Shown: positions 1 to 64,000 of the stretch, in pieces
How the letters are laid out: every line of letters begins with the position of its first letter
How positions within the stretch are numbered: position 1 is the stretch's first letter
Origin: Prevotella sp.
GTDB taxonomy: Bacteria; Bacteroidota; Bacteroidia; Bacteroidales; Bacteroidaceae
Assembly: GCA_045627725.1 (NCBI GenBank)
Contig: JAZQOH010000053.1
Span: 1,444 to 65,443, forward strand
Reading direction: 5' to 3'
Length of the DNA: 64,000 nucleotides
Program-made: the position numbers and the translations under genes
The notes under the pieces: generated by a model
What the model was told of the DNA's origin: nothing
Databases searched by the model: none
Seen by the model: only the letters and a program-made list of their open reading frames with translations

Positions 1-495
1 AAAGATACAGCATGTATTGCCATGAGAACTGTTCGTCGAGGTGAGAAACAAGAGACTGAAATGGTTGCAGAGGCAAACTGCGATTTCATGACTGTCTTCA
101 TGCTATCTGACCAAAGGGCATCAGGCGTGCTTTTGTTTGCAGGAATACTGTGGATGATGGGAAGTCTTTGGTATATGAGAAGATTCAAACCGGAGCTTCT
201 TTTGGAAGGTATAAGCTATGGTGGTATTGTCTATGCTAACGATAAGTTTATAACCTCAAAGGGTGAGCAGATTCGTCTCACACCTATGCAGCACACTCTG
301 CTTGAAATGTTCATGAACTCCGAGGATCATTCTCTTTCAAAGCAAGAGATCTGTGACCGCCTCTGGCCTAAGAAACCGGATGCCAACGACACACTTTACA
401 CGCTGATAAAACGTGTAAAACCTATCATTGAAGAGCATAGCAACCTGAAAATAGAGTCTGACAGAGGCAAAAGCTATACTTTGGAACTCAGATAG
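1..495 (+). CDS. Membrane-anchored OmpR/PhoB-type winged-helix transcriptional regulator (5' partial)
   Basis: Frame is open from position 1. A TM segment (GVLLFAGILWMMGSLWY) precedes a Trans_reg_C-like domain (LTPMQHTLLEMF..LSKQEICDRLWP..TLYTLIKRVK..IESDRGKSYTL). Confidence 0.8.
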   Translation, partial: KDTACIAMRTVRRGEKQETEMVAEANCDFMTVFMLSDQRASGVLLFAGILWMMGSLWYMRRFKPELLLEGISYGGIVYANDKFITSKGEQIRLTPMQHTLLEMFMNSEDHSLSKQEICDRLWPKKPDANDTLYTLIKRVKPIIEEHSNLKIESDRGKSYTLELR

Positions 496-504
496 TTAGG
501 TTTT

Positions 505-532
505 TGTCAGATAAATGTCAGGGAAATGTCAG
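505..532 (+). promoter_or_regulatory. Three TGTCAG direct repeats at 11-bp period (pho-box-like operator)
   Basis: TGTCAG at 505, 516 and 527, just upstream of the -7 element TAACTTTG at 566-573. Confidence 0.65.
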
Positions 533-565
533 GAAAGATATTCCCTATGAAAAGTTCTTTTTGGC

Positions 566-573
566 TAACTTTG
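566..573 (+). promoter_or_regulatory. Bacteroidota sigma-A -7 element of the DUF2723 operon
   Basis: TAACTTTG matches TAnnTTTG. No TTTG at the usual -33 spacing. Confidence 0.6.
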
Positions 574-597
574 CGGCTGATAAAAAAATTAGCGGTT

Positions 598-3459
598 ATG
601 CAAAAAAGAACTTTTACCATTATTGACAGGTGCATGGGGTGGCTCGCTTTTACCATTGCAGCCATAACTTATTGCCTCACTATCGAACCAACGGCAAGTC
701 TTTGGGACTGTCCGGAATTTATCACATGCGGCTATAAACTGGAGATTGGACATGCGCCAGGCGCGCCATTCTTCATGCTTATGGCGAATTTGTTTTCGCA
801 GTTTGCCAGCAGTCCTTCGGAGGTTGCGCGCATGGTAAACCTATTGTCTGCATTGCTCAGTGCAGGCTGTATCCTTTTTCTCTTCTGGACTATCACGCAT
901 CTGGTCAGAAGACTCATTATCTCTGACGATGATTATTCCAAGAGTAACGTGGCTTTGACGGAAGCTTGCGGACTGGTTGGCGCGTTGGCATATACGTGGA
1001 GTGACACATTCTGGTTCTCTGCTGTAGAGGCTGAGGTCTATGCTTTCAGCAGTTTCCTCACAGCTTTTGTATTCTGGCTGATATTGCAATGGGAGGATGA
1101 AGCCGATGATAAGGCGAGTGATCGTTGGATTATACTTATCGCTTATATCATAGGTTTATCCATTGGAGTGCATCTACTGAACCTTCTTTGCATTCCACCA
1201 ATGGTGCTCTTGATGTACTATAGAAAGGCGAAGAAAATAACACACTGGCGCACAGTGGGAGCCATTGCCGTAGGTACGCTGGTTGTAGCCTTGGTGCTGT
1301 ATGGTTTTATCCCAGGAATAGTAAAGATAGGAGGTTGGTTCGAACTTCTTATGACCAACACTTTTGGCTTTCCTTACAACACAGGACTGTGCGTTTATGT
1401 AGTATTGCTTGCTTTGGCTATAATAATTTGGATAGCCAAAACAAGAACCCGATTGTGGCATACCACTGCATTGAGCATCATGTCACTGCTGTTGGGGTAT
1501 AGTTGCTATGCCGTAATACTTATTCGTTCAAATGCTAATCCGCCAATGGACGAGAACTCTCCTGACAATATTTTCTCACTTTCATATTATCTTGGACGCG
1601 AGCAGTATGGCGACAAACCATTGATCTATGGTCCAGCATATACCAGCGAGGTGCAACGAGTGCCTGAGGGTGATTATCTCGTGGCACGTTTCAAGGACAA
1701 AGGTGCCATCTACCAGAAGTCTTCAGACACAACAGAATGCCGCTATGTGGCGGTGGGCAGAAGACGAGAGTATATCTATCAGCAGAACATGTTATTCCCT
1801 CGAATGCACTCTGAGCGTCATGGCGAGGCATACGAGCAGTGGCTTGGTGGAGTTGATAAAAGGAATGGACTGCCGACTCAGTGGGATAATCTGCGCTTCT
1901 TCTTTTCATATCAGGTTAACCACATGTATCTTCGCTATCTCTTCTGGAATTTCATTGGCAGGGAAAACAACATTCAGGGGCATGGTGAGGCAGAACATGG
2001 CAACTGGATTACGGGCATACTATGGATTGACAATATGCTGTTGGGATGTGATACGGACATGATGCCTTCCGACCTGAAGAATAACAAAGGACACAACGTA
2101 TTCTATGGACTTCCGTTATTGTTGGGAATACTTGGCATGATCTGGCAGATACGACGTGGTAAGGATGGCAATCAGCAGTGGAATGTGGTAATGCTGCTGT
2201 TCATTATGACAGGTCTGGCTATTGTGGTGTATCTCAATCAAACTCCTATGGAACCGCGCGAACGCGACTATGCATACGCAGGCTCTTTCTATGCTTACGC
2301 TATATGGATAGGTATGGGAGTAGCGGGATTGTCTTCATTGCTCCACAAAATGCAGTTGAAGCGATGGAACTGTGTAATTGCCATTGTCCTCGGAATGCTT
2401 GTACCCTTGCAGATGGTCAGTCAGACATGGGATGATCACGACCGCAGTGAGCGATATATGTGCAGGGATTTCGGAGCTAATTATCTGAACAGTATGCAGG
2501 ATGAAGGGCATCCTGTTATCTTTACGAATGGCGACAATGATACGTTTCCGTTGTGGTATAATCATGAAGTGGAGGGCATTCGCACCGATACTCGCGTATG
2601 CAACCTCTCTTATGCTCAGACTGATTGGTACATTGACCAGATGAAGCGCCCTGCCTATGATTCGCCAAGTCTTCCTATAACATGGAGCAGAGAGCAATAC
2701 ACAGAGGGCAGGAATGAGTTTATTGCAGTTGCCCCTGATGACAGTATCACCATAGAATATATGGGACGACCTATGACTATACGCATGAACGGAGCTACTC
2801 ATCTCACCAAGAGTGATCTGCTTGTGCTCGAAATGCTTAATCACACACCTGCCAATCGACCTTTATACATCAGCATAAGTCTTGGGGGCAGTCTCTTGCC
2901 TTTCCTGCAAGATCATCTTGTTCTTGAGGGATTGGCTTATCGGGTAGTTCCTGAAAGTGTGGGAATGATCGTTGATGTGGAACGTCTTTATGACAACATA
3001 ATGAACAGATTCCGTTATGGTGGGCTGTCAAAGCCTGGACTTTACGTAGATGATGATGCCATGCGTATGGCGCATACACATCAATTTATCATGTCGATAC
3101 TGATAACGAAACTAATGGAACGTGGGGATATGAAGCGTGCAAGGCTTGTTGCAGATAAATGGCAAAAGGAACTGCCGAACTATAATGTGCCTTACACAGA
3201 GGATGCACTTGCGATGGCAGAATGCTATTATCGTCTTAAAGAATATGGTAAGGCTGATAGCATAGTGAGGAACCTGCTTGAGCGTTCTGCGGAATGGATG
3301 GCATGGTACCAATCACTTAAATCAAAGGGGATATCTGCATCACAACATCAAAGAAACTCATGGCTCCGCACTATGCAGCACGCATTGGTTACGGCAAACA
3401 ATTACAAAAGAACACAATTGGTAGAACAATACATCAAGAACTATGAAGACAACAATTAA
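598..3459 (+). CDS. DUF2723 / TMEM260-like polytopic glycosyltransferase (GT-C type)
   Basis: SLWDCPEFI..HAPGAPFF, AVEAEVYA, ERDYAYAGSF and NGDNDTFPLWY motifs, plus many TM helices. ATG 598 preferred over 526 because it lies downstream of the promoter. Confidence 0.85.
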   Translation: MQKRTFTIIDRCMGWLAFTIAAITYCLTIEPTASLWDCPEFITCGYKLEIGHAPGAPFFMLMANLFSQFASSPSEVARMVNLLSALLSAGCILFLFWTITHLVRRLIISDDDYSKSNVALTEACGLVGALAYTWSDTFWFSAVEAEVYAFSSFLTAFVFWLILQWEDEADDKASDRWIILIAYIIGLSIGVHLLNLLCIPPMVLLMYYRKAKKITHWRTVGAIAVGTLVVALVLYGFIPGIVKIGGWFELLMTNTFGFPYNTGLCVYVVLLALAIIIWIAKTRTRLWHTTALSIMSLLLGYSCYAVILIRSNANPPMDENSPDNIFSLSYYLGREQYGDKPLIYGPAYTSEVQRVPEGDYLVARFKDKGAIYQKSSDTTECRYVAVGRRREYIYQQNMLFPRMHSERHGEAYEQWLGGVDKRNGLPTQWDNLRFFFSYQVNHMYLRYLFWNFIGRENNIQGHGEAEHGNWITGILWIDNMLLGCDTDMMPSDLKNNKGHNVFYGLPLLLGILGMIWQIRRGKDGNQQWNVVMLLFIMTGLAIVVYLNQTPMEPRERDYAYAGSFYAYAIWIGMGVAGLSSLLHKMQLKRWNCVIAIVLGMLVPLQMVSQTWDDHDRSERYMCRDFGANYLNSMQDEGHPVIFTNGDNDTFPLWYNHEVEGIRTDTRVCNLSYAQTDWYIDQMKRPAYDSPSLPITWSREQYTEGRNEFIAVAPDDSITIEYMGRPMTIRMNGATHLTKSDLLVLEMLNHTPANRPLYISISLGGSLLPFLQDHLVLEGLAYRVVPESVGMIVDVERLYDNIMNRFRYGGLSKPGLYVDDDAMRMAHTHQFIMSILITKLMERGDMKRARLVADKWQKELPNYNVPYTEDALAMAECYYRLKEYGKADSIVRNLLERSAEWMAWYQSLKSKGISASQHQRNSWLRTMQHALVTANNYKRTQLVEQYIKNYEDNN

Positions 3460-3691
3460 GAATGATGCTAAGCATCTACTATTCACACGGAAGAATTACG
3501 TTTTACTTGCCATCGCGTGCTTTCTCATTGTCCTCGGACTCATCCTTATGTCGGGTAATGGAAGCTCGTTTACTCACTTTGAGACGGACATTTTCTCTTT
3601 TCGCCGAATCGTATTGGCACCCATCATAAGCCTTACTGGCTACTTGTTGGTAATTGTCGCGATACTGTGTACGGAGAAAAATATGAAATAA
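3443..3691 (+). CDS. DUF3098 family two-TM membrane protein
   Basis: LFTRKNYVLLAI..GLILMSG..DIFSFRRIVLAPII pattern. Overlaps the upstream stop. Confidence 0.8.
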   Translation: MKTTIKNDAKHLLFTRKNYVLLAIACFLIVLGLILMSGNGSSFTHFETDIFSFRRIVLAPIISLTGYLLVIVAILCTEKNMK

Positions 3692-3761
3692 CTGACATAG
3701 GATTCCGTACACCCACATTTCACATCATTCATCCTAACAAGATTGACAACAAAACGAATAG

Positions 3762-3842
3762 ACCCACTGATTTTCAGCAGTAATGCCGATTGTCAGTGGG
3801 TTTGTTGTTCCCAAAATGAATCCCACAAGCCATGTTGGGAAC
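3762..3842. repeat. Two adjacent inverted repeats, possibly a terminator or att-like scar
   Basis: ACCCACTGA (3762-3770) / TCAGTGGGT (3793-3801) and GTTCCCAA (3807-3814) / TTGGGAAC (3835-3842). Confidence 0.45.
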
Positions 3843-4387
3843 ATTAGATTACTCCGTCCAGTGGTAGTGAGCATCGAGCGAAAGGAAGATGACCAACAGG
3901 AAGATGAAGATACCGAAGATGCAGAAGAACCAAAAGATTTCTTGATATTCTGTCGTTTTGTTGTAACGTATTGATAGTCAGAATATATTAAAGGTGGTGC
4001 AGATTCCAAGAAACAAACTAGAAACAAAAGTGTGAGGAAATACGAAAAGGAAAATATCTGCAAAACAAATCTTAACACGGAAATCAACGGCAATTTTCAT
4101 TTTCTTTCATTATGAATGATACCAGTTAGCGGAGTTGGGGGAGCGATAAATTGAAGACGAGATCTATTTGCTACGTGTTTTCACATTTGACATCTACATA
4201 GCACAAAATTGCCATTATAGAGTGTTTTCTTGCCAAATCTTGTTAAAGTTTGCACAAAAAACATCTAAAACTGACGATATTTGAAGAAAAATTAGTACAT
4301 TTGCGCCATAGGCGCTTCCTTCTCCTTGCTAGGCACAAAAAGCAAGCGAACGTAGGTCGCAATAATTGATAATTTGTACGTAGATTA

Positions 4388-6139
4388 ATGAGCAAGGTAA
4401 AGAAGATTCCATACGGAATGACAAACCTCGATACGATAATTCGCGAGGGATATTACTATGTCGATAAGACACGTTTCATTCCAAGGCTTGAGGATGAGGG
4501 CAGTTATGTCATCTTCCTGCGTCCGCGTAGGTATGGCAAGAGTCTGACCATTGCTATGCTTGACGCGTATTATAACATCAGGTATGCCGACAGATTTGAT
4601 GAACTGTTCGGTAATCTGACCATTGGTCAGAAACCCACCGAAAAGCATAACACGTATCTGGTGCTAAGTTTGAACTTCAGTAATGTCGATTCGGACAAGG
4701 ATAAGGTCGAGGAGTCGTTCAACATGAATTTATTGCAGGCCTTTAGGAAGTTTGCATATATATATCGAAATATATTACCAGAAGGTACAGAGGCAAAGAT
4801 GGAGGCACATACCAAGAGTAATGATGCTTTCAATGACCTATGTGACCAAGTAACAAAGACCGACAAGAAGATGTACGTCATGATTGATGAGTACGACAAC
4901 TTTGCAAACACATTGATGTCGTATGATGAGAATGCGTACATGAACCTCACCCATGGCGATGGATTCTTCCGCCTGTTCTTCAACTCACTCAAGGCTGCAA
5001 CTACAGGTAACGGTACAGCCGTTGACCGCATGTGGATTTCGGGGGTCAGTCCGCTCACGCTGAGCGATGTAACCAGCGGATTTAATATAGGTAATAATCT
5101 TTCCATGATGTCAGCCTACCACGAGTTGGTGGGGTTCTCTGAAAGTGAAGTTCGCATAATGCTTGAGTATTACCGCGATGCAACAGGTGTCTTCAACCAT
5201 ACTGTAGATGAGTTGATTGACATCATGAAGCCTTGGTATAACAACAATTGCTTTAGCGAGCGCTGCATTGATAAGGAGCGAATGTTCAACTCGGACATGG
5301 TGCTGTACTTCCTTATGAAGTATATCAGCGAGGAAGGCACAATCCCAGTGAACATGATCGACACGAACGTGAGCAGCGACTACGGCAAGATGCGCAAGAT
5401 GATCCGTCTGGAACAGACTTTCGGCATTAAGGCACAGACCCTTCAGAAGATAGCCGAGGATGGCTATATAGTTGCACCACTGAAGGCAGAGTTCTCCATC
5501 AGCGAGCTGCATGAGCCTCGCATCCTGCCGAGCCTGATGTACTATATGGGAATGTTGACTCACGGAAAGACTCCTGAAGGGCGTCCAGCACTTGTTGTGC
5601 CGAACCTTGTAGTGCGCGAGCAATATTACAAGTACATGAATGAGTGCTACGACCGTAATATGGAGTGGCAGATGGACTTATGGAAATTCGAGGAACTAGG
5701 GTATCGTATGGCAATGGACGGCGAGGGCGAACCATTGCTACGCTTAGTTGCCGAAAGTCTGCGTGAGAACAGCAGCACGCGTGACTTTGATGCCAAGGCA
5801 GAGTCGTTCGTGAAGGGTTATATGCTTGCCCGCATAGGTAGTATGGTGTCATATTTCATTTCCGAAACCGAACCGGACATGAATCATGGCTATGCAGACC
5901 TCTATCTGGAGCCATGGACAGAGAAGACCAGCCACGCCTACATCATCGAACTGAAGTACCTTAATACAAATGCCTCGGACGATGCAGTTGCCCAGACTCG
6001 TCTCGAAGCCATTGACCAGGCCAACCAATATGCTCAATCCAAGCATCTGCATCAACGCGCCCAATCTAAAGGGTGGAAGTTACATAAGTTCGTGATAATC
6101 TTCAGCGGTTGGAAACTCCGTCTCATTGAGGAGGTATAA
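4388..6139 (+). CDS. AAA-ATPase-like protein with C-terminal PD-(D/E)XK nuclease domain
   Basis: IPYG..YYYVDKT, RPRRYGKS (Walker A), IDEYD (Walker B), C-terminal GYADL..IIELK. Confidence 0.9.
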   Translation: MSKVKKIPYGMTNLDTIIREGYYYVDKTRFIPRLEDEGSYVIFLRPRRYGKSLTIAMLDAYYNIRYADRFDELFGNLTIGQKPTEKHNTYLVLSLNFSNVDSDKDKVEESFNMNLLQAFRKFAYIYRNILPEGTEAKMEAHTKSNDAFNDLCDQVTKTDKKMYVMIDEYDNFANTLMSYDENAYMNLTHGDGFFRLFFNSLKAATTGNGTAVDRMWISGVSPLTLSDVTSGFNIGNNLSMMSAYHELVGFSESEVRIMLEYYRDATGVFNHTVDELIDIMKPWYNNNCFSERCIDKERMFNSDMVLYFLMKYISEEGTIPVNMIDTNVSSDYGKMRKMIRLEQTFGIKAQTLQKIAEDGYIVAPLKAEFSISELHEPRILPSLMYYMGMLTHGKTPEGRPALVVPNLVVREQYYKYMNECYDRNMEWQMDLWKFEELGYRMAMDGEGEPLLRLVAESLRENSSTRDFDAKAESFVKGYMLARIGSMVSYFISETEPDMNHGYADLYLEPWTEKTSHAYIIELKYLNTNASDDAVAQTRLEAIDQANQYAQSKHLHQRAQSKGWKLHKFVIIFSGWKLRLIEEV

Positions 6140-6233
6140 TCATTCATCATTCATCATTAAAGCAGTTTTTTTCGTGTATATAAAACTAATGCAATAAAAA
6201 AATTCAACTAACAATAATCAATAACAAAACAAA

Positions 6234-6485
6234 ATGAAGAAGTATCTACTATCATTCATGCTGTCGGCTGTGGCATTCGCTTCTGCCAGTGCAGATGGAT
6301 ATACAGGTGTATTGGTGACCAATGGTGACCAGAAGACCTGCTATCTTTTTGAGGAACAGCCAATCATGAGACGCAAGGTTGTGGATGGAGTCATGAACGC
6401 ATGCCTTTATATTGCAGGCTACGAAGACCCTATCGTCAGCGTTCCGGCTCTTTCCCTTAACGGGGAGCGGGGAGAGCGTCTCTGA
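6234..6485 (+). pseudogene. Probably truncated secreted protein
   Basis: Good signal peptide and a YLFEEQP beta-domain resembling YAFDDEP of the 12217 ORF. The ORF ends shortly after the sequence switches to GGGGAG repeats near 6462. Confidence 0.5.
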
Positions 6486-6676
6486 GCGGGGAGAAGTGTA
6501 TTCTTCCTCATGAAGATTTATGAAGATCTATGTGCGATACTGATTTAAGCTCGCACGATATTTTCCTCGAAATGTATGGTAGTTCACTTGAAGTGCTATA
6601 CTTTTCGATGTTAATCCGAATTTTTTTTTGTCCTGTATTTACTCTTTGCCTGTTTGTTTTTGTTCTATTTCTTACT

Positions 6677-6780
6677 ATGAAGGGTAATGAAGGGTAATGA
6701 AGGGTAAATTCTTACCCTTCATAGTTGTAACATGTAGAAAATGTGATAGTTATAGCGATATTTTAAAAAAATGAAGGGTA
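6677..6780. repeat. ATGAAGGGTA 10-mer array: three tandem, one inverted, one distal
   Basis: Copies at 6677, 6687 and 6697, inverted TACCCTTCAT at 6713-6722, direct copy at 6771-6780. Confidence 0.9.
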
Positions 6781-6872
6781 GAAGCAAAAAACTTTTGAAA
6801 ATTTTTATTTACAGTTAAAAAACTGTTTCATTCTTTGAGTTTTGCAGTGCTATTTTTTTTACAAAATAGAAA

Positions 6873-7146
6873 TATTGCTGTCCGATAAAACTTTTTGACA
6901 TTGTCCGTCAAAGACTTACATTGTCGAACTATACCAAAAACAGCATGTATTTCATTAATTATAGCCTTATTTAAGGGCTTAAATCAGTAAAATGTAGTAA
7001 TATTTCAAATTTTCCTGTCCGAGAATCATAATATACTCATTTTTTGAAGTGAGGGGGTTACTTTTTAAAGTTTCAATAACTGCTATTGAAAATCAACATG
7101 TTACAGAGTCAAAAGTGGCATTTTTGATTTTTATCGGACAGCAATA
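6873..7146. mobile_element. MITE (non-autonomous IS derivative), 274 bp
   Basis: Perfect 18-bp TIRs TATTGCTGTCCGATAAAA (6873-6890) / TTTTATCGGACAGCAATA (7129-7146), flanked by the 9-bp direct repeat AAATAGAAA (6864-6872, 7147-7155). No transposase ORF. Confidence 0.85.
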
Positions 7147-7234
7147 AAATAGAAATAAACCTTTCATACAATATACCCAATATATCACAATTCTTAATAA
7201 ATTAGGAGAACGAAAGAAAAACAAAAGGGAAAAT

Positions 7235-7265
7235 TTTGCGAAGTCACTTTTTATTAGTATCTTTG
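7235..7265 (+). promoter_or_regulatory. Sigma-A promoter of the C10 peptidase gene
   Basis: TTTG (7235-7238) - 19 nt - TATCTTTG (7258-7265). Confidence 0.75.
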
Positions 7266-7340
7266 CCTGCGAAGTACTTCAGATGTATAAATCTGGTTGC
7301 AAGACATAATTATATTCTTAATTTTCAGGAAGGAATAAAA

Positions 7341-10300
7341 ATGAAAAGAATCATCTACCTACTGTCACTATTTCTCTTTGCTGTCAATGCAGCATGGGCA
7401 GATGACATCAGCGTTGAGCAAGCCATAAGCATTGCCCAGCAGTTTGTGAGCCACGATGCCAAGGCGAAGGCATTAGGCAAAACGAATGGCAAGAGTGTCG
7501 AGCCTCGTCTGGCACATGCCGTCAAGTCAAAAACTTCACAGAAAGATAACGTCTATGTCATCAACCTTGGCGAAGACCAGGGCTTCGTCATCGTAGCAGG
7601 TGACGATGGTGCTGATGCTGAAGTTCTCGGCTACTGCGACCATGGCACGTTTGAGTATGACAAGGCACCAGTTCAGTTCAAGGACTTATTGGCTAATTAT
7701 TCAGCAGGTGTGGATTCTCTCCGTCAGAGCAATGTGGCATCAGCAAAATCTGCCACCAGAGCCAGTGCCAACGGCAGCGCCACAACTTCAATGCAGCGAC
7801 TCCCTGACTGCATGGGCAACATCGTCGTGGGACCACTGCTTACAACGACATGGAATCAATGGGGACCTTATAACTACCAGTGTCCTGAGGGATGCCCTAC
7901 TGGTTGCTATCCAACAGCCATTGCACAGGTGATGAACTACTGGAAGTGGCCAAAGCAGAGTGGTGGAAAGTTGCAGCTGGTTGATTCGGATGGAAAGCAT
8001 TACTATGAGGATTTCCCCATCCATGAATACGACTGGGACAACATGCTTGATAGTTATGAAAATGGTGGTTTCAATGACAGCCAGGGTGCTGCCGTTGCAC
8101 AGCTCATGGCAGATATTGGCAAGGCATTTCACACGAGATATAGACCAGGTGCAAGTCCTACACCTTTCAATGGATATCCCTTGACAGAAAATTTTGGCTA
8201 TGAACCAGGTATTGGTTATGAACTTGGCAAGGATGGCAGCGACTTGATAGAAGAGATGAAGACGGAATTGGATGAACACCGTCCTATTTTGTATTGTGGA
8301 GGAGAGATGAAAACTCCGGAAGATTGTCATGCCCTTGTTGTGGATGGCTATACCACAACCTACTATTTCCACTACAACTATGGTTGGGGTGGCGATTATG
8401 ATGGTTGGTACAGGAATGGCGTCTGCAGCCTTTATGGAAATAACAGTTACATTCTTACGGGTGTGCGTCCATACGATGGAAAGAAAATCAAAGTGGGTGA
8501 CATACAATACGGCATTTTCCCAAATGGAACGGCTGAGATATTAAAGTATGATATAGAAGAAGGAAAAGACATAGACCTCGTTATCCCGAATACAATCAAG
8601 GATGCGGAAGGCGTGGAATACATTGTGGAGCGCATCCGTGTCGATGCTTTCTCCTCGAGCAACAGCTCGTTCAAGACAGTCACTCTGGGCGACAACATAA
8701 AGCATATTGACCGCTATGCTTTTGTCGGAAACCATATTGAGACGCTCATCATAGGCGATAAGGCAGAGGTGGTAAGTGACAATGCCTTCGAAGCTGCGGG
8801 AGTGAAGAATCTCATTATCGGTGCCTCGGTCAAGCATATCGGCGATATGGCATTCTATGCTTGCCGACTTGAGAACGTGACATGCAAGAGTCCTGCCATC
8901 ACCGTGGGTAAAAACGCCTTTACGGGTTGCTCCATCGACTGTGGCGAATGGCTGGATCACATAACGGAGCTGGGCGACGAGTCGTTCAGCGGAGTGAGCT
9001 TCAGGAGCATGCCTCACTTCAGGAATGTAACGAAGATTGGTTCTAAGGCGTTCTCCGGTTCCTATGGATTAAATGAACCGTTCATCATCTATCCTTCGGT
9101 AAAGAATATTGCACCCGATGCCTTTGTGAACAGCAGTGCCAGCAGAGTAAAGGTTGACGATGGCAATCCTTACTATGCACATGACGGCTATGGCATGATA
9201 TACAACAAGAGCAAGACTTCCCTTGCCGTGGCAACAAACTTCATGTCCCTAACAGAGGATGCCTACCCAGAAAACATGATTCGCATGGGCGAAGGCTGCA
9301 TCAATCCACGCCGTAGCGATGACTCGAGTGTGACCATTCCAAACTCGGTTGAGGACGTTACTGGTGCCTTCGCCTTGTGTGGCAAGGATATCGGTACCAT
9401 CACCAGCCTTGCTGTCATTCCACCAATCGCCACCCACGGCACCTTCAACGACGAGATGTTTGAGGCAAATCCAGACCGTGAGCTTCACGTGCCAGCAGGC
9501 TGTGAGAATATCTATCGCAACGCACCAGGCTGGAGCCGCTTCAATAACATCATCGCCGACCAGCCATACGTACTGCCTCCATCGCAGCCAGACCGCCAGT
9601 ACTTCATGATACTGCATTGCAGCGACAAGAACCAGCAGAGCCTTCGCATACCTGTCGGCTCGGTCAAGGATATCCGTGTGGGCGACTATGTCTCTGGCAT
9701 GGGCGCATCAGTCATTGTGTCTCAGAACGGAGCAAATGACAATGCCTATCGCGTGGATAGCATCACGTGGATGAAAGGATTTGTATATGATACTCCTGAG
9801 GTGTTTGATATGAGTCCAGACAATCTCGTGGCAGAGGGTCAGGACTGCACCGTCAAGTTAGGTGTTACAGTCATTGATGATGATGTGCAACTCGCAATCC
9901 GTAAGGCCATCAATACCGTGCCATTCATAGAAGGAACAACGCGCAGCAAGTCTTTCGATATCAGTCTCTCCAACGATGTGCATGAACTCAGCGGTGTTGC
10001 AGAGATTATCGTGCCTTTTGATCGTAAGGAGGGCGAAACGCTATGTGCAGCATATTATGATGAAGAGAGCGGAACATGGAAGCCTGTGTTCTTCTGCTAC
10101 GACGAACAACTGGGAGCAGTGGTCATTGAGACTGGTCACTTCTCGCTCTTCTCCATCCTGTCGGTAGCGAAGGAGAAAACGGCGAGACAGATGATGAATT
10201 ATTACATGTATTATGAGCCATACTCTACGCTGAACGAAGCCATGCAGAATGTGCTGGAATGGTTAGCTACCGACGACCCTGACAAGAAAGCCATCGACGC

Positions 10301-18618: not shown

Positions 18619-20391
18619 ATGGCAAACATAGAAAATACTACACAGGAAGAGAAGAAGAGCCTTAATTTCATTGAGGTAATGGTGGAGAAAGACCTCGCAG
18701 AGGGACGTAATGGCGGTCGTGTGCAGACACGTTTCCCACCAGAACCTAACGGCTATCTTCATATCGGTCACGCCAAAGCTATCGCCCTCGACTTCGGCAT
18801 TGCTCAGAAGTATGGTGGCGTCTGCAATCTTCGTATGGATGACACCAATCCTCAAAAGGAGGATACAGAATATGTAGAAGCTATCAAGCGCGATATCGAG
18901 TGGCTCGGCTTCAAATGGGGCAACATCCTCTATGCGTCGGATTATTTCCAGCAGCTTTGGGATCTTGCCGTAGAACTCATCAAGCAGGGTAAGGCATACG
19001 TCGATGAACAGTCAGCAGAGCAGATTGCTGCGCAGAAGGGTACGCCAACACAGCCAGGCACAAACTCTCCTTATCGTGACCGTCCTGTAGAGGAAAGCCT
19101 TGCTCTCTTCAATGAGATGAATAGCGGAAACATGGAACCAGGTAAGATGGTGCTCCGTGCTAAGATAGACATGGCTAACCCAAATATGCACTTCCGCGAT
19201 CCTATCATGTATCGTGTGCTCAATATGCCACACTGGCGTACAGGCAACAAGTGGAATGCTTATCCAATGTATGACTATACACATGGTCAGTGTGACTACT
19301 GGGAGGGTGTGACACATTCGCTCTGTACTCTCGAGTTCGTCAGCCATCGTCCTTTGTATGACCTGTTTGTTGACTGGGCAAAGCAGGTGGGAGGTGATGA
19401 TAAGCCTCTCGATGATAATCGTCCACGTCAGACGGAGTTCAACAAGCTCAACCTTACTCATATCCTTCTCTCAAAGCGCAATCTGCTGATGCTTGTTAAA
19501 GAAGGAGTAGTGAACGGATGGGATGATCCTCGTATGCCTACAATTTCTGGTTTCCGTCGTCGTGGCTATTCACCAGAATCCATCATAAAGTTCATTGACA
19601 AGATTGGTTATACTACTTTCGATGCCCTCAACGAAATGGCATTGATGGAGAGTGCCGTACGCGAAGATCTCAACTCTCGTGCTACACGTGTGAGTGCAGT
19701 TCTCGATCCTATCAAGCTTGTCATTACAAACTATCCTGAGGATAAGACAGAGGAACTTACGGCTATCAATAATCCTGAGGATGAGAATGGCGGTACACAC
19801 ACCATCACCTTCTCACGTAACCTCTGGATTGAGCGCGATGACTTCATGGAGGATGCTCCTAAGAAGTTCTTCCGTCTTGGTCCAGGCAAGGAAGTGCGAC
19901 TCAAGAATGCTTACATCATCCGTTGCTCTGAAAATCCTGAGGAATGCATCGTGAAGGATGCTGATGGCAACATTGTGGAGATTCATGCAGAGTTTATCCC
20001 AGAGACAAAGACAGGTGAGGCAAATGCCAATATGAAGATAAAGGGCAAGACAATCCATTGGGTAAGCGTTGACCATTGCGTAGAGGCAGAGGTAAGGAAC
20101 TATGACCGTCTGTGGATGGTGGAGAACCCACGTGATGAAGTGGCAAACTTCTCGAAGTCTCAGGGTAAGGATCGCATCGATATCAACGACATGCGCGAGT
20201 ATCTCAATCCTAATTCACTTGAGGTGAAGAAGGCATATGTGGAGTCATGGCTCACTAACGCGAAGCCTCTCGACTATCTGCAGTTCCAGCGCATCGGCTA
20301 TTACAACGTGGATACAGATTCTACTGCTGAACATCTCGTATTCAACAAGACTGTAGGTCTTAAGGATACTTGGAACAAGCAGCAGAGATAA
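18619..20391 (+). CDS. glnS: Glutamine--tRNA ligase
   Basis: RFPPEPNGYLHIGH (HIGH), LSKR, WDDPRMPTISG, QFQRIGYY. Confidence 0.97.
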   Translation: MANIENTTQEEKKSLNFIEVMVEKDLAEGRNGGRVQTRFPPEPNGYLHIGHAKAIALDFGIAQKYGGVCNLRMDDTNPQKEDTEYVEAIKRDIEWLGFKWGNILYASDYFQQLWDLAVELIKQGKAYVDEQSAEQIAAQKGTPTQPGTNSPYRDRPVEESLALFNEMNSGNMEPGKMVLRAKIDMANPNMHFRDPIMYRVLNMPHWRTGNKWNAYPMYDYTHGQCDYWEGVTHSLCTLEFVSHRPLYDLFVDWAKQVGGDDKPLDDNRPRQTEFNKLNLTHILLSKRNLLMLVKEGVVNGWDDPRMPTISGFRRRGYSPESIIKFIDKIGYTTFDALNEMALMESAVREDLNSRATRVSAVLDPIKLVITNYPEDKTEELTAINNPEDENGGTHTITFSRNLWIERDDFMEDAPKKFFRLGPGKEVRLKNAYIIRCSENPEECIVKDADGNIVEIHAEFIPETKTGEANANMKIKGKTIHWVSVDHCVEAEVRNYDRLWMVENPRDEVANFSKSQGKDRIDINDMREYLNPNSLEVKKAYVESWLTNAKPLDYLQFQRIGYYNVDTDSTAEHLVFNKTVGLKDTWNKQQR

Positions 20392-20461
20392 TGTGTTACC
20401 GTAAAACTTGCTCGTGCAAGAAAACTTACAAGGTACAAGGTAAAAACTTACAATAAAAAAC

Positions 20462-21982
20462 TTGGTTCCAGAAGATTTTCAGAAATACATCAGGAGTAAT
20501 GAATTCAAGGAACTGTTGGCGAGATACCAGCAGTTCCTTGCTAATGATGATGCCACCTATTTCGATCCCGATGACCTCCTCGATATTGCGGAATACTATC
20601 ATCTGAAGAATAATCCCGACGAATCAATGAGGGCGGCTCAATGCTGTGCGACGCTGTTTCCTGACAACGAGAAGGCGCAAGTGTTCATAGCAAGGACCTA
20701 CCTCATGGCGGGAGAAACAGAAAAGGCAGAAGCTGTGGCAGAAGCGATTCCTTCCGAACGCCTCCTTGATACTATCTATCTGAAGGCGGAACTGATGATC
20801 GTGCATCATAGAGTGGAGGATGCTGAACGTTATCTGCAAGGGCATTATGAAGTGTTGACCAACTCAGAGATGCAGTATGACTCATACTTCGATGACGATG
20901 AGGAGGATGCTGAGGATATGGTCATAAACTATCCTCTCGATGTCGCCATCCTTTATATCGACTATCTGCAATGTGATTATGCTGAGGCGTGGCTTGCCAT
21001 GGTAGATGACAAGGAATTGCTCGGCTCTCCTGATTATCTGGAATGCAAGGCTCGTCTGCTCACGGCGCAGGAAAAATACAAGGAGGCGATAAACGTTTGG
21101 AATGCCTATATTGACATTCAGGCATATTCCGTCATCGCGTGGGTGCAGCTATCACAATGCTACTATCGTGAGGGCAATTGCGCTGAGGCTCTGCAATGTG
21201 CTCAGTATGCCGAAGCCATAGATGCCAATCTTCCAGATGCTTATTTGGCAGAAGGAAACTGCCTGTTCTCTCTCGGTCGCTCGGAAGAAGCTGTAGGGAA
21301 ATTCCGCAAGTTCCTCGAACTGTGTCCCGATGATATCCAGGGCGAACTCCTGCTTGCCTCAACTCTCTATTCCATCAATGACATGGAGGAGGCGAAGAAG
21401 CATATTCTTGTTGCCTTGGAGCGCATCGCGGATGCTGACACGGCAATGGAATGCCCCGACTTCCTTAGCATTGAGGTCTATCGCCAGGCAGCATTTATCT
21501 TCTCTGCCTTGGGCGACACAGAAGAGGCGCTTTGTCAACTTGACAATCTCGTATTCTATAATGTCCCTTCTGACAAACAGAAAATTCTACGTGTCAACAT
21601 TCTCCTGGAGGCAAATAGGGTGAAGGAAGCATTCGATGTGCTCACCGAACTGATAAAGGAATCGAATCATAGCTCAGAGGTGTATGTTAATGTGGGATGT
21701 ATGCTCGTTGATGCCAATCTCTATGAGGCAGGATATAAGATGCTAAAGGAGGTACTTGCCATCCTTGATGAGTCGGGCGATGAGAAAGGGGCTGGCTATG
21801 ATCGCTTTGCCTATGCAGCCCTTGTCCTCGGCCATTATGAAGATTTTCTTGAAGCCCTTGCCGTTTCCTGTGAGAAACTTCCTGCTGAGACGGTCACTCT
21901 CTTCAGTTCGTTCTTCCCTGACGACATGCCTGTGAGTGAATATCTGGAACATGCGAGGAATAACAAGATAACAATAAATTAA
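20462..21982 (+). CDS. Tetratricopeptide repeat protein
   Basis: YFDPDDLLDIAEYY start and repeated TPR-like helices. TTG start is uncertain. Confidence 0.8.
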   Translation: MVPEDFQKYIRSNEFKELLARYQQFLANDDATYFDPDDLLDIAEYYHLKNNPDESMRAAQCCATLFPDNEKAQVFIARTYLMAGETEKAEAVAEAIPSERLLDTIYLKAELMIVHHRVEDAERYLQGHYEVLTNSEMQYDSYFDDDEEDAEDMVINYPLDVAILYIDYLQCDYAEAWLAMVDDKELLGSPDYLECKARLLTAQEKYKEAINVWNAYIDIQAYSVIAWVQLSQCYYREGNCAEALQCAQYAEAIDANLPDAYLAEGNCLFSLGRSEEAVGKFRKFLELCPDDIQGELLLASTLYSINDMEEAKKHILVALERIADADTAMECPDFLSIEVYRQAAFIFSALGDTEEALCQLDNLVFYNVPSDKQKILRVNILLEANRVKEAFDVLTELIKESNHSSEVYVNVGCMLVDANLYEAGYKMLKEVLAILDESGDEKGAGYDRFAYAALVLGHYEDFLEALAVSCEKLPAETVTLFSSFFPDDMPVSEYLEHARNNKITIN

Positions 21983-22033
21983 ATCGTATCAAGTTTGTAT
22001 TTTATCATCATATAATTAATAAAAAAGAAAATC

Positions 22034-22657
22034 GTGTCAATACTAACATCATTACTCTCAAATCTCTCATATCCCGTCATTTTCTTTCTAATGATGCTTG
22101 AGAGTACAGTCATTCCTGTTCCTTCCGAACTCGTTGTTTCTCCTGCTGCCTATCATGCTGCTGGTGGCAATCTTAATATCTGGCTTGTCATCCTGTTCTC
22201 CACTCTTGGTGCGGATCTTGGAGCAACAATAAACTATGTGGCAGGCAAATATCTTGGACGTCCTATCATCTATCGCTTTGCCAACTCCAAGTGGGGACAC
22301 ATGTGTCTGCTCAATCAAGAGAAGGTGGAGAAGAGCGAACAGTATTTTGACAATCATGGAATGGTGGCAACGATAACTGGTCGTCTCATCCCAGGCATTC
22401 GTCATCTCATCAGTATTCCTGCAGGACTTGCACGAATGAACTTCTGGAATTTCCTTCTCTTCACCACTATCGGTGCTGGTGCATGGAATTGTATCCTTGC
22501 TGCTCTCGGATGGTATCTCTACAGTGTTGTGCCGGAGAGTCAGTTGAACGATAAAATAGAAGAATATGGTGAATACATTAAATATGCCATTATCGCTATT
22601 GTTCTTCTTGCTATTGTTTATTTTGTCGTTAAGTCGAGATTGAAGAAGAATAAATAA
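22034..22657 (+). CDS. dedA: DedA family membrane protein
   Basis: LESTVIPVPSELV and GRLIPGIRHLISIPAG motifs. Confidence 0.92.
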   Translation: MSILTSLLSNLSYPVIFFLMMLESTVIPVPSELVVSPAAYHAAGGNLNIWLVILFSTLGADLGATINYVAGKYLGRPIIYRFANSKWGHMCLLNQEKVEKSEQYFDNHGMVATITGRLIPGIRHLISIPAGLARMNFWNFLLFTTIGAGAWNCILAALGWYLYSVVPESQLNDKIEEYGEYIKYAIIAIVLLAIVYFVVKSRLKKNK

Positions 22658-22713
22658 AAAACACACAATTTACACAACAAATCAATATTTGTGTGTTGTG
22701 TTAATATGAAAAT

Positions 22714-22756
22714 AGGGCAATTAATTGATGCAAATCATCAGTTGTTGCCCTTTTTT
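22714..22756 (+). terminator. Intrinsic terminator of dedA
   Basis: AGGGCAA..TTGATG / CATCAG..TTGCCCT hairpin followed by a T-tract. Confidence 0.7.
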
Positions 22757-22819
22757 AATGCCCTGAAACGCCCTTTTTGTGATTTTTTTTGAGAAAAATC
22801 AAAAAAAGTTACTCAAATA

Positions 22820-22851
22820 TTTGCAAACAACATAAAAAAGCATTACCTTTG
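22820..22851 (+). promoter_or_regulatory. Consensus sigma-A promoter with no downstream ORF
   Basis: TTTG (22820-22823) - 20 nt - TACCTTTG (22844-22851). Confidence 0.75.
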
Positions 22852-22856
22852 CAATC

Positions 22857-22949
22857 GTTATCCTGAATACAATCTTTTTACCTTAAAAAAGCTAATACCT
22901 ATTGAGATTGGAGCGCTTACCCCGTGAGGAGTGAGCGTTTCGTTTTTTT
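22857..22949 (+). ncRNA. Candidate ~90-nt sRNA
   Basis: Lies between the consensus promoter and the terminator GAGCGCTTAC-N10-GTGAGCGTTTC-GTTTTTTT (22911-22949). Contains no start codon. Confidence 0.6.
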
Positions 22950-23124
22950 ATGCCCTTATGTTATTTTCTTTCCCAAGGTCGCTTTTGTTTCAATATTTAT
23001 TATTACCTTTGCAACCAACTTGAGAATCCCTCAACAAAGGTAGGGGTAAAAACTCATGTTAAGTAAATATTAAATAGATATAAATTATGTTTGCGCGTGC
23101 GCGTAAATTCAAAAGAATAATATA

Positions 23125-23901
23125 ATGAGACTTTGGTTCATATTCTGCAAGGACGAGATACTGCTCTGCAGAAATGGTGATACATACTCTGTGCCCCAGG
23201 GAGACGAACCGCCGATTTTGCTCAAGGATTGGAACGTTGTGCATAATGTAGTTCCTATGAGTGATGGTTCCGAGGTTAAGACGGTGAGGATAGATGATCC
23301 TGTTACCGACATGGAAGGAATGGAAATGAAGACACTTCGTCAGAGCTATTACGTGCTTTCGCCTGAGGTGTATCAGAAGGCAGGAAAATGTCATGAACTG
23401 CTCTATTGGGATCAGAATACAAAGTTTTGTGGTGTCTGTGGAGCGCCTATGAAACTGCACACAGACATTTCAAAGCGTTGTACTGGTTGCGGAAAAGAAA
23501 TATGGCCTCTCCTTGCCACTGCGATTATCGTATTGATACACAAGGGCGAAGATGAAGTACTTCTCGTTAGGGGAAAGAACTTCCGCTCTGAGTTCTATGG
23601 ACTCGTGGCTGGTTTCGTTGAGACAGGCGAATCTCTTGAAGAAGCAGTGATGCGAGAGGTGGAGGAAGAGGTAGGACTAAAGATTGACAATATCCGCTAT
23701 TTCTCTTCTCAGCCATGGCCATACCCTTGCGGATTGATGGTGGGATTCAATGCCGACTATGTTTCTGGCGAGATTCGTCTCCAGCGCGAAGAGATTGCCA
23801 AAGGAGGATGGTTCCATCGTGATAATCTCCCCGCCATTCCCGAAAAACTCTCCATAGCGAGACGCCTCATTGACAATTGGTTGGAGGCAAAGAAAAATTA
23901 A
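23125..23901 (+). CDS. nudC: NAD(+) diphosphatase NudC
   Basis: Zn ribbon FCGVCG..CTGCG, Nudix box GFVETGESLEEAVMREVEEEVG, SQPWPYP. Confidence 0.95.
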   Translation: MRLWFIFCKDEILLCRNGDTYSVPQGDEPPILLKDWNVVHNVVPMSDGSEVKTVRIDDPVTDMEGMEMKTLRQSYYVLSPEVYQKAGKCHELLYWDQNTKFCGVCGAPMKLHTDISKRCTGCGKEIWPLLATAIIVLIHKGEDEVLLVRGKNFRSEFYGLVAGFVETGESLEEAVMREVEEEVGLKIDNIRYFSSQPWPYPCGLMVGFNADYVSGEIRLQREEIAKGGWFHRDNLPAIPEKLSIARRLIDNWLEAKKN

Positions 23902-23923
23902 GAAAAAAGAATAAAACGAACCA

Positions 23924-23995
23924 TCGAGAACTCGAATTATCGAAATCTCGGATCATCGACAACTTGAAGTATCGAAAACTCGACAATTCGAAAAC
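23924..23995. repeat. Degenerate tandem array with exact 8-bp period
   Basis: TCG(A) at 23924, 23932, 23940, 23948, 23956, (TTGA 23964), 23972, 23980 and 23988. Confidence 0.85.
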
Positions 23996-24008
23996 AAATA
24001 AAAACAAA

Positions 24009-25031
24009 ATGAAAAAGAATACAAAAGGTTATCTTCTCTGCGCCTTAGGTTGCGCTGTGCTGGTAGCATTGATAATAGCATACTTCTTGTTCTCTGGCAT
24101 TTCGAGGGCGTCGGAGACAACTTATATCTACATTGATGATGATGACAACATCGACTCGGTCAATGTGAAGGTGAGAGAAGCTTCCAATTCTACAGGTCTC
24201 ATGGCTTTCCGCACCCTTGCTCGCCATACGGGCTATGCAAAGAACATTCGCACAGGACGATATGCTCTTGAAGATGACATGGGTGCCCTTGAGTTCTTCC
24301 GCAGTTTGCGAAATGGACACCAGAGTGCTCTCAATCTCACTATCCCTTCTGTTCGCACCAAGGAGCGTCTCGCCAAGGAACTTGGTGGAAAATTGATGAT
24401 GGATGCTGAAGATATGTTTGATGCTCTCAATGACTCTGCTCTATGTGCAAAGTATGGTCTTGACACCGCAACCATCGTCTCTCTCTTTATTCCTAATACA
24501 TACGAAATCTATTGGGACACGTCGTTGGAGAAGTTCCTCGACAGGATGAAGAAGGAAAGTGACACCTTTTGGAAGGGCGATAGGGAAGCAAAGGCAAAAG
24601 CTTTGAATCTTACTCCGTTGCAGGTTATAACCCTTGCCAGCATCATTGATGAGGAAACTGCAAATAATGGTGAGAAACCAATGATAGCCGGAATGTACTA
24701 CAATCGCCTTCAGATGGGTATGCCGCTTCAGGCAGATCCAACAATCAAGTTCGCTCTTCAGCAGTTTGAACTGAAACGTATCTATACGAAACTTCTCACC
24801 GTTGATAGTCCTTATAACACCTATCGCAACGTTGGTCTTCCTCCAGGTCCTATCCGTATCCCTTCCGTTGCGGGTATTGATGCAGTGTTGAATCTCGTTC
24901 ATCATGAATATATCTATATGTGTGCAAAGGAGGATTTCTCTGGCACTCACAACTTTGCAAAGACCTATGCGGAGCATCTCAAGAATGCGGCAAAGTATTC
25001 CCAGGCACTTGATAAGAGAAATATAAAGTAG
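24009..25031 (+). CDS. mltG: Endolytic transglycosylase MltG
   Basis: N-terminal TM; LASIIDEET, MPLQADPT, SPYNTY..GLPPGPI, HNFAKTYAEH. ATG 24009 preferred. Confidence 0.93.
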   Translation: MKKNTKGYLLCALGCAVLVALIIAYFLFSGISRASETTYIYIDDDDNIDSVNVKVREASNSTGLMAFRTLARHTGYAKNIRTGRYALEDDMGALEFFRSLRNGHQSALNLTIPSVRTKERLAKELGGKLMMDAEDMFDALNDSALCAKYGLDTATIVSLFIPNTYEIYWDTSLEKFLDRMKKESDTFWKGDREAKAKALNLTPLQVITLASIIDEETANNGEKPMIAGMYYNRLQMGMPLQADPTIKFALQQFELKRIYTKLLTVDSPYNTYRNVGLPPGPIRIPSVAGIDAVLNLVHHEYIYMCAKEDFSGTHNFAKTYAEHLKNAAKYSQALDKRNIK

Positions 25032-25130
25032 CCCCTCCCAATAGTCACATACTCCGATATTCTTGCGCTCCGTAGGTGCTCAGGCGCTTCGCGGAGTCTC
25101 AACATCGGACTACCCCCAAGGGGAGGAGTT
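25030..25130. repeat. C/G-rich REP-like element with internal hairpin
   Basis: AGCCCCTCCC...CTCCGAT..ATCGGA..CCCCCAAGGGGAG, related to copies at 16255, 63400 and 63537. Confidence 0.6.
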
Positions 25131-25217
25131 TGAAAATGGTGAAGCAATAACAAAAATTGTTATATAAAAGTATAAAGATTAACTATAATACAAACCTAAA
25201 CAAAATCCTAAATCTAA

Positions 25218-26486
25218 ATGAATAAGACAGTAGAAAAGAAATACCTCGTGCCTTTCTGTCTCGTAGGTACATTGTTCCTCCTTTGGGGCATCGCAAACAA
25301 TATGACTGATACGCTCTTGGCTGCGTTCAGAAGAATAATGTCGATGAATGACGCTCAGACATCACTCATCCAGTTTGCCTTCTATGGCAGTTACTTCTGC
25401 TTCGCTCTGCCTGCAGCACTCTTCATCAGAAAGTATTCATATAAGATGGGTGTAATCCTGGGCCTTCTGCTCTATGCCTTGGGCACGATGCTTTTCTATC
25501 CTGCTGCACAAACAGCATCCTATGCTTTCTATCTTGTTGCCATTTATGTGATGGCAGGAGGATGTTCTATCCTTGAGACAACGGCAAACCCTTATATCCT
25601 TAGTATGGGTGCTCCAGAAACAGCTACTCGTAGATTGAATATCGCACAGTCATTCAATCCTTTAGGAAGTATCATCGGCATACTGCTCTCGCAGAATTTC
25701 ATCCTTGCCGAACTAAGCTCTGCCTCTGCTGATGAGAGAGCGATGATGAGTCAGGAGGAACTCGCCGCTATGCAGAGCCACGAGATGGGTGCTGTAACAG
25801 GTACATACATGGTTCTTGGTCTTGTCCTTATTGCTATCATGCTCATTATGTTGAAGAGCAAGATGCCAAAGGGAAATGATGGTGATGGAGAGAAACTGAG
25901 TATCATGAAAGCTTTCGGCACTCTCTATTCCAATACTAAATACCGTTGGGGCGTCGTGGCACAGTTCTTCTATGTAGGTGCCCAGATTGGTGTATGGTCG
26001 TTCACTATTCGCCTTGTGATGCAGGAACTTAACATCCTCGAGGCAGAAGCTGCAAATATCTATCTCATCTCCATCATCGGTTTCTGTGCTTCAAGGTTTA
26101 TCTACACATGGCTGATGAAATTCTTCGCTCCAGCAAAGCTCCTTCAGTATGGTGCTGCGATGTCTATGATTTGCTGTGTATTTGTAGTCTCTTTGAGTGG
26201 CATGGGTTGGTTGCCTGTCATCGCTCTCGTGCTTGTCAGCTTCTTCATGAGTCTTATGTTCCCAACCATCTACGGACTTGCCCTTGATGGTGTGAAGAGC
26301 GAGGCAAAGATAGGTGCTTCGGGTCTTATCATGGCAATCCTTGGCGGTGCACTTATCACTCCTGTTCAGGGCATCGTTTCTGATATGTATGGAATCAACA
26401 TTTCCTATACAATACCTTTCATCTGCTTCCTTGTTGTGCTCCTCTATTCTGTGTTTGGAGTGAAGGAGGCTTCGGGTAACAGTTAA
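25218..26486 (+). CDS. FucP/GluP-family MFS sugar:H+ symporter
   Basis: LFLLWG, QFAFYGSYF, LETTANPY, RRLNIAQSFNPLG, YVGAQIG and MFPTIY motifs. Substrate not assignable. Confidence 0.9.
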   Translation: MNKTVEKKYLVPFCLVGTLFLLWGIANNMTDTLLAAFRRIMSMNDAQTSLIQFAFYGSYFCFALPAALFIRKYSYKMGVILGLLLYALGTMLFYPAAQTASYAFYLVAIYVMAGGCSILETTANPYILSMGAPETATRRLNIAQSFNPLGSIIGILLSQNFILAELSSASADERAMMSQEELAAMQSHEMGAVTGTYMVLGLVLIAIMLIMLKSKMPKGNDGDGEKLSIMKAFGTLYSNTKYRWGVVAQFFYVGAQIGVWSFTIRLVMQELNILEAEAANIYLISIIGFCASRFIYTWLMKFFAPAKLLQYGAAMSMICCVFVVSLSGMGWLPVIALVLVSFFMSLMFPTIYGLALDGVKSEAKIGASGLIMAILGGALITPVQGIVSDMYGINISYTIPFICFLVVLLYSVFGVKEASGNS

Positions 26487-26550
26487 CAGTTGAGTCGGAT
26501 ACCTACAAACAATAAATATACAAGGTACAACAATAAACATACAATAAAAA

Positions 26551-27330
26551 ATGCTCTTCTCCCGTTCTCGCCTGTTGCTTGGCGATGAAATGCTACTGCG
26601 AATGCAGAATGTCCGCGTCATCATCTTTGGGGTTGGTGGCGTTGGATCCTGGTGCGCAGAAAGCCTTGTTCGTACAGGAATCATCCATCTCACAATCGTA
26701 GATGCGGATGTTGTGAACATCACCAATTGTAATCGGCAGGTGCTTGCCACGAGCAAGACGATAGGCATGGATAAAGTAGAGGTGATGAAGGAAAGGCTCT
26801 TGGAGATAAATCCTGCTGCAGACATCGTTGCGATAAAAGAGACATACAGCAAGGAGACGGCAGAATCATTCCATCTTGAGCAGTATGACTTTGTCATAGA
26901 TGCCATCGATTCCCTGAAGGATAAAGCGCATCTCATCATTACGGCTACCGAATTGTCGAGGAAGATTGCCGAAGGAGAACTGATAGGGGAGGGCGTTGCC
27001 CCAAAACTGACATTCTTTAGTTCCATGGGAGCGGCTCTTCGCATCGATCCTCTTAAGATACGCGTAGCAGAGTTCTATAAGGTGAAGAACGACACCCTCG
27101 GCCGTGCTCTCCGCAAGAAACTCAAACATTTGGGCGTCAAACCTGCCGTTAAGTTCCTCTGCGTGTATAGTGAAGAACTCCCAATGGAGAATAAGGGCAC
27201 TCTCCCTCCTGACGACACTTGTGATTACAAGGCACAGATAAATGGCTCCTTAAGTCATATCACTGGTGTATTCGGCTTTACCCTCGCCGGCCTTGTGATG
27301 CAAGAGTTAACTCTAACCGCTAACCCCTAA
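26551..27330 (+). CDS. tcdA: tRNA threonylcarbamoyladenosine dehydratase (ThiF family)
   Basis: GVGGVGSW, TNCNRQ, DFVIDAIDS, SSMGAA..DP, NGSLSHITGVFG. Confidence 0.85.
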   Translation: MLFSRSRLLLGDEMLLRMQNVRVIIFGVGGVGSWCAESLVRTGIIHLTIVDADVVNITNCNRQVLATSKTIGMDKVEVMKERLLEINPAADIVAIKETYSKETAESFHLEQYDFVIDAIDSLKDKAHLIITATELSRKIAEGELIGEGVAPKLTFFSSMGAALRIDPLKIRVAEFYKVKNDTLGRALRKKLKHLGVKPAVKFLCVYSEELPMENKGTLPPDDTCDYKAQINGSLSHITGVFGFTLAGLVMQELTLTANP

Positions 27331-27362
27331 CCTCTAACCTCTAACCCCTACCTCCTAACCTC
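27314..27362. repeat. TAACC(C/T)C heptamer tandem array
   Basis: Seven units at a 7-bp period starting at 27314. CTAACCCCTAAC recurs at 28594-28605. Confidence 0.85.
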
Positions 27363-27371
27363 TTCAAAAGA

Positions 27372-28535
27372 ATGCCACAACTGGTTTATGCATTGAACAA
27401 AGACAGCAGATTGGTGCATGTTGACAACGTGCCAAATGGTCTTATGTGTCAATGTACATGCCCAGCATGTGGGGAAGCGCTGATAGCAAAGAACAATGGC
27501 GAGACGAAGGAATCCCATTTCGCACATTATTATGGAACGGAATGTGAAGGTGCTCATGAGACGGAACTCCATCTGCTGGCAAAGGAGATTATAGCAGAAG
27601 AGAAAAGGATAATGCTTCCCCCATACGGGAATGTGTTCAATGGAGGACAGCAAACGTTTGATTTTGTGGAGGTGGAGCAAGGCGATGACAACACCAATCT
27701 CCGTCCTGATTTGTGCGGCGTGGTGAGAAAGGCAGATGGAATGGAGAGCAGATTATGGATAGAGATAAAAGTGACTCACGCCATAGGAGCCGAAAAACGA
27801 CATCTGATACTGAATAACAGGATTTCCTGTCTGGAGATAAACCTCAACCGCTTCATGGAGGAAACCGTATCAAAGTCGGCGCTTAGGGATTTTCTTCTCT
27901 GTTCCATAGAAGATCATGAATGGACAAACAATCCTACACTTGAGGAGAGGCAGAGCAGACAAGCCCACCAGAAGAGGGAGATGGCAAGGATGATGAACGA
28001 TAAGCTGCGCGATAATGACACTCATAGTACCATGGAGCGCGATGATGCACATCGTAAAGAGTATCTCATGAAGAATCCTTCCCATTGCATCGTTCACTCC
28101 AGCAAATGTATGACCTGCAAATATCATACGTCACGAATGGCTATCCTTGAGGAAGTTCGCAGGCGACATTTGCCTTCCTGGCTGAAAGAATCATTGAGTT
28201 GTGACCTAAGGTTTCTCTCAAAGGAAAACATCACTACTACCGTGTGTTTTGACCGCTGTTATCAGATAAGATATGAAGGTTATGTGAAGTTGCTTCCTGA
28301 CTCTTCCCCCGATATCTATGGCATGGCAGTCACAGAGCGTGAGATACGTCAGAACCAGCAGATTATCCCATTCCTCCTGAATGTGGTTCCTGACATCCTT
28401 GCCTCCCATACCTTCCATTGCGAGCATAACCGTTCATCCTTTCCTTCCGCTTCTGGAAAGTACGACATTGCCTGCGATTGCGATAGGGTAGTGAATCGAT
28501 ATAGGAAAAAGATAGTGAACATGCGCTTGTCATGA
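27372..28535 (+). CDS. CoiA-like zinc-finger / PD-(D/E)XK nuclease protein
   Basis: CTCPACGEALIAK..HFAH..C..ETELHLLAK (CoiA N-terminus), RPDL..WIEIKVTH (PD-(D/E)XK), Cys-rich C-terminus. Confidence 0.75.
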   Translation: MPQLVYALNKDSRLVHVDNVPNGLMCQCTCPACGEALIAKNNGETKESHFAHYYGTECEGAHETELHLLAKEIIAEEKRIMLPPYGNVFNGGQQTFDFVEVEQGDDNTNLRPDLCGVVRKADGMESRLWIEIKVTHAIGAEKRHLILNNRISCLEINLNRFMEETVSKSALRDFLLCSIEDHEWTNNPTLEERQSRQAHQKREMARMMNDKLRDNDTHSTMERDDAHRKEYLMKNPSHCIVHSSKCMTCKYHTSRMAILEEVRRRHLPSWLKESLSCDLRFLSKENITTTVCFDRCYQIRYEGYVKLLPDSSPDIYGMAVTEREIRQNQQIIPFLLNVVPDILASHTFHCEHNRSSFPSASGKYDIACDCDRVVNRYRKKIVNMRLS

Positions 28536-28622
28536 TAATACATTACGGCTAAATGCCATAAACAGTGATTACAAACCCTTAAACAAAGGATTACTAACCC
28601 CTAACAAAAGATAAATTACCTT

Positions 28623-29651
28623 ATGAAAGTACTTTTTATTGGTGGTACGGGAACTATCAGTTCTGCTATCACACGTCTTGTTGCTCAAACGGAAGGTTGG
28701 GAACTCTATCTGCTCAATCGTGGAAACAGAAACAATGATCTACCATCCAACGTAAAGACAATAATTGCCGACATCAACGATGAAACCGCAGTCGCTGAAA
28801 CTATCAAGGGAATGAGGTTTGATGTGGTTTGTGATTTCATAGGCTTTGTTCCTGAGCAGGTAGAGCGTGATATCCGCCTTTTCAAGGGGAATACAGAACA
28901 ATATATGTATATTAGTTCTGCATCAGCATATCAGACACCATTGGCTACTCCGTATATTACAGAAGGCACACCGCTTTCAAATCCTCGTTGGGAATACTCA
29001 CGAAACAAGATTGCATGTGAAGAGTTGTTGATGCAAGAATATAGGGAGAATGGTTTTCCTATCACAATCATACGTCCAAGCCACACCTATTGTGAGCGTG
29101 GACTTCCTATTGCCGTTCATGGAAACAAAGGTTGCTGGCAGGTATTGAAGAGAATGCTTGAAGGCAAACCTGTTATCATTCCTGGTGATGGCACATCGTT
29201 GTGGACAGTTACTCATAATACGGATTTTGCCAAGGCTTTTGTAGGGCTTATGGGCAATAAACATGCCATTGGTGAAGTCTTCCATATTACAGGTGATGAG
29301 AGTCTTACATGGAATCAAATCTATGAGATCGTTGCCTATCATCTCGGAATAAAATTGAATCCTTACCATGTTTCTTCCGACTTCCTTGCAGAGGTAGGTA
29401 GCCAGTATGACCTTGAAGGAAATCTGCTTGGCGACAAAGCGTACACTGTGATATTCGATAATACAAAAGTTAAGCGAGCAGTACCTGGTTTCTGCGCAAC
29501 AACACGTTTTGACCAGGGTGCTCGCTTAGCTGTGGAATACATTCTTGCCCATAAGGAACTTCAAGTGGAAGAACCAGAGTTTGACGAATGGTGTGACCGA
29601 ATTATCGATGCAATTGAGAGTGCAAAAAGAATGTCAGGTATCAAGAAGTAA
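28623..29651 (+). CDS. NAD-dependent epimerase/dehydratase (atypical SDR)
   Basis: GGTGTISS, ISSASAY, YSRNK, RPSHTY. Confidence 0.88.
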   Translation: MKVLFIGGTGTISSAITRLVAQTEGWELYLLNRGNRNNDLPSNVKTIIADINDETAVAETIKGMRFDVVCDFIGFVPEQVERDIRLFKGNTEQYMYISSASAYQTPLATPYITEGTPLSNPRWEYSRNKIACEELLMQEYRENGFPITIIRPSHTYCERGLPIAVHGNKGCWQVLKRMLEGKPVIIPGDGTSLWTVTHNTDFAKAFVGLMGNKHAIGEVFHITGDESLTWNQIYEIVAYHLGIKLNPYHVSSDFLAEVGSQYDLEGNLLGDKAYTVIFDNTKVKRAVPGFCATTRFDQGARLAVEYILAHKELQVEEPEFDEWCDRIIDAIESAKRMSGIKK

Positions 29652-29667
29652 TCCGGATAATAACTGA

Positions 29668-30849
29668 TTATTTCTTTTGAAACAGGTTTGGGAGGAATCT
29701 GTAATAAAGGAGGTGACGCCATGTTGACCAATCGTGACCACCATGTCCACCAGCATAGTACTCATGCTTGATGTTGTGAGCTTTCAAGGCATCCACCAAT
29801 CCCTTTACGCGAACGTTGAAGAACCCGGATTCCTCTTCAGTACCCTGACCGACGAAAAGATAGTCAATCTTGTTGTTCACATTTTTTGTGTTCATGAAGG
29901 TTGGCATCGATTTGTTTGGCTCATTGTCGCCAGCACTCAGCACTCCGAAGTTTGCAAAGAGGTCGAGACATTGTTCCATTCCGCTGAACATAGTGTGTCG
30001 TCCTCCCATCGAAAGACCGGATATTGCTCGTCCGTGAGGATTGGCAATAGTGTTATAATGGCTATCAACAAAAGGTACGATGACCTCACGAAGCTCGCGA
30101 GCCATTACGTCGAAAGTTAAGTCAGCATGCTTCGGATGGTTGCGATGCACCACCTGATTATTTATGATTGCGATAATCATTGGTGTAGCTTTTCCTTCTG
30201 CGAGAAGGTTATCCATGATGAAGTTCACTCGTCCGTCATACATCCAGTTAGAAGGTAGTTCTCCACTTCCGCCCATGAGATAAAGTACAGGGTATTTTTT
30301 CTTCGGATCAAAAGTAGGAGGGGTATAGACATACATGTCGCGTTCACCTCCTGTAACCGAACTTGAATAGATGTGGCGAGTGATGGAACCATGTGGCACA
30401 GGCTTTGCATCATACCATTGTGGCTCTTTGCCATGAATGATAAGCTCGCTGTATGGAGGCATTGCCGTAAATGCAGCATAGGTATTGTTTGGATCAGCCA
30501 TGCTCACACCGTCTATGATGATGTTATACTGATACATATCTACGGGTAGTGGACCGATTTTCAACGTCCATATTCCATCTTCGCCCTTTGTAAAAGGAAG
30601 TGGATTCTTCTCGTGCATAACCGTTAGCATAGCTCCCGAAAGCTTCACTTCATTTGCTTTAGGTGCCTTGATGCGAAAGATGACGGTTTGGTCATCATTC
30701 ACCTGTGGAGAGTTCAGGGATGCACTGAAGGGGATAAGTCCTTCGGTATCCTTCTGAGGGTTATGACTCAGGTTTACGTTTGACTGCTGGGCATAGGCTA
30801 CTCCACACATTGCGAGTGAAAAAGCCAGGATCTGTAGTTCTCTTAGCAT
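29668..30849 (-). CDS. Secreted CE1-type esterase with N-terminal CBM48-like domain
   Basis: Signal peptide; FRIKAPKA..GIWT; GLSMGG nucleophile elbow; HDWSTW. Confidence 0.85.
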   Translation of the reverse strand: MLRELQILAFSLAMCGVAYAQQSNVNLSHNPQKDTEGLIPFSASLNSPQVNDDQTVIFRIKAPKANEVKLSGAMLTVMHEKNPLPFTKGEDGIWTLKIGPLPVDMYQYNIIIDGVSMADPNNTYAAFTAMPPYSELIIHGKEPQWYDAKPVPHGSITRHIYSSSVTGGERDMYVYTPPTFDPKKKYPVLYLMGGSGELPSNWMYDGRVNFIMDNLLAEGKATPMIIAIINNQVVHRNHPKHADLTFDVMARELREVIVPFVDSHYNTIANPHGRAISGLSMGGRHTMFSGMEQCLDLFANFGVLSAGDNEPNKSMPTFMNTKNVNNKIDYLFVGQGTEEESGFFNVRVKGLVDALKAHNIKHEYYAGGHGGHDWSTWRHLLYYRFLPNLFQKK

Positions 30850-30911
30850 AGTGATTTAGTGATGATGAAAATTTAACTTGGTCACGATTTGTGATGTAAG
30901 ATATTGTATGT

Positions 30912-33900
30912 TTAAGCATTAGGTAAGCGAAGCATTCCATCTGCATTCACTATCTTTCCTTCTGCTATCAATATTGCCAAAGCGTCGCTCAATGCCTTAT
31001 CCACCTTAGTTCCTCTGCGAGTGAAACCAAGTTTCTTTGCCACTATGAGCGTCAGGGCATCCGTATTTATCGAGAATTGCTCGGTTACCGATTCCGTGAT
31101 GGCATTCATCACCTCTATGAGCGGTATTTCCGTCACGTCTCTTCCGTTGTTCTTACGATAGCCCTTGAAAGCATTCCTGCTTTCCTCATCCGTCCAAACA
31201 ACCTTTGTTCCGCCCATATTCTCCACAAACATTGTTCGGTTGGCAATCTCAGTCACGGATGAGAGCATTGCTGGCGTTATTCTTGGCATTATCCTCAGAG
31301 TGCATACTTTCTTGCAGAGATACGTGAGTGTCATTGGCTGTTCGCATTTCAGGATATCCAAGGCAAGCTTCTCGTCAGACATCTTTGCCACATTGCTTTT
31401 CGCAACGTATTCGCGATAATCTTCCTCTTCACTCTTTATCTCCTCAATCGTTTCATTTGAAATATCGAAAACAGTTTTCTTCTCAGGTTCCACCCTTGCA
31501 GGTTTTTCCTTCATACATTGTTCTATGCGTGAGATTACTCGTTCAGGGTTATTGAGCCAGTCAACGCTCCATATCCTCATGATATTCCAATTGAGCATTC
31601 GCAATACCGATGGCTGAACTATCTCGCGGTCACGAGTTGTCTGTGTCTGGTGATAGCCTTCTCCATCGAGCAGAAGTCCAAGGCTATAGTTCTCTGAATC
31701 AGCATCTTCGCTAATGGCAACGTCAACCTTGAAGTTAGAACGTCCAATGTTTGTATTAGCCGCATATCCTTTCTTTCTCAATGCGTTAGCAATCTGTTCT
31801 GCTATTACTGAGTCTGATGTCTTTGTGTTTGTGCTTGTTGACTGAACGAGAACCTGCTGCTCGGCATATTCGAGGAAATGCTTCAAGCCTTCCACACCCT
31901 TTGCCTTCGAGCGACGCAAATCTATCTGTGAAGCCTTCAGCGCAGAGAATACAAGCATTTCCCTTCTTGCACGGCTCACGGCAACGTTCAGTCGTCTCTC
32001 GCCACCTACATTGTTGAGAGGACCGAAATTCATCGATACCTTGCCATCCTTGTCAGGGCCATAGCCGATGGAGAACATGATAATGTCACGTTCATCACCT
32101 TGCACATTCTCCAGATTCTTTACGAAAATCGGCTCATACATTTCATCGGCTGCCTCACGAAGTTTCTTGTTCTTCTCAAGCAGGTCGATGAGCATATCTT
32201 CGATAAGGTTCTGCTGAACTACGCTGAAAGCGATAACGCCAATGCTCAGGTCGGCATGGTCAGGCATTTCCAATCTGCGAGCAATTTCCTTCACTATAGC
32301 CTCTGCCTCCTTCTTGTTTGACCTGCGGCCTCCCTTGTCGTAAACACCATCCACATAATGGTATTTCACCTTCGTTGTCTGATCATCAACGGAAGGGAAA
32401 GTAATCAGAGTGCCATCATAATACTCATTGTTCGAGAATGCGATAAGCGACTCATGCTTAGAGCGATAGTGCCAGTTGAGCTGAAGCGAAGGAATTTCCA
32501 ACGTACGACAATCTTCGAGGATGCTCTCCATGTCATCAAGATCTGCCTCGTCCTCACTAACGCTTGTGGAACTGAAGAAACTCGTTGGAGGCATCTGCTT
32601 TGGGTCACCGACCACGATGACAGCCTTTCCTCTTGCTATTGCGCCAACAGCTTCACATGTAGGCATCTGTGACGCCTCGTCGAACACCACAAGGTCAAAC
32701 TTATCCTGTGAGAGGTCAAGGAACTGTGCCACAGACATAGGGCTCATCAGCATGCAAGGGCAGAGACGTGGAAGCAGGGTAGGAATCTGATCCATAAGGT
32801 CGCGTAGAGACAAACCGCGTCCACCATTTGAGATGTTACGATTAAGAAGACCTATCTCGCTGCTATTGTCTATATTGTCCGTCACGTGAGGTATCTGCGA
32901 AGCAAGACGTGCATAGAGTTCCTTCTGGCTCAGCATCTGGAAATCATCTGTCAGTTTCTGGTATCTTGAAACCGTCTCATCAAAGATTGTTCCCTCAAAA
33001 GTGCGGAGCAATGATGACTGGGAAATCTTCTCGTTGGCAAGGCTCTTGAACATGCTCTTGAAGAACGAGTCGCACAATGTGCCAGGCATAATCTCGCAAC
33101 TCTCTATCTTCTTGGCAATGACATTGAAACCGACTTCTGAGAGTTCCTGCTTATATGCGCACCATTGATACCAGTCGCGGGCTTTGTCCGTATGCCTTGT
33201 CCATTCCGTCAACTTTGCCACGAGTTTGTCGAGCACATCCGTAGAAGGAAGCACGTCGTCGGTTGTGTTGATGTCAAAGTATCTGTTGATGGTTTCGTTG
33301 ATGCTCTTTATCTCAAGATGCAGTTTCTGGTAATCCATCAGTTTCGTAAGGAATCCGTCAATATCCTGCTCTATAATCAGTTTGTTGTATTCACGTATCT
33401 TACTGATATACTTCCTCTTGGCAAAGAAACGTGGGATAAACCATTTTGCCTTCACCTCTCTCCATTCCTGATACAGAGCATCTGCATTTTCGTTGAAGAT
33501 TCCCTCATTGCAGTCGCGCATTATCTCGCTTCTCAAGCTTGATGCATCCGACAGTTTGTTCCAATCGTTGATGCCTGCCTGTATTCTTTCTGCAGCATCC
33601 TTCATCCTTACGGATAGCTGCGAGATGTCTGCGAGGTCGCTCTCGTCTATCATAAGCCCGTTGAGCGGATGCTTTGAAGGTTGACCGACAAGGTTTACAA
33701 TGGCATTGAACTTGTCAATCAGCAGATGATTATAGGTGTCAATCTCCCTAATGTTGAATTTCTCCCTCAGTTCCCTGTCATTGGTGTCGATGTCAAGTTC
33801 TGGTGCGTCAATGGATTCATACCTTACGATGCAGTCATAGAGCGACATACCGTCACCGCCTTTCGTATCATGCAGCGCTTCCATGTATTCTATGAGCTTT

Positions 33901-36230
33901 GTGCGCTGTTCATAGAGTTGCTCTGCTACTCGTGCATATTCTTCTGGTTTTACTATGTGGGTAACGCCAAGAGCCAGTTTCATTTGTTCCAAAACGTGAC
34001 GCTTGGTAATCTTGTTTGAATGCATCTCAAGGCAGAAAGGAGCAAGTCCTATCTTCTCCAGACGATTCTGCACAACGCTGAGAGCTGCCATCTTCTCTGC
34101 CACGAACAATACTCGCTTGCCCTGGTATAAAGCGTTGGCTATGAGGTTGGTAATTGTCTGCGACTTACCCGTTCCCGGAGGGCCATAGAGAATGAACGAG
34201 TGTCCCTTGCCACCCTCAATGACGGCTGCCATCTGTGATGAGTCAACTGATACCGGCAAGGAAAGGCTGTCGGGTTTCTGCGATTTGTCAGTCTCTTTCA
34301 GGTCGGAAATCACGGGTGTAGGAGTGAATGCCAACTTCTGTTCTGCAAGGCTTCTCACGATTTCGCTATCTAGCAATTCCTGTCTGTGGTTGTGGATATC
34401 ATTCCACATGAGGAACTTACTGAAAGAGAACACGCCCAGTATTGCCTCTTCTTCCACGTCCCATCGCTTCTTGTTCTTCAATGCTTCGCGGATGATGGCA
34501 AATATCATGGTCACGTCAACGCCATGCTCATCCCTTGGCAGAGGATTAAGTCCTGGAATGCTAATGTCATAGTTCTGGCGTAGAAACTCTATCAAGGTGA
34601 TGTTTAGCGAGATGTCTTCATCCCTTGTCCTGATGTAGTGTTCACCTTTCTTATAAAGAATATCAACTGGAAGCATGAGGATAGGAGCATAACGAGGTTT
34701 CTCGCTCAGTTCCGTCTCAAACCAGCGAAGAGTGCCGATGGCGAGATACAAGGCATTAGCACCTGTCTCTTCTATTGCGTTTCGCGAAGCTCGGTAGATA
34801 TTCTTCAGCGTGTTGCGAGTTTCCAGTTCCGTCATGTAGGAATGGAGAATGTGATGCTTTATGTCATTGGAAATCAGTTCATGAAGCTCTGGCATCATCT
34901 TCGAGCGCACCAGTCGCTCATCATCCGGTATTCTCAGGTCGATGTTTGGTTTTGGAGAAATTACATATTCCTCTCCGTCTTGCAGATGGTCTTCTATCAG
35001 GTTCACGTCAAACGATATGAACTGTATGGCTTTCTGTCTCAGATAAAGATTGAGCATGGAGTTGCGTAGCGAGAAGTCGAGCAGTTTCCTTTCCCATAAA
35101 TCCATCTTCGTCAATTCTCGCTTGCTCTCCATCACTTTGCTCAGGTCATAGCGCGAATGCTCCTTCACGTTAAGTACACACTCGTCATGCTCCACTCCGG
35201 CGGTGTCTATCTCCCATGCTCCGTTGTCCTGTATTTTGAATGGAAGAGGCAATATCCTTTCGAGGCGGCATCTGCGAATGTCGATGAACATCTCAAACAT
35301 GCTGAGGTCGGCAAGATTCTTCTCTGCTAATCTCTGTGCTTCCTCAAACGATGTGTTCTCGGATGTTATCCTTGTACATTCCAGCACGAGCATCTCATCA
35401 ATGCCTTCTGAGCATTTCTTCTCCACGTATGACGGGTCGTCGCAAACGCTATACTGACAGCAATCATCTACGAGCCACACTGCAAGATAGGCATGTCCCT
35501 GCTGGATGATGACGCCTGAGTTGATGCCGATACTTTCCAGCACGCTTGCAAAGAGCAAGGTCAGTTCAATACAGTTGCCGAGTTTTGAGGCGAGCACCTG
35601 ATGGGGTAGGGTGATTCTCTGACCAACATCCTCGTATGATGCAGGCATAGAGCGATATACGATGCTTTCGGCATGGAGTGCACCATATACGGCTGCCACC
35701 TGCTTCCTTACCTCAGTAGTGTTTCCTGTCTGGTATTCAGTGAATTGCGATGAGTTGGAAAGTTCCTTCAGTATCTGTGCCGCCTTAACGATTACGTTGT
35801 TTATTGCCGGATGGTTTGGTATCACGAAAGAGGCGAGACATTGAGGCAGAATGCTTGTGCCAAGCCATTGATTGTATGGCATTACTTCTATCTGATAATC
35901 CTGTGAATGTACTTCCGCTGCCTCTCCGTTGTTTTCCTTGGCAATGACCTTGATATTAAAGGTTGTCAGCGTCTTTTCCGTGATGGAAGCCACCTTCTCT
36001 GGCGAAGGTTGCAGGTCGATGCCTTGCAATCTCACCGAACTTCTTGCCTTTATCACGTCTGTTGCAACTGAACGTGTGGTATTGAAAAATTCACCTCCAC
36101 ATTCTATTATGACGTCTCGCAAACCTACATTGCTCTTGTTTCTTATCTCTATTGACTGGCAGATACCTATTCTGTTGTTTACGAGCGAATAGTTTATTGC
36201 AGGAAGAAATTCAATCTTTAGTTCTATCAT
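30912..36230 (-). CDS. DUF4011 / SF1 helicase / Vsr-like endonuclease / DUF3320 protein (Hhe-like)
   Basis: WERKLLDFSLRNSMLN, GPPGTGKSQTITN, DEASQ, VGDPKQMPP, HYRS, VQGDERD, RLNVAVSRAR, and C-terminal VDVA..LDG..YH..RDR..W..RIWSVDW. Own -7 element (CAAAGGTA at 36291-36298). Confidence 0.88.
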   Translation of the reverse strand: MIELKIEFLPAINYSLVNNRIGICQSIEIRNKSNVGLRDVIIECGGEFFNTTRSVATDVIKARSSVRLQGIDLQPSPEKVASITEKTLTTFNIKVIAKENNGEAAEVHSQDYQIEVMPYNQWLGTSILPQCLASFVIPNHPAINNVIVKAAQILKELSNSSQFTEYQTGNTTEVRKQVAAVYGALHAESIVYRSMPASYEDVGQRITLPHQVLASKLGNCIELTLLFASVLESIGINSGVIIQQGHAYLAVWLVDDCCQYSVCDDPSYVEKKCSEGIDEMLVLECTRITSENTSFEEAQRLAEKNLADLSMFEMFIDIRRCRLERILPLPFKIQDNGAWEIDTAGVEHDECVLNVKEHSRYDLSKVMESKRELTKMDLWERKLLDFSLRNSMLNLYLRQKAIQFISFDVNLIEDHLQDGEEYVISPKPNIDLRIPDDERLVRSKMMPELHELISNDIKHHILHSYMTELETRNTLKNIYRASRNAIEETGANALYLAIGTLRWFETELSEKPRYAPILMLPVDILYKKGEHYIRTRDEDISLNITLIEFLRQNYDISIPGLNPLPRDEHGVDVTMIFAIIREALKNKKRWDVEEEAILGVFSFSKFLMWNDIHNHRQELLDSEIVRSLAEQKLAFTPTPVISDLKETDKSQKPDSLSLPVSVDSSQMAAVIEGGKGHSFILYGPPGTGKSQTITNLIANALYQGKRVLFVAEKMAALSVVQNRLEKIGLAPFCLEMHSNKITKRHVLEQMKLALGVTHIVKPEEYARVAEQLYEQRTKLIEYMEALHDTKGGDGMSLYDCIVRYESIDAPELDIDTNDRELREKFNIREIDTYNHLLIDKFNAIVNLVGQPSKHPLNGLMIDESDLADISQLSVRMKDAAERIQAGINDWNKLSDASSLRSEIMRDCNEGIFNENADALYQEWREVKAKWFIPRFFAKRKYISKIREYNKLIIEQDIDGFLTKLMDYQKLHLEIKSINETINRYFDINTTDDVLPSTDVLDKLVAKLTEWTRHTDKARDWYQWCAYKQELSEVGFNVIAKKIESCEIMPGTLCDSFFKSMFKSLANEKISQSSLLRTFEGTIFDETVSRYQKLTDDFQMLSQKELYARLASQIPHVTDNIDNSSEIGLLNRNISNGGRGLSLRDLMDQIPTLLPRLCPCMLMSPMSVAQFLDLSQDKFDLVVFDEASQMPTCEAVGAIARGKAVIVVGDPKQMPPTSFFSSTSVSEDEADLDDMESILEDCRTLEIPSLQLNWHYRSKHESLIAFSNNEYYDGTLITFPSVDDQTTKVKYHYVDGVYDKGGRRSNKKEAEAIVKEIARRLEMPDHADLSIGVIAFSVVQQNLIEDMLIDLLEKNKKLREAADEMYEPIFVKNLENVQGDERDIIMFSIGYGPDKDGKVSMNFGPLNNVGGERRLNVAVSRARREMLVFSALKASQIDLRRSKAKGVEGLKHFLEYAEQQVLVQSTSTNTKTSDSVIAEQIANALRKKGYAANTNIGRSNFKVDVAISEDADSENYSLGLLLDGEGYHQTQTTRDREIVQPSVLRMLNWNIMRIWSVDWLNNPERVISRIEQCMKEKPARVEPEKKTVFDISNETIEEIKSEEEDYREYVAKSNVAKMSDEKLALDILKCEQPMTLTYLCKKVCTLRIMPRITPAMLSSVTEIANRTMFVENMGGTKVVWTDEESRNAFKGYRKNNGRDVTEIPLIEVMNAITESVTEQFSINTDALTLIVAKKLGFTRRGTKVDKALSDALAILIAEGKIVNADGMLRLPNA

Positions 36231-36498
36231 GATTTAATGCCTCTTTTCTCTATTTTTTTTCAGTTGTGGATACTTTAGTTAAATTTATTACAAAGGTACG
36301 AATTTATTTTCATACTTCCAAATAACTCCTGAGAAATTAATTGTGAGTTTCTATCAAACAGACGTTCAACCCTCGGGAAAAGTATTGCATAATATCATAA
36401 TATTTCGTAACTTTGCGCTTAGTTTCTATCGCTATTAATCAGTTGTTAATGTATGAGGTGCCAAAAATATGATTATTAATCTAAAAGTAGAATGTTTT

Positions 36499-36810
36499 TC
36501 ATGATGGAAGAACACCTTCCGATTGGAGTAGTTTTATTTTCTTCTCTATCATTTCTCCGTCACGTTTACCGTGAAATCCTCCGATGCTTCCGTTGGAATT
36601 GATTACTCTATGGCATGGGACATCAGGAGCAAAGGGATTACGCTTTAGTGCCTGACCAATCGCCTGGGCACTCTTACATCCAATTCTTTCTCCTAGTTCC
36701 TTATACGAGATAGTCGCACCACGAGGTACGTCTAATAAAGCAAGATATACTTTACGTTGGAATTCCGTGATGCGATTGTCTTGTTCTACAATTCTGCGTA
36801 TGTCAGTCAT
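36499..36810 (-). CDS. ogt: Methylated-DNA--protein-cysteine methyltransferase, single-domain
   Basis: VPRGATISYKELG, AIGQAL..NP, PCHRV active site. Confidence 0.88.
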   Translation of the reverse strand: MTDIRRIVEQDNRITEFQRKVYLALLDVPRGATISYKELGERIGCKSAQAIGQALKRNPFAPDVPCHRVINSNGSIGGFHGKRDGEMIEKKIKLLQSEGVLPS

Positions 36811-36857
36811 AGATTAATCTCATTATATTTTCGCTTGCAGCAAACAGCAAGTATTCA

Positions 36858-37712
36858 TTAAATAATTACGTTGTCCCCACAAGCAAGATATTCAATCTGT
36901 GTTCCCATTATAGACTTTAGTTTCTTGTATTGTTCCTCACCGGTACAATGCATGGTATAGAACATAGTATCTTTGTATTTCAAAAGTTCAGAAGCCAGGT
37001 TGGATATGAAAGAATCCTCTTCCGTTTCATTTAATCCACTCTTTACGAGGTGCATACCGGCAAACACGTGAGTAGGTGCTTTTCCTGCTATCTCCTCTGC
37101 TTTTCTAATTATGTTCACTATACCACGATGAGCACAACCGGCAAAGAGTATTATCTTGTCCGCTTCTCTTATTATCAGGCTCTGCTCATGACGGAAGTCA
37201 TCATTCTCCGTTTCTGTAGGACCGAACAATAACCTGTTACCAAAAGGATAGCAGCAGTTGCCTTGTACATCGGCAAAGAGCGTCATGTCATGGTCAATTT
37301 CTGTTTGCTTGCCGCAGAACACAAGACGTTCATATTTTGCCCAATCCTTGTCTATGCCAATAAAACGCAACCCACTTTCTCTTAACGAATAGTGTGGTTG
37401 GAAAGCATCCTTGTGGATATATACATCTGCCTTGCTGTTCTCCTGAAAGAATGTCTTCAAACCACCTCCATGATCATAATGTCCATGCGAAATTACCGCA
37501 ACATCCACGTCTGCAATACTAAGTCCAAGAGACTTTGCATTGCTTACGAACATACCACTGAGCCCCATGTCGAACAAGACTTTCAGTTCATCATTCTTGT
37601 GCTCCAGTAGGTGTTCAGGCACAGAGTGGTACTTTTCTATGTAAAGACTAAGTCCATGTTCTACATGAAGTCCCTTATTGCTGATATTTTCTATAATGGA
37701 TGTTATTCTCAT
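36858..37712 (-). CDS. MBL-fold metallo-hydrolase
   Basis: EHGLSLYIE, VLFDMG, SHGHYDHGGG, GCAHRG, HCTG. Confidence 0.88.
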   Translation of the reverse strand: MRITSIIENISNKGLHVEHGLSLYIEKYHSVPEHLLEHKNDELKVLFDMGLSGMFVSNAKSLGLSIADVDVAVISHGHYDHGGGLKTFFQENSKADVYIHKDAFQPHYSLRESGLRFIGIDKDWAKYERLVFCGKQTEIDHDMTLFADVQGNCCYPFGNRLLFGPTETENDDFRHEQSLIIREADKIILFAGCAHRGIVNIIRKAEEIAGKAPTHVFAGMHLVKSGLNETEEDSFISNLASELLKYKDTMFYTMHCTGEEQYKKLKSIMGTQIEYLACGDNVII

Positions 37713-37725
37713 TTTTTGACTTGCT

Positions 37726-38283
37726 TCATTTTACCCAAACAACGAAGTCTTCCTTTCTTGGTGCCTGAGGTTTCAATGCATCAGGTGCAGCATAACCGAG
37801 GATGCAGTTGCCAATGCCCACATATTCGTCCTCGACACCAAGTTCTGCGAGTATCTGCTTACCTTCTTCCGTTTCGAAGGTCTCCTTTGCACGGTGAATC
37901 CAGCACGAGCCAAGACCGAGGCTCTGTGCAGCTATCATCATATTCTCCATCACAAGAGTGCCGTCGTATAGGTGAGTTCCGACTTCTTTTTTTGCCAGCA
38001 CAACAAGTACGACAGGTGCTCCATAGAAAGGATCGCTATGTCCTGACGATGTGGTGAGATTCTTTCCCGTTATGATTTCGAGGTTTATGCGACTAAGGCG
38101 GTCGCGCATTTCCTTATTCATTACTGCAATAATCTTTCCAGCCTGTTTGTTCATGCCGGAAGGAGCGTATGTGCCTGCCTTTACTACTTGTTCAACGAGT
38201 TCGAGTGGAACCTGTTGATCTGTGTATTTCTTCACGCTTCGACGCGAGATAATATTTTCAATTGTCTGATTCATATTTGTCAT
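37726..38283 (-). CDS. Nitroreductase family protein
   Basis: RRSVKKY, APSGMNKQ, AQSLGLGSCWI, LGY. Confidence 0.9.
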   Translation of the reverse strand: MTNMNQTIENIISRRSVKKYTDQQVPLELVEQVVKAGTYAPSGMNKQAGKIIAVMNKEMRDRLSRINLEIITGKNLTTSSGHSDPFYGAPVVLVVLAKKEVGTHLYDGTLVMENMMIAAQSLGLGSCWIHRAKETFETEEGKQILAELGVEDEYVGIGNCILGYAAPDALKPQAPRKEDFVVWVK

Positions 38284-38285
38284 AA

Positions 38286-38999
38286 TTATTCTTCATCTGG
38301 TTGTTGACCGTCATGAGCCTTCCATGCGCATTCTGTCAATTGCATATTTGTGAATGTTGCCTTAAAGGACGACTCCTCTGGTGAACAAGCATAAATACCA
38401 AAACTTACTTCTTCCTTAGCTTCGTACATGTGGCAGACACGCATTTGGCTCCACTCCTTACCATCCGTTGAGCACTCAATGCAGAAATCATCCTCTCGGC
38501 GTGAGAGACGATACCACATGCTCTTTACGTCAGCAGGGATGGCTGTTGTTGCCCAGTCGCTGTAGCCGTGGTTAGTTGCCACACTACCAAGATGCTGGAA
38601 TTCCTCATTCTCATATTCAATGCTTCCCTTAAGCCAGTTTTCTGAGTCGAGATACATAACAACGCCACATTGGTCGAAACGATGATGACTCTCAGCAAAG
38701 TCTGTCTTCACGATGAAACTAAAGAACTTCTCCTTGGTCTTCATCTGGAAGACTGGAGCATTGTCGTTCTGGAAATGGTAATAGGTGCGTTGCCAAAGGT
38801 CTGTGTGAGGTTTGGTCACAACGTCTATGGTATCACCTTTTATAATACATGATTCCGGATCACGTGTCCACTGAAAATCTTCGATGTTGAGTGTCATAGT
38901 ACTCTTTGTTTCTACGTTGTTGATTGCTGTCTTTTTTTCTTTGTTATCGCAACTTGCAAGCAGGGCAAGCATGGCGAATGATAAAAATAGGTGTTTCAT
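38286..38999 (-). CDS. DUF1349 (ConA-like beta-sandwich) lipoprotein
   Basis: Lipobox LLASC; TDLWQRTYY, FDQCG..WLKGSIE, GIYACSP. Confidence 0.8.
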   Translation of the reverse strand: MKHLFLSFAMLALLASCDNKEKKTAINNVETKSTMTLNIEDFQWTRDPESCIIKGDTIDVVTKPHTDLWQRTYYHFQNDNAPVFQMKTKEKFFSFIVKTDFAESHHRFDQCGVVMYLDSENWLKGSIEYENEEFQHLGSVATNHGYSDWATTAIPADVKSMWYRLSRREDDFCIECSTDGKEWSQMRVCHMYEAKEEVSFGIYACSPEESSFKATFTNMQLTECAWKAHDGQQPDEE

Positions 39000-39000
39000 A

Positions 39001-40080
39001 TTATTTGATTATGTGATTTATTGTTGTTTTCTTCAAGTTTTCCATTGCGACATCCTTATGCATAAGAACTTCCAACGGACGATTATCATTTTCGTTTATT
39101 GATTGTATAGAGGCAAATCCTGCTTCTTTCAGTTCGCTTTCGTCTTCTATTGCTCCAGAAAGCAGATGAACAGGAATGCCTCGCATCTTAGCTCGTTTCA
39201 AAATACCTTTCGCAACCTTTCCCATCAGCGTCTGCTTATCTGATTTGCCTTCACCTGTTAGGATAAACTTTGCGCCTTTTATTTGTTCGTCAAATCGAAT
39301 AGTGTCTAGAATGAGGTCAATACCAGATTCTAACTTCGCTCCGAGGTATGCCATAAGTCCATAGCCCAGTCCTCCTGCTGCACCAGTTCCTGGATGATGG
39401 GCAAGGTCGGGTAGGGCGATGCCTTTCGCTTCTGTCTCTTGTGCAAAGTGTCGGAGTAGTTCGTCAAGGAATTCTACTTGTTCTTGCGTTGCTCCCTTCT
39501 GTGGTGCAAAGACGTATGCGGCTCCATTCTCGCCATATAAGGAATTGCTTACATCCGATGCAACGATAATCTCTACAGGAAGTGGCAGATGATCTTGGCT
39601 TTCCTCTTCGAGTCGCCGACCTCTTCGACGTTCAAGGCATTCTATCATACCTTTGCCTCCATCGCATGTAGCACTACCACCAATGCCCATAACAATCTTT
39701 TTGCATCCGCGCTCTACGGCATCGAGAATCATGTCTCCGACACCGTATGTTGTGGTGAGCATAGGGTTACGTTTATCCTTAGTCACAAGAGACAAACCGC
39801 TTGCCGCCGCCATCTCCATGTATGCAGTTGTTCCATCGGCTGAAACTGCATACCGCGCTTCAATCATCTGCATCAATGGATCATGCACTTTCACACTGAC
39901 CATTTTTGCACAAACAGCTTCGGCTATGCAGTCAACCATCCCTTCGCCTCCATCGCTCATTGGCAGACATACTACCTCTGCATCAGGATAAACTTTTTGT
40001 AATCCCGATGTGGCTGAATGGCAAGCTTCTCTTGCTGTCATGCAACCCTTGAACGAATCAAATGCGCAGATGAATTTCAT
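39001..40080 (-). CDS. Glycerate kinase
   Basis: AFDSFKG, SDGGEG, EMAAASGL, GGSATCDGG, FAPQKGA, GAAGGLG, TGEG..D.QT. Confidence 0.92.
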   Translation of the reverse strand: MKFICAFDSFKGCMTAREACHSATSGLQKVYPDAEVVCLPMSDGGEGMVDCIAEAVCAKMVSVKVHDPLMQMIEARYAVSADGTTAYMEMAAASGLSLVTKDKRNPMLTTTYGVGDMILDAVERGCKKIVMGIGGSATCDGGKGMIECLERRRGRRLEEESQDHLPLPVEIIVASDVSNSLYGENGAAYVFAPQKGATQEQVEFLDELLRHFAQETEAKGIALPDLAHHPGTGAAGGLGYGLMAYLGAKLESGIDLILDTIRFDEQIKGAKFILTGEGKSDKQTLMGKVAKGILKRAKMRGIPVHLLSGAIEDESELKEAGFASIQSINENDNRPLEVLMHKDVAMENLKKTTINHIIK

Positions 40081-40106
40081 TTATTTTGACCTCTTGTCGA
40101 GTATGC

Positions 40107-41024
40107 TTATTTTTCAATGATTATGTCGTATGAAGCATCGAAGCAATTGCCAGGTTCCAATGTCTGCATCCATGGCTTCTCTTCATAGTTGCCAGAGAAT
40201 CCTACGGCATCTGTTCTGCCGTACCAAGGCTCTATGCAAACAAATGGTGCTCGTTTCTTTGGAGGCGACCATAGACCTACCAATGGACTTGTAAATTCAA
40301 GTGAGAGGTAAGCGCTCTTGTCATTATCGCAGAGAGTTACCTTTGTAACCTGTGAGTTCTCAAAGATAAGTGCGTCATTGTTGAAGGTGTTTACGTCAAG
40401 TGGCAGATAGCCTTCTTCGTCAAGGCTTATCTCTGCCTCCTTGCCAACGCAGCCTCCTTCCGTTATTACCGAGATAGGCATTGTCTTTGCTGTTGATTCA
40501 ATCTTGAAGAATCCTCTGTTGTCAGTTTCTGCTAATGGTTTCTCCATAGCAATCACACCTCCTTCTATGTCATTGTTTGTAAGCAATGGCCAGAAGAATG
40601 CAGGATGTGCGCCTATCTGGAATGCCATCGTCTCATTGCCGATATTCTCCACGTGCCACAGTACTCTAACCTTATTGTCTATAAGTTTATAGCCAATCTC
40701 AAGACGGAAAGGGTAAGGGTATTTTTTTATTGTTTCCTCAGAAGAAACCAGTTCATAGCGCAGTTCGTCCTCTGATTGGGAGATAAGTGTGAAGTCCATG
40801 TCACGGGCGAATCCATGCTGTCCCATCTTGTAAACGTTGCTGTGTGAGCGGAATTCGCCATTCCATACAGCACCTACTATAGGAAATAGTACAGGCGAGT
40901 GACGCTTCCAGAATGCTTCATCTGCCTGCCAGAGATATTCGCGACCGTCGTGTTTGATAGATGCCAGTTCTGCACCATGCTCCTTTACGGAAATAGTTAT
41001 TCGCTTGTTGCTAATTGTATTCAT
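40107..41024 (-). CDS. Aldose 1-epimerase family (LacX-like) protein
   Basis: GAELASI..EYLWQ..FWKRHSPVLFP, HGFARD, GAHPAF, FVCIEPW. Confidence 0.9.
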   Translation of the reverse strand: MNTISNKRITISVKEHGAELASIKHDGREYLWQADEAFWKRHSPVLFPIVGAVWNGEFRSHSNVYKMGQHGFARDMDFTLISQSEDELRYELVSSEETIKKYPYPFRLEIGYKLIDNKVRVLWHVENIGNETMAFQIGAHPAFFWPLLTNNDIEGGVIAMEKPLAETDNRGFFKIESTAKTMPISVITEGGCVGKEAEISLDEEGYLPLDVNTFNNDALIFENSQVTKVTLCDNDKSAYLSLEFTSPLVGLWSPPKKRAPFVCIEPWYGRTDAVGFSGNYEEKPWMQTLEPGNCFDASYDIIIEK

Positions 41025-43306
41025 AAGGTTTTATTTGTTGTGATAAATTTCGATTCTCCAGGTTTAAGCGAGAGCTTATGCTGTTTCTTTTTCTCATCAT
41101 TGAAAGAATATCTTACAGTCACATTCTTTTCAGTAATATTTGCAATAAAGAACACATCCTTATCTTCAATTATTCTATGAGTATGCACAACGGAATCCTT
41201 TCCCTCTGTTATGAGCAATGGGCGTACAACGGATGCTCCATTCTTAAGAATCCTGACTCCAGCAGAGCGAAGCTGTTCTATTTTTTTCTGTGATTCTTGA
41301 GATACATAAATACCTTCTTCGATGATCAGAGCCTTATAGAATACGGAATCAGGTGTGATAAGGAGGCCATCTTCTGTTGCTGTGATTCTGTTTTGCAAAG
41401 CATCACCAGTACATACATCCCAGTCGAGTTCATCAATATCCTTTGGCAAACGATGCGTAAGTGTTTTGACGGGAACGTCATCACCAAGATAAATGAGTAC
41501 ATCGGGTGCAGCCTTGCCTTTGCGTAGTGTCTTCATTGTCTTGTTTATCTCGCGCCATATTGGTTTGAAATTCTTCCATTGCGGATTACTTCGGTTTATG
41601 GCATACTCTCTTCCTGCAACATATCTTGTTGCTTTCACGTCTGGAATGTGAGGTGTGGCACAAACAACGAACTCCTGTGCGCCCATAGAGAATGCGATAT
41701 CTGCAACTCTTTTTAGGTCAAGTGGCGAATCCTTGTATTCTGCATCAGTCATAGCTTCTGCTGATGCAATCTTCTTTCCGTAAAGATGTGCTGCAGAAGA
41801 ACAATCCTTTATGTCGTATGCACCTGTCTGTTGATAAGTCCAGAACTCTCCCTGAGGCTTTTCTACAACCTTCTTCGTTGCGATGGCATCGCCCGTGATA
41901 CATAGTGCATTGCCTATTGCCTGTGCGGTGAAATGAAGTCCGTTCTCGGATGCTTTACGCTGGAAGGTTCCATAGTAGTTGTCACGCATGCAATCACTTA
42001 CGGTAAGACGTAAATCACGTAATACTTGCTCCGTCTTTTCTCTTGACTCCATAACGTATCCAGCCAATACAGGTAGATAGCGTCTAAGGTCATAGCCACG
42101 TTTTTCCTTGAATTCATCCAGCATCAATGGTGTCCAGTTCTGCGAACCTCCTTCGTGTGAATCCATCGTAACGCCTTCGATGAGTTTCTGACCATTGCCA
42201 TTTAGTGAGTCAATGATTATCTGGGCATAACTGTTCCAATGCAATTCTGCTGCTTCACGTGAGAGTTTGTCACATTCATAGCCTAACAGATTCTGCCTGC
42301 CATGTTTTGTCTTTGCACCTGTCAATACGGAAACAAATCTTATAATGCGCCACTTTCCTTCTGGTACATTCCATTCTACATTTCCTTCTTCATCAACCAA
42401 GGCGGTAAGATCAATCACGCTTTCAGGGGCAATTATCTCATCACTGGTGTAATTTATCAATTCTCCATTTTCTATAAAATCACTCTGCAAGGCTGCCTTT
42501 TCTTCCCATCTGTCAGCTAATGCCTCTGTCCCTACGCTCCAATTCTTCAAGCGTAGGTTACCAGTATAGTTAACTCTCCAGAATCTGCCCTTGGTAGCAG
42601 GAAAGGCATTGGTGCGAATATAGTAACCCCCTTGACTGCTATACATGTTTTCTAAAGTTACCACATTGCGCCATGTAATGCTGTCGTCACTCACCTGTAG
42701 TGTGCCTATGTCAGGCATGGTCTCGAATTTTGCTCCCATGAACGTATCTGATTTGCCAGGAATCTGCATCGCACCGTTTCGGCCTTTACCCTTTGCAGAA
42801 TACTGTGCTGTAATATGGCGCATCATGCCATCGTCTTTGTAAGGTATGGCAAGGATGCTTATATCGTTAGCATAGCCGTCGCGTCCCTGAATCTTCGGCA
42901 AAGAGAATCGCTGTTTACCTTTTGCGGAAATGATTGTATCTGCAGAAACGACTCGTTTCATAGCATGAGTAGCATCAATCCATACTCCTCCAGCCACATA
43001 TCCGTTGGATATATTTATCTCAAAAGTCATGTCGGCATTCTTTGCCTCTTCTGCAGCAAACCTGAGATGCTTCCACCAATCAGAGGAAAACCCATCCTCG
43101 GCTCCATTGCTGTGAGCATCTTTTGCATGATTCTGATCGTAATATACTACGCCCGAGAATCCTGCATCCTTCAAAGCTTTAATATCTGCAGAAATGCCCT
43201 CGTTGGTAGTTCTCTCATATCCAAAGAACCACCACGTCTTCATTTGCGCATTTACATTAACAGATGCGACAAGGGCAAGTAGAATTATAATATACGATCT
43301 CATCAT
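41021..43306 (-). CDS. GH106-like glycoside hydrolase (alpha-L-rhamnosidase family)
   Basis: Signal peptide; TWWFF..GISADI, GYECDKLS, DSHEGG, PQGEFW, SSAAHLYG..AEA. Shorter than typical family members. Confidence 0.75.
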   Translation of the reverse strand: MMRSYIIILLALVASVNVNAQMKTWWFFGYERTTNEGISADIKALKDAGFSGVVYYDQNHAKDAHSNGAEDGFSSDWWKHLRFAAEEAKNADMTFEINISNGYVAGGVWIDATHAMKRVVSADTIISAKGKQRFSLPKIQGRDGYANDISILAIPYKDDGMMRHITAQYSAKGKGRNGAMQIPGKSDTFMGAKFETMPDIGTLQVSDDSITWRNVVTLENMYSSQGGYYIRTNAFPATKGRFWRVNYTGNLRLKNWSVGTEALADRWEEKAALQSDFIENGELINYTSDEIIAPESVIDLTALVDEEGNVEWNVPEGKWRIIRFVSVLTGAKTKHGRQNLLGYECDKLSREAAELHWNSYAQIIIDSLNGNGQKLIEGVTMDSHEGGSQNWTPLMLDEFKEKRGYDLRRYLPVLAGYVMESREKTEQVLRDLRLTVSDCMRDNYYGTFQRKASENGLHFTAQAIGNALCITGDAIATKKVVEKPQGEFWTYQQTGAYDIKDCSSAAHLYGKKIASAEAMTDAEYKDSPLDLKRVADIAFSMGAQEFVVCATPHIPDVKATRYVAGREYAINRSNPQWKNFKPIWREINKTMKTLRKGKAAPDVLIYLGDDVPVKTLTHRLPKDIDELDWDVCTGDALQNRITATEDGLLITPDSVFYKALIIEEGIYVSQESQKKIEQLRSAGVRILKNGASVVRPLLITEGKDSVVHTHRIIEDKDVFFIANITEKNVTVRYSFNDEKKKQHKLSLKPGESKFITTNKTL

Positions 43307-43422
43307 GGAATTATATTTGCAAAGTTACGAAGAAATTCGTAATAATTACGTCAAGGTGCGAATTTTTACGATAATTTATACTTTCGCGTACACAAATTGT
43401 CAACTTCAATTACCATCAAAAA

Positions 43423-43455
43423 AAGAGGCAAGTGCATTGATAACACTTGCCTCTT
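43423..43455. terminator. Hairpin downstream of purF
   Basis: AAGAGGCAAGTG / CACTTGCCTCTT with an A-tract on the left, i.e. a U-tract on the minus strand. Confidence 0.75.
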
Positions 43456-43479
43456 ATGGGTTTGTAAATTTATCTCGGA

Positions 43480-44949
43480 TTAGAGAGTGTGCTTTGAACT
43501 GCCATCGAAGCAGTGGGTGCAGACCTTGCACTTTGGAAGACCTATTGCCTCGATGATGGTTTCTATCTTGGTGAATTTCAGCGAGTCAAGGTTGAGACGT
43601 TTAGCTATTTCTGCAACCATTCGCTTGTATTCAGGAGAGTCGGTCTTTGCATACTGCTGGAGACGCTCCTCTGGGATGTTTATACTTTCTACGCTATGAG
43701 CATCGGCAAGCATTGTGGCATGGTCGGAACCTGTCTCAAAGTCCATGATTACACGACGGGCGATGAGCTCGAGTTCGCTCTTCGAAGCAGAGAAATTGAT
43801 GAAAGGACAGCCCCAGATAAGTGGAGGACATGCGATACGCATGTGAACTTCCTTTGCACCGAGATCCTTGAGAATCTCTGTGTTTTCGCGCAACTGAGTG
43901 CCGCGAACGATGGAGTCATCACAGAAGAGGCAACGCTTACCTTCAAGCATAGCCTTGTTTGGGATGAGCTTCATCTTTGCTACGAGATTACGCATCTCCT
44001 GATTTGAAGGCATGAATGAGCGTGGCCATGTAGGAGTGTATTTAGAGATGCAGCGCTGATAAGGCACCTGATGACCTGCTGCATAGCCTGTTGCCATTCC
44101 AAGACCAGAATCAGGAATACCACCTGCATTGTCCACCTCTGTCTCGTCTTCCTTACCCATGGCATAACCTGTCTCATAACGCATCTGCTCTACGTTCTTA
44201 CCCTCATAGAAAGATGTAGGGAAACCATAGTAAATCCAGAGGAATGAACAGATTTGCATCTGCTCTTCAGCCTTGCGAAGCACTTCCATACCGTCAGGTG
44301 TGAGCTTTACTATTTCGCCAGGACCTACGTAGTGCTTGATGTCATAACCGAGGTTAGGGAATGCAGTTGACTCCGATGTGGCAGCCATTGCACCATCCTT
44401 CTGACCTATAACGATAGGAGTACGTCCCCAGAAGTCGCGAGCGGCGATGATGCCATCTTCGGTGAGCAGGAGCATAGAGCAAGAGCCCTTGACATGCTTA
44501 TATACATTCTCGATACCCTCAACGAATGTCTTACCTTTTATTATAAGGAGGCCGATAAGTTCAGTTGGATTAATCTTTCCACTTGAGAACTCGCTCAAGT
44601 GCATATTCTCTGCAAGGAGTTTCTGTGCTATCTCTTCCTTGTTGTTCACCTTTGCTACAGTGACAAGGGCGAAGCGACCAAGGTGACTGTTCATAAGAAG
44701 AGGCTGAGCATCTGTATCGCTAATAACGCCGATACCGCTGTTGCCGTCAAATTTTCCCAGTTCGTCTTCGAACTTAGAACGGAAATAAGTGTTCTCAAGA
44801 CTATGGATGGAGCGACGGAAATCGCCTGTCTCCTCATTGTATGTTGCCATACCGCCACGACGTGTACCGAGATGTGATTGATAATCAGTTCCGTAGAACA
44901 AATCTGCTGCGCACTTGTGGCGTGCGATGGTGCCAAAAAAACCTCCCAT
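43480..44949 (-). CDS. purF: Amidophosphoribosyltransferase, MGGFFG variant without Cys1
   Basis: DDSIVRGT PRPP motif and Fe-S cysteines (QICSF, IACPP, VCTHCF). Confidence 0.88.
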   Translation of the reverse strand: MGGFFGTIARHKCAADLFYGTDYQSHLGTRRGGMATYNEETGDFRRSIHSLENTYFRSKFEDELGKFDGNSGIGVISDTDAQPLLMNSHLGRFALVTVAKVNNKEEIAQKLLAENMHLSEFSSGKINPTELIGLLIIKGKTFVEGIENVYKHVKGSCSMLLLTEDGIIAARDFWGRTPIVIGQKDGAMAATSESTAFPNLGYDIKHYVGPGEIVKLTPDGMEVLRKAEEQMQICSFLWIYYGFPTSFYEGKNVEQMRYETGYAMGKEDETEVDNAGGIPDSGLGMATGYAAGHQVPYQRCISKYTPTWPRSFMPSNQEMRNLVAKMKLIPNKAMLEGKRCLFCDDSIVRGTQLRENTEILKDLGAKEVHMRIACPPLIWGCPFINFSASKSELELIARRVIMDFETGSDHATMLADAHSVESINIPEERLQQYAKTDSPEYKRMVAEIAKRLNLDSLKFTKIETIIEAIGLPKCKVCTHCFDGSSKHTL

Positions 44950-45109
44950 TGAATGTGCTTGTTGTATTTATTTGATTCTTAATTCGACTGCAAAGTTACA
45001 ACAATTATCTCGCTTAACAAAGAAAATACGTTTTTTTTATATTTTGCAGTATGATTTTTTTTTATTAATTTTGCAATCAAATAACAAATCATAACTAAAA
45101 CTTACTAAA

Positions 45110-45784
45110 ATGAAAAAGACTTTCATCTTTATTTTGTTCTCGCTTGTCACTTTGGCGGGAATGGCGCAGAGAAAATCTGTATCTATCCTTGGTGATTCAT
45201 ATTCTACGTTCCAGGACTATGTTGTTCCTGACACCAATTTCGTTTGGTATCCTCTTCACGACGGAAACAAAAACGACGTGACGAAGGTAGAGGAGACATG
45301 GTGGCACATACTCCTTAAGGAAACTGGCTATAAATTGGAGCAGAACAATTCGTTCTCGGGTTCTACTATTGGCTACCATGGCTATGGCGACGAAGATTAT
45401 GAGCTGCGCTCGTTTGAAAACAGAAAGAGTTTCCTCGGATGTCCTGACATCATTCTCATCTTCGGTGGCACCAATGATTCATGGAGCGGCACGAAGGTAG
45501 GAGAATATAAGTATGAGGGATGGACAAAGAAGGATCTTTGGGATTATCGCCCAGCTTTGGCTAAGATGCTGGAGTTTATGAAGTTCCGCTATGTGAATAC
45601 AGATATCTATTTCATCCTCAATACCGAGTTGCGTGACGATATCACAGAGTCAACGCTCACACTCTGCAAGCATTATGATATCCCAGTCATCAAGCTTCAT
45701 GACATTGACAAACAGGCAGGTCATCCTTCTATCAAGGGAATGAAGCAAGTTGCTGAGCAGGTGAAGGCTGCGATAGTGAAATAA
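45110..45784 (+). CDS. Secreted SGNH/GDSL hydrolase (acetylesterase-like)
   Basis: Signal peptide; LGDSYS, FGGTND, DKQAGHP. Confidence 0.9.
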   Translation: MKKTFIFILFSLVTLAGMAQRKSVSILGDSYSTFQDYVVPDTNFVWYPLHDGNKNDVTKVEETWWHILLKETGYKLEQNNSFSGSTIGYHGYGDEDYELRSFENRKSFLGCPDIILIFGGTNDSWSGTKVGEYKYEGWTKKDLWDYRPALAKMLEFMKFRYVNTDIYFILNTELRDDITESTLTLCKHYDIPVIKLHDIDKQAGHPSIKGMKQVAEQVKAAIVK

Positions 45785-45790
45785 TTACGA

Positions 45791-45919
45791 AATACTAATT
45801 ACTAATGACTTAGTTACTTTTATAGTCAATATGTTTCGCGAACACCAATGACCTCAAATGTAAACAAGTAATTCGTCATTAGTAATTAGTATTCAAGTTT
45901 CGCTTGAGCAAAACTTGAA
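45791..45919. repeat. Perfect 19-bp inverted repeat plus AAGTTTCGC..AAACTTG hairpin
   Basis: AATACTAATTACTAATGAC (45791-45809) / GTCATTAGTAATTAGTATT (45875-45893). Confidence 0.85.
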
Positions 45920-46029
45920 TTGTCTTATTTTGCTAAATTCTTCCACATTATCGGAAGTTATTCGTATTTGTGGATAATTCTTGTTAACTTTGCAAAATAG
46001 AAATGTAACTAACTTATACAAAAACAGTA

Positions 46030-49000
46030 ATGAAAAGATTCAATAGAATGAGATTGCTTGGTGCAATCGCTGTTATGAGTGTCTTTACTGCTAATGCGTT
46101 TGCTAAAGGCACGGTGAACAAAACAGATCGCGGCATTGTCGTTTCCGTGGAGAAAGGACAGGCGAAACTTGTGCGCCTCGAAGTGATGGGTGACAAGATT
46201 ATACGTGTGTCAGCTACTGCGGAGAAGGGATTTGCAGATCCAAAGAGCCTTATCATCGTTCCTCAGACAGAGAAGGCACAGTACAATGTTGCTGAGCAGG
46301 GCGACGTAGTGACACTCTCTACCCAGAGCCTCAAGGCAAATGTTAACACAGCAACAGGTGAGGTATGGTTTACCGATGCTAAGGGAAAGACTATCCTCAA
46401 AGAGCAGAATGGCGGTGGAAAGACATTCAAGCCATACACCGTGACACAGCATCTCGTAGATGGTACTCCAAAGACATACAACGGATGGACAATCCGTCAG
46501 GTGTTTGAGTCACCAGAGGACGAGGCTTTCTATGGTCTTGGTCAGCATCAGGCAGATGAGTGGAACTATAAGGGAAAGAATGAGGAACTCTTCCAGTATA
46601 ACACTAAGGTGAGCATTCCTTTCGTGGTGAGCTCGAAGAACTATGGTTTACTCCTCGATTCGTATTCTATGTGCCGTTTCGGTAATCCAAACGACTACTC
46701 ACAGCTCTACAAGGTCTTTAAATTATATAATAAGGAAGGAAAGGCAGGTTCACTGACCGGTACCTATACATCGCCAAAGCAGAAGACACTCGTGCGCGAT
46801 GAGGATTCAATCTATTTCGAGAACCTCAAGTCGGCAAAGAATCTTCCTGCATTCAAGTTGGATGATGCTAAGGTTGTGTATGAAGGCACCATAGAGCCAA
46901 TGGAGACAGGCGAGTATCGCTTCTCACATTATTATTCTGGCTACCAGAAGGTGTACATCGATGATAAGGATGTATATACTGAGGACGTGATGGGCACTGG
47001 TTCTAATGAGCAAACCATCTGGCGTACTGCTTGGAATCCTAATGCACGCAAGTTCAACGTGAAGCTTGAGAAAGGAAAGAAGTATAAGTTCCGTCTTGAA
47101 TGGATTCCTGATGGTGGTGAAGCATACTGCGGTCTTCGTGCATACGCTCCTGTAGCAGACGAAGAGCAGCAGAAGTTGTCTTTCTGGAGTGAGATGACGC
47201 AGCAGCTCGACTACTATTTCGTTTTGGGTAAGAACAGCGACGAGGTCATCAAGGGGTATAGAACACTTACTGGTAAGTCGCAGATCATGCCTGACTGGTT
47301 GCTCGGTTTCTGGCAGAGTCGTGAGAGATATAAGACACAGGATGAAATTGTTGATGCTTTGAAGGGCTTCCGTGACCGTAAGCTTCCTATTGATAATATC
47401 GTGATGGACTGGAACTACTGGACGCCAGACGAATGGGGTGGTTTCACCTTCGATCCTACACGCTTCTCTTCTCCAAAGAAGATGATTGACGATATTCATG
47501 ACATGAATGCAAAGATAATGATCTCTTGCTGGCCAAAGTATTACTTCAAGGTTGATAACTATAAGGAACTTGCTGACATGGGCAAGATATACCAGCAGTC
47601 GATAAAGGATTCACTTAATGACTGGCTCGGATACAAGTATGCCTTCTATGATGCATACGATGAGTCTGCACGTAAAGTGTTCTGGCGTCAGCTCTATGAG
47701 AATCTCGGCACCATAGGCATGGATGCGTGGTGGATGGATGCTTCCGAGCCAAATGTGCGCGACTGTACCGATATCCCTTACCGTAAGCTCCTCTGCGGTC
47801 CTACTGCATACGGTTCTTCTGATGAGTTCTTCAATGCCTATTCCATCGTGAACGCAGAAGCTATCTATGACGGACAGCGTGCATACGAGACTGCAATAGA
47901 GAAGGGTGGCTATGCTGCTGATGACACCAAGCGTCTTCAGAACGTGGCACAATGGAATCAGGATGGTTATGGCAACAGCTTCTCGCCAAACAACAAGCGT
48001 GTATTCCTCCTTACACGTAACGGTTTCGCTGCTGAGCAGAGATATTCTACAGCTACATGGTCGGGCGACATCGGCACACGCTGGGAGGATATGAAGGCAC
48101 AGATAACTGCAGGTCTTAACTTCTCTATCTCTGGTGTTCCTTACTGGAGTCAGGACATCGGCGGATTCTCTGTTGAGAAGCGCTATGAGGCAGCACAGAG
48201 AGAGTTTGACAAGAGTGGCGTCGAGAACGAAGACCTCAAGGATTGGCGCGAGCTTAACGCTCGTTGGCATGAGTATGGCATGTGGGCTCCAATGTATCGC
48301 GTGCATGGTCAGTTCCCATTCCGCGAGCCATGGAACATCTCTCCTGAAGGAACTGAGACTTATGACGTAATCAAGTCTTGTCTTGAACTTCGTTATCGTC
48401 TCATGCCTTACATCTATTCACTTGCAGGCAAGGTTTACTTCGATGACTATACCATTATGCGTCCTTTGATTATGGACTTCAACGGCGACGACAATGTTAA
48501 GGATATCGCTTATCAGTTTATGTTCGGTCCTGCTTTCATGATCAACCCTGTATATACCTATAAGGCTCGCAGTCGTGAGGTTTATTTCCCAAAGAACAAT
48601 GTATGGTATGACTTCTTCTCTGGCAAGGTGGCAAGTCTTGGTGGCGAGAAGAAAACTGTTGATGCTCCTTACGACCGCATCCCTGTATATGTTCGCGGTG
48701 GTAGCATCGTGCCATTTGGTCCTTCTCTTGAATACACCCAGCAGAAGAAGGCAGAGAACATCCGCCTCTATGTGTATGAGGGTGCTGACGGTGAGTTCAA
48801 CCTCTATGAGGATGAGGGCGTGAACTATGGCTATGAAGCAGGTCGCTATGCTAACATCAAGTTCACTTGGAACAATGCAAAGCGTCAGCTCACCATCTCT
48901 GACCGTGAGGGTGAGTTCCCTGGAATGCTTCAGGATCGTACTTTCACAGTTGTCCTTGTAGGTAAGAAGAAGGCTGTGGCTTACAACCCAGAGGCAAAGG

Positions 49001-49047
49001 GAAAGGTTGTTAAGTATAATGGTAATAAGATAATCGTTAAGCTTTAA
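46030..49047 (+). CDS. GH31 alpha-xylosidase with PA14 insertion
   Basis: Signal peptide; YGLGQHQ, GFWQSRERY, WWMDASEP nucleophile, WSGDI, WSQDIGGF acid/base. PA14-like insert between residues ~230 and ~390. Confidence 0.92.
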   Translation: MKRFNRMRLLGAIAVMSVFTANAFAKGTVNKTDRGIVVSVEKGQAKLVRLEVMGDKIIRVSATAEKGFADPKSLIIVPQTEKAQYNVAEQGDVVTLSTQSLKANVNTATGEVWFTDAKGKTILKEQNGGGKTFKPYTVTQHLVDGTPKTYNGWTIRQVFESPEDEAFYGLGQHQADEWNYKGKNEELFQYNTKVSIPFVVSSKNYGLLLDSYSMCRFGNPNDYSQLYKVFKLYNKEGKAGSLTGTYTSPKQKTLVRDEDSIYFENLKSAKNLPAFKLDDAKVVYEGTIEPMETGEYRFSHYYSGYQKVYIDDKDVYTEDVMGTGSNEQTIWRTAWNPNARKFNVKLEKGKKYKFRLEWIPDGGEAYCGLRAYAPVADEEQQKLSFWSEMTQQLDYYFVLGKNSDEVIKGYRTLTGKSQIMPDWLLGFWQSRERYKTQDEIVDALKGFRDRKLPIDNIVMDWNYWTPDEWGGFTFDPTRFSSPKKMIDDIHDMNAKIMISCWPKYYFKVDNYKELADMGKIYQQSIKDSLNDWLGYKYAFYDAYDESARKVFWRQLYENLGTIGMDAWWMDASEPNVRDCTDIPYRKLLCGPTAYGSSDEFFNAYSIVNAEAIYDGQRAYETAIEKGGYAADDTKRLQNVAQWNQDGYGNSFSPNNKRVFLLTRNGFAAEQRYSTATWSGDIGTRWEDMKAQITAGLNFSISGVPYWSQDIGGFSVEKRYEAAQREFDKSGVENEDLKDWRELNARWHEYGMWAPMYRVHGQFPFREPWNISPEGTETYDVIKSCLELRYRLMPYIYSLAGKVYFDDYTIMRPLIMDFNGDDNVKDIAYQFMFGPAFMINPVYTYKARSREVYFPKNNVWYDFFSGKVASLGGEKKTVDAPYDRIPVYVRGGSIVPFGPSLEYTQQKKAENIRLYVYEGADGEFNLYEDEGVNYGYEAGRYANIKFTWNNAKRQLTISDREGEFPGMLQDRTFTVVLVGKKKAVAYNPEAKGKVVKYNGNKIIVKL

Positions 49048-49054
49048 TCCTTTT

Positions 49055-49153
49055 GGAGATAAAGGGAGATAAGTAGAAAATAAAGGGGAGATATAGGGAT
49101 ATTTGTAATGAAGGTTTATTACCATCGTCCCAATATCTCCCCAATATCTTCCC
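49055..49153. repeat. Tandem-plus-inverted GGAGATA / ATATCTCC array
   Basis: GGAGAT(A) at 49055, 49065 and 49087; ATATCTCCCC at 49133; ATATCTTCCC at 49144. Confidence 0.75.
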
Positions 49154-49180
49154 AATCACTCCTTATTAAATATAGAAAAG

Positions 49181-51538
49181 ATGAAAAAGATAATTGCTAT
49201 GTTGGCATTCGTGCCAATGCTTGCCAATGCGCAGGCAATCAAGAGTGACGATGCTATTGAGACAAAAGTGAAGAGCATCGTTTCGCAGATGACACTCGAC
49301 GAGAAAGTTGGTCAGATGTGTCAGTTGTGTTTGGATTGTGTGGCTCCTATTGCCGATGCCCGTGCAGGATGGTTAGGACCTGACTATTGCTCTGACCGCT
49401 TTACTCTCGATGAAGGTCGTATGGCAAACGTATTCGGCAACTATAAGGTCGGTTCTATCCTCAATATTCCTAATAGCATTGCTGCCCGTCCACAGCTTTG
49501 GCAGGAAACTATCCGCACTCTCAACCGTAAGTCTATGGATGCCTGCAACGGAGTGCCACAGGTTCATGGTGTTGACATGATACATGGTGCAAGTTACACA
49601 TGGGGCGCAACACTCTTCCCTCAGGAGATAGGTCAGGGTGCTTCCTTCAATAGAAGCATCTCTCGTCGTATCGGTGAGATAACGGCTTATGAGACACGCG
49701 CAAGCCTTGTGCCATGGGTGTTCGCTCCTACGATGGATATCAGCCGTTCACCTCTCTGGCCACGCGTATGGGAGAGCTTTGGTGAGGACGTGATGGTGAA
49801 TGCGGAGATGGCTAAGCAGCTCACCCTTGGTCTTCAGGGGGAGGATCCTAATCATCTCGGTATGTATAATGTGGCAGCTTGCTTGAAGCATTATTTGGCA
49901 TACGGCGCTGCTACGTCGGGCAAGGATCGCACTCCTTCAAGCGTCAGCGAACGCGACATGATGGAGAAGTATTTCCAGCCATTCAAGGCATGTATTGAAG
50001 CTGGTGCATTGAGTATCATGGTTAACTCTGGCAACAATAACGGTGAACCTTTCCATACCAACTACACTCTCCTCACCGAATGGCTTAAGGATGGATTGAA
50101 GTGGGATGGTGTTATCGTTACTGACTGGGGAGATATTGATAATCTCTATGCCCGCGACTTTGTGGCAGCCAATAAAAAAGAGGCTATCTGTCAGGCAATC
50201 AATGCAGGTATCGATATGAGTATGGATCCATACGACCTCAACTTCTGCACTCTTCTCAAGGAACTCGTAAACGAAGGCAAAGTGAAGATGAGTCGTATCG
50301 ACGATGCTGTAAGCCGTATCGTAAGGATGAAGATACGTCTCGGTTTGCTCGATGCCAAGACATGGGATATTCCTTACAAGAAGTTCCAGAAGCTCTATCC
50401 TGACTTTGCAAGCGATAAGTTTGCTCAGGAAGCTCGCACAATGGCTCAGGAATGTATGGTGCTCCTCAAGAATAACAAATCGGTACTTCCTATAAAGGAG
50501 GGAAAGAAAATCTTCGTTTGTGGTCCTAACAGCAATCGCTTCCGTCCTATGAGTGGAGGTTGGACATACACATGGCAGGGCGACAAGACGGATTCCGTAG
50601 CAAATGTAATTGGTAAATATCATACCTTCCTTCAGGCACTTGAGAATCGTTTCGGCAAGGAAAATGTCACTCATGAGAATATCGTAAATTATGATGACGC
50701 AAAAGGCTTTGAGGCAGATGTCTTAAACATGTCAGAGCAATCATTTGATAATCTTGTAAAGAAGGTTAGCGAGGCTGACGTGATAGTTGCCTTCATCGGT
50801 GAGAATAGTTATACGGAAACTGTAGGTAACACAAATTCCCTCGAACTCTCTGCTAATCAGAAGATGATGATAGATCGTATCCATGCCTTTGCTCCTAACA
50901 AACCTCTCGTACTCGTTCTCAATGAAGGTCGTCCTCGTCTTATCACGGAGATTGAGCCTTACGCTGACGCTATCGTTGACGCATTCCTTCCTTCTATGTA
51001 TGGCGGTGATGCGCTTGCTGACCTTCTCTCAGGAGATGCCAATTTCTCGGGTAAGATGCCTATGACATACCCTAAGTATTCCGGTTCTTTTGCTACATAC
51101 GACTATAAGCCATGTGAGAATCGTGCTACCATCGATGGTGCTTATAACTATGACGCAAAGATGGATATTCTCTATCCTTTCGGCTATGGTCTGAGCTATA
51201 CATCGTTTGAGTATTCTGATCTCACGGTTTCTCCAAAGAATCCATCGGCAGATGATGTCATCGAGGTTAGTGTAAAGGTGAAGAATACTGGTAATGTTGC
51301 TGGTAAGGAAGCTGTGTTGATGTATATCTCCGACGTTATTGCTTCGCTCACTCCTGACGTTAAGCGTCTTCGTGGCTTCGAAAAGATTTCCCTTGAGCCA
51401 GGAGAGGTGAAGACTGTTTCTTTCAAGGTTCCTATGAAGGATCTTGCTTTTGTCAACAATAAGTTGAAGTGGGTACTTGAGCCAGGTACTTTCCGTGTGG
51501 CTATCGATAACCAGAACACCACTTTCGAACTCAAGTAA
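49181..51538 (+). CDS. GH3 beta-glucosidase
   Basis: MTLDEKVGQM, DMIHG, RVWESFGED, CLKHY, IVTDW nucleophile, PFGYGLSYT, FnIII-like C-terminus. Confidence 0.93.
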   Translation: MKKIIAMLAFVPMLANAQAIKSDDAIETKVKSIVSQMTLDEKVGQMCQLCLDCVAPIADARAGWLGPDYCSDRFTLDEGRMANVFGNYKVGSILNIPNSIAARPQLWQETIRTLNRKSMDACNGVPQVHGVDMIHGASYTWGATLFPQEIGQGASFNRSISRRIGEITAYETRASLVPWVFAPTMDISRSPLWPRVWESFGEDVMVNAEMAKQLTLGLQGEDPNHLGMYNVAACLKHYLAYGAATSGKDRTPSSVSERDMMEKYFQPFKACIEAGALSIMVNSGNNNGEPFHTNYTLLTEWLKDGLKWDGVIVTDWGDIDNLYARDFVAANKKEAICQAINAGIDMSMDPYDLNFCTLLKELVNEGKVKMSRIDDAVSRIVRMKIRLGLLDAKTWDIPYKKFQKLYPDFASDKFAQEARTMAQECMVLLKNNKSVLPIKEGKKIFVCGPNSNRFRPMSGGWTYTWQGDKTDSVANVIGKYHTFLQALENRFGKENVTHENIVNYDDAKGFEADVLNMSEQSFDNLVKKVSEADVIVAFIGENSYTETVGNTNSLELSANQKMMIDRIHAFAPNKPLVLVLNEGRPRLITEIEPYADAIVDAFLPSMYGGDALADLLSGDANFSGKMPMTYPKYSGSFATYDYKPCENRATIDGAYNYDAKMDILYPFGYGLSYTSFEYSDLTVSPKNPSADDVIEVSVKVKNTGNVAGKEAVLMYISDVIASLTPDVKRLRGFEKISLEPGEVKTVSFKVPMKDLAFVNNKLKWVLEPGTFRVAIDNQNTTFELK

Positions 51539-51541
51539 TCT

Positions 51542-53086
51542 ATGAAAAAGAATATAATGTTTCGCTATGCTTTGGCAATCATGTTCTTCATGATTGCCAA
51601 AAGCATTTATGCAGATAACCTCAAGCTCGGCTCTCTCCTAACGGACAATATGGTGCTCCAGCAGAATGCAGAGGCAAAGCTATGGGGAATGACGGTGCCG
51701 GAAGGTAATGTCACTATAACAGTTTCCTGGCAGAAACAGAAGGTGACGGTGAAGGCTGATAAGCAGGGTAAATGGGTGGCAAAGGTACAAACTCCTGCTG
51801 CCAGTTATGATGCGCAGAAGATAATCATCGCGTCTGGTAAGGAGACTCAAACATTGAAGGATGTCCTTATAGGTGAGGTATGGCTTGCTTCTGGTCAGAG
51901 TAATATGGAGATGCCTCTTGAGGGCTTCGGAGGATGCTGTACGAATCATGGCACTCGTGATGCTGTCATGGCAGCACAGGTGTCGCATTATGTCAGGATG
52001 TTCAATGTGAAGAAGGCGCAGTCGATGACTGAACAGCAGTTCTGCTCCGGCACTTGGAACAAGACGGAGTTTCCTGCTACGATGAAGTTCTCTGCTACTG
52101 CTTATTACTTTGCTTCCATGATAAGCAATGCATTGAATGTTCCTGTTGGTATCGTCAATGCTTCCTATGGTGGTGCGCATCTTGAGAGCTGGTCGCCAAA
52201 GACGTTATGTGAGCAATGGGATGATATTCCTACTGATAGTGTCAGCGTCTATAACTTCGGTACTTATGATTTCGATCGCCCTCTCCTTATGTATAATGCG
52301 ATGTTCTGCCCTGTAAAGGATTATACTTATAAAGGTATTATATGGTATCAGGGATGTAGCAATATCGGTCATGCCGATGTTTATCCACAGCGACTGAAGC
52401 AGATGGTGGAGTGGTGGAGAAAGGATATCGGTTGCGGTGACATTCCTTTCTATCAGGTAGAGATATCTCCATACGAATATGGTGATGGCTCCATGCCTTT
52501 CTCTAAGCCAGAGAATCAGGGCGAGGGAGGCAATAAAGGTGGACTTGGAGCTCTCATCCGCGAAGCACAGATGAAGGCTACTGAGATTATCCCTAACTGC
52601 TCTCTTGCCAGCACCATCGATAATGTGATGCCATACGAGCGTTGGAATATCCATCCTGGAAACAAAAGCGTTGTTGGTGATCGTCTTGCCTTCATCGCTC
52701 TCAATAAAACCTATGGCATGAGTGATATCTCTTGTGAGGGACCTAAGCCGAAGAAGGATTCGTTCCGCATCATTGCTTGTGAGGAACTACCTGCAGAGCA
52801 GAAGGAACTATAAGATAGCGGAAAGGTAGCTGTCATCGGATTTGCTACCGACAACAAGGGTATCTGCCGTTCCTTTGACCTTTCTGGTTTTGAGATTGCT
52901 GGTGCTGACAAGAAGTTCTATCCGGCAAAGGGTATGTTCCGTTGGCAGACCAACGAGGTGTTCCTCTCATCGCCAGAAGTGCCTGAACCTCTTGCTATCC
53001 GCTATTGCTTCCGAGATTGGCAGCCAGGTTCACTTCTCGGTGGTAATGAACTCCCTTGTTCTCCTTTCCGAACAGATAATTGGTAA
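51542..53086 (+). pseudogene. Sialate O-acetylesterase (SASA) family gene interrupted by one in-frame TAA at 52811-52813
   Basis: GEVWLASGQSNM, WYQGCSN, IHPGNK. The same frame continues after the TAA as DSGKVAVIGF..FEIAGADKKFYPA..AIRYCFRDW..LPCSPFRTDNW*. Confidence 0.85.
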
Positions 53087-53097
53087 TAACAAAGAAA

Positions 53098-54759
53098 ATG
53101 ATAACAGTAGAAGGATTAACCGTCGAGTTTGGCGGTACCACACTTTTCAAGGATATTTCCTTTCAGATTAACGAGAAGGACCGTATCGCCCTAATGGGTA
53201 AGAACGGTGCGGGAAAGAGTACGTTACTTAAGATATTGGCTGGCGTTAGGAAACCTACTCGTGGTTCCGTGACAGCTCCAAAGGATTGTGTCGTGGCTTA
53301 TCTTCCACAGCATCTTATGACAGAAGATGGTCGCACTGTCTTTGAGGAGACCTGTCAGGCATTTGCCCATCTTCATGAGACGGAGGCAGAGATAAACCGT
53401 ATAAACCACGAACTGGAGACGCGCACCGATTATGAGAGCGATGCCTATATGGCGCTTATTGAGAAGGTGTCGGCTCTTAGTGAGAAGTTCTATGCCATCG
53501 ATATGACTCATTTCGAGGAAGACGTGGAGAAGATGCTCCTTGGTCTTGGCTTTGAGAGAAGTGACTTCAACCGCTCTACGAGCGAATTCTCTGGTGGATG
53601 GCGTATGCGAATAGAGTTGGCAAAGCTTCTCCTCAAGGATCCTGATGTTCTCCTTCTCGATGAGCCGACTAACCATCTTGACATTGAATCTATCGGTTGG
53701 CTTGAAGATTTCATTCGTGAGAGCGCCAAAGCGGTCGTTGTTATCAGTCATGATCGTAAGTTTGTTGATAACATCACCACACGCACCATTGAGGTGACGA
53801 TGGGAAGAATCTATGACTATCGTGCTACCTACAGCCATTACCTCGAACTTCGCAAGGAGCGTCGCGCCCAGCAGATGAAGCAGTATGAGGAACAGCAGAA
53901 GATGATACAGGAGACAAAGGACTTCATCGAGCGCTTCAAGGGTACATACAGTAAGACGTTCCAGGTGCAGTCGCGTGTGAAGATGCTGGAGAAACTTGAG
54001 CTCATCGAAGTTGATGAGGAAGATACCAGTTCTCTTCGCCTTAAGTTCCCACCATCGCCTCGCTCTGGTTCCTATCCTGTCATTATGAGCGATGTGGCAA
54101 AGTCATTCCCTATACCTGCAGAGAAAGGTGGAGGAGGGGAGAAACTCATCTTCCAGAATGTAAACCTTACCGTGGAGCGTGGTGATAAGATTGCTTTCGT
54201 TGGCAGAAATGGTGAGGGTAAGTCAACGCTTGTGAAGTGTATTATGGGACAGCTTGAGCATCAAGGTGACCTACAACTTGGTCATAACGTGCAGATAGGT
54301 TATTTCGCACAGAATCAGGCTTCGCTCCTCGATGATGAACTTACCGTGTTCCAAACTATCGATGACGTGGCAAAGGGAGAGATACGCAATAAGATTCGCG
54401 ATCTTCTCGGTGCCTTTATGTTCGGTGGTGAGGAAAGCACTAAGAAGGTAAAGGTTCTCTCCGGTGGTGAGCGCACTCGCCTTGCCATCCTCAAGCTTAT
54501 GCTCGAACCTGTCAATCTCCTCATCCTCGACGAGCCAACCAACCATCTCGACCTCAAGACAAAGGATGTCCTCAAACAGGCACTGCAAGACTTTGACGGC
54601 ACCCTCATCGTTGTAAGCCACGACCGTGACTTCCTCGATGGTCTTGTAACCAAGGTCTATGAGTTCGGCAATCAGAAAGTCCGCGAGCATCTCTGCGGCG
54701 TCTATGAGTTCCTCGAGACAAAGAAGATGGAAAGTCTTCAGGAGTTGGAGAAGAAGTAA
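53098..54759 (+). CDS. ABC-F family ribosome-associated ATPase
   Basis: Two ABC domains (GKNGAGKST, FSGGWRMR, LLDEPTNHLD; GRNGEGKST, LSGGERTR) and no TM segments. ATG 53098 preferred. Confidence 0.93.
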   Translation: MITVEGLTVEFGGTTLFKDISFQINEKDRIALMGKNGAGKSTLLKILAGVRKPTRGSVTAPKDCVVAYLPQHLMTEDGRTVFEETCQAFAHLHETEAEINRINHELETRTDYESDAYMALIEKVSALSEKFYAIDMTHFEEDVEKMLLGLGFERSDFNRSTSEFSGGWRMRIELAKLLLKDPDVLLLDEPTNHLDIESIGWLEDFIRESAKAVVVISHDRKFVDNITTRTIEVTMGRIYDYRATYSHYLELRKERRAQQMKQYEEQQKMIQETKDFIERFKGTYSKTFQVQSRVKMLEKLELIEVDEEDTSSLRLKFPPSPRSGSYPVIMSDVAKSFPIPAEKGGGGEKLIFQNVNLTVERGDKIAFVGRNGEGKSTLVKCIMGQLEHQGDLQLGHNVQIGYFAQNQASLLDDELTVFQTIDDVAKGEIRNKIRDLLGAFMFGGEESTKKVKVLSGGERTRLAILKLMLEPVNLLILDEPTNHLDLKTKDVLKQALQDFDGTLIVVSHDRDFLDGLVTKVYEFGNQKVREHLCGVYEFLETKKMESLQELEKK

Positions 54760-54790
54760 AAATCGACTATTTATATTTTCAATCCTCTAA

Positions 54791-54836
54791 TAAGCAAAAA
54801 AAGAAGCATCCGATTGGATGCTTCTTTTTTTGCTTA
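54791..54836. terminator. Bidirectional terminator with a perfect 21-bp stem
   Basis: TAAGCAAAAAAAGAAGCATCC-GATT-GGATGCTTCTTTTTTTGCTTA. Confidence 0.9.
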
Positions 54837-57137
54837 TTGTTGACTACTTGATGTTGTTTGCTTCTCAACTCGTGGATATGCACCAGGAGTGAAGACATAT
54901 TGGTAGTTACGTATGATGTTGAGGAAATACTCCTTCTGAGCATCAAACAATCCATCGAGCAAATGTAAATGGTAAGGGTCTGTAACGATAGCTTGAATCT
55001 TTGCATTTAGATCGGTCTCTGCGAACGATTTGCTTTGCATCTGTCCGAGAGTACGACCTAGAACATTTTCTGGATCGACAGTATGACTTGGGGTCGCAAG
55101 AGTGCTATTGAAATAACAAGCGTAAATCTTGCTGCCCTCAAAAGACCTCTCCACTGCACCGTATGTTTCATTACCCTTAATAGCACCTGTGTGGTATGAC
55201 ACAGCAATGGTGCCGTCTTTATCAGTTGTTCCGTTACGTCCTAAGAGTCCACCGACCTTTGCTGTTGGCAATGTACCCTTTACGCCACCATTGTGTATGC
55301 AAGCAAAGATAAAACCTGTGTTTATACCACAAAGACTACCAACATATTCGCTTTCGCTCTCAACGTCACCCTCTACACGGCAGGCATAGATGAATCCGCC
55401 GTTAGTCTCAGCCAGTGCTCCATGGTCTGTTACCATGACAACATCACTGAGATTCATTTCGCTGATAATAGCCTGTCCACCGATATTCGAGAAGAACGCC
55501 TTACCATTAAGATGAGTAATGTTACGTCCACCACCAATGAAGATGCCGTTGAAAGCATGGTCGGCATCGCCTACACCAACCCAGTCGAGCATGGTAGGTA
55601 CATTTTCCGGATTCTTAATATGCTTATTCTGCACTATCCAATCCACAACAGACGTGTTCTGCAAGTGTATATCGGCATCAAGCTTTACGTATTGTCCTGT
55701 AAACGTACGACCATTCTTTACCTCGTATGCAAAAGAGAGAAGTTGATTAGCAGTAGAAATGGTATAAGGCTTATCTGCGGTACCTGTATTTCCATAAACA
55801 TCGACGATGACACCATTCTTCTCATAGAGCCATGTAGCATCATCTGCGGTAGCATTCTTATCGCCTACGATAGTTATATTATATTTACCCGGTTCATTAG
55901 GATCCACCGTACGTGTTGTGGTCGTGAGGAACGTAGAGTTCTTCTTCAGCGAACCCTGGTCTGGGGTATCGACGAACTCCCAATCCATATACTCCGCACC
56001 TACGGTCATCTTCTCGTTGCGGTGGTTGAGGGAGATATTGATGGTAGTACACTTACCAGAACCGAAACGTATTGCCGTAGGAACACTTGCCGTATAGGTC
56101 TTAGTCACGGTCTTTGTCTCAGGTTCCATCGGGTCAGGATAAGTCACATCGAATGAGAATGACAGTCCATTGGCAGCCAACTGTGTAGGCACGGCAAGAC
56201 CATAGAACGTAAATGTCTTACTTGCATGCGAGCCGACACCCTTAGGGTTCGGTATCCATAGTTTAACGTTCTTCTTCTGATCGTAGTCAGAGATGTCTAA
56301 GACGCTGTTATCACCCTCATCCAGTTTCTCCGTAGTATGACCCATCTGGTTCCACTTATAGCGGGTAAGCATATTCAGGAGGTGCATATCTGAAACTACA
56401 GACAAGGTATCTGCACCACCACCAGCAGCGAAGTCGCTGATGTTTACTATGACACGTACCTGTGCCAATCCATGATGGAACTGCAGCTTGGCAATAGCAT
56501 CCTCTGCAACGATTTTAGTAGAGTGTGTCAACAGGATATCATCCTCACAAAGTTTTACATTACCGCTGAGAGTTTCTGTTTCACCACTATATACCGAGCT
56601 ATAATCAATGATGCCCGTCTCAGTTGGATTACCCAACGAACCGTAGTATGTATCAAGATTGTTTACAGTCTTCTTTTCCCAATCAAATTCTCCCTGTGGC
56701 TTGCAGAAACCGATAAAGGTGTGCTGACTTGTAGCATCACTCCAGTAGATACGGTCGGGATGAGTCTCGCCGCCAGCGACTGTTGTTCCTTTTGATGGAT
56801 CACGGCTCCATCCAGTACTCTTCTCTGTCTTTCCGTCCTTAGTAGTTTCGGTTACAGTACATTTGAACTCGAGATCCTTGTATGTAAACTGATTTATTGC
56901 ACCTTCAGTACGTTTGATGGTAGTGAACACAGCCACATCGTTGTTGGCAAACTCACTGCGTCCCACGTAGTCCTTCAGTTCGGCAACAACAATATCTCCA
57001 GCGGCACGAGTCATAAGAGGACTGACGCCTTGCATCTCCATAGCATCCCCTGGCAGACTCTGGGCATTATCAAGAGTTTCCTGACATGACACAAGTGCAA
57101 ATGCCGATAATATGTATAATAGTAACTTTGTCTTCAT
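54834..57137 (-). CDS. Fimbrillin (type V pilin-like) lipoprotein with GLUG-like C-terminal domain
   Basis: Lipobox LVSC, MTR|A processing-like site, KLQFHHGLAQVRV, then YVKLDADI..FNGIF and GGLLG repeats. Confidence 0.75.
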   Translation of the reverse strand: MKTKLLLYILSAFALVSCQETLDNAQSLPGDAMEMQGVSPLMTRAAGDIVVAELKDYVGRSEFANNDVAVFTTIKRTEGAINQFTYKDLEFKCTVTETTKDGKTEKSTGWSRDPSKGTTVAGGETHPDRIYWSDATSQHTFIGFCKPQGEFDWEKKTVNNLDTYYGSLGNPTETGIIDYSSVYSGETETLSGNVKLCEDDILLTHSTKIVAEDAIAKLQFHHGLAQVRVIVNISDFAAGGGADTLSVVSDMHLLNMLTRYKWNQMGHTTEKLDEGDNSVLDISDYDQKKNVKLWIPNPKGVGSHASKTFTFYGLAVPTQLAANGLSFSFDVTYPDPMEPETKTVTKTYTASVPTAIRFGSGKCTTINISLNHRNEKMTVGAEYMDWEFVDTPDQGSLKKNSTFLTTTTRTVDPNEPGKYNITIVGDKNATADDATWLYEKNGVIVDVYGNTGTADKPYTISTANQLLSFAYEVKNGRTFTGQYVKLDADIHLQNTSVVDWIVQNKHIKNPENVPTMLDWVGVGDADHAFNGIFIGGGRNITHLNGKAFFSNIGGQAIISEMNLSDVVMVTDHGALAETNGGFIYACRVEGDVESESEYVGSLCGINTGFIFACIHNGGVKGTLPTAKVGGLLGRNGTTDKDGTIAVSYHTGAIKGNETYGAVERSFEGSKIYACYFNSTLATPSHTVDPENVLGRTLGQMQSKSFAETDLNAKIQAIVTDPYHLHLLDGLFDAQKEYFLNIIRNYQYVFTPGAYPRVEKQTTSSSQQ

Positions 57138-57183
57138 TTTTCGTTATAAGTTTTCGTTTTCGTAGCGAAGCGTTTTGTTTTCG

Positions 57184-58302
57184 TTATTCCGTAGGTGGAA
57201 CTGGAGTAACAGGAACTGGTTTCAGCGTTACTGGATAAAGCTTACCCTCTACAAAAGTCTTATTCTCAAGTGCTATGCTATAACGCTTGCTGCCATCGCG
57301 AAGCCAGAACACCGCATTCTCTGTCAATACACATGGTGGCACGATAAGGCGATAGTGCTTATCAGCTACTTTATATGCTGTATAGACGCCGGTGTTTGGT
57401 ACGGTAGCGACTGTCTGGGAGTTTGCTCCACCAGGCACTGGATTGCCTGTCATTGGTGCCACTTTTGCACGCTTGTCAGTCTCATCATTTACTGCAACGC
57501 CAAGCACTTTGCCGTTGTTCTCATACGAACAAGAGGACTTCTGCTGATAGCCATAGCCTGAGTTTACCTTTGATGCATCGGCATAGTAGTCACCAATGAC
57601 TATCTCAGCCTGGTCTATGTCTGGCATACCTTCAAGGGTTAGCACAGCTGTAGATGGATTTGTTAGTGTCACATCATCAGATATAGTGATGTCAAGGCAC
57701 GCCATCTTATGCTGGAAGCCAAGGTGTATGTTCCATGCACCTGTTTGCATGAATGTTTGTGCCCAAAGCACGTCGCTGGCACGGTAGTGCTTCTCCTTTG
57801 TCTGGTTTGCATGGAAGACAGGTGTGAGATGGTCGTAGAGTGAGCCGTTTGCCACGAACCTACGCTCCTCGCTGAATGTGCTTGCCACATAGACGTATGG
57901 TGTCTGTTGTGCCTCATAGTAACTACCTATGTCTGGCGAATTAGAAGGAGAATACGTTCCGTAGATATCAAAGCCGTCAGCTGCCATCACTCTCACCCAC
58001 TCATTACCGTTACGCTTGAGATAATACATAGCATCAGAACTATAACCATCCGTTGTCTCACCACGCTCAGTAGAAGAGACAAACGGACATATTATCTTCA
58101 GACGAATGAAGTCGCCATCAAGGAAACTATTGCCCTCCACATTGACACGGGTACGAATCTCACCCTCGAAAGGCAAAACCTCCGAAGTGATAGTGACTTT
58201 ACCCTCCTCTTTCTGTTCAGGAGGGAGAGCATCCTCATTGCTACATGATGCCAAGACTATCAAAGCAAAAAGTGCCAGTATATTTTTCTTATCTATTCGC
58301 AT
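57184..58302 (-). CDS. Fimbrillin (type V pilin-like) lipoprotein
   Basis: Lipobox LASC, RTR|V, SDVLWA..LGFQHKMA, C-terminal strand FVEGKLYPVTL. Confidence 0.75.
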   Translation of the reverse strand: MRIDKKNILALFALIVLASCSNEDALPPEQKEEGKVTITSEVLPFEGEIRTRVNVEGNSFLDGDFIRLKIICPFVSSTERGETTDGYSSDAMYYLKRNGNEWVRVMAADGFDIYGTYSPSNSPDIGSYYEAQQTPYVYVASTFSEERRFVANGSLYDHLTPVFHANQTKEKHYRASDVLWAQTFMQTGAWNIHLGFQHKMACLDITISDDVTLTNPSTAVLTLEGMPDIDQAEIVIGDYYADASKVNSGYGYQQKSSCSYENNGKVLGVAVNDETDKRAKVAPMTGNPVPGGANSQTVATVPNTGVYTAYKVADKHYRLIVPPCVLTENAVFWLRDGSKRYSIALENKTFVEGKLYPVTLKPVPVTPVPPTE

Positions 58303-58375
58303 CTATATCTTATTATTAAATAATCATTCTTTAACGTCCCTTAAGCAACCCTTTAATGGTAGGGACTGGGTCTCT

Positions 58376-64000: not shown

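Follow-up and report, generated by a model that had tools for sequence, protein, structure and literature searches.

A locus at the start of the window (the whole 64,000-nt stretch of Prevotella sp. DNA analysed here) combines the gene of a membrane-tethered winged-helix protein, three phased repeats and a two-gene operon coding for a DUF2723/TMEM260-like glycosyltransferase and a DUF3098 protein. It is quite probable that this locus is a self-contained sensor-operator-target module, in which the regulator switches on the DUF2723-DUF3098 operon via the repeat array. The domain order of the regulator, the repeats, their conservation, their fixed distance from the promoter, and their co-occurrence with the regulator and with the short DUF2723 are established. 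In the mechanism that we propose, the 232-aa protein would be a transmembrane one-component regulator with an extracytoplasmic domain coupled by a linker of about 10 residues to a winged helix, and the three TGTCAGnnAAA units at 505-537 are predicted to be the operator that it binds. Copies of the winged helix probably bind the units head to tail, like PhoB on pho boxes. The array would span roughly -73 to -41 of a promoter with a good -7 box and without a -33 element, and the bound regulator most likely recruits RNA polymerase, turning on the two-gene operon. The input may be an envelope signal.

The guts of humans and animals are rich in Prevotella-type bacteria, which are genetically hard to study; to our knowledge, a binding site is known for very few of their regulators. 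Here a full hypothesis, including sensor, operator grammar and targets, is obtained from sequence alone, the grammar being two to four TGTCAGnnAAA units, of which the last begins 38-39 nt ahead of the -7 box. The idea known from ToxR and CadC is thereby extended to a compact form with reversed topology, common in Prevotellaceae (28 of 151 sampled genomes). The locus also points to a dispensable paralog of DUF2723/TMEM260-like enzymes that is predicted to be regulated. Knockout and induction would be simpler for such a conditional spare DUF2723 than for the housekeeping copy, which 148 of the 151 genomes carry.

The membrane-tethered regulator

Positions 1-495 (+ strand) hold the 3′ part of the regulator gene, comprising 164 codons and the TAG stop codon at 493-495, as identified from the ORF, Pfam and homologues. 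The full ORF (G000:C53:1240-1938) encodes 232 aa, and its first 68 codons, for the signal/TM1 helix and the start of the extracytoplasmic domain, precede base 1 of the window. The AF2 model and the sequence contain two hydrophobic helices, H4-45 (its TM part at the start) and H107-130. From the N-terminus onwards, the protein consists of a signal/TM helix, a conserved extracytoplasmic domain (about 80 aa), another TM helix (TM2) and a cytoplasmic winged helix at the C-terminus. The second TM helix (residues 107-130 of the full protein; 115-186, + strand) is seen as AF2 helix H107-130 and as the hydrophobic run GVLLFAGILWMMGSLWYM, and it is directly followed, on the cytoplasmic side, by the basic stretch RRFKPE. 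The initial annotation had described an OmpR-type winged-helix gene beside the repeats, with a topology reversed relative to ToxR and a single TM helix. The Pfam match, the 9-nt gap to the repeats and the layout agree with the first two points; the helices are in fact two, and that reader saw only the second because the window begins inside the gene.

The cytoplasmic domain (residues 139-232; 211-492, + strand) is supported by Pfam, Foldseek and a PDB profile. Trans_reg_C (PF00486), with 41.7 bits against a cut-off of 26.2, is the sole Pfam domain in the protein. The NCBIfam matches are confined to the C-terminal DNA-binding part of response regulators, and no kinase, receiver, AraC or sigma domain was detected in the regulator by Pfam or NCBIfam. 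Foldseek places the domain near the DNA-binding domains of PhoP, SaeR and PhoB (target-normalised TM-scores 0.7-0.78), and its fold matches include PhoB on pho-box DNA (1gxp) and ToxR bound to ompU DNA (8b4b); the PDB profile match is to a PhoB-family regulator (E = 3e-4). Both the Pfam score, above the curated threshold, and the fold identify the domain as an OmpR/PhoB-type winged helix. The regulator also joins a DNA-binding domain and at least one TM segment in one polypeptide without kinase or receiver, which makes it a transmembrane one-component transcription regulator (TTR); TTRs are reported to be widespread and enriched in Bacteroidota (PMC10269533).

Homologues number 2029, almost all of them 232 aa long. 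The mean majority fraction is 0.75 in the extracytoplasmic domain versus 0.82 in the DNA-binding domain, i.e. the two are about equally conserved. The regulator would act on transcription while anchored in the membrane. The linker between TM2 and the winged helix is only about 8-10 residues long in the AF2 model, leaving little room for release without proteolysis. Conservation is lacking for the cysteines close to the end of helix 1, and a lipoprotein signal was rejected on this ground. C58 and C95 hardly vary in close relatives. The sensor might work by a disulfide switch like ToxR or CadC, but this reading is weakened by a 45%-identical DUF2723-linked relative that has no cysteine in its extracytoplasmic domain.

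The TGTCAG array and its promoter

TGTCAG is found at 505-510, 516-521 and 527-532 on the + strand, with a period of exactly 11 bp, and a gap of 9 nt separates the first copy from the regulator stop codon. The three 11-bp units, TGTCAGATAAA, TGTCAGGGAAA and TGTCAGGAAAG (505-537, + strand), constitute a candidate operator array on the basis of sequence, conservation and co-occurrence; the family consensus of the unit is TGTCAGnnAAA. Single TGTCAG hexamers are not enriched in the window (47 observed versus 43 expected). The phased pair TGTCAG-N5-TGTCAG occurs twice, both times in the array, against a shuffle mean of 0.04, and none of 100 shuffles reached two. Elsewhere in the 3.94-Mb genome such a pair is found only once, as an isolated double on contig C9, which makes the triple unique in the genome. 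There is no Rfam match in positions 1-4400 at E <= 1, and hence no known leader RNA.

A Bacteroidota-type -7 box, TAACTTTG, is located at 566-573 (+ strand), beginning 39 nt after the start of the last repeat; it was assigned from its sequence and from a spacing conserved across loci. TTTG, the -33 element, is absent about 19-21 nt upstream of it. Transcription of the operon would start at about 578-582. A scan of the sigma-70 type, which is ill-suited to Bacteroidota and otherwise uninformative, gave no terminator-like site between the regulator and DUF2723 genes; therefore, the operon could additionally be expressed by read-through from the promoter of the regulator gene itself.

The footprint set comprised 80 loci from different species, with regulators 60-89% identical, and the window (81 loci in total). 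Of the 81, 68 keep at least two exact TGTCAG copies phased at 11 or 22 bp, the first of them 9-10 nt past the stop codon. The remainder of the spacer is unalignable, and information content is highest at the hexamers. Away from the array position, 648 kb of orthologous loci contain TGTCA-N6-TGTCA 5 times. By this comparison, the repeats are a strong phylogenetic footprint. Moreover, 61 of 70 array loci have TAnnTTTG 38-39 nt downstream of the start of the last repeat, regardless of the downstream gene.

The composite promoter pattern TGTCAG-N5-TGTCAG-N32/33-TAnnTTTG was searched in 151 family genomes, with the reversed pattern as the control. There were 26 matches in 23 genomes and none for the control. 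The regulator was found in 22 of these 23 genomes, versus 28 of 151 overall (Fisher p = 5e-20), and all four exact TGTCAG triples in the survey belong to regulator loci. The genes behind the 26 composite promoters encode DUF2723, TonB-receptor-like or small unknown proteins, and no phosphate gene was recognised among them. A few exceptions were seen: G045 has the composite pattern without a detectable regulator, in G009 the usual target is present but no regulator was detected at E < 1e-30, and the metagenome contig L122 keeps the array and operon with only a remnant of the regulator 3′ end. In a clade of eight regulators, no array is present within 4.5 kb of the regulator. The initial annotation had reported three TGTCAG copies at 505, 516 and 527 with an exact 11-bp period, as well as a -7 element lacking the -33 TTTG, and both observations hold. 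It had also proposed, as a check, that the repeats be sought beside homologous regulators, and the 68 of 81 loci and the co-occurrence statistics show that its reading clearly passed this check.

The DUF2723-DUF3098 operon and the receptor-like counterpart

The first gene of the operon (598-3459, + strand) encodes a 953-aa accessory paralog of the DUF2723/TMEM260-like GT-C membrane glycosyltransferases, the short DUF2723. PF11028 matches its N-terminal domain (residues 37-214) with 249.9 bits, and the protein has eight hydropathy peaks; it is TMEM260-like in having this N-terminal domain in a polytopic membrane protein. Its homologues also carry PF28495 and PF28497. The start codon is the ATG at 598, not at 526: MQKRTF is the N-terminus of the orthologues, and the longer frame is interrupted by 2-nt indels in the leader. 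The genome has a second DUF2723 copy, of 1122 aa, on contig C39, with 60% and 44% identity between both copies. Among the 151 family genomes, the long housekeeping DUF2723 is present in 148 and the short paralog in nine. Human TMEM260 is a protein O-mannosyltransferase (PMC10214176). By analogy, the short DUF2723 may use a polyprenyl-phosphate-sugar donor and may glycosylate surface proteins or glycans. Our literature search found no paper connecting DUF2723 with Bacteroides and no demonstrated activity or substrate for any bacterial DUF2723.

The second gene (3443-3691, + strand) encodes an accessory DUF3098 mini membrane protein of 82 aa, recognised by its PF11297 match (86.9 bits, cut-off 25) and two hydrophobic segments. 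It overlaps the end of the DUF2723 gene by 17 nt and is therefore probably co-translated with it. DUF3098 also follows the short DUF2723 in L003-6, L016, L038, L122 and L123. Its second copy in the genome lies on C49 between ftsX and bacA/uppP, i.e. the housekeeping DUF3098 accompanies an undecaprenyl-diphosphatase gene. In blastn of the window against its nearest relative, L003, the alignment is limited to C53:1228-5192 and the flanks beyond are unrelated, which puts the 3′ end of the conserved module at 3692-3749. Base composition does not distinguish the module (GC 0.42-0.45) from the contig (0.44).

All nine genomes with the short DUF2723 have a phased array 39 nt from the -7 box. In six of them the regulator is immediately upstream; in the remaining three, which belong to one genus, the regulator is on another contig with no array after its stop, and the array stays with DUF2723. 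Metagenome relatives with DUF2723 71% and 62% identical, and regulators 53% and 45% identical, keep the three repeats and the 39-nt spacing, and DUF2723 and the regulator co-diverge. This co-divergence and the nine of nine arrays at 39 nt indicate that the link between regulator and DUF2723 operon is old and not accidental. A merely recent swap was considered as the origin of the link and dropped, because the 62-71% identical DUF2723 relatives share the array and spacing with the nine genomes.

In 58 of the 80 orthologous loci, the downstream gene encodes not DUF2723 but a 681-aa TonB-receptor-like protein. This protein has no sequence match in Pfam, NCBIfam or PDB. Its AF2 model (pLDDT 64) is all-beta, and the best folds are Cir, ChuA and OprC (E = 1e-12), with TM-scores of only about 0.35. 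The only DUF2723 in genomes with receptor-type loci is the long housekeeping one. In the regulator tree, DUF2723-type loci are interspersed with receptor-type loci, with at least three changes between them; their homology stops exactly at the last repeat, and the sensor domain is 92-96% identical across both cargo types. Deletion of a receptor gene, which would have placed DUF2723 beside the array, was rejected since receptor-type loci have no DUF2723 downstream. The DUF2723 glycosylation module thus looks like one of at least two outputs of the regulator and operator. The earlier claim of a regulator-operator-target link is upheld for DUF2723 by the nine arrays at 39 nt, and glycosylation as the sole output is not, most relatives having the TonB-receptor-like gene instead.

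More tentatively, and with considerable doubt on our side, the regulator and operator may be viewed as a portable sensor-promoter cassette with repeatedly exchanged cargo, the junction lying exactly where the last repeat ends. In that case, the two cargos would be alternative responses to a single envelope signal, and the short DUF2723 a condition-induced envelope-modifying enzyme. If this is true, the locus would offer a regulated handle on bacterial TMEM260-like function.

Alternative readings and known systems

Activation of the operon is suggested by the array position, the fixed spacing and the missing -33 element. Alternatively, the same regulator and operator could repress, or act both ways, with the bound protein being a roadblock to the operon, including read-through, until the signal arrives. 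The array does lie between the regulator stop and the operon, with no terminator-like site seen, and a protein bound there could act as a roadblock; in addition, ToxR-type proteins are known to activate some promoters and repress others (PMC6733452). However, we find repression unlikely: the array is upstream of the core promoter and not over it, the promoter has no -33 element, and the distance of 38-39 nt to the -7 box is fixed despite very divergent spacers, which is typical for activators facing RNA polymerase.

TGTCA-type direct repeats with an 11-bp period are the classical pho-box pattern. Pho boxes have a TGTCA-type core and an A-rich tail, and their tandem copies abut promoters without an upstream element; the DNA-binding fold and the operator grammar of the Prevotella locus are the same. 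The repeats might accordingly be a pho-box-like site of another OmpR-family protein, e.g. the response regulator PhoB, the neighbouring membrane regulator being unrelated. PhoB on its pho box (1gxp) is one of the fold matches, and TGTCA-N6-TGTCA occurs 19 times genome-wide versus 3 times for the reversed control. Yet this is very improbable, given that the composite promoter is nearly confined to regulator genomes (22 of 23) and is usually no more than 10 nt from the regulator stop, that the genes driven encode DUF2723 or TonB-receptor-like proteins with none recognised as a phosphate gene, and that the other intergenic TGTCA pairs in the genome differ in the sixth base and context, e.g. TGTCATAT before dnaK. 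None of the latter pairs precedes phosphate genes; they are located upstream of dnaK and in non-coding DNA on C68. Unlike PhoB, the regulator has no receiver or phosphorylation, and its input would pass via the membrane-spanning part; unlike the pho box, the array has three units instead of two, G as the sixth base, and a membrane regulator rather than phosphate genes beside it. It is just as hard to believe that the array is functional only for the TonB-receptor-like gene and is here a leftover of a cargo swap, with DUF2723 on its own constitutive promoter: the 58 receptor-type loci, the intermixed tree and the end of homology at the last repeat would fit, but a leftover would decay or drift in spacing, whereas all nine short-DUF2723 genomes, including the 62%-identity lineages, retain the array at exactly 39 nt, three of them with the regulator elsewhere.

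Activation by the neighbouring membrane regulator, the reading that we prefer, has parallels in known systems. The cadC gene lies directly upstream of the cadBA promoter, and the Prevotella regulator gene is likewise directly upstream of the promoter that it would control. In CadC of Escherichia coli, and in the ToxR-like receptor family, sensor, membrane span and OmpR-type winged helix are in one polypeptide (PMC5430869, PMC11484849). The Prevotella regulator similarly has all three parts, the sensor being extracytoplasmic, and no kinase or receiver. Unlike in CadC, its sensor is N-terminal and its winged helix C-terminal, an order that needs a signal/anchor helix in addition to TM2. It is also much smaller (232 aa), its membrane-to-DNA-domain linker is only about 10 residues, its predicted operator consists of three direct 11-bp repeats 9 nt past its own stop codon, and its lineage is Prevotellaceae and not Proteobacteria. 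It does not have the ToxR-like family architecture, i.e. an N-terminal winged helix, a single TM segment and a C-terminal sensor. By analogy, it would work like that family (ToxR, TcpP, CadC, PsaE) while not being a member by architecture, and it is a new variant among transmembrane one-component regulators.

As in ToxR and TcpP of Vibrio, there is a membrane-anchored OmpR-family winged helix with direct-repeat-type sites, here of predicted binding, upstream of promoters. The topology is opposite, however, no ToxS/TcpH-like partner gene is visible beside the regulator, conserved cysteines are not universal in its family, and the targets are a GT-C enzyme or TonB-receptor-like proteins. No specific report of ToxR-like regulators in Bacteroides, Prevotella or Porphyromonas turned up in a literature search.

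Hybrid two-component systems have an N-terminal periplasmic sensor and a C-terminal DNA-binding domain (PMC10269533), an order shared by the regulator. Such systems and ECF sigma-anti-sigma pairs control TonB-dependent receptors in Bacteroidota, and as in their case, an envelope-sensing regulator would here stand beside an outer-membrane receptor gene. In contrast to both, the regulator has no kinase, receiver, AraC or sigma domains; it is about one fifth the size of the hybrid systems and belongs to another DNA-binding family with another operator. Finally, the short DUF2723 resembles human TMEM260 in its N-terminal GT-C domain and differs from it in being an accessory paralog, predicted to be regulated, beside a housekeeping copy of 1122 aa.

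A transmembrane regulator and the repeats behind it

The open reading frame upstream of the array contains a Pfam Trans_reg_C match and is cut by the window edge; in the assembly, where the window is G000:C53:1444-65443, it is complete (C53:1240-1938) and encodes 232 aa. In an AlphaFold model based on 41 orthologues, with pLDDT 78, a long helix at residues 4-45, with its first ~20 residues hydrophobic, is followed by a small helix/beta-hairpin/helix domain up to residue 103, by a second membrane helix at residues 107-130 and the segment RRFKPE, and by a winged helix from residue 139. PhoP, SaeR and PhoB have DNA-binding domains on which the winged helix can be superposed (target-normalised TM-scores, 0.7-0.78), and the protein contains neither a receiver nor a kinase domain. 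Given this helix layout, the winged helix and the lack of receiver and kinase domains, the regulator is a transmembrane one-component protein with an N-terminal sensor and a C-terminal DNA-binding domain, which agrees with the topology, reversed relative to ToxR, that the initial annotation had proposed. Helix 1 is either a cleaved signal peptide or a retained anchor. In conservation the extracytoplasmic domain comes close to the DNA-binding domain (mean majority fraction, 0.75 vs 0.82), an argument for an independent function.

The regulator gene stops at 493-495 (+ strand), 9 nt before the first repeat. Three TGTCAG units lie at 505, 516 and 527 (+ strand), exactly where they had been read originally, and a -7 box, TAACTTTG, is found in the sequence at 566-573 (+ strand); as the initial annotation had also stated, no TTTG is present where the -33 element belongs. 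The DUF2723 gene starts with ATG 598 (+ strand) and shares its last 17 nt with the DUF3098 gene; its orthologues all open with MQKRTF, behind leaders that vary by 2-nt indels. The pattern TGTCAG-N5-TGTCAG has two matches in the 64-kb window, both at the array, a number reached in none of 100 shuffles; the hexamer alone is not enriched (47 observed vs 43 expected). In the whole 3.94-Mb assembly the triple is unique, with a single further double on contig C9. Other phased TGTCA repeats occur in non-coding DNA of this assembly, as TGTCATAT units before dnaK (G000:C48:27980-28090) and as three TGTCACACCAA units on another contig (G000:C68:7459-7600), and could be operators of other OmpR-family proteins.

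Conservation of the array and its probable assignment to the regulator

More than 2000 relatives of the regulator, nearly all of 232 aa, are found in public data. The comparison covers 80 loci, taken from different Prevotellaceae and related species, whose regulators are 60-89% identical at the protein level. The repeats, whose conservation beside homologous regulators the initial annotation had singled out as informative, are indeed kept: with the window included, 68 loci carry at least two exact, phased TGTCAG units (three in 55, two in 12, four in 1) in 11- or 22-bp phase, usually beginning 9-10 nt past the regulator stop. Aligning the loci at their last repeat shows near-maximal information content at the hexamers, at two A's per spacer and at the -7 box, with low values between them. 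Of the 70 loci with an array, 61 show a distance of 38 or 39 nt from the start of the last repeat to TAnnTTTG. Outside the arrays, TGTCA-N6-TGTCA turns up five times in the 648 kb that the fetched loci span. More distant homologues (35-55% identity) also have TGTCAG-ACAAA-TGTCAG after the stop.

A well-supported clade of eight regulators (L031, L041, L044, L045, L047-L050) has no TGTCAG array within 4.5 kb; behind several of these, a hybrid two-component system gene starts 14 nt past the stop. A divergent regulator from genome G147 (L134:1400-1500) reads TFISRLK where the aligned stretch of the window's DNA-binding domain reads TLIKRVK, and it is paired with TGTCAG/TGTAAG/TGTAAG at the same 39-nt spacing. 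This single case hints at co-variation of protein and operator.

That the repeats belong to this regulator, and not to a general OmpR-family factor, is argued mainly from a census of 151 genomes drawn evenly from the family. Of these, 28 have the regulator (E <= 1e-30), always as a single copy. The exact TGTCAG triple occurs in four genomes, each time inside the regulator locus, against one occurrence of the reversed control. For the composite pattern TGTCAG-N5-TGTCAG-N32/33-TAnnTTTG there are 26 hits, spread over 23 genomes, and none for the control; 22 of these 23 genomes have the regulator (Fisher p = 5e-20). This co-occurrence across the census suggests that the repeats are operators of the regulator. 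There are two exceptions: one genome has the pattern and another the receptor gene described below, each with no detectable regulator. In some genomes, further receptor-like genes or small proteins are preceded by a second array promoter at an unlinked site; the source assembly has one array.

Genes behind the array

DUF2723 is not the usual gene behind the array: in 58 of the 80 loci this place is taken by a gene for a ~681-aa protein that carries a signal peptide (for example, L007:5347-7392 and L070:5294-7345, with ~56 other loci, all outside the window). This protein has no match in Pfam, NCBIfam or PDB sequences, and it is absent from the window's genome. AlphaFold models it as all-beta (pLDDT 64), and TonB-dependent transporters are the best, though loose, fold matches. 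It may represent an unannotated outer-membrane receptor family of Prevotellaceae. The cultured strains Leyella stercorea DSM 18206, Prevotella merdae Marseille-P4119 and Hallella faecis CLA-AA-H145 carry modules of the receptor type; Bacteroides thetaiotaomicron VPI-5482 lacks the module. The arrangement of array, DUF2723 and DUF3098 is restricted to the window and six of the 80 loci. In the regulator tree these loci are mixed among the receptor-type loci, which forces at least three changes. Nucleotide homology between the two locus types extends exactly from the regulator start codon to the end of the third repeat. Within this unit, loci with different cargo are 87-95% identical (L005 vs L009, window vs L007) and share nothing on either side, the flanks being unrelated even where the common part is 94.6% identical. 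Because identity ends exactly at these two points, the regulator-plus-operator unit looks as if it had been exchanged or gene-converted between loci. None of the sampled genomes has both cargo types (0 of 9, a number that is not significant).

The DUF2723 gene of the window is a short accessory paralog. A 1122-aa DUF2723 protein is encoded on contig C39 of the same genome, and the two are 60% identical over the first 300 residues and 44% beyond. The long form is present in 148 of the 151 genomes and a second, short form in nine. Each of the nine short forms is preceded by an 11-bp-phased TGT(C/A)AG array, the last unit of which starts 39 nt upstream of the -7 box. Six of the genomes have the regulator directly upstream; in the other three, all of one genus, its homologue is on another contig with no array past its stop, and the array stays before DUF2723. 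Metagenomic relatives with DUF2723 at 71% and 62% identity have regulators at 53% and 45%, three repeats and the 39-nt spacing. Taken together, the nine arrays, the unlinked regulators and these relatives argue that the array is a promoter element of the short paralog, as old as the paralog itself, and that the regulator can act on it in trans. A recent cargo swap as the origin of the DUF2723 link was dropped, since all nine arrays and the 62-71% relatives share array and spacing. On one metagenome contig (L122:2880-3000) the array and the DUF2723-DUF3098 operon are kept with only the last ~25 nt of the regulator, which has apparently been deleted.

Human TMEM260, a member of the same family as the short enzyme, is a protein O-mannosyltransferase (PMC10214176). 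A second DUF3098 copy lies between ftsX and bacA/uppP, the undecaprenyl-diphosphatase gene (G000:C49:88477-90417), 2 nt from the latter in a conserved-looking pairing. The position of this housekeeping copy hints at a role of DUF3098 in handling the lipid carrier undecaprenyl-phosphate.

Proposed mechanism, related systems and neighbourhood

The whole case is one of comparative sequence analysis. Pho boxes combine a TGTCA core with an A-rich tail and repeat every 11 bp. Because the fold is the same and this pattern is shared, two or three winged helices probably bind the array head to tail, as PhoB does on pho boxes. With the -7 box at 566-573, the array would occupy about -73 to -41, and the bound regulator could activate by contacting RNA polymerase. 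Activation is made probable by the spacing, which is strictly kept, and by the lack of a -33 element; that the regulator represses, or acts both ways, is unlikely.

The regulator resembles CadC-cadBA and ToxR in being membrane-anchored, in its OmpR-type domain and in the adjoining target promoter. However, its domain order is reversed, which places it outside the architectural definition of the ToxR/CadC family. Its cysteines, nearly invariant among close relatives, are also reminiscent of ToxR and CadC, though a relative with 45% identity lacks them. Transmembrane regulators are widespread and enriched in Bacteroidota (PMC10269533), and no member of the present type is named in that survey. 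Our literature search for the regulator family found nothing. Neither the operator and regulon logic nor the link to an accessory DUF2723 paralog appears to have been described before.

The module lies in a variable neighbourhood, with different flanks in each relative compared. Downstream, no convincing gene is found at 3692-4387 (GC 0.38), and ~700 nt beyond the module there is a gene at 4388-6139 whose 583-aa product has a predicted AAA-ATPase domain (PF09820) and, C-terminally, a PD-(D/E)XK nuclease domain (PF08011). The gene before the regulator encodes an AbiEii-type nucleotidyltransferase toxin (PF08843, E = 8e-20; window -1357..-290, G000:C53:87-1154).
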